UHGV virus genome: UHGV-0126759 | Strand: one strand, 5' to 3' | Source of the DNA: a virus | DNA: 16,087 nt | Shown here: one piece after another, positions 1-16,087 of the stretch | Layout of the letters: every line of letters starts with the position of its first letter | Position numbering within the stretch: position 1 is the stretch's first letter | Made by a program: the position numbers and the translations under genes | The notes under the pieces: model-generated | Database searches by the model: none | What the model was told of the DNA's origin: nothing | Seen by the model: only the letters and a program-made list of their open reading frames with translations

Positions 1-11
1 ATCTGAAAGTT

Positions 12-446
12 TTGGATCGGTTTAAACTACGGGCATCCGAAGCGCTCGTAAACGGTTGGGTCGAGCGTGGGGTACGGGATGCGTGTGAAGTTATTTGCCG
101 TTACCCCGGCGCGACGACAATGTGGTCATGTCATGGACACGGACCATATTCTAAAAAGAACTCGCCAGGGGAGTTCCATGTGGTGTTTGTTCTTGGTGTT
201 GGCTTTGAGCACAAAGCGCATGAGCTAGTTGCTGAGTTAATGAAAGCGGATATTCCACCATTGTGGGATTTATCCATGGCGAGACTCATGTACCCTGATG
301 ATGATTTCGTTTATGACCTCAGCGAAATCACCCTGAAAAACACGTATAACGCGTGGAAGATAACGTATCGTTATCTGCACACCGAACAATCCCTTCGTGA
401 AATTCGTAAAGTATTCCACACAGTTTGCAAAAAGGTTTTTAACTAA
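12..446 (+). CDS. Hypothetical protein (144 aa as given in the ORF track); may be 5'-truncated by the window edge
   Basis: Open frame runs from position 3 with no upstream stop in the window; the first in-frame start is TTG at 12 and the first ATG at 120 has no Shine-Dalgarno. Its stop (TAA 444-446) overlaps the next ATG (TAATG), indicating translational coupling. Contains a CHGHG motif; no family recognised. Confidence 0.5.
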   Translation: MDRFKLRASEALVNGWVERGVRDACEVICRYPGATTMWSCHGHGPYSKKNSPGEFHVVFVLGVGFEHKAHELVAELMKADIPPLWDLSMARLMYPDDDFVYDLSEITLKNTYNAWKITYRYLHTEQSLREIRKVFHTVCKKVFN

Positions 447-1144
447 TGGCTAAGCAAAAGAAACCCCGTAACAAAAAGTATAACCCGAAAGTTGCCACAG
501 AACGTACGGCACACACCGTCGCTGAAAACGCTCTGAATCGTATCACGTTTATCGGCAGTTCGATTCGTCGCCTCGGGCCGTACGCGGGCCGTGGTTTTCA
601 CTTTACGGCAAGTCCTCGTATTCGTGCTATCGCCACAGATATGTTAGTCGGTGGGCTGTTCGACCAACCGCGACCATGGCATCTTTGGGTGATGCACCTC
701 ACTGAACTCGACACCGGTGAAATTGTAACAGAAACCGCAGTTGCCACACTCGACGATTATACTTTGGCGGACTTCTGTGAACACGCTGAGGAGTTAGTTA
801 AATCGTTACGTCCTGAACAGGAAGAGGGGAAGTATTTCGGTTATGCATTTGTGGCTGCACCGAACGAGCGGTACGACTTCAAAGCGGAAGAAGACCAGCT
901 CATTGAAAACTTCATGCATTCTGGACTACTTGATACGTCGTTACATCTGTCGGAAGAACAACAGTTCGTTAGTCGTGCAGATATGGCAAAGTTACTTGTT
1001 GGTTATACTCGGAAGTTTGACGTGACCGTTGAACATGTCAAAGAAGTACCAGAGATTGTGAGCAAGAAAGACGAGGTGGTGCTTCCGGTTGACGAGGTTG
1101 TCAGTAAAGTAGCGACTGCAATAGGGGCAACGGGGGATTACTGA
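446..1144 (+). CDS. Hypothetical protein, 232 aa, Lys-rich N-terminus (MAKQKKPRNKK)
   Basis: Long ORF on the coding strand; ATG overlaps the upstream stop (TAATG) and its TGA overlaps the next ATG (ATGA at 1142-1146). No recognisable motif. Confidence 0.6.
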   Translation: MAKQKKPRNKKYNPKVATERTAHTVAENALNRITFIGSSIRRLGPYAGRGFHFTASPRIRAIATDMLVGGLFDQPRPWHLWVMHLTELDTGEIVTETAVATLDDYTLADFCEHAEELVKSLRPEQEEGKYFGYAFVAAPNERYDFKAEEDQLIENFMHSGLLDTSLHLSEEQQFVSRADMAKLLVGYTRKFDVTVEHVKEVPEIVSKKDEVVLPVDEVVSKVATAIGATGDY

Positions 1145-1353
1145 TGAACTTACGTTGGCCGATCGCAGCTGCTGTGTTGTTCTGTATTTATATCGCCGTC
1201 AGTACCAGTACCCGCACTGCAGAACGTCGCGAGACCGCAACCAGTACGTTCAGAATGTGTATTGATCGAGTAGACCCGAACAATAGCACTTATCCCGACG
1301 CGGTGAACGCGTGTCGCAAAGCGGTTGCTGAGATATTGAAAGAGGAAAAATAA
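1144..1353 (+). CDS. Small protein (69 aa) with N-terminal hydrophobic segment, probable membrane anchor or signal peptide
   Basis: N-terminal stretch WPIAAAVLFCIYIAVSTS is hydrophobic. GGGGGA Shine-Dalgarno-like sequence upstream; start overlaps the upstream stop and its TAA overlaps the next ATG (TAATG at 1351-1355). Confidence 0.5.
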   Translation: MNLRWPIAAAVLFCIYIAVSTSTRTAERRETATSTFRMCIDRVDPNNSTYPDAVNACRKAVAEILKEEK

Positions 1354-3113
1354 TGGAAAACCTTACGCCGATTGAGATAGTGGCGCTATTCGACCGTTAC
1401 GTATATGGACAAACGCAGGCAAAGAAAATGCTGGCGATTGCGCTACGTAATCGATATCGTGCCAACAAACTCAACGTTGTGGACCGTATGTCGGTCCACA
1501 AACAGAACCTTTTAATAGAAGGTCCAACAGGCACGGGTAAAACGGCGTTGATGCGGGTACTGAAAACTAAATTCGGTTTACCTGTGCTGGAACTCGACAT
1601 GACCGCGTTTACAGAATCGGGCTACGTAGGCCGGGAAGTTACATCAATCGGCAAAGACTTAGCCGACTTAGCGCGTTCTGTCGAATTGCCCGACTGGTAT
1701 ATCGAACTGCGTACCAAACGTCGTGTCGAGACGGAAGTAGACGGTAATCGTCTTACTCGTGAAGAGTGGGAGCGTGAATCCCGTAAGGAAGTTGAACGCG
1801 AACTAGACGAGCGCGCAGCTGAGCGCCAGCTGCGGTATCAAGCTAAACGTGATCACACCGAACTATTACGGCGTCAGGGTATACTCGATCCGAAGGAGTT
1901 GTACGAAGAATACCAAGACATCTATTGTCTTCGCGCGTTTATGGTTGGCTATTGCCGTCAACACAATTTAACCTACGAAGACTTCGATATCTATTCCGTT
2001 ACACTCGGTGGTCGTACTGTGCAAGAATGGATAGATAAGATGTCGGAAATCGCAAGGGGTCTGTTCGGTGTCTCGTCAATTTCTGAACTGTTAAATAGTG
2101 AAGAATTTGAAAGCCAGATTGATAAGCTAATGTGCGGAGAAATACCGGACACGATTGGGTATATGGGTGAGATTATGTCGCTGATGGCTTTAGGCGAACA
2201 GATTGACTTATACGTTGATGCTGGTCAAAAGTTGATGTCGAATAACCTTCCGCTCTCATGTGCCGATGGCTCAGACTTCTACGATTTGTTCGACACGTTT
2301 AACGGCGACGACGAGGACGTCGAGCCGGCGGGCATCAATTGGTTCCCGATCGACGGTGCAGCGTTTACTATTCGCATGTTGTCTCGTTTGGAAGATCCTG
2401 AGAAGTGGTGTCGTTGGTGGGATGACGTGTTCGAAGGTTCTCCAGAATTCACCAAATACGCCGATGAACGGCTCTGGCATTACGAGATACCTGAAACAGT
2501 TGCACCAGAAAAAGAAACAGTCAGTCGCAAAGACCTCAAGAAACTACCCAACTGTAATGGACATGATTTCGTTGAGAACTTTGCGGTAGTGTTCCTGGAT
2601 GAGTTTGACAAACTTATCGAGGTTGATACACAACACTCTGCACGTGTATCCCGTAGTGGTGTGCAGCGCAGCTTGTTGAAAATGGTTGAAGGGGGTATTT
2701 ATCATGGCGTTGACACAACCAATGTGCTTTTTGTCGCTGCTGGGTCGTTTGCTCAAGCGCCTGTTTCTAAACTCATGGCAGAACTCCAGGGACGTTTTCC
2801 GTTAAGAGCGAAAATGTCTTCGCTGGACACCGAGGCACTGATTGCTATCTGTAAGTTGGATAACAGTGAGTTCCACGGCATGATTAAGTTGTTGAAAACC
2901 GAAGGGGTGGAAACGCAGTACGACATGGACACTTACACGTTCATCGCTGAGAAAACAATGGAAGCCAATGCTGTAGAGAACCTTGGTGCTCGTCGATTGG
3001 CGGATATTGTTCATCAGATCTTCTTACCTGCGTCTTACGACTCTTCGAAATATAAGCAATACGACATACGTGGTGAAACACTGCGTGGTCACGCTTGGTC
3101 AGAGAACGCGTAA
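1353..3113 (+). CDS. HslU/ClpX-family AAA+ unfoldase-like ATPase (586 aa) with an expanded insertion (I) domain
   Basis: Seen in sequence: Walker A GPTGTGKT (aa 57-64, nt 1521-1544), pore-loop GYVG (aa 90-93), Walker B VVFLDEFDK (aa 412-420, nt 2586-2612), SRSGVQRSLLKMVEGG box, LQGRFPLRA (Arg-finger region) and sensor-2 ENLGARRL. The N-terminus LTPIEIVALFDRYVYGQTQAKKMLAIALRNRYR is collinear with HslU as I recall it (MTPREIV...[21 protein letters not shown]). AGAGGA Shine-Dalgarno 8 nt upstream. Confidence 0.8.
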   Translation: MENLTPIEIVALFDRYVYGQTQAKKMLAIALRNRYRANKLNVVDRMSVHKQNLLIEGPTGTGKTALMRVLKTKFGLPVLELDMTAFTESGYVGREVTSIGKDLADLARSVELPDWYIELRTKRRVETEVDGNRLTREEWERESRKEVERELDERAAERQLRYQAKRDHTELLRRQGILDPKELYEEYQDIYCLRAFMVGYCRQHNLTYEDFDIYSVTLGGRTVQEWIDKMSEIARGLFGVSSISELLNSEEFESQIDKLMCGEIPDTIGYMGEIMSLMALGEQIDLYVDAGQKLMSNNLPLSCADGSDFYDLFDTFNGDDEDVEPAGINWFPIDGAAFTIRMLSRLEDPEKWCRWWDDVFEGSPEFTKYADERLWHYEIPETVAPEKETVSRKDLKKLPNCNGHDFVENFAVVFLDEFDKLIEVDTQHSARVSRSGVQRSLLKMVEGGIYHGVDTTNVLFVAAGSFAQAPVSKLMAELQGRFPLRAKMSSLDTEALIAICKLDNSEFHGMIKLLKTEGVETQYDMDTYTFIAEKTMEANAVENLGARRLADIVHQIFLPASYDSSKYKQYDIRGETLRGHAWSENA

Positions 3114-3117
3114 TGCT

Positions 3118-3140
3118 AATAGCGCCGCATGTGCGCTATT
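3118..3140 (+). other. Perfect 8-bp inverted repeat (AATAGCGC, 7-nt loop, GCGCTATT) just after the AAA+ gene stop, with no following T-tract
   Basis: Read directly: aatagcgc cgcatgt gcgctatt at 3118-3140. The lack of a U-tract argues against a canonical intrinsic terminator; it could be an RNA processing or stability element, or a protein-binding site. Confidence 0.3.
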
Positions 3141-3254
3141 GACCCTAGGTTACATGGATTCGATTTTAACCCCATGAAAGATACCATGTATTCCATCCTT
3201 TGATGTTGTGGCAGAAGAAACCCCACGTTATCAACTTATACGCACGGTGAAACA

Positions 3255-3587
3255 ATGAAGAAAGTTTTAGTTCTGTTAGGCGCACTCGTTACGCCTATGG
3301 TTGTCCACGCTGCGGACAAACCACTCTTACTCGACCAGGATGTTTACGAACGTGTATTCCTGGAATGCGCTAAAACGTTTAACGGACCACAGAAGACAAC
3401 CTTTAACGATTTGGACGAAGCGTTAGAGGTCTGCCGTGACACTGCAAAAGAAATCGCGGTACGTCAAGGAACCCTCAAAATGGCGGTGGGAAGCAACTGG
3501 GAAGAAGTGCAGGTGATGGAAAAACCGGGTTACATGGTCGACCTGAACGCTAAGTTGATGCGTGAAGAAAAACAGAAACAAAAGTGA
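3255..3587 (+). CDS. Small secreted or periplasmic protein (110 aa) with Sec-type signal peptide
   Basis: N-terminus MKKVLVLLGALVTPMVVHA followed by ADK has the classic n-h-c signal-peptide layout with an AXA-like cleavage site (VHA/AD). The mature part is charged and ends in a Lys-rich tail (EEKQKQK). Confidence 0.6.
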   Translation: MKKVLVLLGALVTPMVVHAADKPLLLDQDVYERVFLECAKTFNGPQKTTFNDLDEALEVCRDTAKEIAVRQGTLKMAVGSNWEEVQVMEKPGYMVDLNAKLMREEKQKQK

Positions 3588-3595
3588 GGTAAAGG

Positions 3596-4597
3596 ATGAC
3601 GAAGCTCGTTTCGTTTTCAGCAGGGTTGGATTCCACCTGGATAATGTATCAACTGTTGTGCAAAGCACCGGCCAATGAAGCGCGACATGTCCGTCCTGCA
3701 TATTTCTCCATGTGGAATGGAGGTAACGCGAACTTCATGGAAATTCTTTGTAGTGTGGCCATTGTTGAACGGCTAATGGACAGATACCACGCACAAACCG
3801 ATCGCGTTACATGGGCGGTGCTCGGGGAAGAGAACTTTCCGCCTGTCGTTAGCGCCGGATACGCTAACGGCTGGTCGCCTCTGGTTCAGCAAGGCAATGT
3901 TGTTAACGGCCTCGCTAAACTGATGTGCGACATTACACGCAAACAGCACCACGCCTATGCAGTTGTTGGCTGGAATAAGCTAGATGCGTTGGAGAATAGT
4001 CTAGAGCTGGGAGATTGGACATTAGACGAGTACGCACGCTTAAAGAACCTTTATAGCGAACTGATGTATTTCCAAGATCATGCCGGTCGCGTTCCGCCGC
4101 TTCTAACACCTGCGTGGGATAAAGAGAAACTGGAAATGTGGCAGGAGTTGCCGGAAGACATTCGTAGATTGGTGCAGGTCAGTAACTACAACAACTACGA
4201 ATTCGCGATAGACCGTGAGAATAACGTGCTCATCGTGTATGCCCATCCGTCGGCAAAGTCGCAGAATTATCGTAGTCTTGGTATTACACCGTCTGTGGGA
4301 TGGGAGATTAAAATCAACGATGCTTACAGACGGGTATGGTGTTCTGCTCTCGGTAGTGCTATTTCTGCTATGGGTTTGGACGTACCGACTTTTGCTAACT
4401 TTAAGGACCCGAAAAGAAATCACACAACCTTTACGGTAACTGAAGATACTGAAAGACTATTTATCACGTCATTTACAGCAGAAGAGTGGTGCGAATATGC
4501 ACCGCATTTTAAAGCGCTTCAGGAGAAAGAAAAAGAGAGAGCGAAAAATGCCAAAGCAAGTAAAGCTGGACGCTCCAACTGGCGAAGTGGCGGATAG
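3596..4597 (+). CDS. Divergent PP-loop (ATP pyrophosphatase)-like protein, 333 aa
   Basis: N-terminal strand-loop-helix KLVSFSAGLDSTWIMYQLL resembles the SGGxDS PP-loop signature of QueC, TilS and NadE-type enzymes, but with Ala replacing the second Gly. No C-terminal Cys cluster as in QueC. GAGGT Shine-Dalgarno upstream. The family call is motif-based only. Confidence 0.55.
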   Translation: MTKLVSFSAGLDSTWIMYQLLCKAPANEARHVRPAYFSMWNGGNANFMEILCSVAIVERLMDRYHAQTDRVTWAVLGEENFPPVVSAGYANGWSPLVQQGNVVNGLAKLMCDITRKQHHAYAVVGWNKLDALENSLELGDWTLDEYARLKNLYSELMYFQDHAGRVPPLLTPAWDKEKLEMWQELPEDIRRLVQVSNYNNYEFAIDRENNVLIVYAHPSAKSQNYRSLGITPSVGWEIKINDAYRRVWCSALGSAISAMGLDVPTFANFKDPKRNHTTFTVTEDTERLFITSFTAEEWCEYAPHFKALQEKEKERAKNAKASKAGRSNWRSGG

Positions 4598-4611
4598 CTG
4601 AAAAACGGAAT

Positions 4612-4929
4612 TTGCCAAAGCTGGATATAACAGTTAAGTCGGGGCTGAAATATTTGGCACCCGACTGGGACTTTCTGATGGACTACAAGAAGTCTGACAA
4701 AGGCCCCGACGCAGAAGCTGCGTATACCAAACGCTACCTGCAGAAACTTAGTCGGTTGTTTGATGAAGACACTGATAAGTTGATAGAGATTCTCCGCCAG
4801 GGCGAGGTCGTACTAATGTGCTATTGCCCACCGGGGAAATTCTGTCATCGCCACTTGCTAGTTTCTTACCTTATTGAAATCGGTGAGTGGTTCGGTTATG
4901 AAGTAATTTACATGGGCGAGTTATCGTAA
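4612..4929 (+). CDS. Small Cys/His-motif protein (105 aa), possibly DUF4326-like
   Basis: C-terminal motif LMCYCPPGKFCHRHLL (C-x-C-x5-C-H-x-H) resembles, from memory, the CWCxPxxCHxDVL signature of DUF4326 proteins. The start is TTG at 4612 with a weak Shine-Dalgarno; an alternative ATG lies at 4678. Confidence 0.45.
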   Translation: MPKLDITVKSGLKYLAPDWDFLMDYKKSDKGPDAEAAYTKRYLQKLSRLFDEDTDKLIEILRQGEVVLMCYCPPGKFCHRHLLVSYLIEIGEWFGYEVIYMGELS

Positions 4930-4940
4930 GGAGAGTCATC

Positions 4941-5336
4941 GTGAAATTGATTATGCCTAAAACCGTTCCCAATCAGGATATGGTTACGACTACACTGTTT
5001 TCTGAATCATTACGTAACTCTGTACGTCAGACCGCTTCACGTCTAGACGTGGCAGTTGAAGAACTCGACCCAGAAGTCTTCATGAAGTATGCGTTTATTG
5101 CAGAAGGTTACGCGATCGCCCTGAGTTATGCGCGGTATGTCGATGACGTGACAGAAGCTAAACGTTATTTAGAAGGCTGTTGTCAAGTTTTCCGTGAAGA
5201 AATCACCGAGATGGAGATGGTTGACCGTGGCTTACCTGAATTTGTAAAGGTGGGTTACGATAAGCTGTTGCAATCCATCGCGGATGAGATCAAACGTCGC
5301 GGGTTAACTGTGGTGCACAGCTCTACACTGCACTAA
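4941..5336 (+). CDS. Hypothetical protein, 131 aa
   Basis: GTG start 7 nt downstream of an AAGGAG Shine-Dalgarno (4928-4933); its TAA stop at 5334-5336 is followed directly by terminator T1. Confidence 0.55.
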   Translation: MKLIMPKTVPNQDMVTTTLFSESLRNSVRQTASRLDVAVEELDPEVFMKYAFIAEGYAIALSYARYVDDVTEAKRYLEGCCQVFREEITEMEMVDRGLPEFVKVGYDKLLQSIADEIKRRGLTVVHSSTLH

Positions 5337-5350
5337 CACCGTACGAGTAG

Positions 5351-5390
5351 GCTACCACACGATCATATGTGTGGTAGCTTATTTTTTTTT
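5351..5390 (+). terminator. Rho-independent terminator T1
   Basis: Perfect 10-bp stem GCTACCACAC (5351-5360) and GTGTGGTAGC (5369-5378) with 8-nt loop, followed by TTATTTTTTTTT (5379-5390). Sits between the stop of the 4941-5336 gene and the start of the next gene. Confidence 0.8.
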
Positions 5391-5406
5391 GTTTCTGGAG
5401 GAAATT

Positions 5407-7356
5407 GTGACGACGAAACCTATAATCCGCAACTTTGCCGAGTTGGTCGAATATACTACAGAGACAATGCTAACCTTGGATCTTCCTGAGGTCTACGACC
5501 CGAGTGTAAGTCTGTCCGTAGATCAGAATGTAGACTACGATTATATCGGGGTCGTGACGGGAAAAAGCAACGTTACCAACCCCACAAACCACAAAGTGGT
5601 AATGTATGCTTACACCACCGGGGAGTATTTGCTAGGTGAAGCCCCTCTTGATGCCTCAGGGGCGTTTTCTTTTAAACGTACGTGGGCCGGTGCTAAACAG
5701 TTTAGACTAATCAATATATCAACTGGAGAGTGGATTACAACCCTGGAATTTCCTCTATGTATACGCAGTTACTTAATGCCCAGCGACGCCGAACCTGATG
5801 TTATCAAGGTAATGAAAGATCGATGTTACACGTACGATCAGGCGGTGGCAGCTTTAGCACTAATGGCTATAGATCACGGAGCCGTTGAGAAATATGTTAA
5901 AGGGCTTTGTGCTTTAGTGGACACAGACGGTGGTATTAAGTTTTATGTAAATCGTTTGTCTGCCAAGTCTCCACGTAACTATTATCGGATGGGCAATGTG
6001 GCATGGGTATTATACGCCCTTGCTTTTTACCTAGAGAAATATCCAAACGGCACCTTAGTTGGTCAAGTTAGGAGTAAGCTCACTCTTTCGCTCAGTTGGG
6101 TTGAAGGATTCCGTGTTAGCGATGTAAACGATAGGAGATACGGCTTATATCTCGGGGGTAAAGGCCGCTTTATTACAAACCCTGATGGTACGCAAACGTT
6201 CGATGAAAATTATGTAGCACCGTTCTCGGCCTTGGAACATTGTGTTGATTTGTGGTTTTTATTCGAGATATTGGGAAGGGTTGGATTTGATAGCTACGCC
6301 GCGAAGGCGATAGAGTTAGGCAATCTAATTTTAGACAAGTTTTGGATAGAAGAAGAGGGTCGATTGCGTCAAGGCGTTAGAGCCGATGTCGATGACGACG
6401 CTGCCGCTTTAGACCAGTCAAGCTGGGGTGGATTGTTTATCGCTAAGTTCAAACCGGAGCTGGCTTCGCAGTGTCACAGCTACATGGAAAAGTTTCGAGC
6501 AGTAACGTCCGAATGCAGCGGTTACACACCTTATAAGGTTGAATTGGGTTATCCGACTGCGGTCGACGGCGTTTGGGTTGAAGGAACTGCCGGTGTTGCC
6601 TTATTTGAAAGACAATTAGGGAACGATACTAGGGCAATTGAACTAATTAATAATATCGATGTTCTCCTGGGTGAACACGGTTATCGCGATTCGTGCGATG
6701 ACCCAACTTACGACACTTTACCTAATTGGCCGTCGACAACAAATACCGCCTGGGTGATTTTGGCCTGCGTACCAAGCGGCTTTTGGTTAGTTGATAAACC
6801 TGCACTGAATGCAAAATACAGCCCCCCTAATCGTTTTACACCTGACCTTAGATTAGACTCCAAGGGCCTCGTTGTGGCGTTAATTAATCACGATAACGGA
6901 TTGTCATTATCGCCTGACGAGATTGTAATAAGCGGAGTGGGGCCTATCGACTTAGGTGTTGAAAGTACCCGTACCGCACAAGCGTACATTGCAAAAGCAC
7001 GTAAACCTAACGGCAAGAAGGTTACCGTCTATTACGACCGTCTAGTTGCTAATAAGATTATCGACCCGCAAGGACCGATACTGGTTACTGTAGCTCCCGG
7101 CGACACCTATGCTGATTTAGCGACAGTTGTAAACCAGTTATGCGGTTTAAACTTGTCACGTGAAGACATCTCGACGGGGGTTATTACACCAACAAACGAG
7201 CCGTTGATTGCACCGATGAGTGACGATTCGCCGGCTTGGACGGCTACCTTTACATTCACGGCGTTTAATGAAAAAGAAGCTGTGGCAAGTCTGGATGAAG
7301 AAACTGTTTTATGCATCGGTGATGATGCAGTGTTAACCTACGGAGACGATGCATAA
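5407..7356 (+). CDS. Large hypothetical protein (about 649 aa from GTG 5407); aromatic-rich, possibly a helical-repeat carbohydrate-active enzyme with a C-terminal beta-rich domain
   Basis: The ORF track starts at 5371, but that would run through the terminator stem and T-tract; GTG at 5407 is in frame and lies 6 nt after a GGAGG Shine-Dalgarno (5396-5400). Helix-pair segments such as YDQAVAALALMAIDHG and NVAWVLYALAFYLEKYPNG resemble (alpha/alpha)-toroid glycosidase or lyase folds, which is an inference. Stop TAA overlaps the next ATG. Confidence 0.65.
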   Translation: MTTKPIIRNFAELVEYTTETMLTLDLPEVYDPSVSLSVDQNVDYDYIGVVTGKSNVTNPTNHKVVMYAYTTGEYLLGEAPLDASGAFSFKRTWAGAKQFRLINISTGEWITTLEFPLCIRSYLMPSDAEPDVIKVMKDRCYTYDQAVAALALMAIDHGAVEKYVKGLCALVDTDGGIKFYVNRLSAKSPRNYYRMGNVAWVLYALAFYLEKYPNGTLVGQVRSKLTLSLSWVEGFRVSDVNDRRYGLYLGGKGRFITNPDGTQTFDENYVAPFSALEHCVDLWFLFEILGRVGFDSYAAKAIELGNLILDKFWIEEEGRLRQGVRADVDDDAAALDQSSWGGLFIAKFKPELASQCHSYMEKFRAVTSECSGYTPYKVELGYPTAVDGVWVEGTAGVALFERQLGNDTRAIELINNIDVLLGEHGYRDSCDDPTYDTLPNWPSTTNTAWVILACVPSGFWLVDKPALNAKYSPPNRFTPDLRLDSKGLVVALINHDNGLSLSPDEIVISGVGPIDLGVESTRTAQAYIAKARKPNGKKVTVYYDRLVANKIIDPQGPILVTVAPGDTYADLATVVNQLCGLNLSREDISTGVITPTNEPLIAPMSDDSPAWTATFTFTAFNEKEAVASLDEETVLCIGDDAVLTYGDDA

Positions 7357-7826
7357 TGGCAACTGTAGTCAAAAAGAAACGTTTGCATGAACTCGATTCT
7401 TACGACGGTGATAAGTCGAGCGCAGTAGCGCTTATTAGCGTTGATGAAAAGGAGTACAAACTTCCTCTCAGTGAAATCGGCGGCGGGGCAGATGCAAACC
7501 CTATCCAAAACTTATCCGGTGCTGACGGTATCGTTGAAATAGATCCCAATATTGCGGACGACTTCATTATCCGTTTAGGTGACCCCACCACTGCGCTTTC
7601 TATCACACCTATTACCGACCCGGTTCCGGGTACGCGATATGAATTATTACTGACGCTACGTCAGGGTACCGGTGCAAACAAAATCACCTGGCCGGCTTCG
7701 GTTAAATGGCCTAACGGTGCAGAACCTCCGTTATCGTACACGCTAGACGCCGAGGATGTGTTGTCTTTGTCATCTACGGATGGCGGTACAACCTGGAAAG
7801 GGGCCATTTGCGGAACAGGATACTAA
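7356..7826 (+). CDS. Hypothetical Gly/Pro/Thr-rich protein, 156 aa
   Basis: ATG overlaps the upstream stop (TAATG at 7354-7358). Motifs such as ITWPASVKWPNGAEPPLSYTL and STDGGTTWKG suggest a beta-rich binding or fibre-like domain; no family assigned. Confidence 0.55.
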   Translation: MATVVKKKRLHELDSYDGDKSSAVALISVDEKEYKLPLSEIGGGADANPIQNLSGADGIVEIDPNIADDFIIRLGDPTTALSITPITDPVPGTRYELLLTLRQGTGANKITWPASVKWPNGAEPPLSYTLDAEDVLSLSSTDGGTTWKGAICGTGY

Positions 7827-7829
7827 GCC

Positions 7830-10800
7830 ATGCGCAAATTTAAAATCTCTGCTAAACGACATGCGTTGAACTATGCGATGTCGCTGGCTTACGGACATCA
7901 GGACTTTGTTCGCCGCAATACCGGTCTCACAAACGACGCCCACAATGACCATTATCTGATTAACCCAGAAGGGGTGCTATCTAATAACCGGCATTTCATT
8001 GCTGACTCCATGGCAGTGTATCAACCTAATGGTGACGCCACCACAGAAGGTCAATCGTTGCTGATTATTGGCTACTGTCACATGTACATTGCTACCAAAA
8101 ACCAGATGTGGTTAGATGCGGCGATTCGTGCATGGGAAGCGTACGCTACCTACTATTACGCAGGTCAGGCCATTCCTGAGTCACCGCAACGTTGGATTTG
8201 TAACTGGCTAGTTAACGGTAAAGAACCGGTGCTGTCAGACTATCCGGTGCATCCGACCGAGCCAACCCACGGTGGTTACAAGTGTGTACCGGTAACGTTT
8301 ACGAACGGGCGTTGTCAGATACCCCAAGGCGCACCGTTCTTTGGTGAATATCTGAACAATTTCTTTTCTGCGCATCGTGGCCATCCTACCTGGGGCGCGG
8401 TTAATGCTGACGTACAGAAAATTAAGGAATCGGAAGACGGGTTAATTGACTGGTCTAAAGTCCCTGATTACTTAATCACCAATCCAGAGAAACCTTACGA
8501 TGTAAAAGCGTGGGTAGACTGGAACAGGATGTTAAACGACCCAACCGGATATACCCCAATATGGGGTGGTTCTACCTCGAAAGGTCCGCGGTACGAACCT
8601 GACTGGTTTGTTGTGTGGACGGGTGAGAAGGTTCAAGACGGCGAAGTCATCGAATCCGGTTTACCTGATGCCCAGAAAGGAACCGTACAATTAAAGGACA
8701 CCAGTATTAACGGTGTATATTTGATTAACTACGCTTCCCAGGTACCTGTAGAGCACGGCGGATATTTGTTTGACCGCAATGAGCCGTGGCACAACCGTCC
8801 GGTTCATACCCCGTTAAAAGGGTCTGTTAACCAGATGGGTAACGCGGCAGATGCGGAAGTGTGGTTTATTGATGCCTGTTATCTCCTCTGGCGTATCACA
8901 GGTGAACCGCGCTATAAAGCCGCACTAGACTCGGTGTTCTATACAGCACACGAATACACGTATATCGATGCGAAGGACAAGTTTTTCCGTCGCTCTAAGT
9001 TAGCCGAAACACCATTTACAGATGGTATCTCGTACGACTATAAATACCCCAGCACCGTTGAGGTCGCTTACAGTCGTGATGAAAATGGTGACATTGTGCT
9101 CCGTTCTGAGGAAGCTGTGCAGAACTTTATGGAACAGCAAGCCGTGCGTTTCAGGATAAACAGTCAATCGAAGTTACGTGTGACGTATGGCGGTGTTTGC
9201 GACAACGGTGATGCGCTTGCGTGTAAAGTGATGGTGGATATCAACCCCGTTAAAGCGGATACTGAAGAAGTAAACTGGTACGGCTGTACGCTTCCAGGAT
9301 CAACATCGATGGAAGTAAAACAGCATGACATCGGTTTAGGGCATCTGGCCAGAATGACTAATCCGGCCAACGGCGAAGATTACATCATTGCCGATGCGCG
9401 AGCATGTTCAGATTACGGTGGGTGTACGTGGCAGGAGAAGTTTGAGAGCAACATCTACGATGGTCGTTCAGGCACAATCGTAGAAGCGTTATTCCCGAAC
9501 GACGATGCGGGCTTCATTATCGGTTTCTGGTTAACTGATGCTGGAGTTGCGCCCCCACAGTCAATTGTCTATCGTGCTGATGCCGATTTCAACTTCCGTT
9601 TCGAAGATACCAAGAAGTGGCGTTGGTGGTGGATGTTGCCCGCGACTAACGGGGAATGGAAACAGGTTATTATTCGCCCTGAAGACGCAACACTCTCGGG
9701 CTATCAACCTGACCACGATACTGATGTCGAAACAAAACCGTCTGCGCCAAACTACACAACTATCGATCAGGTAACCATACTGCCCGATTCGGCTGTGGAG
9801 AATGCGCACTTTAGCTGGTATTGCGTAAACGATGTTCCGCCACTGTTTAATGCAGATGATGGCTGGACATTAACGTTTCGCATCGCAATTCGGGGAGGTT
9901 CTGCATTTACGGGTAAAGTGGGCGATTGTACGATAAAAGATTACCGTCTTGACTCGCTCGCGTATTGTCCAGGAACGATACCGTTCTCGAACATTTATTC
10001 GGAAGGAACGTATCAGCTAGGTGCATGGCACGGGATGCCGTATCCTGGCTATCAGTATCCGTTTATGTACACCATACACACCGATGATCGCTACAAAGTC
10101 TGGCTCTTAAATCAGATTCGGTTTATGCACGATTCACAAACCAACTACCAGGCGCAGCTAGGTGAGTTAGGTCCAGGTTGTGCGGCGTATATTTGGAACC
10201 GTTGGGATAACTACACTTACGGACCGGCAGATACGTGGACAACGTTCCATTGGGGAGATGGACATCCGTGGGCAGGTTATCAGCCGCGCGCGTATAACGC
10301 CGCTGCGCGTTGTTGGTACGAATTAGCTGTGCGTGGTAAAGAGGTTCCACCAGAGCTAGTAGAGTACGTTGAAAATTGGGCTAAGTGGCTCGTAGGGTTC
10401 TTAGACCGCTTTGACAACCACACGCCGAATGAATTCCCTACGGCACCAAATAAACCGGTGTGGGTAGAGAATGATTTCACAGCACATATGTGTGCGCTCT
10501 GGATAGCAGGCAGCGCTTATGCGGCAATGGCTGGCTGTAAAGTGGAAGGGCTGAACCGGATTATGGATATGGGGATGAAAGAGATGGGTGACAACTTCAC
10601 CGTCACAGACATTCCAGGAAAAGCCATTAACGGTGCCTGGTCTCCGTGGGCAAACCCTACCACGGATAACGGTCAGGCTTTTGGGTTTTATACTGGAGAA
10701 GCGATGCGTGCAATCGGGTTGTATCTCCTCTATAAAGAACACGGCCCAGGACATGATATTTATCGTGACTTGGCAATACCCGACCACACAACAGCTTCAC

Positions 10801-10847
10801 TCGATATAACGTTTACTATCCCAGACGATCCGCTCGAAACTAATTAA
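7830..10847 (+). CDS. Large hypothetical protein, 1005 aa; Trp/Tyr-rich, possibly a polysaccharide-active enzyme or virion-associated depolymerase
   Basis: Uninterrupted 3-kb ORF starting 3 nt after the upstream stop. Very aromatic-rich, with helix-pair motifs (LLIIGYCHMYIATKNQMWLDAAIRAWEAYATYYY; VWFIDACYLLWRITGEPRYKAALDSVFYTAHEY; FGFYTGEAMRAIGLYLLYKEHG). The function is inferred only from composition and motif style. Confidence 0.7.
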   Translation: MRKFKISAKRHALNYAMSLAYGHQDFVRRNTGLTNDAHNDHYLINPEGVLSNNRHFIADSMAVYQPNGDATTEGQSLLIIGYCHMYIATKNQMWLDAAIRAWEAYATYYYAGQAIPESPQRWICNWLVNGKEPVLSDYPVHPTEPTHGGYKCVPVTFTNGRCQIPQGAPFFGEYLNNFFSAHRGHPTWGAVNADVQKIKESEDGLIDWSKVPDYLITNPEKPYDVKAWVDWNRMLNDPTGYTPIWGGSTSKGPRYEPDWFVVWTGEKVQDGEVIESGLPDAQKGTVQLKDTSINGVYLINYASQVPVEHGGYLFDRNEPWHNRPVHTPLKGSVNQMGNAADAEVWFIDACYLLWRITGEPRYKAALDSVFYTAHEYTYIDAKDKFFRRSKLAETPFTDGISYDYKYPSTVEVAYSRDENGDIVLRSEEAVQNFMEQQAVRFRINSQSKLRVTYGGVCDNGDALACKVMVDINPVKADTEEVNWYGCTLPGSTSMEVKQHDIGLGHLARMTNPANGEDYIIADARACSDYGGCTWQEKFESNIYDGRSGTIVEALFPNDDAGFIIGFWLTDAGVAPPQSIVYRADADFNFRFEDTKKWRWWWMLPATNGEWKQVIIRPEDATLSGYQPDHDTDVETKPSAPNYTTIDQVTILPDSAVENAHFSWYCVNDVPPLFNADDGWTLTFRIAIRGGSAFTGKVGDCTIKDYRLDSLAYCPGTIPFSNIYSEGTYQLGAWHGMPYPGYQYPFMYTIHTDDRYKVWLLNQIRFMHDSQTNYQAQLGELGPGCAAYIWNRWDNYTYGPADTWTTFHWGDGHPWAGYQPRAYNAAARCWYELAVRGKEVPPELVEYVENWAKWLVGFLDRFDNHTPNEFPTAPNKPVWVENDFTAHMCALWIAGSAYAAMAGCKVEGLNRIMDMGMKEMGDNFTVTDIPGKAINGAWSPWANPTTDNGQAFGFYTGEAMRAIGLYLLYKEHGPGHDIYRDLAIPDHTTASLDITFTIPDDPLETN

Positions 10848-10853
10848 GTGTAT

Positions 10854-10897
10854 ACCAGCTATCCTTCGGGGTGGCTGGTACGCTTTATTTTATTTCA
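10854..10897 (+). terminator. Rho-independent terminator T2
   Basis: Stem ACCAGC (10855-10860) and GCTGGT (10875-10880) enclosing an inner CC-TTCG-GG tetraloop hairpin, followed by a T-rich tract (CGCTTTATTTTATTTC). It lies 7 nt after the stop of the 1005-aa gene. Confidence 0.7.
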
Positions 10898-10974
10898 GAT
10901 AGATGTTATCTCAGTGAACCTCTGAAATTTACGTTTCAATCAGAACTTATGTCATGTATTAAGGAGCAATTAAA

Positions 10975-11307
10975 ATGTCCAAAGTCTATCACATAGCGGT
11001 ATTGCGTCAGGCAACTGACCTTGATGGTGACGGTGAACTTCGAATGCAGGAAGCCATTCTGAGCACTGTTAAAGAACTTAACCAAGCAAACAATTTCGAT
11101 GCACGCTTCGAAGCGTTGCCTGTAAGCCGTAACGCTTTCTACGGCAGTCAAATCCTGGCAACCCAGTTTGCGATGGCTTTAAGTGACTTGCGCAATAATC
11201 CTAGTCCTGAAACCGCGGCGAAGATGAACAAACTGTCGTTATGGATGAATAACCTGGATGCTCCCGCAACATCCATTGTAAATGGTTTGGGGGTGGTTAA
11301 TGGTTAG
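10975..11307 (+). CDS. Hypothetical protein, 110 aa
   Basis: TTAAGGAG Shine-Dalgarno followed 9 nt later by ATG; first gene after terminator T2. Confidence 0.6.
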   Translation: MSKVYHIAVLRQATDLDGDGELRMQEAILSTVKELNQANNFDARFEALPVSRNAFYGSQILATQFAMALSDLRNNPSPETAAKMNKLSLWMNNLDAPATSIVNGLGVVNG

Positions 11308-11635
11308 AGTAATCCGTGTTGCCAGACCAATGCGTCTCAATAGGTCGCCAATGATAAATCGTGATATCAGTGAAGCTGTAAAACAGTTGTCGAATATCGA
11401 CGGTTACACCTTTAAAGTGATAACACTGTACGACTACCCAGAAGGCAAAGTTCCGCAAGAGGCGCTGGATAAATTCGTTAATGTATTAGACGATTGCCTT
11501 AAGAGCCCAACGGACGTAAATCTTATCAAACTAAACACCATGTCCCTTGAGCTGTGCCGGCTGCGTAAAATGGGCATTCATGCTCGCATCGGTAAAGGTG
11601 ACCAAACGTTGGCCGAATACTGGGCTAAACAATAA
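11300..11635 (+). CDS. Hypothetical protein (about 111 aa from ATG 11300; alternative ATG at 11282)
   Basis: ATG at 11300 is preceded by a G-rich Shine-Dalgarno-like GGGGGTGG and overlaps the upstream stop (ATGGTTAG); the 11282 ATG has no Shine-Dalgarno. Confidence 0.55.
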   Translation: MVRVIRVARPMRLNRSPMINRDISEAVKQLSNIDGYTFKVITLYDYPEGKVPQEALDKFVNVLDDCLKSPTDVNLIKLNTMSLELCRLRKMGIHARIGKGDQTLAEYWAKQ

Positions 11636-11662
11636 GCTATTTTAAATCCTAAGGAGCATTAA

Positions 11663-12181
11663 GTGAATATTACCATGAACCTGTACACCAAACGGGAACG
11701 TAACGTTTTAGAATCTGGCGTTGCCCCAGAAGTATTGGCTGCGGGGGATATTAGTATCGACCCACTGAAAGTGAAAGTCGCGGAACTGTTCCCTCGTGAT
11801 GAATGGGACATCTGGTATTTCCGTTGTTCGTCGGTATTGAATGCAATCAAACAACTGTCTGATTATCAGCCTGGCCCGTACATCGGTACCTGGCACTGGT
11901 ACGTCCCACGCACCCCAAACTTCCTTTACCTGCACGACGATGATAAACGTACTCATATTCGCACTGTAGCGACGCCTGCGCGTTTGGAGCGTTATCTGGA
12001 GCTAATCCACGACCGGCCTCGTAACGAGCTGCAGAGCATCGTAGAGGTGCTCAGACAGGTACCTTTAGACGGTATACTGGAACTGGACATGAAAATTGCT
12101 GATCGGCCTCGCCACTACTGGGAATTTTCCTGGGTAGATGCGAAATATGAAAACCTTAACGTTATCTATCTGAAGCGTTAA
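11663..12181 (+). CDS. Hypothetical protein, 172 aa
   Basis: GTG start 6 nt after an AAGGAG Shine-Dalgarno (11651-11656); an alternative ATG lies at 11675. No recognisable domain. Confidence 0.6.
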   Translation: MNITMNLYTKRERNVLESGVAPEVLAAGDISIDPLKVKVAELFPRDEWDIWYFRCSSVLNAIKQLSDYQPGPYIGTWHWYVPRTPNFLYLHDDDKRTHIRTVATPARLERYLELIHDRPRNELQSIVEVLRQVPLDGILELDMKIADRPRHYWEFSWVDAKYENLNVIYLKR

Positions 12182-12191
12182 GGGGGACAGG

Positions 12192-12512
12192 ATGTTGAAC
12201 TGGTTACTTGCGCTGATTAACAAGCGACAAAAACAACTGTACGAAGAAAACCGAGAATTGGCTGCCGCTAACCGTCGTGTACAGGCCGATAACTTGCAGT
12301 TAAGACACGACCTCGCGAAACTGGGTGTTAACGCGAGTAGGCTTTGCACGCACATTAGCCGGTGCCACGATATCATCGAACGTATTGGACACTACCATCT
12401 TACGTCTCCTGCGCGTCGCGTCTATGACGCGGCCGTCCAGGGATTGAAAGATACCAGGAATGTGTACGACGAGATGTTAGAAGAGTTTAGCAAACGTGAG
12501 GATAAATACTAA
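12192..12512 (+). CDS. Hypothetical protein, 106 aa, probably coiled-coil at the N-terminus
   Basis: AAGGGGGA Shine-Dalgarno 5 nt upstream of ATG; heptad-like charged N-terminus (QKQLYEENRELAAANRRVQADNLQLRHDLAKL); stop overlaps the next start (TAATG). Confidence 0.6.
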   Translation: MLNWLLALINKRQKQLYEENRELAAANRRVQADNLQLRHDLAKLGVNASRLCTHISRCHDIIERIGHYHLTSPARRVYDAAVQGLKDTRNVYDEMLEEFSKREDKY

Positions 12513-12895
12513 TGGAAATGCCAACGAACACCGACTTAGCACTGGCAATCGAACACATGAAAAACCATCAGCTGACGTTACTGAACGCAAGCACAGAAGG
12601 GCAACGTCAAGGGTATGCGCTCGTTGCAAAAGCAGCGTTAGAACTTAACAAGATTCTACTCGCTAAACTTTACGGGCTGGAAAACAGCGTGCTCCATGCG
12701 TCGCACCTGGGCGAAGCCAGCGAGTTAGTTACGAATGTGCGGCTGTATGCAAGTCGTGAAATGGAACGTTTAACCAACGAATGGAATGTCCAGTGTAACG
12801 GCGAGCGTGCTGATAAAGATCCGCGTAAAGTCGCACTGACGCCGGGCGTGTACATCAAAGACGGCACCATTGACGAATACAGCGGATTTAACTGA
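12512..12895 (+). CDS. Hypothetical protein, 127 aa
   Basis: Translationally coupled to the upstream gene (TAATG); GAGGA Shine-Dalgarno 9 nt upstream. Confidence 0.6.
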   Translation: MEMPTNTDLALAIEHMKNHQLTLLNASTEGQRQGYALVAKAALELNKILLAKLYGLENSVLHASHLGEASELVTNVRLYASREMERLTNEWNVQCNGERADKDPRKVALTPGVYIKDGTIDEYSGFN

Positions 12896-12918
12896 TCGGC
12901 GGATAAGGGTGATTGTGA

Positions 12919-13344
12919 ATGGTAACCATAGACGTAGCTATCTCTATCGAGCTTCAACGCATCGGTGTAGGTACACTAAAACTTCGTTATCGTGATTTAC
13001 CGCATTACAACAAGATGTTTGATGTTGGGGTGATAAAGTTTTATAACCGGTACGGGCCAAGAGAACTATGTCTATGGTTTGTCGAGTTAGCGATAACTTA
13101 TGGCGAGTTTTATCATCCTAATGTACCGCATGTCGAACATGTGTCAAGAGGGCACCTGGAAACTTCCAGAGAGTTCTATCAGCGATTGTATGGCGCGATG
13201 GAGGAGTCCGCACCCATCGACTACGACGTACCACCTGAACTGTTATTAATCGACCATGAAGGAGAAGCCGGTGTCTATTTCATTACGGGGACTGACTATT
13301 CACGAGATTCAGAAATATTTACTCGAGGGCGGGAAACTGACTGA
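12919..13344 (+). CDS. Hypothetical protein, 141 aa
   Basis: ATG start with an AAGGGTGA Shine-Dalgarno-like sequence upstream; its 3' end overlaps the next gene out of frame. Confidence 0.55.
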   Translation: MVTIDVAISIELQRIGVGTLKLRYRDLPHYNKMFDVGVIKFYNRYGPRELCLWFVELAITYGEFYHPNVPHVEHVSRGHLETSREFYQRLYGAMEESAPIDYDVPPELLLIDHEGEAGVYFITGTDYSRDSEIFTRGRETD

Positions 13345-13576
13345 CGACTATCAAACCGCAGATATGTTGCTACAGTCATTTGTACCGTTACGTGCTGAGT
13401 ATTACGAAATCGCGTTCCTGGGCGATGAATATTGTGTCCGCACGCAAGGGCGTGAATACGAAGCAGTTCGCGTACCGCGCACACTCGGCGGGGTGATGAT
13501 ACTTATCGCTAATATCGAAGCACTCAATGCGAAATGTGCGTTATACATCGCACAGGGAGGTCGCAATGGATTTTAA
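13271..13576 (+). CDS. Hypothetical protein (about 101 aa from GTG 13271; ORF-track start is ATG 13256)
   Basis: AAGGAG Shine-Dalgarno at 13259-13264 lies 6 nt before the in-frame GTG at 13271, whereas the ATG at 13256 has no Shine-Dalgarno. Overlaps the previous gene by about 74 nt in a different frame. Confidence 0.5.
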   Translation: MSISLRGLTIHEIQKYLLEGGKLTDDYQTADMLLQSFVPLRAEYYEIAFLGDEYCVRTQGREYEAVRVPRTLGGVMILIANIEALNAKCALYIAQGGRNGF

Positions 13577-13724
13577 GTGGGAACCATTATCGTTAGCAGA
13601 AGTTCGTAACAGAATCGATAAAGCTATTGCAAGGAGAAAACATGTTCGGCCTGTTTCAGGAGAAAAAACAGTTGCGTCGCCAATTAGAAATACTGGAATT
13701 GGAACTCAGCCTATCAAAGACTGA
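13566..13724 (+). CDS. Possible small protein (52 aa) or N-terminal part of a frameshifted product
   Basis: ATG at 13566 lies 5 nt after a GGAGG Shine-Dalgarno (13556-13560). The first 25 or so residues look protein-like (MDFKWEPLSLAEVRNRIDKAIARRK), but the remainder overlaps the next gene by about 83 nt and looks like low-complexity read-through. Confidence 0.3.
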   Translation: MDFKWEPLSLAEVRNRIDKAIARRKHVRPVSGEKTVASPIRNTGIGTQPIKD

Positions 13725-14043
13725 GTTGGAAATTTCGAAAGAAGCGTGGAAAAGAAATCTTGATGAATCTTTCGAAGAACGCCGTAAGCTTACGCGATTG
13801 CTTTCTGAGGAACAGTCTAAGAACCGGAAACTCGAAGACGAGCTACGGGATGCCCGACGAGATGCGGATCTGCGTGATAAGATGTTGGGATGGAACCTGG
13901 GTGCCCTAATCTATTTCATAGAGCAGCGTTGGGAACCAAAGACACTCCTTGAGTTACTCTATGAAAAACTCTCCTGCGTAGGTAAACGTTCTGCGGCCAT
14001 CGAGTATTTTCGTAGTCACGGTTTCGAGGTAAAAGATGAGTAA
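13642..14043 (+). CDS. Hypothetical coiled-coil protein (about 133 aa from ATG 13642)
   Basis: AAGGAG Shine-Dalgarno (13631-13636) 5 nt before ATG 13642; the ORF track starts earlier at TTG 13627. Strongly heptad-like charged sequence (QLRRQLEILELELSLSKTELEISKEAWKRNLDESFEERRKLTRLLSEEQSKNRKLEDELR). Confidence 0.6.
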   Translation: MFGLFQEKKQLRRQLEILELELSLSKTELEISKEAWKRNLDESFEERRKLTRLLSEEQSKNRKLEDELRDARRDADLRDKMLGWNLGALIYFIEQRWEPKTLLELLYEKLSCVGKRSAAIEYFRSHGFEVKDE

Positions 14044-14086
14044 AAATAACAGTTTGTTTTCCCTTTAACCATGGAAACCACAAGCA

Positions 14087-14419
14087 ATGAAAACGAAACG
14101 AACGTCAGTCGTGTTCCAGCAGGGACGTGCGCGATTCTATAAAGGTAAGAAACTCATTGGTACATTCGAGTATCAAGAGAACCAGCTAATCGTCGATGTT
14201 ATCATTCTCGGTTTAGCAGCGAAGTGGTCACCTTTAAAAAGGACATTAGCCAAACGTGCGATGGAGAAGCTCCGCCGCGACCAGATAAAAGCATTTAACA
14301 AACCTTTTCCACTTGAGGCGTACCGAGTACAGCCTCGTTGCGCACACATCACGACGTCACCCATGATTGCTAAGCTCGATGTGACCGATCTGAGAGAAAT
14401 GTTAACTGTACGGCCGTAG
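14087..14419 (+). CDS. Hypothetical protein, 110 aa
   Basis: ORF on the coding strand inside the operon; no clear Shine-Dalgarno, so the start is uncertain. Confidence 0.5.
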   Translation: MKTKRTSVVFQQGRARFYKGKKLIGTFEYQENQLIVDVIILGLAAKWSPLKRTLAKRAMEKLRRDQIKAFNKPFPLEAYRVQPRCAHITTSPMIAKLDVTDLREMLTVRP

Positions 14420-14446
14420 TGTCGTAGCCCCTTAAGGAGTATTTAA

Positions 14447-15250
14447 ATGTTAAAGCCACGCAAACAGAAAAGATTACAGTTTGTCAAAATACTGCATCCA
14501 CGATCACGCCGTGTCGTAGGCGGACGTCTCTACGTGGGTAAACACCGTAGTCGTCTTATCACCTGGTCGGCAATGGCCAACGTAGCCACCCAACTCCAGG
14601 CAATGGTTGAAGACCGTTGCCAGTTAAAAGGGGATTTCTTTCAAGAGAAGAAACCCTATCGTGATATCTTCCGTACACTAAAAGCGTGCTGGGTACTCAG
14701 CTGGGTGCCTGGCCGCGAACAACTTTATTTTCTGCGTAAGTTCCCACGCCCTATGCCGAAGGAAAACATTAGCGTTTTCTTAGACAAACTAAAACGCTTT
14801 AATGACATCGGCATAAACGCTAATAAAGAGCAGGTTTCTGCTACAGTAGCAGCCCGAAAACACTTACGCGATTATGTGGCCGATCGAGATGTTGAGTTCG
14901 CTTATATGACGCCGACTGTACCGCTGCTAAACGGTGATGCATTGAAAGCGAAGATGGAAGAGATCGCGTTGAAGTTTCCTAACATCAGACACATCGCACC
15001 AGACGCGGTACTACAGCTGAACACTGAAGGCTGCACGCGTTTACCGACAGTCTCTGACACGGTGTTAGTATCAACACCTGATGTTCCTGATGGAAAGTCG
15101 TTCCTTGAAATGATAAAGAAACGTACAGAGGGTGGATATCAACCGATCTTTCTGGATTCCCTTTCACAACATCCTGAAGTAGAACAAGAATTTAACATGA
15201 ACACTAACAGCCCTTACGACTCCCTATACAAGGACGATAATGATGCTTAA
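14447..15250 (+). CDS. Hypothetical protein, 267 aa, basic N-terminus MLKPRKQKRL
   Basis: TAAGGAG Shine-Dalgarno 8 nt before ATG; stop TAA at 15248-15250 overlaps the start of the next gene. Confidence 0.65.
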   Translation: MLKPRKQKRLQFVKILHPRSRRVVGGRLYVGKHRSRLITWSAMANVATQLQAMVEDRCQLKGDFFQEKKPYRDIFRTLKACWVLSWVPGREQLYFLRKFPRPMPKENISVFLDKLKRFNDIGINANKEQVSATVAARKHLRDYVADRDVEFAYMTPTVPLLNGDALKAKMEEIALKFPNIRHIAPDAVLQLNTEGCTRLPTVSDTVLVSTPDVPDGKSFLEMIKKRTEGGYQPIFLDSLSQHPEVEQEFNMNTNSPYDSLYKDDNDA

Positions 15251-15668
15251 GCCTAAGAAACGTAAAGATGGTGCGGTCATTTTCTCTCCGAGAATCGCTG
15301 TAGCAGTTGGTAAGAAATTACTGGTCCAGGACGGTAAGTGGGTCAGTGACGGATTCAGTCAGTACACCTCGCTATGCATGTCTTCCGAGATGAATCAGAT
15401 GCACGGGAAGAAAGTACGTGACCGACGATCTCAGATGCCAAAAGTTATCCGTGTTGTGGCCGGCTGGTATAAGCGATACATGAAAAAGAACTTCCCACAC
15501 GCAGCGCCGCCGTTTGAAGAAGGGTCTTTTGTTCGTACAGAACCCACCGAAGCGGGTGGCGAATTGCCGGTGCGTACCGGCACGGCGTATTCGACGCTGA
15601 CTTCCTTGTGTCGTCAGTCGTACGAAAAGCAGAAGGCGTTGAAGGACACTCTACTCCACATCAACTAG
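15240..15668 (+). CDS. Hypothetical protein, 142 aa, basic N-terminus MMLKPKKRKDG
   Basis: Tandem ATGATG at 15240-15245 lies 5 nt after an AAGGA Shine-Dalgarno (15230-15234) and overlaps the upstream gene by 11 nt. Followed by terminator T3. Confidence 0.6.
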   Translation: MMLKPKKRKDGAVIFSPRIAVAVGKKLLVQDGKWVSDGFSQYTSLCMSSEMNQMHGKKVRDRRSQMPKVIRVVAGWYKRYMKKNFPHAAPPFEEGSFVRTEPTEAGGELPVRTGTAYSTLTSLCRQSYEKQKALKDTLLHIN

Positions 15669-15704
15669 GATGACGCTTATCCCAAGGGTAGCGAATAAAG
15701 CAGT

Positions 15705-15740
15705 ACCCTACTCCTTCGGGAGTAGGGTTTCTTCTTTTTT
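15705..15740 (+). terminator. Rho-independent terminator T3
   Basis: Perfect 9-bp stem CCCTACTCC (15705-15713) and GGAGTAGGG (15718-15726) with a TTCG tetraloop, followed by TTTCTTCTTTTTTTG. Confidence 0.8.
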
Positions 15741-15839
15741 TGCCTAGTCCGATTACAATTATTTTCAGATATATATTACTTAGGTGAGAGTTAACAATTA
15801 ACTCTTATCTAATCGACCATTATCTTAAGGAGTTTTAAC
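15741..15839 (+). promoter_or_regulatory. AT-rich inter-operon region, presumed promoter for the gene at 15840
   Basis: The roughly 100-bp region between terminator T3 and the next Shine-Dalgarno (AAGGAG at 15826-15831) is AT-rich and contains TTACAA, TATATAT and TTAACA elements, but I could not fit a convincing sigma-70 -35/-10 pair with 16-18 bp spacing. The element may depend on a phage-specific factor. Confidence 0.2.
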
Positions 15840-16087
15840 ATGTACATTCTGAATAACGAACTTACTAAATACGCTAGCAAAAACCCGATTATGATTTCTT
15901 TCCTAATCGTGATGGCGGCCAACAAACAAGACCCTAGCGAATTCACTACTGAGGTCTTCGAAGAGATTATCGCCAACGCCAAAGAAGCCACGTTCCAGAC
16001 CACAGAACCTACTCGCGACGAGTTCCCTCTAGGTGAAGCCGGCGATGTAATGTTTAACGACATGATTGCTTCGTACTACATCAATAG
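15840..16087 (+). CDS. Hypothetical protein, 3'-truncated by the window end (at least 82 aa)
   Basis: ATG at 15840 lies 8 nt after an AAGGAG Shine-Dalgarno; the frame stays open to the window end (MYILNNELTKYASKNPIMISFLIVMAANKQDPSEF...). It is absent from the ORF track only because no stop falls within the window. Confidence 0.6.
   Translation, partial: MYILNNELTKYASKNPIMISFLIVMAANKQDPSEFTTEVFEEIIANAKEATFQTTEPTRDEFPLGEAGDVMFNDMIASYYIN

Follow-up and report, generated by a model that had tools for sequence, protein, structure and literature searches.

AAA+ unfoldases are usually read as halves of proteases, and the locus described here raises the question of what such an unfoldase does in a phage when no peptidase is encoded beside it. 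The gene lies in the window, the whole stretch of 16,087 nucleotides of the virus genome UHGV-0126759 that was analysed. A sequence-only reading had called it a mobile-element-encoded HslU-like unfoldase; the element is in fact a phage. The window was 98% identical at the nucleotide level to Salmonella phage 1252 and belongs to Seoulvirus, a virulent SPN3US-like Salmonella jumbo phage encoding chimallin. A chimallin homologue is encoded by SPN3US (PMC9365700). No Pfam model matched a chimallin in phage 1252, and the nucleus-forming status is taken from the literature (PMC9365700).

The gene and the parts of its product are located as follows, all on the + strand.
1353-3113, + strand: HslU-like AAA+ ATPase gene (phrog_4339), 586 aa plus stop
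1353-1679, + strand: N-terminal part of the AAA+ large domain (aa 1-109), aligning to E. coli HslU residues 1-109
1521-1544, + strand: Walker A, GPTGTGKT (aa 57-64)
1620-1631, + strand: pore-1 loop, GYVG (aa 90-93)
1680-2567, + strand: inserted domain (aa 110-405), an all-alpha orphan module including a charged 39-residue helix (aa 136-174)
2568-3110, + strand: rest of the AAA+ large domain and the small domain (aa 406-586), aligning to E. coli HslU residues 242-414
2586-2612, + strand: Walker B, VVFLDEFDK (aa 412-420)
aa 433-442 of the product: SRSGVQRSLL box
2784-2810, + strand: arginine-finger box, LQGRFPLRA (aa 478-486)
2976-2999, + strand: sensor-2, ENLGARRL (aa 542-549)
3060-3110, + strand: shortened, non-canonical C-terminus, from comparison with 37 bacterial HslUs and the family alignment

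An AGAGGA ribosome-binding site serves the ORF, whose start overlaps the upstream ORF in TAATG, in line with the translational coupling read earlier. All HslU motifs claimed from the sequence were present, collinear and in their places, and the similarity to HslU was far beyond chance. A phmmer search gave HslU entries of the PDB at E = 9e-49 (170 bits) against 96 bits for ClpX, and this similarity covered aa 1-109 and aa 402-568, one stretch on each side of the insertion. The NCBIfam hslU model matched at E = 2e-61 compared to 4.5e-37 for ClpX, and the score against that model (TIGR00390) was 208.2 bits, which is under its equivalog cut-off of 362.45. The profile search and structure prediction proposed as a check agreed: the AlphaFold model (pLDDT 86) had only HslU/ClpY chains among its best Foldseek matches in the PDB (50 of the 50 listed, E about 1e-19). 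NCBIfam, phmmer and Foldseek thus all placed the protein with HslU and not outside the HslU/ClpX clade. Walker A, Walker B, the GYVG pore-1 loop, the arginine-finger box and sensor-2 were invariant in 25 family members. The ORF at 1353-3113 is an HslU-clade AAA+ ATPase with intact motor motifs, and the complete predicted apparatus for ATP hydrolysis and polypeptide translocation is kept.

The module had been thought undescribed, but the gene family is already catalogued. The protein matched phrog_4339 over its full length (aa 1-580, E = 2.9e-148), and members of this family carry GenBank labels such as 'hslU', 'putative heat shock protein' and 'HslU domain-containing protein'. Such labels occur in Erwinia, Salmonella and Cronobacter jumbo phages, and the family covers Seoulvirus, Machinavirus, Wellingtonvirus, SPAsTU and related phages. 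The identity was 96-97% to the proteins of phages 1252, SPLA3 and MET_P1_082_240, and 42-73% to homologues from Erwinia and Salmonella jumbo phages of several genera. Among characterized phage HslU-like or HslV-like proteins, the literature yielded only the localization of gp116 of Erwinia phage RAY; another report deals with the transcription of host hslUV only (PMC12345140). The gene is annotated in public genomes already, and what sets the protein apart from HslU is its long orphan insertion and the loss of the tail.

The insertion occupies the I-domain position. The spacing between the pore loop and Walker B was 322 aa, compared to 160-216 aa in bacterial HslUs (based on the 35 of 37 in which both motifs could be located), and the insertion itself measured about 295 aa and was all-helical, where the canonical bacterial I-domain has 130-190 aa. 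The description of a roughly doubled I-domain therefore stands for length and fails for duplication: hhalign found no relationship between the two halves of the insertion, nor of either half to the bacterial I-domain (probability 0.1-0.2%), and an origin by internal duplication was ruled out at a probability of 0.1%. No canonical I-domain was present between pore loop and Walker B, and no sequence or structural relative of the insertion was detectable beyond its phage family, which bears out the novelty claimed for this putative substrate-recognition segment. Within the phages, it aligned with the I-domain of Huxley (34% identity, E = 9e-51) and with that of Wellington (22%, E = 9e-10). Three mutually unalignable I-domain types were found in different phage genera, carried on a conserved motor. 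The protein of the window carries, in place of the canonical I-domain, an all-helical module of roughly 295 aa that is confined to the phrog_4339-type family.

The C-terminus differed from that of HslU as well. The HslU C-terminal tail (...EDLSRFIL in E. coli) is needed for binding and activating HslV. All 37 bacterial HslUs compared terminated in IL preceded by Y or F, and the end was located 52 residues past the start of GARRL in 36 of them and 51 in the remaining one. The phage family ends 36-47 residues past GARRL, with a short and variable end; the protein of the window ends in ...GETLRGHAWSENA, 41 residues past the GARRL start and about 10-15 residues earlier than bacterial HslU. The IL-type tail was found in none of the phage homologues compared. 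The non-canonical ending ...RGHAWSENA noticed earlier was thus upheld, and the predicted protein is without the canonical HslV-docking tail, which argues against canonical docking but not against every docking mode. Since this tail is absent, the locus does not encode half of an ordinary HslUV pair; neither an adjacent canonical hslV nor a docking tail, which together would have suggested one, was found.

The history of the gene in sister phages is one of both selection and loss. Among three phages, the whole-gene dN/dS was 0.09-0.12, with 0.03-0.06 in the AAA+ parts (0.00-0.04 in the N-terminal part, aa 1-109) against 0.13-0.17 in the insertion; the gene is under purifying selection. Two deletions were traced to short direct repeats at the following positions.
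1383-1390, + strand: left copy of GCGCTATT, an 8-bp microhomology, site of the SPN3US-type 1750-bp hslU deletion
3133-3140, + strand: right copy of GCGCTATT, part of the 3' arm of the hairpin that directly follows the hslU stop codon
1547-1555, + strand: left copy of GTTGATGCG, a 9-bp microhomology, site of a second, independent 2007-bp deletion (vB_EcoM_EC001 type)
3554-3562, + strand: right copy of GTTGATGCG, within the 110-aa ORF at 3255-3587

In SPN3US the first approximately 38 nt of hslU remain and are joined to the downstream spacer, and the same junction was present in at least 15 more records. In EC001, hslU codons 1-68 run into the final 7 codons of the gene retained next, giving a 75-aa fusion. 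The hairpin past the hslU stop was not statistically significant (z = -1.4), and a promoter and terminator scan of positions 1-3700 returned sites no more numerous than in shuffles. The hslU-like gene is accessory and dispensable; independent microhomology deletions have removed it on at least two occasions.

The flanking genes contributed two further candidates for a functional partner.
446-1353, + strand: upstream coupled genes for proteins of 232 aa (phrog_6965) and 69 aa (phrog_28359)
3176-3257, + strand: 3' remnant of a 161-aa gene (SPN3US gp149), which follows hslU in MET_P1_082_240

The upstream pair had been suggested as adaptor or substrates. SPN3US and vB_EcoM_EC001, from which hslU has been deleted, still have both genes in this coupled arrangement; the two are for that reason unlikely to be dedicated adaptors or substrates and were rejected as such. 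Huxley and CR5 have a homologue of the 232-aa protein ahead of their hslU (45% and 29% identity, respectively); RAY has none there. About 421 bp of the 161-aa gene is deleted in the window and in phage 1252. Its RefSeq label is 'head maturation protease', for which the search gave a Peptidase_S80 hint only (E = 0.07). As an HslV this gene was rejected: it gave no signal with the HslV HMM and is deleted in the window while hslU stays.

We lean towards the view that the protein is an accessory, peptidase-independent unfoldase or remodeller of the HslU clade, specific to chimallin-encoding (phiKZ-like) jumbo phages. It would form a hexameric ring that grips specific clients and then unfolds or remodels them; the lineage-specific inserted domain would pick these clients, and they would be released and not passed on to an HslV-type peptidase. 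Judging from RAY gp116, a distant homologue, the protein probably acts at the phage nucleus or inside it; the localization of gp116 may not transfer, because the two proteins share 31-34% identity in the AAA+ modules only, and gp116 has another insertion and the pore loop GYYG. The role of the protein would be non-essential and conditional, for example host- or stress-dependent, because entire lineages, the laboratory phage SPN3US among them, stay viable after deleting hslU. The earlier suggestion of a host-takeover or anti-defence module found no backing; nothing pointed in that direction, and the gene is an accessory one.

The foremost alternative is that the protein serves as the ATPase partner of a peptidase encoded by the phage itself, in a viral HslUV-like protease with an interface that dispenses with the canonical tail. 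The absence of an HslV partner, as first described, held for the window, where an HMM search found no HslV-like ORF, and none was present within 4-10 kb of the HslU-like gene in 7 loci. It did not hold for the genomes of close relatives. By scanning the six-frame ORFs of phage 1252, the closest complete genome, with a home-made HslV HMM, a 163-aa protein starting with MTTIAFDG... was detected at PP695294.1 194552-195043 (E = 6.7e-6), which also matched phrog_1040, 'peptidase HslV family' (E = 2e-37). Thr1, the Asp of ADGQ, the Lys and the GSG motif aligned with those of HslV, and Pfam returned only a sub-threshold Proteasome match (E = 0.066). When all phage records had been searched by tblastn with HslV of E. 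coli as the query, no match came up in Seoulvirus or the Erwinia jumbo phages; this was a false negative, because the HMM then found this divergent gene in phage 1252. The peptidase, with its aligned Thr1/Asp/Lys, was present in every genome carrying the closest type of HslU-like protein (Seoulvirus, Machinavirus, SPAsTU and pEa_SNUABM_29), a point in favour of such a pair. The two genes are nevertheless never adjacent, and in phage 1252 they are at least 100 kb apart. The peptidase is also kept at 97-100% identity in the Seoulvirus phages from which hslU has been deleted, and it occurred in 468 phage records against 166 with an HslU-like match; hundreds of phages of 40-50 kb have it without an HslU-like gene. 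In the opposite direction, the entire genome of Erwinia phage Wellington contains no HslV-like ORF but codes for an HslU-like protein of the same I-domain type, and the CR5 and RAY groups carry an HslU-like protein with no HslV-family peptidase detected by tblastn. The distribution of the HslV-family peptidase is thus independent of the HslU-like gene in both directions, and with the docking and activating tail absent as well, we regard a phage-encoded HslUV-like pair as unlikely.

Two nuclear forms of action may be imagined beyond this. Either a nuclear unfoldase engages the phage HslV-family peptidase through a new, tail-independent interface and makes up a virus-encoded proteasome-like protease, or the ring extracts or threads specific proteins at the chimallin shell by means of its orphan helical domain. 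That one of the two should apply is speculative and rather improbable; under either, the repeated loss of the gene would reflect a conditional role, depending on the host or on defence systems.

The host offers a peptidase too, since Salmonella encodes HslV, and the AAA+ ring of the phage protein is HslU-like; the phage could thereby hijack host HslV and retarget it to substrates of its own choice. The C-terminal tail is, however, missing in every family member, and should the protein resemble RAY gp116 in being nuclear, host HslV would probably be kept out of its compartment, so that hijacking appears very unlikely. Interference with host proteostasis, by co-assembly or competition with host HslU, poisoning of HslUV or action as a decoy, is more doubtful still. 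Over the aligned stretches, the AAA+ modules share 35-45% identity with enterobacterial HslU, and a subunit without a tail might be expected to weaken the activation of HslV in a mixed ring. The strict conservation of pore loop, Walker B and arginine finger, taken with purifying selection on a large dedicated insertion, nevertheless fits an active enzyme that has substrates of its own better than a poison subunit. That the gene is a relic in decay that no longer functions and is being lost, as its repeated deletion in sister lineages and the deletion of a neighbour gene in the window itself might suggest, is barely credible for an intact frame of 586 codons with all catalytic motifs, a dN/dS of 0.09-0.12 and conservation across several phage genera.

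The protein is one of a clade of viral relatives of HslU in which the motor was kept, the protease-coupling tail discarded and the substrate-recognition domain exchanged between phage genera. Should the nuclear localization of RAY gp116 prove general, protein-remodelling machines would be found inside the phage nucleus. To our knowledge, protein turnover and quality control have not been explored in that compartment. Phages that have lost the gene naturally (SPN3US and EC001) can be compared directly with phages that keep it (1252 and MET_P1_082_240) to find the condition in which it is of benefit, and the 295-aa orphan module offers a well-delimited tool for trapping substrates.

Compared with known systems, the protein is nearest to bacterial HslU (ClpY), for which structures from E. 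coli and H. influenzae are available (1G4A, 1E94, 1G3I, 5JI3 and 6PXK). Common to both are the AAA+ layout, split by an insertion that follows the pore-1 loop and precedes Walker B, and the motifs Walker A/B, GYVG, SR.GVQR..L, ELQGR.P.R and GARRL; the phage protein differs in its unrelated insertion, in the missing terminal IL segment and in having no hslV adjacent. ClpX was the second-best AAA+ match, by way of the N-terminal AAA+ half and with scores far under those of HslU. The zinc-binding N-domain of ClpX is absent, as the phage protein begins at a position corresponding to ClpX residue ~60-68, and by inspection of the family alignment no ClpX-type IGF ([ILV]G[FL]) loop for ClpP docking was conserved. 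The genomes of close relatives encode no HslV-like protein other than that of phrog_1040. The members of phrog_4339 share the I-domain type and the ending ...YDI(T/R)G..LR with the protein of the window; nothing substantive differs, and only the last 8-9 residues vary. More distant is RAY gp116 ('HslUV protease family'), a 569-aa protein which also has an enlarged insertion and is without the canonical tail. Its insertion is shorter (about 227 aa) and unalignable with that of the window protein, it extends 76 residues past GARRL, and its neighbour genes are not homologous. RAY gp116, an accessory chimallivirus protein whose gene lies, like the HslU-like gene of the window, outside the core genome, is reported to be nuclear and to co-localize there with the phage DNA (Prichard et al. 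2023, PMC10299810).

The HslU-like gene of the window is a real and well-defined feature. It is preceded by a strong Shine-Dalgarno sequence, its start codon and the stop codon of the 69-aa ORF share a TAATG overlap, and it lies on the + strand together with all long ORFs of the window.

1353-3113, + strand: HslU-like ORF, 586 aa

Every HslU motif was located where the sequence-only reading had placed it, and its description of the protein as HslU-like was borne out. A phmmer search against PDB sequences returned HslU (E = 9e-49), aligned over aa 1-109 and aa 402-568 on either side of a central insertion, with a far weaker match to ClpX. NCBIfam likewise ranked hslU first and above ClpX (E = 2e-61), with a score of 208 bits that is well under the 362-bit equivalog cut-off. 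The AlphaFold model, made with 72 homologues in the input alignment, had a mean pLDDT of 86, and its best Foldseek matches in the PDB were exclusively HslU/ClpY chains (E ~ 1e-19). The window protein is a complete HslU-type AAA+ translocase motor.

The C-terminal tail of HslU binds and activates HslV, and the I-domain position is the site of substrate recognition. All 37 bacterial HslUs compared here terminated in IL preceded by Y or F, 52 residues past the start of GARRL in 36 and 51 in one. The window protein stops 41 residues after GARRL (...GETLRGHAWSENA), so that the non-canonical C-terminus noticed earlier stands, and its close family members (25/25) all ended in G..LR followed by 1-12 variable residues. 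The segment between pore loop and Walker B is also enlarged as first described, with 322 aa against 160-216 aa in bacterial HslUs (measured in 35 of the 37, those with both motifs detected).

The description of this segment as a doubled I-domain had to be abandoned. Neither half of the insertion resembled the other half or the bacterial I-domain profile (hhalign probabilities 0.1-0.2%). An AlphaFold model of the insertion only (aa 105-405; pLDDT 82, pTM 0.71) was all-helical and included a charged 39-residue helix at aa 136-174. Its sole Foldseek match among viral models was a member of the same family, and phmmer against 1.84 billion representative proteins detected nothing beyond that family. 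The insertion is under purifying selection (dN/dS 0.13-0.17), looser than the motor (0.03-0.06). Across jumbo phages, at least three mutually unalignable insertions are carried on one conserved motor.

I-domain type 1: Seoulvirus, Machinavirus and Wellingtonvirus; insertion ~285-300 aa; pore loop GYVG
I-domain type 2: CR5 and Derbicusvirus; insertion ~400 aa; pore loop GYHG
I-domain type 3: RAY and Agricanvirus; insertion ~227 aa; pore loop GYYG

Such variation across genera would be expected if the insertion were an exchangeable substrate-recognition module.

The window protein belongs to phrog_4339, which it matches over its full length (E = 2.9e-148). By tblastn, identities were 96-97% in phages 1252, SPLA3 and MET_P1_082_240, where the gene is annotated hslU, 72-73% in SPAsTU, STsAS and pEa_SNUABM_29, 49-51% in Machinavirus, and 42-43% in Wellington and Kwan, while matches in CR5-like and RAY-like phages were confined to the AAA+ parts. 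Phage pSal-SNUABM-04 was reported to have HslV genes, with no HslU subunit detected (PMC7823757). That statement appears incomplete, an annotation gap in the literature, because an HslU-like gene with 49% identity is detected in this phage by tblastn (MT710307.1 106144-107871), annotated 'putative DnaA protein'.

Over its first 5.4 kb the window shares 98% identity with Salmonella phage 1252 and 94-98% with other SPN3US-like jumbo phages (genus Seoulvirus). Phage 1252 encodes a phiKZ-type major capsid protein, and SPN3US has a diverged chimallin homologue, gp244 (PMC9365700). The element is thus a virulent phiKZ-related jumbo phage, probably nucleus-forming, and not the generic mobile element first assumed. 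In the 661-aa ORF at 5371-7356, the match to SPN3US gp144 'virion structural protein' is confined to the last 175 aa (94% identity, Pfam DUF7941). The N-terminal 486 aa are missing from SPN3US and phage 1252 and replaced by three small ORFs in MET_P1_082_240. This ORF, adjoined by tail-fibre genes at 7356-10847, may represent a variable cassette for the tail or for host range. A ~315-346-aa protein followed by a DUF488-N3a protein was found near the HslU-like gene in Seoulvirus, CR5 and a metagenomic contig; Wellington also has the two nearby, in rearranged order.

3596-4929 of the window: this two-gene block
6049-7441 of comparison locus L005: the same block
12176-13512 of comparison locus L024: the same block
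13260-14682 of comparison locus L019: the same block

Its conservation may simply reflect chimallivirus synteny, or the genes may form a functional block. The small proteins flanking hslU, at 3255-3587 (MKKVLVLLGALVTPMVVHA...) and 1144-1353 (MNLRWPIAAAVLFCIYIAVS...), have hydrophobic, signal-peptide- or anchor-like N-termini, which suggests envelope-targeted products amid an otherwise cytoplasmic or nuclear gene block.

The complete motor, the lineage-specific constrained insertion and the missing HslV-binding tail are most simply read as those of a hexameric unfoldase or remodeller that would work without a peptidase and whose inserted domain would pick its clients. The sole experimental datum in the literature searched concerns a distant homologue, gp116 of Erwinia phage RAY, reported to localize in the phage nucleus (PMC10299810). 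Since the homology of gp116 is confined to the motor, nuclear action is only likely for the window protein. No evidence was found in support of the host-takeover or anti-defence module proposed earlier.

The sequence-only reading saw no HslV partner in the window. In the whole genome of the relative 1252 an HslV-like peptidase is encoded, but at least 100 kb away from hslU. tblastn with E. coli HslV gave no match in these phages, and an HMM of seven HslV sequences, applied to every six-frame ORF of phage 1252, gave exactly one (E = 6.7e-6).

PP695294.1 194552-195043 (45553-46044 of locus L009; outside the window): HslV-family peptidase, 163 aa, start MTTIAFDGKVLAADGQ...

It matches phrog_1040 'peptidase HslV family' (E = 2e-37). 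Thr1, Asp, Lys and GSG, the catalytic residues of HslV, are conserved in this putative N-terminal-threonine peptidase. The peptidase was seen in all Seoulvirus genomes, with or without hslU (97-100% identical in hslU-less phages, SPN3US included), and also in hundreds of small phages. Phage records with the peptidase numbered 468 against 166 with any HslU-like match, and in Salmonella phages 278 against 14, many of the 278 being 40-50-kb siphophages. The Wellington protein has the same I-domain type as the window protein, and neither HMM nor phmmer detected an HslV-like ORF anywhere in the Wellington genome (best E 0.35). At seven loci, the 4-10 kb around the HslU-like gene contained none. The distribution of the peptidase is independent of hslU, and a pairing of the two through a new interface ranks below the peptidase-independent unfoldase. 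Hijacking of host HslV and poisoning of host HslU also rank lower.

hslU is missing from most Seoulvirus genomes. SPN3US keeps its first ~38 nt, fused to the downstream spacer by a 1750-bp deletion, a junction common to SaP7, ten SPFM phages, SEGD1, SPLA5c and Proteus phage 7. In vB_EcoM_EC001 (locus L022), another deletion removed 2007 bp and is bounded by 9-bp repeats.

1383 and 3133: 8-bp microhomology GCGCTATT, SPN3US-type deletion junction
1547 and 3554: 9-bp repeats GTTGATGCG, vB_EcoM_EC001 deletion junction
3176-3257: 82-nt 3' remnant of a SPN3US gp149-type gene

The EC001 scar is a 75-aa fusion ORF (MENLT...GKTALMR-EEKQKQK, L022 1551-1778, annotated 'putative heat shock protein') of hslU codons 1-68, Walker A included, and the final 7 codons of the 110-aa gene downstream. 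Two distinct junctions in sister phages show that hslU is ancestral in the genus and was lost at least twice. Propagation does not depend on it, given that SPN3US is in standard use as a laboratory phage. The 232-aa and 69-aa genes upstream, earlier proposed as possible adaptors or substrates, persist in hslU-deleted phages with their coupled arrangement unchanged and are therefore unlikely to be dedicated adaptors. The window and phage 1252 retain hslU and have lost ~421 bp of the next gene, start included; in MET_P1_082_240 a 161-aa gene (SPN3US gp149; RefSeq 'head maturation protease') follows hslU. Together with the two hslU deletions, this remnant marks the spot as a deletion hot spot. 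Where retained, hslU evolves under constraint (dN/dS 0.09-0.12), and the reading of the protein as a relic ranks lower than that of a working unfoldase.

The phrog_4339 family was already annotated in GenBank; added here are its consistent tail loss, the orphan insertion swapped between phage genera, the independence from the phage HslV-family peptidase and the two deletion events. The window protein works like HslU but lacks four of the six defining HslU features that were tested: it scores below the equivalog cut-off, its I-domain is not the canonical one, and it has neither the docking tail nor an adjacent hslV. Its proper name is HslU-like, member of phrog_4339.

What the first reader, a model, noticed from the sequence alone, without database searches (positions are those of the whole stretch)
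3596..4597. Divergent PP-loop-like ATPase (SAGLDS in place of SGGxDS) of unknown reaction
Seen in sequence: the protein begins with a strand-loop-helix KLVSFSAGLDSTWIMYQLL that matches the position and pattern of the PP-loop ATP-pyrophosphatase signature SGGxDS at the N-terminus of QueC, TilS and NadE-type enzymes, but with Gly-to-Ala at the second position. The remaining 300 or so residues show none of the QueC Zn-binding Cys cluster. Established knowledge: PP-loop enzymes adenylate a substrate carboxylate or carbonyl, and QueC-like proteins occur both in 7-deazaguanine DNA-modification pathways and in some anti-phage systems. Inference: this may be a nucleic-acid or nucleotide-modifying enzyme used for self-protection or host manipulation. 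Its position in the same operon as the HslU-like ATPase and a small Cys/His protein is notable.
Basis: partly seen in the sequence, partly recalled or inferred. Interest (0 to 1): 0.55.

Follow-up and report, generated by a model that had tools for sequence, protein, structure and literature searches.

The report
Jumbo-phage QueC-like PP-loop enzyme
This gene of a Salmonella jumbo phage encodes a real but very divergent relative of the ATP-splitting enzyme QueC; it keeps the ATP-binding core, has lost QueC's zinc site and substrate pocket, and its substrate is unknown.

Summary

The Ala-for-Gly change is not a family trait. The family motif is [ST]-x-G-x-[DE]-S, with Gly at position 2 in 31 of 44 members.

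The family is small and was found only in jumbo phages. It keeps the positions that align with QueC's ATP-side motifs (S8, G10, D/E12, S13, E49, D130, P172, K178). It lacks the Zn cysteine cluster and the QueC and Cap9 substrate motifs. It also carries a C-terminal domain of about 140 residues with no match among solved structures.

No neighbouring gene travels with it across the family. The HslU-like ATPase is missing from SPN3US, and the DUF488 neighbour is adjacent in one clade only.

Best reading: a stand-alone ATP pyrophosphatase that adenylates a substrate other than 7-carboxy-7-deazaguanine. This is a new variant of a known kind, of moderate interest.

The parts
3596..4597 (+). Gene for the 333-aa PP-loop protein, homologue of SPN3US gp119 (SPN3US_0119 / ACQ60_gp147); phrog_8825
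3586..3590 (+). Shine-Dalgarno-like GAGGT upstream of the ATG; overlaps the stop codon of the upstream ORF
   Evidence: read from the sequence
3617..3634 (+). PP-loop S8-A9-G10-L11-D12-S13. Family pattern is [ST]-x-G-x-[DE]-S, with G10 and S13 invariant in 44 of 44 members
3740..3742 (+). E49 (Glu in 41 of 44 members, Asp in 3). HMMER aligns it with the Glu of the Cap9 F-x-Q-x5-E motif
3887..3898 (+). Q98-Q99-G-N101 at the start of helix 3, where I place QueC's VPxRN by eye. Q98 is invariant; the Arg of RN is absent
   Evidence: the correspondence is inferred
3968..3994 (+). G125-W126-N-K-L-D130-A-L-E133 after strand 4. G125 is invariant; W126 and D130 are each in 42 of 44 members. D130 lines up by spacing with the Asp before QueC's YPDC; YPDC itself is absent
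4109..4141 (+). P172-A-W174-D-K-E-K178-L-E-M-W182. This is the P...K motif that HMMER aligns (sub-threshold) with Cap9 APLLDWHK and QueC TPLMWLNK. P172 and K178 are invariant
4172..4594 (+). [not shown]
4256..4285 (+). K221-S-Q-N-Y225-R-S-L-G229-I230 in the C-terminal domain. K221 is invariant; Y225 is in 34 and G229 in 40 of 44 members
4564..4569 (+). Site of a 2-nt deletion relative to SPN3US (CTGTGG becomes CTGG). It replaces the last 11 residues (VDAPTGEVADS becomes GRSNWRSGG) and cuts off the annotated start of the overlapping DUF488 gene
4612..4929 (+). Context only: DUF488-N3a protein carrying the CxCPxGxxCHRH motif. Adjacent to the PP-loop gene only in the Seoulvirus / Machinavirus / Wellington-like clade
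5345..5384 (+). Context only: terminator-like hairpin (17-pair stem followed by a T run) that probably ends the transcription unit containing 3255-5336

Best explanation
The gene encodes a stand-alone enzyme of the PP-loop ATP-pyrophosphatase class. It descends from the QueC branch and is inherited within nucleus-forming (chimallin-type) jumbo phages.

Shown here:
- The N-terminal ~190 residues form the five-stranded Rossmann-like fold of QueC and Cap9.
- The pyrophosphate-binding loop S-x-G-x-D/E-S sits between strand 1 and helix 1.
- The other conserved positions that line up with QueC's ATP-side motifs are kept (E49, D130, P172...K178).
- The QueC Zn cysteine cluster is gone. So are the residues that hold 7-carboxy-7-deazaguanine in QueC and Cap9 (YxQxH, the Arg of RN, YPDC).
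- They are replaced by family-specific invariant residues (Q98-Q99, W126, E133, W174) and a new C-terminal domain carrying an invariant Lys (K221).

Inferred: the protein binds ATP-Mg and attacks the alpha-phosphate with a carboxylate or carbonyl oxygen of its substrate. This releases PPi and forms an acyl- or enol-adenylate, which an amine then resolves in a ligase or amidotransferase-type reaction. The substrate is not 7-carboxy-7-deazaguanine.

Weak lead: the acidic pI, the absence of Cys and of any RNA-binding module, and a recurrent position among nucleotide-metabolism and replication genes point to a small nucleotide- or nucleobase-like molecule. It needs no dedicated partner gene.

For: Sequence: the family profile against the PDB gives Cap9 E 1.7e-5, QueC 2e-3, TilS 2.6e-3 and LarE 7e-3. 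hhalign of the family against PS119XW gp244 gives probability 98.3%, E 1.2e-14, over residues 2-193. That protein scores 43 bits on Pfam QueC (cut-off 22) and has a CxxCxxC cluster.

Conservation: G10, S13, Q98, G125, P172, K178 and K221 are invariant in 44 members that share as little as 14-20% identity.

Distribution: 46 cluster representatives among 1.84 billion proteins. None was found in 185,579 species genomes. Of 12 IMG/VR loci, 11 lie on contigs of 233-287 kb and one on a 66-kb contig. Phages EL, Miami, AhC3_1, SA002 and the Erwinia jumbo phages carry it.

No obligate partner: local clustering of neighbourhoods in 15 loci.

Context: thymidylate kinase is adjacent in EL. RNase H is adjacent and DNA ligase nearby in AhC3_1. 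dCTP deaminase and NAD ligase lie near the PS119XW homologue. DHFR is nearby in Miami.

Other: median pI of the family is 5.85, with no conserved Cys.
Against: - No biochemical data exist, so ATP hydrolysis is inferred from motifs only.
- The window protein has no Pfam hit, and its best NCBIfam hit is noise.
- In 16 of 44 members the motif Asp is Glu, which is unusual for PP-loops and could change the chemistry.
- I could not superpose coordinates. The correspondences with QueC's VPxRN and YPDC rest on my own spacing argument. Those for E49 and K178 rest on HMM alignment, sub-threshold for K178.
- The nucleotide-metabolism context is loose synteny within a conserved virus family. It is not operon evidence.
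- The C-terminal domain gives no clue to the substrate.
Confidence: 0.68

Rival explanations
1. It is a protein-modifying ligase of the Cap9 / QatC type. It would adenylate a small acid and join it to the N-terminus or a side chain of a phage or host protein. It could also interfere with host type IV CBASS or QatABCD, which depend on such enzymes.
For: Cap9 is the closest solved structure and the best sequence hit. QueC scaffolds have been converted to protein ligases at least twice. The new C-terminal domain could be a protein-docking surface. The acidic pI fits a protein-binding enzyme better than a nucleic-acid-binding one.
Against: The motifs that contain Cap9's deazaguanine-contacting residues (R86 in RN; Y115 and D117 in YxDC) and its Zn site are not recognisable in the family. 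None of the three adjacent proteins starts with the MG(G/T)S motif of CD-NTase or QatB; they start MKKVLV, MPKQVK and VKLIMP. No partner gene is conserved across the family. Syntenic, vertical inheritance across jumbo phages of five host genera looks more like a housekeeping gene than an accessory counter-defence gene.
Confidence: 0.12
2. It is a working QueC that makes preQ0 or ADG for 7-deazaguanine modification of phage DNA.
For: JGI names one homologue '7-cyano-7-deazaguanine synthase'. Weak sub-threshold QueC hits occur in a few members. QueC is the second-best structural match.
Against: The Zn motif C(x)8CxxCxxC is absent. So are YxQxHxxE (apart from the Glu), VPxRN and YPDC. Tyr35, Arg99, Tyr131 and Tyr189 of E. 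coli QueC are individually essential. The SPN3US annotation lists no folE, queD, queE, or DpdA/TGT gene. It lists only two generic radical-SAM proteins and a lytic (SLT) transglycosylase. The window protein has no Pfam QueC hit.
Confidence: 0.04
3. It is an RNA-modifying PP-loop enzyme in the manner of TilS, ThiI, TtuA or NcsA, acting on a phage or host tRNA.
Against: The C-terminal domain shows no THUMP, TilS C-terminal or other RNA-binding fold. No Cys is conserved for persulfide or Fe-S chemistry. The family is acidic, with median pI 5.85. QueC and Cap9 score higher than any tRNA enzyme in both structure and sequence.
Confidence: 0.08
4. It is a non-catalytic nucleotide-binding or purely structural protein that keeps the fold but not the chemistry, like universal stress proteins.
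Confidence: 0.08

Closest known systems
Cap9 (type IV CBASS QueC-like protein deazaguanylase; PDB 9nto)
   Different: Cap9 is a 181-191 residue protein with a structural Zn site (CE(x)6CxxCxxC). It keeps the QueC substrate residues (RN, YxDC) and is encoded next to its CD-NTase substrate in bacterial defence operons. The phage protein has no conserved Cys and none of those residues. It carries an extra C-terminal domain of about 140 residues, has no conserved partner gene, and was found only in jumbo phages.
QueC, 7-cyano-7-deazaguanine synthase (Pfam PF06508; PDB 3bl5, 2pg3)
   Different: The window protein is below the Pfam threshold. There is no Zn cluster and no YxQxH, VPxRN or YPDC. No queD, queE or folE is annotated in SPN3US.
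Jumbo-phage 'QueC-like' proteins such as PS119XW gp244, Ralstonia phage RSF1 and Pseudomonas phage Noxifer
   Same: Profile-profile probability 98.3% over residues 2-193. Also encoded by large phages (223-322 kb), on the same strand among hypothetical genes, with replication or nucleotide-metabolism genes within a few kb.
   Different: Those proteins pass the Pfam QueC threshold (43 bits), are about 245 aa long and keep a CxxCxxC cluster. The SPN3US-type family has replaced that region with a Cys-free domain. The function of those proteins is also unknown.
QatC (QueC-family protein of the QatABCD defence system)
   Same: Another QueC scaffold whose canonical substrate motifs were replaced by family-specific ones while the PP-loop was kept, and which gained terminal extensions.
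   Different: QatC keeps a variant Zn motif. It forms an obligate complex with QatB, whose MGTS N-terminus is essential, and it sits in an operon with an ATPase and a TatD nuclease. None of these features is found here.

Membership tests
PP-loop ATP pyrophosphatases / adenine-nucleotide alpha-hydrolase superfamily | Rossmann-like alpha/beta/alpha fold with five parallel strands | tested here: met
   [not shown]
PP-loop ATP pyrophosphatases / adenine-nucleotide alpha-hydrolase superfamily | SGGxDS (SxGxDS) pyrophosphate-binding loop between strand 1 and helix 1 | tested here: met
   SAGLDS at residues 8-13 in the coil between strand 2-6 and helix 11-23. Family consensus is SGGLDS, with G10 and S13 invariant.
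PP-loop ATP pyrophosphatases / adenine-nucleotide alpha-hydrolase superfamily | Cleavage of ATP to AMP + PPi through an adenylated substrate | not testable with these tools
   Needs an enzyme assay.
QueC family (Pfam PF06508) | Score above the Pfam gathering threshold | tested here: not met
   The window protein has no Pfam hit. Among 12 close members, one reaches E 0.023. AhC3_1 scores 18 bits against a cut-off of 22.
QueC family (Pfam PF06508) | Zn-binding C(x)8CxxCxxC motif | tested here: not met
   No conserved Cys column in the 44-member alignment. Motif as defined.
QueC family (Pfam PF06508) | Substrate motifs YxQxHxxE, VPxRN and YPDC | tested here: not met
   Only the Glu (E49) and the Asp before YPDC (D130) have conserved counterparts. 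The corresponding positions carry QQxN and E-x-S instead. Motifs as defined.
QueC family (Pfam PF06508) | Genomic association with queD, queE, folE or a DpdA/TGT transglycosylase | tested here: not met
   None is annotated in the 240-kb SPN3US genome. The two radical-SAM proteins hit only the generic Pfam models. This rests on annotation and was not an exhaustive HMM search.
Cap9 / QatC protein deazaguanylases | Adjacent substrate protein (CD-NTase or QatB) with an MG(G/T)S N-terminus | tested here: not met
   The adjacent proteins start MKKVLV (signal peptide), MPKQVK and VKLIMP. No partner is conserved across 15 loci. Motif as defined.
Cap9 / QatC protein deazaguanylases | Residues that hold the deazaguanine (Cap9 R86, Y115, D117) and the structural Zn site | tested here: not met
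   The RN and YxDC motifs and the Cys cluster are absent from the family alignment. Coordinates were not superposed.
tRNA-modifying PP-loop enzymes (TilS, ThiI, TtuA/NcsA, MnmA) | Appended RNA-binding domain and, for thiolases, catalytic Cys or an Fe-S cluster | tested here: not met
   [not shown]

The most novel reading that the evidence does not exclude
Nucleus-forming jumbo phages carry their own QueC-derived ligase. It has lost deazaguanine chemistry and, using its novel C-terminal domain, conjugates a different small molecule to a phage or host macromolecule. This would be a virus-encoded counterpart of the Cap9 and QatC nucleobase-protein conjugation recently found in bacterial immunity. 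It might serve infection or counter those defences.
Probability: 0.12. Interest if true: 0.8.

Novelty: new variant of a known kind. Interest (0 to 1): 0.45.

Why it matters
In 2025-2026 QueC-family scaffolds were shown to have been rebuilt into protein-modifying enzymes in two bacterial anti-phage systems, type IV CBASS (Cap9) and QatABCD (QatC). This family is a third, independent rebuilding of the same scaffold, and this one is on the virus side. It has no Zn site, has new invariant residues around the ATP pocket, and has a domain with no match among solved structures. The 2026 survey of PF06508 does not describe it, because its members fall below the Pfam threshold.

It was found in at least five jumbo-phage lineages, with hosts in Salmonella, Erwinia, Klebsiella, Pseudomonas and Aeromonas. 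Finding its substrate would assign a function to a recurrent 'hypothetical' gene of these phages and could reveal new adenylation chemistry. If it turns out to be an ordinary small-molecule amidotransferase, the result is of modest interest.

Tried and rejected
- Pfam, NCBIfam and single-sequence PDB searches of the window protein gave nothing usable. Only family profiles and the predicted structure were informative.
- Functional link to the HslU-like AAA+ ATPase: rejected. SPN3US has an unrelated 161-aa gene there. SA002, pEa_SNUABM_37 and PS119XW have no homologue next to their PP-loop gene. The ATPase more plausibly pairs with the phage HslV-like peptidase. Its RAY homologue is an accessory protein that localises to the phage nucleus.
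- Obligate pairing with DUF488: rejected. The small ORFs downstream in AhC3_1 and pEa_SNUABM_37 are unrelated to DUF488. DUF488-N3a occurs in 290 phage records, and in phiLBG22 it lies about 66 kb from the QueC-like gene.
- The ORF upstream as a Zn or Cys/His partner: rejected. It is a signal-peptide protein.
- Foldseek against AFDB50 was not available.
- Search for cellular homologues in 185,579 genomes found none. It was limited to two peptide patterns.
- Literature searches for SPN3US gp119, PP-loop or QueC in jumbo phages, and DUF488 function gave nothing specific.
- The search for related loci with the 44-member alignment failed for lack of a conserved stretch.

Full report
**What the window is.** The 16-kb window is 95-98% identical to SPN3US-like Salmonella jumbo phages of the genus Seoulvirus. 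SPN3US encodes a homologue of the nuclear-shell protein ChmA, which places it among the nucleus-forming jumbo phages. All large ORFs lie on the + strand. The finding's ORF, 3596-4597, encodes 333 aa. It matches phrog_8825, function unknown. It is 99% identical over residues 1-309 to SPN3US gp119 (SPN3US_0119 / ACQ60_gp147), annotated 'hypothetical protein'.

**Check of the observation.**
- The sequence begins MTKLVSFSAGLDSTWIMYQLL, and a GAGGT ribosome-binding site precedes the ATG.
- Pfam gives no hit for this protein, and single-sequence search of the PDB gives only noise.
- I collected 17 homologues and aligned 12 of them (A1). An AlphaFold2 model built on that alignment has mean pLDDT 83 and pTM 0.86.
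- In the model, residues 2-6 are strand, 7-10 coil and 11-23 helix.
Neither is met.

**The family and the motif.**
- An exhaustive profile search of 1.84 billion cluster representatives found only 46 proteins at E up to 1e-3.
- In a 44-member alignment with identities to the window protein as low as 14-20%, the invariant residues are M1, G10, S13, Q98, G125, P172, K178 and K221. E49, W126, D130, W174 and G229 are at 90% or more.
- The motif pattern is [ST]-x-G-x-[DE]-S. Position 2 is Gly in 31 members, Ala in 7, Ser in 3, Cys in 2 and Thr in 1. Position 5 is Asp in 28 and Glu in 16.
The Cap9 paper itself describes the conserved motif as SxGxDS.
- With the broad profile, sequence alone now reaches the PDB: Cap9 E 1.7e-5, QueC 2e-3 and 4.7e-3, TilS 2.6e-3, nitrile synthetase 6.6e-3, LarE 7e-3.
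- The same search also gives sub-threshold second alignments of the family's 'PlWdmtKkemW' to Cap9 'APLLDWHKPDIY' and QueC 'TPLMWLNKAETW'.
- A bridge to bona fide QueC-family proteins exists in other jumbo phages. Pseudomonas phage PS119XW gp244 (245 aa) scores 43 bits on Pfam QueC (cut-off 22) and carries CETPTNEKHCGKCKPC. It aligns with the family profile at 98.3% probability (E 1.2e-14) over residues 2-193.

**What is kept and what is lost relative to QueC.**
- A 2026 study defines canonical QueC by five motifs: SGGxDS, YxQxHxxE, VPxRN, YPDC and the Zn motif C(x)8CxxCxxC. Tyr35, Arg99, Tyr131 and Tyr189 are individually essential.
- Cap9 keeps these motifs in variant form. QatC replaces them but keeps a Zn motif.
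- In the phage family, the PP-loop, the Glu after strand 2 (E49), the Asp five residues after the strand-4 Gly (D130) and the P...K motif (P172, K178) are conserved.
- The Zn cysteines are gone. So are YxQxH, the Arg of RN and YPDC. QQxN and E133-x-S135 occupy the corresponding positions.
- E49 and K178 rest on HMM alignment, sub-threshold for K178. D130 rests on the hhalign alignment to PS119XW gp244 plus spacing from the strand-4 Gly. The equivalence with VPxRN is my inference from sequence spacing. I could not superpose coordinates.
- No Cys is conserved anywhere, and the proteins are acidic, with median pI 5.85.

**Distribution.**
- tblastn finds the family in 68 phage records, listed under Salmonella, Erwinia, Escherichia, Proteus, Enterobacteria and Aeromonas phages.
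- Distant members lead to Pseudomonas phage EL, Klebsiella phage Miami, Salmonella phage SA002 and Erwinia pEa_SNUABM_37/48.
- Of the 12 IMG/VR loci, 11 lie on contigs of 233-287 kb and one on a 66-kb contig.
- A pattern-based scan of one genome per species (185,579 species) found no relative.
- The family therefore appears restricted to jumbo phages. It is not among the PF06508 clusters described in the 2026 survey.

**Surroundings.**

*Upstream ATPase.* The 586-aa ORF at 1353-3113 is an AAA+ protein with HslU/ClpB-type domains. A 141-nt gap with a hairpin separates it from the next gene.
- SPN3US has an unrelated 161-aa gene at that position.
- Phage 1252 has the window's layout. SPLA3 and MET_P1_082_240 carry both genes.
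- In Wellington-like phages the ATPase lies downstream of the PP-loop gene.
- SA002, pEa_SNUABM_37 and PS119XW have no homologue of it nearby.
- SPN3US encodes an HslV-family peptidase. The RAY homologue of the ATPase is an accessory protein that localises to the phage nucleus.
- The ATPase is thus a variable cassette with its own likely partner.

*ORF 3255-3587.* It has a Sec-type signal peptide (MKKVLVLLGALVTPMVVHA/ADK) and two cysteines.

*DUF488-N3a.* The ORF at 4612-4929 is a DUF488-N3a protein with a CxCPxGxxCHRH motif.
- It overlaps or abuts the PP-loop gene in the Seoulvirus and Machinavirus clades.
- It lies within 3.5 kb in Wellington-like phages.
- It is not adjacent in AhC3_1 or the pEa_SNUABM_37 group, and neighbourhood clustering found no DUF488 within 6 kb in EL or Miami.
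- DUF488-N3a occurs in 290 phage records, including phiKZ-type phages in which I detected no member of this family.

*No universal partner.* Clustering of neighbours across 15 loci found no gene shared by all.

*Transcription unit.* A strong terminator-like hairpin at 5345-5384 probably closes the unit.

*Wider context.* Across lineages the gene sits near replication or nucleotide-metabolism genes. These are thymidylate kinase in EL, RNase H and DNA ligase in AhC3_1, DHFR in Miami, and dCTP deaminase and NAD ligase near the PS119XW homologue. This is only loose synteny. The SPN3US annotation lists no folE, queD, queE or DpdA/TGT gene. Its two radical-SAM proteins hit only generic models.

**Mechanism.**
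- Shown: the fold, the position of the loop, and conservation of the positions that align with QueC's ATP-side motifs under strong divergence.
- Shown: loss of the Zn site and of the residues that contact deazaguanine.
- Shown: a family-specific domain, and no obligate partner gene.
- Inferred from the established chemistry of PP-loop enzymes (QueC, Cap9, NadE, GMP synthase, TilS): ATP-Mg binds at the loop. A carboxylate or carbonyl oxygen of the substrate attacks the alpha-phosphate and releases PPi. An amine then displaces AMP.
- The substrate is not 7-carboxy-7-deazaguanine.
- I favour a small nucleotide- or nucleobase-like molecule. The family is acidic, has no Cys and no RNA-binding module, and conserves Trp and Tyr residues that could stack on a ring. 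The nucleotide-metabolism context also fits. This last step is weakly supported.

**Rivals.**
- A Cap9/QatC-style protein ligase (0.12) is the most interesting alternative.
- A non-catalytic nucleotide-binding protein (0.08).
- A tRNA-modifying enzyme (0.08).
- A true QueC (0.04).

**Novelty and verdict.** The PP-loop call is correct and now rests on structural and profile evidence. The 'SAGLDS' oddity and the operon argument do not carry weight. The protein is not a member of the QueC family as defined, because Pfam threshold, Zn site and substrate motifs were all tested and not met. It is a derivative of that branch, and a new variant of a known kind. Interest is moderate (0.45). The family is phage-specific, recurrent in jumbo phages and undescribed, and QueC repurposing is a current topic. 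But nothing here yet points to unusual chemistry.

Noticed in passing
window 4564-4612: Relative to SPN3US, phage 1252, SPLA3 and MET_P1_082_240, the window lacks 2 nt (CTGTGG becomes CTGG). The PP-loop protein therefore ends GRSNWRSGG instead of the conserved VDAPTGEVADS (333 versus 335 aa). The overlapping DUF488 gene also loses its ATG and its first ~22 codons, including the conserved AKWR; only a TTG at 4612 remains as a start. The exact 333-aa form occurs on only 2 ENA contigs. This could be a real mutation or an assembly error.
   Followed up: yes
window 4545-4600; L008 6990-7060: The PP-loop gene's tail and the DUF488 gene's start overlap by 53-56 nt in different frames. The stretch TGGCGAAGTGGCGGA is identical between Salmonella and Erwinia phages whose proteins are only 33% identical. 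This is consistent with dual-coding constraint (GEVA in one frame, AKWR in the other).
   Followed up: partly
window 5371-7356: This 661-aa ORF joins a ~480-residue tail-fibre module to the conserved DUF7941 virion protein, which is only 177 aa in SPN3US. The module has no counterpart in any SPN3US-like phage in the collection. Its nearest relatives are a tail protein of an Stx2k phage (57%) and E. coli jumbo phage ph0011 (53%). This looks like a host-range module swap.
   Followed up: partly
window 1353-3113: The HslU-like AAA+ gene is a variable cassette. It is absent from SPN3US, which has an unrelated 161-aa gene there. It is present alone in the window and phage 1252. It is present together with that other gene in SPLA3 and MET_P1_082_240. 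SPN3US also encodes an HslV-family peptidase (gp001), and the Erwinia phage RAY homologue localises to the phage nucleus.
   Followed up: partly
window 3255-3587: A small protein with a clear Sec-type signal peptide (MKKVLVLLGALVTPMVVHA/ADK) and two cysteines. It is a predicted secreted or periplasmic phage protein of unknown role (phrog_10627).
   Followed up: no
window 5345-5384: A 17-pair hairpin followed by a T run. It is the strongest terminator-like site in the first 8 kb and lies between ORF 4941-5336 and the tail-fibre genes. It overlaps the mechanical GTG start at 5371, so the true start of the tail-fibre ORF may lie further downstream.
   Followed up: no
cluster of the window protein: The 335-aa form of this protein sits on contigs of ~238-243 kb in many NCBI assemblies labelled Salmonella enterica (serovars Enteritidis, Havana, Virchow, Heidelberg and others). 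Complete SPN3US-like phage genomes are therefore co-assembled with isolates, through a carrier state or contamination.
   Followed up: no
window 14447-15668: Two consecutive ORFs (267 and 142 aa) match only the N-terminal thirds of longer PHROG families (positions 1-138 of 423 and 1-126 of 306). They may be truncated or split genes.
   Followed up: no

Follow-up and report, generated by a model that had tools for sequence, protein, structure and literature searches.

Podophage adaptor-plus-tailspike systems (K1-5/SP6-type adaptors) and branched tailspike complexes (CBA120/G7C, with Tail_spike_N) serve as comparison systems for the locus described here. In phage SPN3US, proteins gp123 and gp124 were detected in virions by mass spectrometry and are absent from the proteins marked 'Head', gp124 (113.7 kDa) being recovered with 48% sequence coverage (PMC5694885, Suppl. 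Table 1); gp122 was not detected in virions by mass spectrometry (PMC5694885). A preprint on phage Goslar describes DUF7941 filaments and fusions of DUF7941 to carbohydrate-binding and glycoside-hydrolase domains. In that work, purified Goslar gp22 forms filaments, gp127 of PhiKZ, also a DUF7941 protein, is placed by modelling in the outer baseplate, and head-to-tail self-assembly of DUF7941 into filaments anchored at the peripheral baseplate is proposed for both phages (bioRxiv 10.64898/2026.04.21.720040). The DUF7941 "fibre cloud" set of the Chimalliviridae comprises Goslar gp22, gp23, gp86, gp92 and gp161 and PhiKZ gp126 and gp127. Finally, gp141 of phage phi92 figures as a putative glycosidase in Schwarzer et al. 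2012 (as cited in PMC5380687), and its neighbor gp140 has been likened to gp52, a head spike of phage Pa223 (PMC13450770).

The locus analyzed here is a three-gene unit within 16,087 nucleotides of the virus genome UHGV-0126759 (the window). Window DNA is 95-98% identical to Seoulvirus genomes, and its flanking genes, terminators and gene order match those of SPN3US_0122-0124 (synteny comparison). By these comparisons, the source phage is a Seoulvirus (an SPN3US-like, nucleus-forming jumbo phage) from human-gut metagenomes, and genes 1, 2 and 3 are assigned as homologues of SPN3US gp122, gp123 and gp124. Identity is 99.6% between gene 3 and gp124, 100% between gene 2 and the gp123 homologue from SEGD1, and 94% between gp122 and the final 177 aa of gene 1. 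However, gp122 is only 177 aa long, whereas gene 1 of the window carries 472 more N-terminal residues, predicted to form a beta-sandwich and an (alpha/alpha)6 barrel. The phage is, in other words, a Salmonella/E. coli jumbo phage relative of SPN3US in which the kind of cassette is ordinary and the gene 1 module is acquired. We think it probable, with room left for doubt, that the unit is the Seoulvirus gp122-gp123-gp124 host-recognition cassette, made of two proteins with predicted sugar-cleaving barrel folds and a small adaptor.

An earlier reading made from the letters of this DNA (the sequence-only reading) had described exactly three genes bracketed by two terminators, and three plus-strand genes were indeed found there (Table 1). 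Both T1 and T2 consist of a GC-rich hairpin and a U-run, as intrinsic (factor-independent) terminators do (predicted from sequence), and they are the top two plus-strand terminator-like sites by score within the window. Their folding energies are −24.3 kcal/mol (z = −6.9) for T1 and −22.2 kcal/mol (z = −5.4) for T2, and none of 200 shuffled sequences folded as well. T1 is kept in SPN3US and T2 is identical in four Seoulviruses; the T2 hairpin is followed by TTTATTTTATTT. T1 also marks the end of the upstream gene and lies directly 5′ of the gene 1 ribosome-binding site (RBS). The GTG start of gene 1, on which metagenome gene callers agree, lies 5 nt past GGAGG, at the position of the ATG of SPN3US gp122. 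Genes 2 and 3 are separated by the 3-nt spacer claimed for them, but the "1-nt spacing" claimed for genes 1 and 2 is an overlap, because the two genes share one base (TAATG).

Table 1. Positions of terminators, genes and predicted domains of the three-gene unit in the window
Feature	Position	Strand	Details
T1, intrinsic-terminator-like hairpin and T-run	5345..5394	+	17-bp stem at 5345-5384
Gene 1 RBS, GGAGG	5397..5401	+	
Segment without DNA counterpart	5402..6873	+	Replaces gp122 start, adds 472 codons
Gene 1	5407..7356	+	649 aa, GTG start
Gene 1 beta-sandwich, predicted	5512..5748	+	aa 36-114, ahead of barrel; AlphaFold2 pLDDT >90
Gene 1 (alpha/alpha)6 barrel, predicted	5794..6786	+	aa ~130-460
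Gene 1 DUF7941 module, truncated	6823..7353	+	aa 473-649; N-terminal globular part and linker
Gene 2	7356..7826	+	156 aa
Gene 2 conserved C-terminal domain	7533..7823	+	aa ~60-156; motifs TWPxSVKWPNG...P, DGGTTW
Gene 3	7830..10847	+	1005 aa
Gene 3 first barrel hairpin	8043..8156	+	aa 72-109; invariant TEGQS (E73, codon 8046-8048)
Gene 3 beta-rich insertion	8187..8819	+	aa ~120-330, between hairpins 1 and 2; DSSP on model
Gene 3 second barrel hairpin	8847..8954	+	aa 340-375; NAADAEVW (D341, codon 8850-8852)
Gene 3 inserted beta-sandwich (jelly-roll-like) domains	9027..9944	+	aa ~400-705; model
Gene 3 barrel hairpins 3-6	10095..10742	+	aa 756-971
T2, terminator-like hairpin and T-rich tail	10853..10895	+	12-bp stem, TTCG loop, 10853-10880

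The helix-pair motifs of (alpha/alpha)-toroid type that had been noticed in both large proteins agree with the (alpha/alpha)6 barrels predicted by AlphaFold2 in genes 1 and 3. Each of the four motifs quoted in the sequence-only reading was located, at aa 143 in gene 1, aa 93 and 951 in gene 3, and aa 142 in gene 2; the first three sit in barrel helices 142-154, 92-109 and 952-971 of the AlphaFold2 models. The aromatic richness ascribed to both large proteins is real but moderate: Trp, Tyr and Phe make up 13.7% of gene 3 (Trp, 3.8%) and 12.5% of the N-terminal 472 aa of gene 1 versus 9.4% in the window's other 19 ORFs, but their share falls to only 5.6% in the last 177 aa of gene 1.

The gene 3 product is predicted to associate with the tail and to fold into a discontinuous (alpha/alpha)6 barrel (AlphaFold2 model, pLDDT 89.8), and its predicted fold is that of the GH8 (clan GH-M) barrel. 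Foldseek matched gene 3 to GH48 and CBM11 at probability 1.0; its beta-sandwich region matched the CBM11 module 6r31 (probability 1.0, TM 0.50 relative to target), and aa 518-675 form a module present in other tail proteins (phrog_23426, E = 9e−46). The TEGQS motif of gene 3, with E73 and Q75 invariant, resembles the catalytic-acid motif TSEGQS (E55) of the GH8 enzyme BcsZ, and AADAEVW, with D341 invariant, resembles the BcsZ GH8 signature ASDGDVW (D116; SASDGDVW). These resemblances are short and come from sequence comparison only; the E73-D341 spacing is compatible with GH8 after subtraction of the ~210-aa insertion. Searches of gene 3 against GH8 gave no Pfam hit at E ≤ 1 and no PDB profile hit, and hhalign against E. 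coli BcsZ returned a probability of 0.2. In predicted structure, the gene 1 barrel has the (alpha/alpha)6 fold of GH15 (clan GH-L), with no GH15 profile membership in Pfam, NCBIfam and PDB profile searches. Its family-invariant residues (D138, R139, Y141-D144, E277, H278, D281, D330, D336, S339-G342, E392, G393 and D428), acidic ones included, lie at or beside barrel helix starts in the AlphaFold2 model, and the invariant E277 and E392 are candidate catalytic residues only.

The sequence-only reading had looked to CAZy-family similarity and to a barrel with catalytic acidic residues as checks. The barrel fold was recovered, and the acidic residues are candidates by motif resemblance only; the CAZy link holds at the level of fold but not of sequence profile, as neither barrel was placed in a CAZy family by Pfam, NCBIfam or PDB profiles or by hhalign against BcsZ. 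We also considered a beta-helix tailspike depolymerase and rejected it, as a right-handed parallel beta-helix catalytic domain was not found. Among characterized phage depolymerases, the (alpha/alpha)6 enzyme fold was not found in the literature consulted. The barrels could instead lack catalysis and act only in lectin-like receptor binding, or be structural parts of the baseplate in which an ancestral glycosidase fold survives. We regard this alternative as unlikely: across 45 homologues (45-84% identity), a large number of polar and acidic residues never vary, and these stand at helix starts, as is typical of active-site funnels; GH8-like motifs surround E73 and D341 in gene 3; and the barrels are conserved well beyond what is customary for tips that only bind.

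Genes 2 and 3 are, by homology, the phi92 gp140/gp141 pair (gene 2 versus gp140, 35% identity, E = 3e−23, BLASTP; gene 3 versus gp141, 41% identity over full length). Phage records with the gene 2-like domain number 537 and those with gene 3 number 541, and genus by genus the two counts are nearly equal. A small protein with WPxxVKW...DGGxTW followed by a gp141-like protein of ~900-1000 aa was found here, and the small and large genes are adjacent in six lineages (SPN3US, phi92, SSE121, rV5, rivia and podophage Atoyac1). The gene 2 C-terminal domain is common to the small proteins upstream of every gp141-like gene examined (alignment) and was recovered in five other phage lineages (hmmsearch, E = 2e−20 to 5e−29), whereas the N termini differ (Phage_T7_tail in Atoyac1; Tail_spike_N in rV5 and SSE121). 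Because the C-terminal domain is constant and the N-terminal tail-attachment domain variable, the gene 2 protein is probably an adaptor or short fibre and the partner of gene 3; we infer contact between the two proteins from their co-occurrence. The WP and DGGTTW motifs that had suggested a beta-rich binding module are present, and the claimed richness in Gly, Pro and Thr was confirmed (26.4% versus 14.5% elsewhere), but a tail-attachment adaptor is likelier than a simple binding module. Fusions to Tail_P2_I, a baseplate protein, or to the fibre-tail adaptor Gp77 occur in some gene 3 homologues. Measured activity for phi92 gp140/gp141 or for the gene 2/gene 3 pair was not found in the literature consulted.

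Presence in the virion, as the sequence-only reading had it, is supported for genes 2 and 3 by the SPN3US proteomics but not for gene 1, whose counterpart gp122 went undetected. The unit might also be partly head-associated, with the gene 1 product, and possibly that of gene 2, forming glycan-binding fibres or spikes on the capsid. The members of SPN3US paralogue family B are DUF7941 proteins (profile search), and these paralogues are present in particles of a tailless mutant and were classed as head proteins (PMC5694885), a classification that contradicts a baseplate location for DUF7941 proteins; the reported likeness of phi92 gp140 to the Pa223 head spike (PMC13450770) points the same way. 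However, the SPN3US table gives gp123 and gp124 no head label (PMC5694885), modelling places PhiKZ gp127 in the outer baseplate, and purified Goslar gp22 assembles into filaments. In addition, gene-2-like proteins carry T7 tail fibre N-terminal or Tail_spike_N domains and sit within baseplate gene clusters in phi92, SSE121 and rV5. On balance, we find a partly head-associated unit improbable.

Profile and BLASTP matches identify gene 1 as a chimeric DUF7941 protein, a long form of SPN3US gp122. PF25613 (DUF7941) matches aa 481-629 (56.4 bits, E = 4e−15; Pfam gathering cut-off, 27 bits), and 165 of 175 residues of the C-terminal part are identical to gp122 (BLASTP). Only positions ~4-161 of the 276 in the PF25613 profile are covered by gene 1, and positions 3-162 of 276 by gp122 itself; the AlphaFold2 monomer model of this part is of low confidence. 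None of the 37 matching phage records, which are Seoulvirus-type genomes, contains a DNA counterpart of the inserted segment (Table 1), and high DNA identity with SPN3US returns at about codon 17 of gp122. Because identity with SPN3US spans the GGAGG RBS and then stops immediately, we place the left recombination junction at the RBS. Residues 6-470 are 58-60% identical to the region that follows PF08400 in side tail fibres of E. coli prophages, one of whose genes sits 3′ of J and Lom in a Stx2k phage; gene 1 itself has no PF08400 match (Pfam search). The new element of the cassette is this enzyme-like module, otherwise carried on prophage tail fibres.

The absence of the extension from all 37 matching records, together with the failure to detect the short gp122 in SPN3US virions, could mean that the long gene 1 is a recombination by-product, either not assembled or contributing nothing, and that only genes 2 and 3 are host-recognition parts. 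Yet the 649-codon frame is intact, and the identical protein occurs on 4 contigs, of which the three listed come from three metagenome assemblies. Gene 1 also retains all active-site-like residues that are invariant in the wider family, a 59%-identical protein of the same architecture lies in the receptor-binding gene cluster of a related phage, and the arrangement of N-terminal cargo and C-terminal DUF7941 recurs with other cargo domains. A by-product is therefore, in our view, slightly more doubtful still than a head-associated unit. The last alternative, a non-virion module that remodels the host surface (as the sequence-only reading had also offered) or aids lysis and release, draws on the general ability of glycosidase-like folds to act in this way and on gp122 being unseen in virions, but it is very improbable given that gp123 and gp124 are virion proteins, that homologues are annotated as, and located among, tail and baseplate genes, and that none of the three proteins has a hydrophobic signal-peptide-like start (judged by eye).

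The host-recognition cassette thus remains the preferred reading, and the overall interpretation given in the sequence-only reading is supported, although neither the chimeric nature of gene 1 nor the failure to detect gp122 in SPN3US virions could be seen at that stage. We propose that the unit is read as one late transcript ending at T2. The gene 3 product would be a low-copy, tail-side virion protein, with a barrel core that resembles inverting glycosidases of GH8/GH48 type and is split by beta-sandwich domains, one or more of them similar to a carbohydrate-binding module. This protein would bind, and probably cleave, a surface glycan; as the family varies unusually little for a receptor-binding protein, that glycan may be one conserved among Gammaproteobacteria. 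The lineage-specific N terminus of gene 2 would plug into the baseplate, and its conserved C-terminal domain would hold or partner the gene 3 protein. In gene 1, DUF7941 is the module from which flexible filaments surrounding the baseplate of these phages are proposed to be built; by recombination, the gene has gained an N-terminal beta-sandwich and a GH15-like (alpha/alpha)6 barrel, a module that elsewhere forms the distal end of side tail fibres of E. coli lambdoid prophages and that may add a second glycan specificity. The gene structure, homologies, predicted folds, gene 2/3 co-occurrence and chimeric junctions come from the present analysis, and virion presence of gp123 and gp124 from published work; we infer catalysis, its substrate, the adaptor-enzyme contact and the site of the gene 1 product.

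More tentatively, and as a conjecture that may well prove wrong, gene 1 could record an exchange of enzymatic receptor-binding modules that links the side tail fibres of temperate lambdoid siphophages to the DUF7941 filament network of nucleus-forming jumbo phages, with genes 2 and 3 forming a portable adaptor-enzyme system built on an (alpha/alpha)6 enzyme. If so, DUF7941 would accept cargo at either end, and the "fibre cloud" would be a modular scaffold that a single recombination can re-arm with new glycan specificities. The gene 2/gene 3 pair would then be used from podophages to jumbo phages to attack a Gammaproteobacteria-wide glycan.

Compared with known systems, gene 1 resembles Goslar gp86, gp92 and gp161 in joining DUF7941 to a carbohydrate-enzyme-like domain, but the order is reversed, with the cargo N-terminal and DUF7941 C-terminal. 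Goslar gp23 shares the truncated DUF7941 with gene 1. Lambdoid side tail fibres with PF08400 (e.g., phiSTEC1575-Stx2k gene 80) share their post-PF08400 region with gene 1; in gene 1, however, the PF08400 attachment domain is missing, DUF7941 replaces the siphophage anchor, and the common module stands at the opposite end of the protein. The gene 1 barrel is like GH15-type enzymes (clan GH-L) and MmpH in predicted fold, at only 7-14% identity (dextran dextrinase 9ju0, MmpH 7qsj and isomaltose glucohydrolase-like 5z3a). Gene 3 has no significant sequence or profile similarity to clan GH-M (GH8 and GH48; CPF_2247 3ren, CelA 1cem and E. coli BcsZ), and its barrel, unlike theirs, is interrupted by about 500 aa of beta-domains. 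In phi92, as in the window, the small and large genes are adjacent, abutting or overlapping, but the phi92 pair is embedded in a cluster of baseplate genes in a 148-kb myophage, whereas that of the window belongs to an isolated, terminator-bounded unit of a jumbo phage. Finally, the gene 2 relatives share with the K1-5/SP6 and CBA120/G7C systems the use of a small attachment-domain protein alongside a separate large carbohydrate-active protein; in contrast to those systems, the large partner here is a predicted (alpha/alpha)6 barrel and not a beta-helix tailspike.

The ORF and terminator scans agree that exactly three genes, all on the + strand, lie between two terminator-like hairpins, T1 and T2, as the sequence-only reading had proposed. 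Of the gene spacings given in that reading, the one before gene 3 stands, but the supposed 1-nt gap between genes 1 and 2 is a one-base overlap. Both hairpins have strong RNA folds (T1, −24.3 kcal/mol, z −6.9; T2, −22.2 kcal/mol, z −5.4), with 0 of 200 shuffles as good in either case; T1 is kept in SPN3US, and four Seoulviruses carry T2 unchanged. The start call of gene 1 is supported by a ribosome-binding-site (RBS) distance equal to that of the ATG of SPN3US gp122 and by the same choice of metagenome gene callers. In a scan of the window, the interval from T1 to gene 1 lacked a sigma-70-like promoter, which would fit either read-through or the use of phage RNA polymerases. A further hairpin near the 3′ end of the window, a perfect 10-bp stem with T-runs on both strands, scores as a terminator in both directions and is located between two convergent ORFs.

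Features of the three-gene cassette and of the surrounding window
Feature	Coordinates	Strand	Description
AAA+ ATPase gene	1353-3113	+	586 aa
Small protein gene	3255-3587	+	110 aa
VSFSAGLDSTW protein gene	3596-4597	+	333 aa
DUF488-N3a gene	4612-4929	+	E 1.9e−11
T1 hairpin	5345-5384	+	among the two top + strand matches of the terminator-like site scan
Gene 1	5407-7356	+	649 aa; GTG start 5 nt past GGAGG
Gene 2	7356-7826	+	156 aa; one-base overlap with gene 1 (TAATG)
Gene 3	7830-10847	+	1005 aa; 3-nt spacer before
T2 hairpin	10853-10880	+	among the two top + strand matches of the terminator-like site scan
Convergent ORF	15240-15668	+	
Bidirectional hairpin	15705-15728	both	
Convergent ORF	15809-16063	−	

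The window comes from a scaffold of a human-gut metagenome, and its DNA is 95 to 98% identical to Seoulvirus genomes, such as those of SPN3US, SEGD1, SPLA and SPFM phages; genes 1 to 3 correspond to SPN3US_0122, 0123 and 0124. The SPFM records LR535901, LR535903-LR535908, LR535911-LR535913 and LR535917 (SPFM1, 5-10, 12, 14, 15 and 20) align to the window as 40 short pieces (~15% coverage, ~99% identity), and their gp123 homologues are odd-length fragments. This pattern suggests many indel errors in those deposits rather than real divergence.

Gene 3 is 99.6% identical to SPN3US gp124 and belongs to a family (phrog_2871) that is present in 541 phage records. The family occurs in Seoulvirus and Erwinia jumbo phages, 350-kb E. 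coli phages, phi92-like, rV5-like and SSE121-like myophages, 85-kb and 53-kb phages, Vibrio phages, and T7-like podophages. Its homologue in phi92 is gp141 (41% identity over the full length); phi92 fibre III (gp147) was considered and rejected. In a review table that credits Schwarzer et al. 2012, gp141 appears as a putative glycosidase (PMC5380687). Our literature searches found no experimental work on the gp141/gp124 family. The family shows unusually high conservation for a receptor-binding protein, from which we suggest that its target may be conserved among Gammaproteobacteria.

An AlphaFold2 model of the gene 3 protein, built with 45 homologues (pLDDT 89.8, pTM 0.86), predicts a barrel broken by beta-rich inserts at about aa 120-330 and 400-705, and its Foldseek matches include GH48 and a CBM11 module (probability 1.0). 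Residues 518-675 match a beta module that is seen in other tail proteins (phrog_23426). Two family-invariant motifs, ATTEGQS (E73) and NAADAEVW (D341), resemble TTSEGQS (E55) and SASDGDVW (D116) of the E. coli GH8 enzyme BcsZ, in which E55 is the catalytic acid. In the model, both motifs are found at barrel helix starts, with a spacing that is compatible with GH8 once the insertion is discounted. The (alpha/alpha)-toroid fold that had been read from repeated helix pairs is supported overall. Searches of Pfam, NCBIfam and PDB profiles and hhalign against BcsZ linked the gene 3 family neither to GH8 nor to any other CAZy family. Given that the hhalign probability for BcsZ is 0.2, we do not claim GH8 membership; because no profile method links the family, we liken gene 3 to a predicted enzyme that would work like those of clan GH-M and do not file it there. 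For all three proteins, single-sequence and profile searches of PDB sequences returned nothing significant, the NCBIfam search gave no match, and the only Pfam matches were DUF7941 in gene 1 and a sub-threshold BNR match in gene 2. The aromatic enrichment noted earlier is real but moderate in size: Trp, Tyr and Phe together make up 13.7% of gene 3 and 12.5% of the first 472 aa of gene 1, compared with 9.4% of the other ORFs.

Mass spectrometry of SPN3US virions detected gp124 (113.7 kDa, 48% coverage) and gp123, both outside the set marked "Head" in the proteomics table, and did not detect the short gp122 (PMC5694885). The proposed virion association is therefore supported for two of the three proteins, through the counterparts of genes 2 and 3. 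The spectral count per unit mass of gp124 is of the same order as that of the portal (0.64 and 0.93, respectively), which suggests a low copy number.

Composition counts confirm the abundance of Gly, Pro and Thr in gene 2. The encoded protein is 35% identical to phi92 gp140 (E 3e−23), which has been likened to a head spike (PMC13450770). A small gene is located directly 5′ of the gp141-like gene in SPN3US, phi92, SSE121, rV5, rivia and the podophage Atoyac1, and the C-terminal domain of gene 2 (~100 aa) is common to all of these small proteins (hmmsearch E 2e−20 to 5e−29). Their N-termini vary, being a T7 tail-fibre attachment domain in Atoyac1 and Tail_spike_N in rV5 and SSE121. Phage records with the gene 2-like domain number 537 and those with gene 3 number 541, and the two tallies are almost the same genus by genus. 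Some gene 3 homologues are fused either to Tail_P2_I, a baseplate protein, or to Gp77, a fibre-tail adaptor. The most economical interpretation is a device of two parts, in which the N-terminus of the adaptor would fit the tail of each phage and its conserved C-terminal domain would partner the enzyme-like gene 3 protein, a contact that we infer. Gene 2 and gene 3 are a known but uncharacterised cassette. The gp141/gp124 family and its gp140/gp123 partner are found in ~1% of the phage genomes sequenced, in phages as small as 40-kb podophages and as large as 350-kb jumbo phages, and the literature searched gave no measured activity or solved structure for them. One gene 2 homologue, P0235, has 59% identity to gene 2. 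The best, non-significant PDB match of the gene 2 profile (9xqd_0, E 0.73) is PhiKZ gp127, a DUF7941 baseplate protein, and runs through a common ...P..VKWP..N...P motif; this may reflect distant kinship between the adaptor domain and DUF7941, or chance, and we treat it as a lead only.

Gene 1 is chimeric. None of the 37 matching phage records contains a counterpart of its first 472 aa. Identity between the window and SPN3US ends just past the RBS and returns at about codon 17 of gp122, and the stretch between these junctions resembles the gp122 start in diverged form (RFTPDLRLDSKGLV versus RYQPDLTLSSKALV). Because a diverged gp122-like stretch lies between the identity breakpoints, we suggest that gene 1 may have arisen by recombination with a donor in which the two parts were already fused. 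A 644-aa protein (P0001) with the same architecture is 59% identical to gene 1 and is encoded in the receptor-binding cluster of a related phage, where it adjoins a T4-like long tail fibre and a gp38-like protein. An assembly chimera was rejected as the source of the long gene, since the exact 649-aa protein is found on 4 contigs, the three shown being from three metagenome assemblies. Residues 6-470 have 58-60% identity to the region following PF08400 in prophage tail-fibre proteins of E. coli, Citrobacter, Yersinia and Salmonella, and one such fibre gene is located downstream of J and Lom in an Stx2k phage. The 348-kb phage ph0011 also has a gene with 53% identity to the N-terminal module. 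Residues that are invariant in this family (D138, R139, Y141-D144, E277, H278, D281, D336, S339-G342 and E392) are placed at or beside barrel helix starts in the AlphaFold2 model. The novelty of gene 1 lies in the re-arming of a DUF7941 protein by an enzyme-like module that is also found in the side tail fibres of temperate prophages.

The region upstream of the cassette also varies. The HslU/ClpX-like AAA+ ATPase (Pfam AAA_2 and AAA) is also present in MET_P1_082_240, where it is annotated hslU, and in SPN3US this position is occupied by a 161-aa gene that is unrelated to it, without similarity, and is annotated "head maturation protease"; from these comparisons, the position is another mosaic spot of the locus. 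The 110-aa protein that follows has a signal-peptide-like start (MKKVLVLLGALVTPMVVHA/AD) and no family match, and could be a phage protein that is secreted or resides in the periplasm. The start of the 333-aa protein (...VSFSAGLDSTW...) is reminiscent of the SGGxDS motif of PP-loop ATP-pyrophosphatases, and the protein has no Pfam match at E ≤ 0.01. The DUF488-N3a gene is a conserved upstream neighbour of the cassette, present in the window, in SPN3US and in a related locus (L005, on a Logan SRR5831594 contig). Downstream of its DUF488 gene, that locus carries a different host-range gene set (4046-12555), in the order of a short DUF7941 protein, a 1532-aa T4-like long tail fibre with Gp34_trimer and Peptidase_S74 domains, a Gp38_N protein and the 644-aa gene 1 homologue, with no gp124-like gene in this interval. 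At the level of gene content, the locus downstream of the DUF488 gene looks like an exchange hot spot for receptor-binding genes.

Phage depolymerases that have been characterised by experiment are mostly of beta-helix, beta-propeller or triple-helix type, and the single host-recognition cassette described here contains two different predicted (alpha/alpha)6 barrel modules. If these barrels are active enzymes on a conserved envelope glycan, they could serve as broad-spectrum tools, and their activity would account in part for the access of multi-fibre phages (phi92, rV5 and SPN3US, for example) to the cell surface.

The last 177 aa of gene 1 correspond, at 94% identity, to the complete SPN3US gp122 and match DUF7941 (56.4 bits, cut-off 27) over profile positions 4-161 of 276. 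Given that SPN3US gp138-144 (L013 94-6171) are full-length DUF7941 proteins (E 1e−65 to 6e−87), "paralog family B" of Ali et al. 2017 is, by profile match, the DUF7941 family, and the guess of those authors that placed gp122 in it is confirmed at the same level. The literature conflicts on the location of DUF7941 proteins, placing them at the head (SPN3US proteomics) or at the baseplate (Goslar and PhiKZ work). The SPN3US paralogues persist in a tailless mutant and were called head proteins (PMC5694885), whereas the Goslar preprint proposes that DUF7941 proteins form long head-to-tail filaments around the baseplate (bioRxiv 10.64898/2026.04.21.720040). The chimeric gene 1 bears on this conflict and offers a natural test case for the recently proposed DUF7941 "fibre cloud" model. 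According to the same preprint, an N-terminal DUF7941 module is followed in some of these proteins by carbohydrate-binding or glycoside-hydrolase domains (bioRxiv 10.64898/2026.04.21.720040). Gene 1 fits this idea, but its domain order is the opposite, with the cargo at the N-terminus and DUF7941 at the C-terminus. This order recurs, as two other proteins (P0268 and P0278) join unrelated N-terminal cargo to a C-terminal DUF7941 module.

Follow-up and report, generated by a model that had tools for sequence, protein, structure and literature searches.

A 649-aa DUF7941 gene of an SPN3US-like jumbo phage is probably a chimera carrying an acquired, enzyme-like N-terminal module

Introduction

Mosaic exchange of the distal modules of tail fibres and tailspikes, i.e. 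receptor-binding or depolymerase modules, between phages is a well-known process, and its usual pattern is a conserved N-terminal anchor followed by a variable C-terminal module.

Proteins with the domain DUF7941 are specific for chimalliviruses and were described for phage Goslar as belonging to the most abundant virion proteins (preprint 10.64898/2026.04.21.720040). Purified Goslar gp22 forms filaments, and head-to-tail polymers were predicted for DUF7941 proteins, in which the linker of one protomer docks on the N-terminal domain of the next; polymerisation of the module into baseplate filaments was proposed (10.64898/2026.04.21.720040). In some Goslar members, glycoside hydrolase, carbohydrate-binding or LRR domains follow the N-terminal DUF7941 (10.64898/2026.04.21.720040), and the glycoside-hydrolase-like domains are thought to mediate host recognition.

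A further comparable system is the C-terminal domain of enterobacterial prophage side tail fibres (PHROG 13714, 7032 and 4128; phiSTEC1575-Stx2k, WCJ00198), which shares a unit of helix, β-sandwich and barrel with the protein described here, at 47–60% protein identity over aa 7–470. In the prophages, this domain forms the C-terminal tip of siphophage and myophage fibres, whereas in the present protein it is N-terminal. No functional study of the side tail fibre domain was found; the Gifsy-1 Stf paper was set aside, since it deals with another fibre, of the Ur-lambda type.

The DNA analysed here, referred to as the window, is a stretch of 16,087 nucleotides from the virus genome UHGV-0126759. 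A first-pass annotation, made from the letters alone, had suggested on grounds of GC content and codon usage that the 649-aa gene at 5407..7356 (+ strand), or at least its central domain, was recently acquired from a lower-GC donor as a host-range or depolymerase-type module. In the following, the gene is compared with related phage genomes, with the families of its two parts and with the codon usage of the SPN3US genome.

Results

The window corresponds to the structural region of a giant, SPN3US-like Salmonella phage, i.e. a Seoulvirus jumbo phage. Using megablast against 50,697 phage records, positions 5000–8000 matched 37 SPN3US-group jumbo phages (Seoulvirus, ~240 kb) at 95–99% identity; each of these matches covered only about half the query and was split into two parts that nearly adjoined in the subject record. 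In the annotated regions of SPN3US and Proteus phage 7, the locus carries a 534-bp gene for a 177-aa 'virion structural protein' (YP_009153416 for SPN3US), followed by genes for a 156-aa 'tail fiber protein' and a 1005-aa 'tail protein'. The SPN3US proteomics paper does not mention gp122–124. Gene order in the window is that of SPN3US, but the first gene is 1950 bp long.

According to the ORF list and its translation, this chimeric fibre gene (5407..7356, + strand) starts with a GTG codon 5 nt past the Shine–Dalgarno sequence GGAGG (5398..5402, + strand), and the gene call made independently in a 539-bp contig of the NCBI assembly GCA_051416475.1 uses the same GTG. An alternative GTG, at 5371, sits within a terminator hairpin. 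The gene indeed begins behind an intrinsic terminator, as first annotated: that of the upstream gene, at 5345..5394 (+ strand), consists of a hairpin (5345–5384, 16–17-bp stem) and a subsequent T-run, and was assessed by terminator scan and RNA folding at about −26 kcal/mol (−26.1; z = −4.64). SPN3US and Proteus phage 7 have essentially the same terminator sequence, which belongs to the conserved backbone and is the left homology arm of the exchange described below. Downstream, the gene for the 156-aa 'tail fiber protein' (7356..7826, + strand; phrog_9017; GC3 0.43–0.46) is diverged in the relatives Lh1B and JN03, which carry another short DUF7941 allele together with another downstream gene (161 aa). 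The region 5402–7868 behaves as an exchangeable host-recognition cassette at the genus level.

The limits of the deviating DNA were determined using blastn against five relatives, namely SPN3US, Proteus phage 7, Lh1B, JN03 and MET_P1_082_240. In all five, identity was 95–99% through base 5401 and none was detected thereafter; for three of them (SPN3US, Proteus phage 7 and MET_P1_082_240) it restarted at 6868, for Lh1B and JN03 at 7869. Base-level comparison placed the left breakpoint directly after the Shine–Dalgarno sequence, identity to SPN3US stopping at 5401/5402. The replaced segment (5402..6867, + strand) comprises 1466 bp, compared with 50 bp in SPN3US, and contains the new GTG start, the module and a linker, ending 10 codons into a diverged DUF7941; its flanks are ~98% identical to SPN3US. 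The right crossover zone (6868..6875, + strand) lies inside the stretch coding for LVVALINHDN. Before this breakpoint, 20/39 nucleotides (51%) are identical to SPN3US, and after it 474/489 (97%; Fisher p = 2e-15).

Directly ahead of the right breakpoint, the window encodes NRFTPDLRLDSKG and SPN3US DRYQPDLTLSSKA, with 7/13 amino acids identical, and from this alignment the two are clearly homologous. Because these 13 codons are homologous yet only 51% identical at the DNA level, a diverged, already-fused allele most plausibly replaced the original one, rather than the relatives having undergone a deletion. Since the 1466 bp are absent from the relatives and lie between ~98% identical flanks, the acquired part is, judged by this comparison, the N-terminal 487 codons, whereas the last 163 codons (6868–7356) are resident backbone. 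Absence from close relatives and sharp breakpoints, as expected of a horizontally acquired gene, were both found for the 649-aa gene. The extent is another than first assumed: neither the whole gene nor its central domain was gained, but the 5′ 1466 bp.

All 39 related phage records with the SPN3US locus encode a protein of 177–180 aa at this position; more divergent Seoulvirus species and other genera (SPAsTU, pEa_SNUABM_29, Asesino) counted in, the short orthologs measure 177–193 aa, and none of the 39 has a counterpart of the 1466 bp. The orthologs collected at the protein level are likewise all short (116–193 aa, partial and frameshifted entries counted). Only one other protein, of 644 aa, was likewise built of two parts, module first and DUF7941 second; it was seen in a 59.8-kb Logan contig and a 225-kb IMG/VR jumbo-phage contig. 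These contigs are 92–98% identical to each other and have a GC content of 43%. Compared with the window, the 644-aa protein is ~66% identical in the module and ~30% in DUF7941, and the two linkers are alike in type (RYNPQNKF there, KYSPPNRF in the window). From this pre-fused long form and the diverged codons ahead of the right breakpoint, the donor would be an unsampled phage with a pre-fused long allele.

A search for a close donor found none, the best relative of the module having 66–68% protein and about 62% DNA identity. Among the 50,697 phage records, megablast and blastn with the insert DNA gave only partial matches of 67–70%, from two E. coli phages; the IMG/VR search yielded one relative (68%), and exact junction patterns gave 0 matches in viral, metagenome and genome collections. 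The left junction recurs unchanged in the 539-bp contig of GCA_051416475.1, which differs from the window at 9 of 299 backbone bases (3%) and at 2 of 239 module bases. As this second assembly has the same left junction and its own SNPs, the allele is neither an artefact nor private to the window genome. The split of its mismatches between backbone and module is suggestive of a younger or spreading module, without reaching significance (p = 0.12). Because the flanks are ~98% identical to SPN3US, the replacement is placed by sequence comparison within Seoulvirus diversity; 'recently acquired' therefore holds only in a relative sense, the same junction being present in another assembly.

For the acquired module, AlphaFold2 gave a model with pLDDT 95.2 and pTM 0.94. 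It predicts an N-terminal helix (aa 10–25), a β-sandwich domain (aa 36–114; 5512..5748, + strand) and an (α/α)6 six-hairpin, glycoside-hydrolase-like barrel (aa 130–454; 5794..6768, + strand). Within the barrel, E277, D336, E392 and G196 are invariant, and Y143, D144, H278, D281, D330 and W340 nearly so; the acidic residues among them (E277, D336 and E392, then D144, D281 and D330) are candidates for a catalytic acid/base pair in the central cleft. Alignment with the proteins of the Stx2k phage, of ph0011 and of the Logan contig delimited a linker of six residues, SPPNRF (6820..6837, + strand), between the natural end of the module (...AKY) and the start of DUF7941 (TPDL); standalone and C-terminal versions of the module stop at ...AKY.

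In the model, the barrel has the (α/α)6 fold of six-hairpin glycoside hydrolases. By sequence, the module fell into no curated glycoside hydrolase family: it matched nothing in Pfam at E ≤ 10 or in NCBIfam, and protein and profile searches against the PDB gave nothing significant, the profile match to MmpH having only E = 0.38. MmpH is an endo-α-1,4-mannosidase (7qsj; PMC9883506). The (α/α)6 glycoside hydrolases that resemble the model (GH15-like dextran dextrinase, 9ju0; MmpH, 7qsj; the GH15-related 5z3a) share only 7–13% sequence identity with it, and the closest folds also include non-hydrolytic sugar isomerases and epimerases, AGE-family members scoring nearly as high as the hydrolases.

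Relatives of the module were found at the C-terminal ends of three PHROG 'tail fiber' families and in ~110 clusters of prophage fibre proteins from Escherichia, Salmonella, Citrobacter and Yersinia, at 40–61% identity. In these prophage fibres, it stands behind at least four unrelated N-terminal anchors (PF08400, PF12571, PF18668 and PF03406). The module forms the tip of a protein at the side-tail-fibre position, after J and Lom, in the Stx2k phage, is a standalone 494-aa protein in Asteriusvirus ph0011, and is carried by minor tail proteins of Microbacterium phages at ~30% identity. An exhaustive HMMER search collected 448 module representatives (50% clustering), the longest protein that carries the module measuring 5243 aa. 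By this distribution, it is a distal tail-fibre domain that has been shuffled. Based on the predicted fold, it most likely binds a host surface polysaccharide and probably cleaves it.

The retained part (aa 478–649; 6838..7353, + strand) is a DUF7941 module, consisting of a globular domain of the N-terminal type and a tail predicted to be disordered. The match to Pfam PF25613 scored 56.4 bits (E = 4e-15), the cut-off being 27, with aa 481–629 aligning with profile positions 4–161 of 276; in PHROG, the part belongs to phrog_2935, 'virion structural protein'. Its profile also matched residues 16–155 of PhiKZ gp127 (PDB 9xqd chain 0, PHIKZ127) at E = 0.0027, a modest but specific hit; in this solved virion, the N-terminal domain of gp127 lies in the peripheral baseplate. 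The monomer model of this part is of low confidence (pLDDT 53.5). Alignments revealed a conserved C-terminal motif, TVLCIGDDAVLTYG (aa 633–646; 7303..7344, + strand), in which D639, V642, L643 and T644 are invariant and which is predicted to be disordered, with a pLDDT of about 30 in the monomer model. By analogy to the model of Goslar gp22/gp23, we infer that TVLCIGDDAVLTYG is a candidate head-to-tail docking peptide.

The C-terminal 172 aa of the window protein thus share DUF7941 with Goslar gp22 and gp23, with the domain-bearing gp86, gp92 and gp161, and with PhiKZ gp126 and gp127, while the short SPN3US-type ortholog resembles the gp23 type of Goslar (globular domain plus tail). A local hmmsearch over 150 kb of SPN3US detected 11 more ORFs with DUF7941, which is N-terminal in each of them, and a profile search for more distant architectures found nothing beyond the first search. 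In Goslar, in the PHROG families matched and in the 11 SPN3US paralogs, DUF7941 comes first and any extra domains follow. The 649-aa protein departs from this usual architecture: among the proteins compared, DUF7941 stands behind the module only in the window protein and its relatives on the Logan and IMG/VR contigs.

Composition was assessed at several scales, using as a null 149 ORFs from 150 kb of SPN3US, of which 52 genes of at least 300 aa were used for ranking. The 60-nt GC counts quoted at first were roughly right (43.3, 28.3 and 46.7% on recounting in the 649-aa gene, against 58.3 and 55.0% in the 1005-aa neighbour), but they were unrepresentative extremes at noise level, the standard deviation of 60-nt GC (0.057–0.062) being close to the binomial expectation of 0.064. 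Over 60-nt windows, no difference was seen between the gene and the rest of the window (Mann–Whitney p = 0.20), and only a mild one between it and the 1005-aa gene (p = 0.012); GC is lower than in the gene in several other stretches. Whole-gene GC is 46.1%, compared with 49.0% in the 1005-aa gene, 47.2% in the window and 47–49% around the gene, i.e. the supposed break of 10–25 points shrinks to about 2–3 points.

Codon usage deviated more clearly. GC3 of the gene is 44.1%, compared with 49.3% in the window backbone (Fisher p = 0.01–0.05) and 53.5 ± 4.3% in the 52 long SPN3US genes, only one of which is lower. Ranked among these genes, the 649-aa gene belongs to the lowest 4% in GC, to the lowest 2% in GC3 and, in rare codons (7.7% vs. 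2.9%), to the highest 2%. The tandem AGG AGA at 6133–6138 and further AGA/AGG codons at 6379, 6610 and 6631 are present as first reported. All nine AGA/AGG codons of the gene fall in the 5402–6867 insert, where they account for 9/23 arginine codons of the 5′ 487 codons. The window backbone has 27/236 (p = 0.0014), and the 150 kb of SPN3US have 189/2451 (pooled Fisher p = 3e-5); outside the new part, the AGA/AGG share is 8–11%, and the AGR/Arg fraction of the gene exceeds that of each of the 52 long SPN3US genes. Of the codons named at first, AGA/AGG were borne out; TTA/CTA and ATA were not individually significant, and the overall synonymous chi-square of the gene reached only the top 7% of length-matched SPN3US blocks.

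In a sliding 150-codon profile of the window, GC3 is lowest (0.387) and the share of rare codons highest (0.113) within the 649-aa gene. The first-pass annotation had tied its claim to finding a deviation in such a profile; one was found for GC3 and rare codons, so the claim survived this check, with GC itself giving no convincing break. The GC3 trough extends from ~5530 to ~7780, spanning the conserved C-terminal part and the next gene as well, and does not mark a boundary of the acquired DNA. It spans the same stretch as the variable cassette 5402–7868. A few native SPN3US genes are similar, e.g. a 480-aa gene with GC3 0.446 and AGR 0.32. The composition signal is therefore real, small and in the tail of the genome distribution rather than outside it, without being unique in the genome, i.e. 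modest. The codon signature is not intrinsic to the module, because the AGR positions differ between the window module and its homologs and each copy follows the GC of its own resident genome (33%, 43% and 48%). Taken alone, the compositional argument for an acquisition is unconvincing. That a host-range or depolymerase-type module was acquired, from a donor of somewhat lower GC, is supported nonetheless, by comparative genomics rather than composition; hand-sampled GC was a poor guide here, and the earlier reading was right mostly for the wrong reason.

Discussion

Taken together, we consider it likely that the 649-aa gene is a chimera that arose by allelic replacement from a pre-fused donor, thereby gaining a polysaccharide-targeting head on a filament-docking tail. 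An ancestral Seoulvirus with the usual short gene where SPN3US has YP_009153416, coding for DUF7941 in 177 aa, would have recombined with a diverged phage gene in which a module of ~470 aa was already fused ahead of DUF7941. The left crossover would have occurred in the terminator/Shine–Dalgarno region, the right one some 10 codons into DUF7941, where the conserved LVVALINHDN is encoded, so that the product retained the resident DUF7941 body and C-terminal tail. By analogy to Goslar and PhiKZ, body and tail would plug the chimera into head-to-tail filaments at the peripheral baseplate, where it might cap a filament or sit within one. The gain would be the N-terminal helix, β-sandwich and (α/α)6 barrel; with this enzyme-like head facing outward, the first surface glycan engaged would change, and adsorption or host range may be altered. 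Low GC3 and the excess of AGA/AGG may be the residual signature of a somewhat lower-GC donor. Of these elements, the replacement with its breakpoints, the predicted fold and the membership in DUF7941 come directly from the present data, whereas catalysis, a substrate, entry into filaments and an effect on host range are extrapolated. Several observations count against the chimera model: the search yielded no close donor, the composition signal is modest with a GC3 trough reaching past the insert, non-hydrolytic sugar isomerases and epimerases are among the closest folds, the model of the C-terminal part is poor, and extra domains are C-terminal in the other DUF7941 proteins compared and in Goslar.

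Three other accounts of the gene's origin were weighed. An ancestral long form, from which SPN3US and all other relatives lost the module by deletion so that no acquisition took place, would fit the long forms in another jumbo-phage lineage, by which the fusion is older than the window genome, and dispensable fibre domains are often deleted; we nevertheless regard it as very improbable. A deletion leaves backbone identity on both sides, instead of which 39 nt at 51% precede the breakpoint and 97% identity follows it; by this pattern alone, a loss is largely refuted. Moreover, all 39 relatives are short, among them outgroup genera and Seoulvirus species that stand further from SPN3US than the window does, and the AGR and GC3 signature points to a foreign origin. 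The opposite view, that no horizontal event occurred and that codon usage and GC3 deviate because of amino-acid content, weak expression or a mutational bias local to the fibre genes, draws on the GC3 trough that also spans the conserved DUF7941 part and the next gene, on the few native SPN3US genes with similar GC3 and AGR, and on a chi-square only in the top 7%. Locus bias or amino-acid content may indeed explain part of the trough; overall this view is improbable, and as a full account it is refuted by the comparison with relatives, leaving unexplained both the 1466 bp that have no counterpart in 39 relatives between 98%-identical flanks and the confinement of the nine AGR codons to the insert. 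Least credible of all is an assembly artefact, in which Seoulvirus reads were joined to those of an unrelated phage or prophage. Relatives of the module are plentiful in Enterobacteriaceae prophages, possible contaminants of lysates, but the frame is unbroken, the codons at the junction belong to the long-form type of DUF7941, an independent NCBI contig spans the identical left junction with SNPs of its own, and no prophage copy is closer than about 60% protein identity.

A fourth alternative concerns function and leaves the acquisition as proposed: the module may be a non-catalytic, lectin-like receptor-binding domain that only binds a glycan or another receptor. Distal fibre domains are frequently pure binders, the position at the tip of prophage side tail fibres suits a receptor-binding domain, and no match to a Pfam, NCBIfam or CAZy-type family was obtained; this reading is somewhat unlikely.

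On the reading as a chimera, the event is a real instance of ordinary tail-fibre mosaicism with an unusual domain order. As in known mosaics, a self-contained distal module was exchanged at a domain boundary while the virion-attachment part was kept, the locus is variable, and the module is common to lambdoid siphophages, Asteriusvirus and Microbacterium phages. Here, however, the variable module is N-terminal and the anchor C-terminal, and the partner would have been a diverged, already-fused homolog. Whereas tail-fibre mosaicism and DUF7941 proteins with hydrolase domains were known before, the reversed domain order, the source of the module in another family of phages and the near-isogenic long and short alleles are new. 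The N-terminal placement could itself be functional, in that a glycosidase-like head might cap or decorate the distal end of micron-long DUF7941 filaments, which we put forward as an unlikely but conceivable extension.

Conclusions

The analysis identifies a widespread, uncurated, enzyme-like tail-fibre domain, for which there is no Pfam or NCBIfam model despite about 450 representatives at 50% clustering and which moves among lambdoid prophages, Asteriusvirus, actinophages and chimalliviruses. It also provides a natural pair of phages that have nearly the same SPN3US backbone and differ in the presence of the module, which could be used to test the role of DUF7941 filaments in host recognition and could explain differences in host range among therapeutic Salmonella jumbo phages. 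If the head does cap or decorate the filaments, the window phage and its 98%-identical short-allele relatives would be a natural isogenic pair, the 'fibre cloud' of chimalliviruses would be a plug-in scaffold for receptor-binding or enzymatic modules from unrelated temperate phages, and a single module swap would retarget a jumbo phage.

Variation at the fibre locus

Relative to the window, the related phages Lh1B and JN03 were divergent across the DUF7941 gene and the gene that follows it, which encodes a 156-aa fibre, and the region 5402–7868 was delimited as a genus-level variable cassette, the GC3 trough (approximately 5530–7780) covering the same span. In the 43%-GC jumbo phage, whose 644-aa protein has the same acquired module fused to DUF7941, the long-allele locus was expanded (contig L005, 4046–11935; contig L009, 148–8151). 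On L005, a short DUF7941 gene (186 aa) was followed by the gene for a 1532-aa T4-like long tail fibre with Gp34_trimer and Peptidase_S74, a gp38-like adhesin gene and then the 644-aa module::DUF7941 gene, while L009 begins within the expanded locus and contains the fibre, a 167-aa ORF and the 644-aa ORF.

A 105-aa protein of the DUF488-N3a family is encoded among the structural genes of the window (4612–4929, plus strand) and was also kept in SPN3US and the L005 phage. In about 12 SPFM phage genome records (LR5359xx), the locus was matched only in 15–22 short pieces and the orthologs were fragmented (116–193 aa), which looks like the result of indel-rich sequencing or assembly errors, not biology.

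DUF7941 paralogs and the C-terminal motif

Eleven further SPN3US ORFs (183–506 aa), mostly annotated as virion structural proteins, were matched by the DUF7941 profile, and the module was N-terminal in each of them. The ORFs were located in two SPN3US stretches, at 15351–33151 of L012 (SPN3US 115–133 kb) and at 32894–33442 of L011 (about 83 kb). The C-terminal motif TVLCIGDDAVLTYG (window 7303–7344, plus strand), a candidate peptide for docking between protomers, was kept in orthologs even at 30% identity but was predicted to be disordered when the monomer was modelled.

Second indel hot spot

A second indel hot spot of the window was found at the gene for a 586-aa HslU/ClpX-like AAA+ ATPase (1353–3113, plus strand). 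The gene was present in MET_P1_082_240 at 95% identity, annotated there as hslU, and absent from Proteus phage 7; in SPN3US its place was taken by approximately 460 bp with a 161-aa ORF annotated as 'head maturation protease'. Since SPN3US separately encodes an HslV-family peptidase, a phage HslUV pair may exist in some strains.

Independent assembly of the left junction

The left junction (5401/5402) was recovered identically in an independent short contig (L013, 1–539; JBPRHW010000144.1 of assembly GCA_051416475.1). Mismatches to the window numbered 9 in 299 positions of the backbone and 2 in 239 of the module (p = 0.12), a difference that is not significant but hints at a possible ongoing spread of the long allele through different Seoulvirus backbones.

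Follow-up and report, generated by a model that had tools for sequence, protein, structure and literature searches.

A twelve-gene, putatively early operon of an SPN3US-like jumbo phage, bounded by predicted terminators and phiKZ-type promoter motifs

In phiKZ, OBP, 201phi2-1, N1M2 and AR9, early operons carry an extended AT-rich element with a shared core (TTTCARRYAKATATTAT... / TATATTAC), and the targets predicted for this element of the phiKZ group are the non-virion RNA polymerase genes and operons of small proteins, most of which have no assigned function. Early promoters of the group have been described as AT-rich conserved motifs and its late promoters as short TATG-like elements without an extended motif (PMC7598289), and the published early-promoter consensus is TTTCARRYAKATATTATYWAAGTGWA for N1M2/OBP, with TATATTAC as the phiKZ core (PMC7058600).

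Two sequenced blocks are closest to the locus considered here, gp125-gp134 of SPN3US (JN641803, 109971-113883) and ACEC001_1270-1370 of E. coli phage vB_EcoM_EC001. Both match it in gene content and order, in the terminators and promoter motifs on either side and, at 94-100% protein identity, in O1-O9, and all their genes are annotated as hypothetical. In the Erwinia phage vB_EamM_Stratton (Erskinevirus), a syntenic operon (gp142-gp151) has the same terminator-plus-promoter boundaries, as does the orthologous block of SPAsTU. The Stratton operon contains orthologs of O1, O3, O4, O5, O7, O10, O11 and O12, lacks O2, O8 and O9 and has the extra genes gp148 and gp150; three of its consecutive genes begin with MLKP(R/K)K, and its homologs of O11 and O12 are far longer (417 and 306 aa).

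We analysed a window of 16,087 nucleotides, the whole stretch of DNA studied, in which the cluster occupies positions 10975-15668. Its identity to Seoulvirus genomes is 94-98%, and it is an ordinary phage gene cluster of an already sequenced kind. The DNA is that of an SPN3US-like giant Salmonella/E. coli phage and represents a new mosaic member of Seoulvirus, a group of phiKZ-related jumbo phages that resemble SPN3US and form a phage nucleus. The window combines an O10 like that of SPN3US, which EC001 lacks, with full-length O11 and O12 as in EC001, whereas in SPN3US O11 is truncated and O12 deleted; no record in the phage collection spans the whole block, the best covering 92%. According to these comparisons the conserved core common to Erwinia jumbo phages is O1, O3, O4, O5 and O7, and no homologs of the cluster proteins were detected outside the Enterobacterales jumbo phages. 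The preliminary description of this DNA, made without database searches, offered no identification and missed both the known jumbo-phage locus and the promoter motifs by which the unit is defined. Its boundaries are the following:

T2, 10853-10895, plus strand: predicted intrinsic terminator, stem 10853-10880, UUCG loop and U-rich tail, closing the gp124 homolog
P1, 10889-10922, plus strand: putative early-type promoter motif for the virion RNA polymerase, TTTATTTCAGATAGATGTTATCTCAGTGAACCTC, 37.2 bits
T3, 15705-15741, plus strand: predicted intrinsic terminator, stem 15705-15728, UUCG loop and U-run
P2, 15759-15792, plus strand: putative early-type promoter motif of the next operon, 40.6 bits, with the gp135 homolog starting at 15840

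T2 folds at -22.2 kcal/mol (z -5.4; equalled by 0 of 200 shuffles) and T3 at -19.8 kcal/mol (z -3.9), and both are predicted to be intrinsic (rho-independent) terminators, each being a stable GC-rich hairpin followed by a U-run at a gene end. SPAsTU and Stratton likewise have a hairpin with a U-run where T2 lies, its stem differing in sequence, and T3 has about 82% nucleotide identity in the Erwinia phages Stratton, phiEaH2 and Asesino. Inside the operon we found two other plus-strand terminator-like matches, both weaker and neither comparable to T2 or T3, and no promoter motif scoring 8 bits or more with a position-weight matrix.

Right after each terminator stands a 34-nt motif, with exactly two copies in the window, that is newly recognised here as a probable phiKZ-group early promoter, of the class used by the virion RNA polymerase. 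It agrees with the early-promoter consensus published for N1M2, OBP, 201phi2-1 and phiKZ (compared with Table 2 of PMC7058600), the sites being at 10893 for P1, which has two mismatches to the consensus, and at 15763 for P2, the core of which includes the phiKZ core. Using the rule element-(6N)-G+1 (PMC5312081), we predict transcription starts at G 10916, which gives a 59-nt leader, and at G 15786. In the SPN3US genome, a position-weight matrix seeded with the two window copies and built from the same SPN3US sites that it counts finds 24 plus-strand sites, against 0-2 in shuffles; 22 of the 24 are intergenic, all are upstream of plus-strand genes, and one precedes gp34/35, the genes of the non-virion RNA polymerase. 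Of the 21 genes that come first downstream of these sites, none encodes one of the 86 virion proteins (P = 2.5e-4). Consensus, genome-wide recurrence and class of downstream gene all point to an early promoter of the phiKZ group, the timing and the start site being predictions here.

The twelve genes between the terminators are the following (gp numbers are those of SPN3US, where every counterpart is annotated as hypothetical):

O1, 10975-11307, plus strand: 110 aa, pI 5.2, gp125, TAAGGAG Shine-Dalgarno sequence
O2, 11300-11635, plus strand: 111 aa, pI 9.4, gp126, start overlapping the O1 stop (ATGGTTAG)
O3, 11663-12181, plus strand: 172 aa, gp127
O4, 12192-12512, plus strand: 106 aa, pI 9.0, gp128, helical
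O5, 12512-12895, plus strand: 127 aa, gp129, start overlapping the O4 stop (TAATG)
O6, 12919-13344, plus strand: 141 aa, pI 5.1, gp130
O7, 13271-13576, plus strand: 101 aa, gp131, GTG start within O6
O8, 13566-13724, plus strand: 52 aa, pI 10.5, annotated in EC001 and not in SPN3US
O9, 13642-14043, plus strand: 133 aa, gp132, AAGGAG site, N-terminal half coiled-coil-like
O10, 14087-14419, plus strand: 110 aa, pI 10.5, gp133, weak Shine-Dalgarno sequence, phrog_18363
O11, 14447-15250, plus strand: 267 aa, pI 9.5, TAAGGAG site, truncated in SPN3US (gp134)
O12, 15243-15668, plus strand: 141 aa, pI 10.0, opening with MLKPKKRK, deleted in SPN3US

The arrangement first described, twelve plus-strand ORFs of 52-267 aa between T2 and T3, was borne out, with 97% of the 4694 bases coding and a strong terminator at either end. 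Its TAAGGAG-type sites at nearly every start need qualification: a strong Shine-Dalgarno sequence, defined by a duplex energy of at most -8 kcal/mol, which 2.8% of random positions reach, is present at 8 of the 12 starts (O1, O2, O3, O4, O7, O8, O9 and O11), a moderate one at O5, O6 and O12 and a weak one at O10, but the literal TAAGGAG occurs only at O1, O3 and O11. The best-supported start differs from that of the longest ORF for O2 (11300), O7 (GTG 13271), O8 (13566) and O9 (13642), and the longest-ORF start of O3 (GTG 11663) is supported. Overlapping stops and starts, also described earlier, were found at six junctions, O1/O2 (8 nt), O4/O5 (1 nt), O6/O7 (74 nt), O7/O8 (11 nt), O8/O9 (83 nt) and O11/O12 (8-11 nt). 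All twelve ORFs differ from the 78%-identical relative SPAsTU chiefly at third codon positions and, because of this bias together with the strong Shine-Dalgarno sites, we consider them to be real genes. No transmembrane segment is predicted in the cluster proteins, which are therefore read as soluble.

O1 is 99% identical in SPN3US, 49% in SPAsTU and 25% in Stratton (gp142), and belongs to phrog_17751, of unknown function. O2 has a GGGGGTG Shine-Dalgarno sequence (-9.7 kcal/mol) before its ATG at 11300, is 47% identical in SPAsTU, falls in phrog_33168 and is not found in Stratton. O3 is conserved more widely than any other gene in the operon, being present in 73 Enterobacterales jumbo-phage records. 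O4, with the Shine-Dalgarno sequence AAGGGGGA (-11 kcal/mol), is 78% identical to Stratton gp144 over its N-terminal 23 aa, and O5 (phrog_19750) is 62% identical in SPAsTU and 54% in Stratton (gp145). O6 is 52% identical in SPAsTU, gives a weak match with the syntenic Stratton gp146 and has no match in PHROG or Pfam. The GTG of O7 has AAGGAG 5 nt upstream; the protein is 86% identical in SPAsTU, with 13/10/53 differences at the three codon positions, and 43% identical to a Stratton ORF that lacks annotation. O8, which has the Shine-Dalgarno sequence AGGGAGG (-11.7 kcal/mol), is an open frame in SPAsTU with its start and stop conserved, and it too is considered coding because the changes in its first 25 codons are mostly synonymous (about 10, against 2 non-synonymous). 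Of the two proteins earlier described as strongly coiled-coil, O9 kept this assignment in a crude heptad test (6 of 200 shuffles equally good), while for O4 it was weakly supported (19 of 200); library matches of O9 are confined to its coiled-coil segments, and O9 is not found in Stratton.

The 3' module O10-O12 encodes very basic proteins (pI 9.5-10.5) that are also common to Erwinia jumbo phages. O10 is 77% identical in SPAsTU and 62% in Stratton (gp147), and has no match in the E. coli phages EC001 and Lh1B. Its C-terminus weakly resembles that of a major capsid protein (Pfam E 2.4e-4), a candidate similarity rejected after reciprocal tests failed. In O11 the N-terminal domain, about 105 aa long, is conserved and opens with an invariant MLKPRK, and an alignment of the O11 family (13 sequences, of 244-459 aa plus one truncated copy of 146 aa) contains 24 invariant N-terminal positions; the 146-aa SPN3US gp134 is a truncated O11, 96% identical over the first 146 aa only. 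O12 corresponds to the N-terminal domain of Stratton gp151 (306 aa) and aligns with the O11 family in a profile-profile comparison (hhalign E 6.8e-4 over 82 columns from residue 1, with a reported probability of only 27%), sharing the motifs MLKP(R/K)K, GKK and (K/R)KxFP. We therefore read O11 and O12 as tandem paralogs, O12 being a paralog of the N-terminal domain of O11; a link of O10 to either was unsupported (profile comparison E 0.04-0.14). Since EC001 lacks O10, and SPN3US lacks O12 entirely as well as the C-terminal half of O11, these genes appear dispensable in at least some hosts.

That none of the proteins has an assignable motif, as had been noted, was confirmed: Pfam, NCBIfam and PADLOC gave nothing meaningful and no family of known function for the 12 ORFs, and 10 of the 12 proteins fall in PHROG families, all of unknown function. 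PDB sequence searches with O3, O5, O6, O10, O11 and O12 returned only weak matches (E > 0.07) and one spurious match. Structure prediction, proposed earlier as a check, gave a confident AlphaFold model for O3, without an informative structural neighbour of known function, and a poor AlphaFold2 model for O11 (pLDDT 51). According to the supplementary tables of PMC5694885, SPN3US gp125-137 are not among the 86 virion proteins, either in wild-type or in the mutants analysed. On this evidence, which comes from the SPN3US orthologs and not from this phage, the cluster proteins are probably not structural components of the virion; recognisable replication proteins were also absent among the 12, and the possibility raised earlier that these might be conserved structural or replication proteins was thus not realised.

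We lean, by a little, towards reading the cluster as a single early transcription unit, in a nucleus-forming jumbo phage related to phiKZ and similar to SPN3US, with non-structural products of the takeover phase. As soon as the DNA has been ejected, the multisubunit RNA polymerase packaged in the virion would start at the 10889-10922 motif (predicted start G 10916), transcribe all twelve genes as one polycistronic mRNA and stop at T3 (15705-15741), and translation would use the strong Shine-Dalgarno sites and coupling where genes overlap. The products, small, soluble and non-virion, would most probably work in the cytoplasm of the host in the takeover phase, before or during formation of the phage nucleus, and the basic proteins of the 3' module probably bind nucleic acid or ribosomes. 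Timing and polymerase are proposed by analogy with other phages, because the literature searched gave no Seoulvirus transcripts. The location of the cluster between late structural genes (gp124 and the head paralog family) counts against an early reading. Upstream lies the tail-associated gp124 homolog (7830-10847), and downstream the gp135-137 genes are followed by head paralog family B (gp138-154).

This position, the two coiled-coil-like proteins, such as many scaffolds have, and the lack of transcript data for the phage group in the literature searched would also suit a middle or late unit of non-packaged assembly factors (chaperones, scaffolds) serving the flanking tail and head genes. 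We regard such a unit as improbable, as the early-type motif in SPN3US never stands immediately before a gene for a virion protein and is found before the genes of the non-virion RNA polymerase, a strong terminator insulates the operon from the tail gene, and the late promoters of the group are short and TATG-like, with no extended motif (PMC7598289). The variation at the 3' end, with presence/absence and truncation variants among phages that are 94-98% identical, raises the alternative of a mobile or decaying accessory cassette, comprising the cluster or at least its 3' third, that now has little function and is perhaps a homing or insertion remnant; O11 and O12 match only N-terminal parts of longer Erwinia-phage proteins, and the capsid-like C-terminus of O10 would fit as well. 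Against this, every ORF diverges chiefly at third codon positions, O11 (267-286 aa) and O12 (142-165 aa) versions are kept in several diverged relatives, the capsid resemblance fails in reciprocal tests, the operon boundaries are conserved across genera, and no HNH, GIY-YIG, LAGLIDADG or other endonuclease domain, integrase or transposase was found in any ORF, so that we think a cassette very improbable.

A host-takeover or anti-defence role, suggested in the preliminary description as a place to look, is plausible for the operon: the early-class promoter motif fits a takeover-stage role and the products seem to be non-virion, but none of the 12 proteins is similar to a characterised inhibitor or to known anti-defence or host-takeover families, and most of the operon is syntenic across genera, only its 3' end (O10-O12) varying among close relatives. 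The stricter proposal of a dedicated anti-defence island, in which each protein inhibits one system (restriction-modification, CRISPR, CBASS, Thoeris), draws on the same early, small, non-virion proteins without known relatives and on 3' gene content that differs between phages of different hosts (E. coli, Salmonella, Proteus). It appears unlikely, given that neither the family searches nor the PDB comparison of six proteins yielded anything usable, that O3, O5, O7 and O10 are 43-62% identical at the same position in Erwinia phages whereas typical inhibitors turn over fast, and that the DNA of nucleus-forming phages is already protected against many systems that target DNA (PMC13282480).

Under the early-operon reading, the locus is a clean, probably early transcription unit, with predicted starts at 10916 and, for the next operon, 15786, defined in the SPN3US genetic model system. 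It reveals no new mechanism and is a reasonable place to seek host-takeover factors; as few of the early proteins that nucleus-forming jumbo phages make have been characterised, it helps to direct experiments. No SPN3US amber mutant maps to the cluster in the published work examined, so the locus is without a known phenotype. As candidates for functional work we rank O3 first, being widely conserved without a structural relative, and then the basic, partly paralogous and naturally deleted O10-O12. It is a speculative idea, to which we attach little probability, that the operon encodes clade-specific early factors with new folds. O3, found in 73/73 detected records, could be a component for an early infection compartment or for host takeover. 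In the MLKP(R/K)K proteins the N-terminal hexapeptide is invariant despite synonymous nucleotide changes, and these proteins could carry a new signal for sorting or turnover, or a new module that binds nucleic acid or ribosomes.

Forty-four phage records match the region 10850-15750, with nucleotide identities that range from 80 to 99% and reach 90% or more in 42 of the records. In the closest, Escherichia phage vB_EcoM_EC001, the match covers 92% of the region at 97.6% identity; Salmonella phage SPN3US, which is phiKZ-related and forms a phage nucleus (PMC13282480), matches over 84% of the region at 97.9% identity. The full-length matches all come from jumbo phages of about 240 kb, mostly of the genus Seoulvirus. 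As no single record covers more than 86% of the full 16-kb window, it represents a new mosaic member of the Seoulvirus-type group. In SPN3US numbering the operon is gp125-gp134, each annotated as 'hypothetical protein', and its surroundings are as follows.

Features flanking the operon
7830-10847, homolog of gp124, tail-associated, upstream of the operon
10853-10880, + strand, terminator T2, UUCG-loop hairpin followed by a U-run (-22.2 kcal/mol, z -5.4)
15705-15728, + strand, terminator T3, UUCG-loop hairpin followed by a U-run (-19.8 kcal/mol, z -3.9)

The arrangement given in the preliminary description, twelve consecutive + strand ORFs between two terminators with overlapping stops and starts, was confirmed: the ORFs (O1 to O12, in order) cover 97% of 10975-15668, both flanking hairpins are stable and followed by U-runs, the two other + strand terminator-like matches within the operon are far weaker, and at six junctions neighbouring ORFs share between 1 and 83 nt. 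Coding was tested using codon-position differences with SPAsTU, a diverged relative with approximately 78% identical DNA; in all twelve ORFs third positions differ most and second positions least (differences at positions 1/2/3 of 38/29/88 for O3, 13/10/53 for O7 and 71/54/150 for O11). O8, of 52 aa, lies for nearly its whole length within overlaps with neighbouring genes; its first 25 codons carry about 10 synonymous and 2 non-synonymous changes with respect to SPAsTU, in which its start, frame and stop are all conserved, and we treat it as a real gene. Two long out-of-frame overlaps, O6/O7 (74 nt, 13271-13344) and O8/O9 (83 nt, 13642-13724), are unusual for phage genes; both frames are open in SPAsTU and the O6/O7-like overlap is seemingly also present in the Erwinia phage Stratton.

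Using a Shine-Dalgarno duplex cut-off of -8 kcal/mol or better, reached by 2.8% of random positions, eight of the twelve starts have a strong site, three have a moderate one and that of O10 is weak. The same analysis led to revised starts for O2 (11300), O7 (GTG, 13271), O8 (13566) and O9 (13642) and supported the GTG start of O3 at 11663. Two proteins had also been described as strongly coiled-coil: in a crude heptad test this was supported for O9 (6 of 200 shuffles equally good) but only weakly for O4 (19 of 200). No transmembrane segments were predicted in the operon proteins, and an Rfam scan of the window returned no RNA family.

Directly after each terminator lies the motif TTTCAGATA(G/T)AT(G/A)TTA(T/C), present in the window as exactly two copies (10893 and 15763). 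When the complete SPN3US genome was searched with this motif as seed, a 34-nt matrix was obtained (consensus AAAATTTCAGATAGATATTATCTAAGTGAGAGTT), and no further window site reaches 8 bits with it. SPN3US has 24 + strand sites of at least 14 bits, compared with 0-2 in shuffled genomes; 22 of these are intergenic, all are upstream of + strand genes, and one directly precedes the RNA polymerase genes gp34/35, which are absent from the virion proteome. Of the 21 genes that come first after a motif site, not one encodes a virion protein (P = 2.5e-4). The predicted early promoter of jumbo phages N1M2 and OBP, TTTCARRYAKATATTATYWAAGTGWA, is almost identical to the consensus, which also includes the phiKZ core TATATTAC (PMC7058600, Table 2). 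According to reviews, every jumbo phage that encodes RNA polymerases carries such an AT-rich motif ahead of its early operons, and the virion-packaged polymerase recognises it (PMC7598289). In AR9, phiKZ and phiR1-37, transcription starts 6 nt past the element (PMC5312081), and by this rule starts are predicted at G 10916 and G 15786. Motif and terminators would most simply be read as bounding a single mRNA, made early and about 4.8 kb long. Its timing is suggested by analogy, the literature searched containing no transcript data for Seoulvirus. A reading of the motif as a host sigma-70 promoter was rejected, as the TTTCAG and TATTAT elements are merely 5 nt apart and a sigma-70 scan picked neither site.

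The core of the motif, AGATAGATATTATCT, is partly palindromic and gives a weaker opposite-strand echo at several sites (16-21 bits; for example the SPN3US pairs 7386/7412, 15610/15636, 72680/72706 and 191598/191624), to which the four weaker opposite-strand matches in SPN3US correspond. Tandem motif pairs occur at three SPN3US places described as intergenic (upstream of gp22, upstream of gp76 and a site inside gp30).

The SPN3US virion proteome comprises 86 proteins, including gp122, gp123, gp124 and then gp138 onward (PMC5694885); gp125-gp137 are missing from it, both in the wild type and in those mutants that were analysed (supplementary files 1 and 3 of the same paper). Since these proteins lie outside the virion proteome, the operon did not prove to consist of conserved proteins with known structural or replication functions, the outcome that the preliminary description had named as contrary to its view of the region as a place to look for host-takeover and anti-defence proteins. 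We consider it probable that this is an early, non-structural operon. The whole statement, that it is transcribed early by the virion polymerase and that its soluble, non-virion products act in host takeover, we favour by a narrower measure. A set of late assembly factors, which could likewise be missing from the virion, accounts for some of the data and has weaker support when set beside the early-type motif.

No motif had been assignable to these proteins from the sequence, and database searches gave the same result. Pfam had no match for 11 of the twelve, O10 alone having one sub-threshold match, and no domains were found by Pfam in the longer homologs from Stratton and SPAsTU (gp148-151 among them). 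Ten proteins belong to PHROGs of unknown function and two (O6 and O8) match none; O12 has a short, marginal match to the end of an RNA polymerase beta subunit PHROG (E 0.009). NCBIfam and PADLOC gave marginal matches at most, those of O9 being on coiled-coil segments, and PDB sequence and profile searches with O3, O5, O6, O10, O11 and O12 gave nothing usable. The match of O3 to 'VCPI-1' (8zo9, E 0.003) is spurious, resting on one short PGxY(I/L)GTWxW string; we took VCPI-1 to be a light-harvesting protein because the one paper that names it deals with an algal photosystem I light-harvesting complex.

O3 is present in 73 phage records, all of 224-251 kb, from Salmonella, E. coli, Erwinia, Cronobacter and Proteus hosts and at a similar map position throughout, and only 27 O3 clusters were retrieved when 1.84 billion representative proteins were searched exhaustively with a profile. 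Its AlphaFold2 model, from an 8-sequence alignment, is confident (pLDDT 87.6, pTM 0.83) and predicts an N-terminal helical part, two more helices and a three-stranded C-terminal sheet; in a Foldseek search of BFVD, a library of viral structures, the only neighbours were proteins from Erwinia phages Wellington and Derbicus (TM 0.82), which are uncharacterised.

The boundaries of the operon are also conserved between genera. SPAsTU has the same terminator and promoter-motif boundaries, as does the syntenic block gp142-gp151 of Stratton, of the genus Erskinevirus (sites of 39.5 and 42.7 bits). The Stratton block contains orthologs of O1 (25% identity), O3 (51%), O5 (54%), O7 (43%), O10 (62%) and O12 (72%), an O11 N-terminal domain 49% identical and a match to the N-terminus only of O4, and lacks O2, O8 and O9. 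Because of these boundaries and orthologs and the spread of O3, most of the operon is a clade-specific conserved unit and not a rapidly changing island. T2-equivalent hairpins keep their position in Stratton and SPAsTU, and their stem sequences differ. T3 and the next promoter are approximately 82% identical at the DNA level in Erwinia phages Stratton, phiEaH2 and Asesino; this block (15703-15842) comprises T3, the next early-promoter motif and the leader, and the flanking coding sequence is not detectable in these three phages at the DNA level, so that at this boundary regulatory DNA is better conserved than the neighbouring genes.

The 3' end is variable. EC001 and Lh1B lack O10, and SPN3US and several relatives have only the first 146 codons of O11 (gp134) and no O12, a deletion of approximately 0.78 kb; as phages with these natural variants are viable, neither O10 nor O12 nor the C-terminal half of O11 is essential in every host. 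In the best-supported reading the operon has a conserved core and a dispensable basic 3' module. A cassette that is decaying or mobile would explain some of the data, such as these deletions, and is less well supported given the shared boundaries; a dedicated anti-defence island also agrees with some of the data and has less support, PADLOC having given at most marginal matches.

O11 and O12 both begin with MLKP(R/K)K. Stratton has three consecutive genes of this kind (gp149, gp150 and gp151), SPAsTU also has three, and their start mostly overlaps the preceding stop within ATGCTTAA. Across 13 O11 relatives, some with no more than about 33% identity, residues 1-6 are always the same, and as their codons change synonymously the constraint acts at the peptide level. 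Comparing the family profiles of O12 and O11 (E 6.8e-4, 82 columns from residue 1, reported probability just 27%) moderately supports paralogy; separate profile comparisons gave no support for O10 as a third paralog. The O11 model is poor (pLDDT 51), residues 10-55 or so alone reaching 70-78 as three strands and a helix. O10, O11 and O12 are very basic (pI 10.5, 9.5 and 10.0), a weak hint that they may bind nucleic acids or ribosomes.

O10 residues 79-107 (window 14321-14407, VQPRCAHITTSPM...) match positions 606-634 of PF25620 (E 2.4e-4), the C-terminal 29 positions of the phiKZ major-capsid model, and VQPR.(A/P)HI.TS is invariant in three aligned orthologs. Direct alignment with the SPN3US capsid protein was no better than 22 of 300 shuffles and a reciprocal profile search of the SPN3US six-frame translation gave E 1.1, leaving the resemblance unsupported.

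The locus is already public as hypothetical genes and its promoter class is known. New here are the delimited unit with predicted start sites and corrected gene starts, the boundaries conserved across genera, the natural deletion variants, the MLKPRK paralog family and an O3 without any structural relative; these results help experiment planning and are unsurprising to a specialist.

Other features of the window
1353-3113, + strand, AAA+ ATPase of 586 aa (Pfam AAA_2 and AAA; HslU-like in the annotation of relatives)
4612-4929, + strand, DUF488 protein of the active N3a subclade (Pfam E 1.9e-11), homolog of SPN3US gp120
5345-5394, + strand, very strong terminator-like hairpin (17 pairs, long T-run) after the gp121 homolog
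5371-7356, + strand, ORF of 661 aa (N-terminal ~480 aa, tail-fibre PHROGs; C-terminal ~170 aa, DUF7941)

The neighbours of the DUF488 gene are otherwise unannotated. Unlike T2 and T3, the hairpin at 5345-5394 is not followed by the early-promoter motif, which fits a different, probably late, expression class for the downstream tail genes. DUF7941 is the candidate head paralog family B protein gp122, which in SPN3US has merely 177 aa, and by its domain matches the 661-aa ORF may be a fibre-like domain fused to a gp122-type module; its true start is uncertain because the listed GTG overlaps terminator T1. The ATPase is roughly at the place of SPN3US gp117, a truncated prohead protease paralog (PMC5694885). 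At this locus EC001 has only a 75-aa 'heat shock protein' ORF, possibly a remnant, and SPAsTU a full HslU-like gene; one locus alternates between a protease paralog and a protease-partner-type ATPase.
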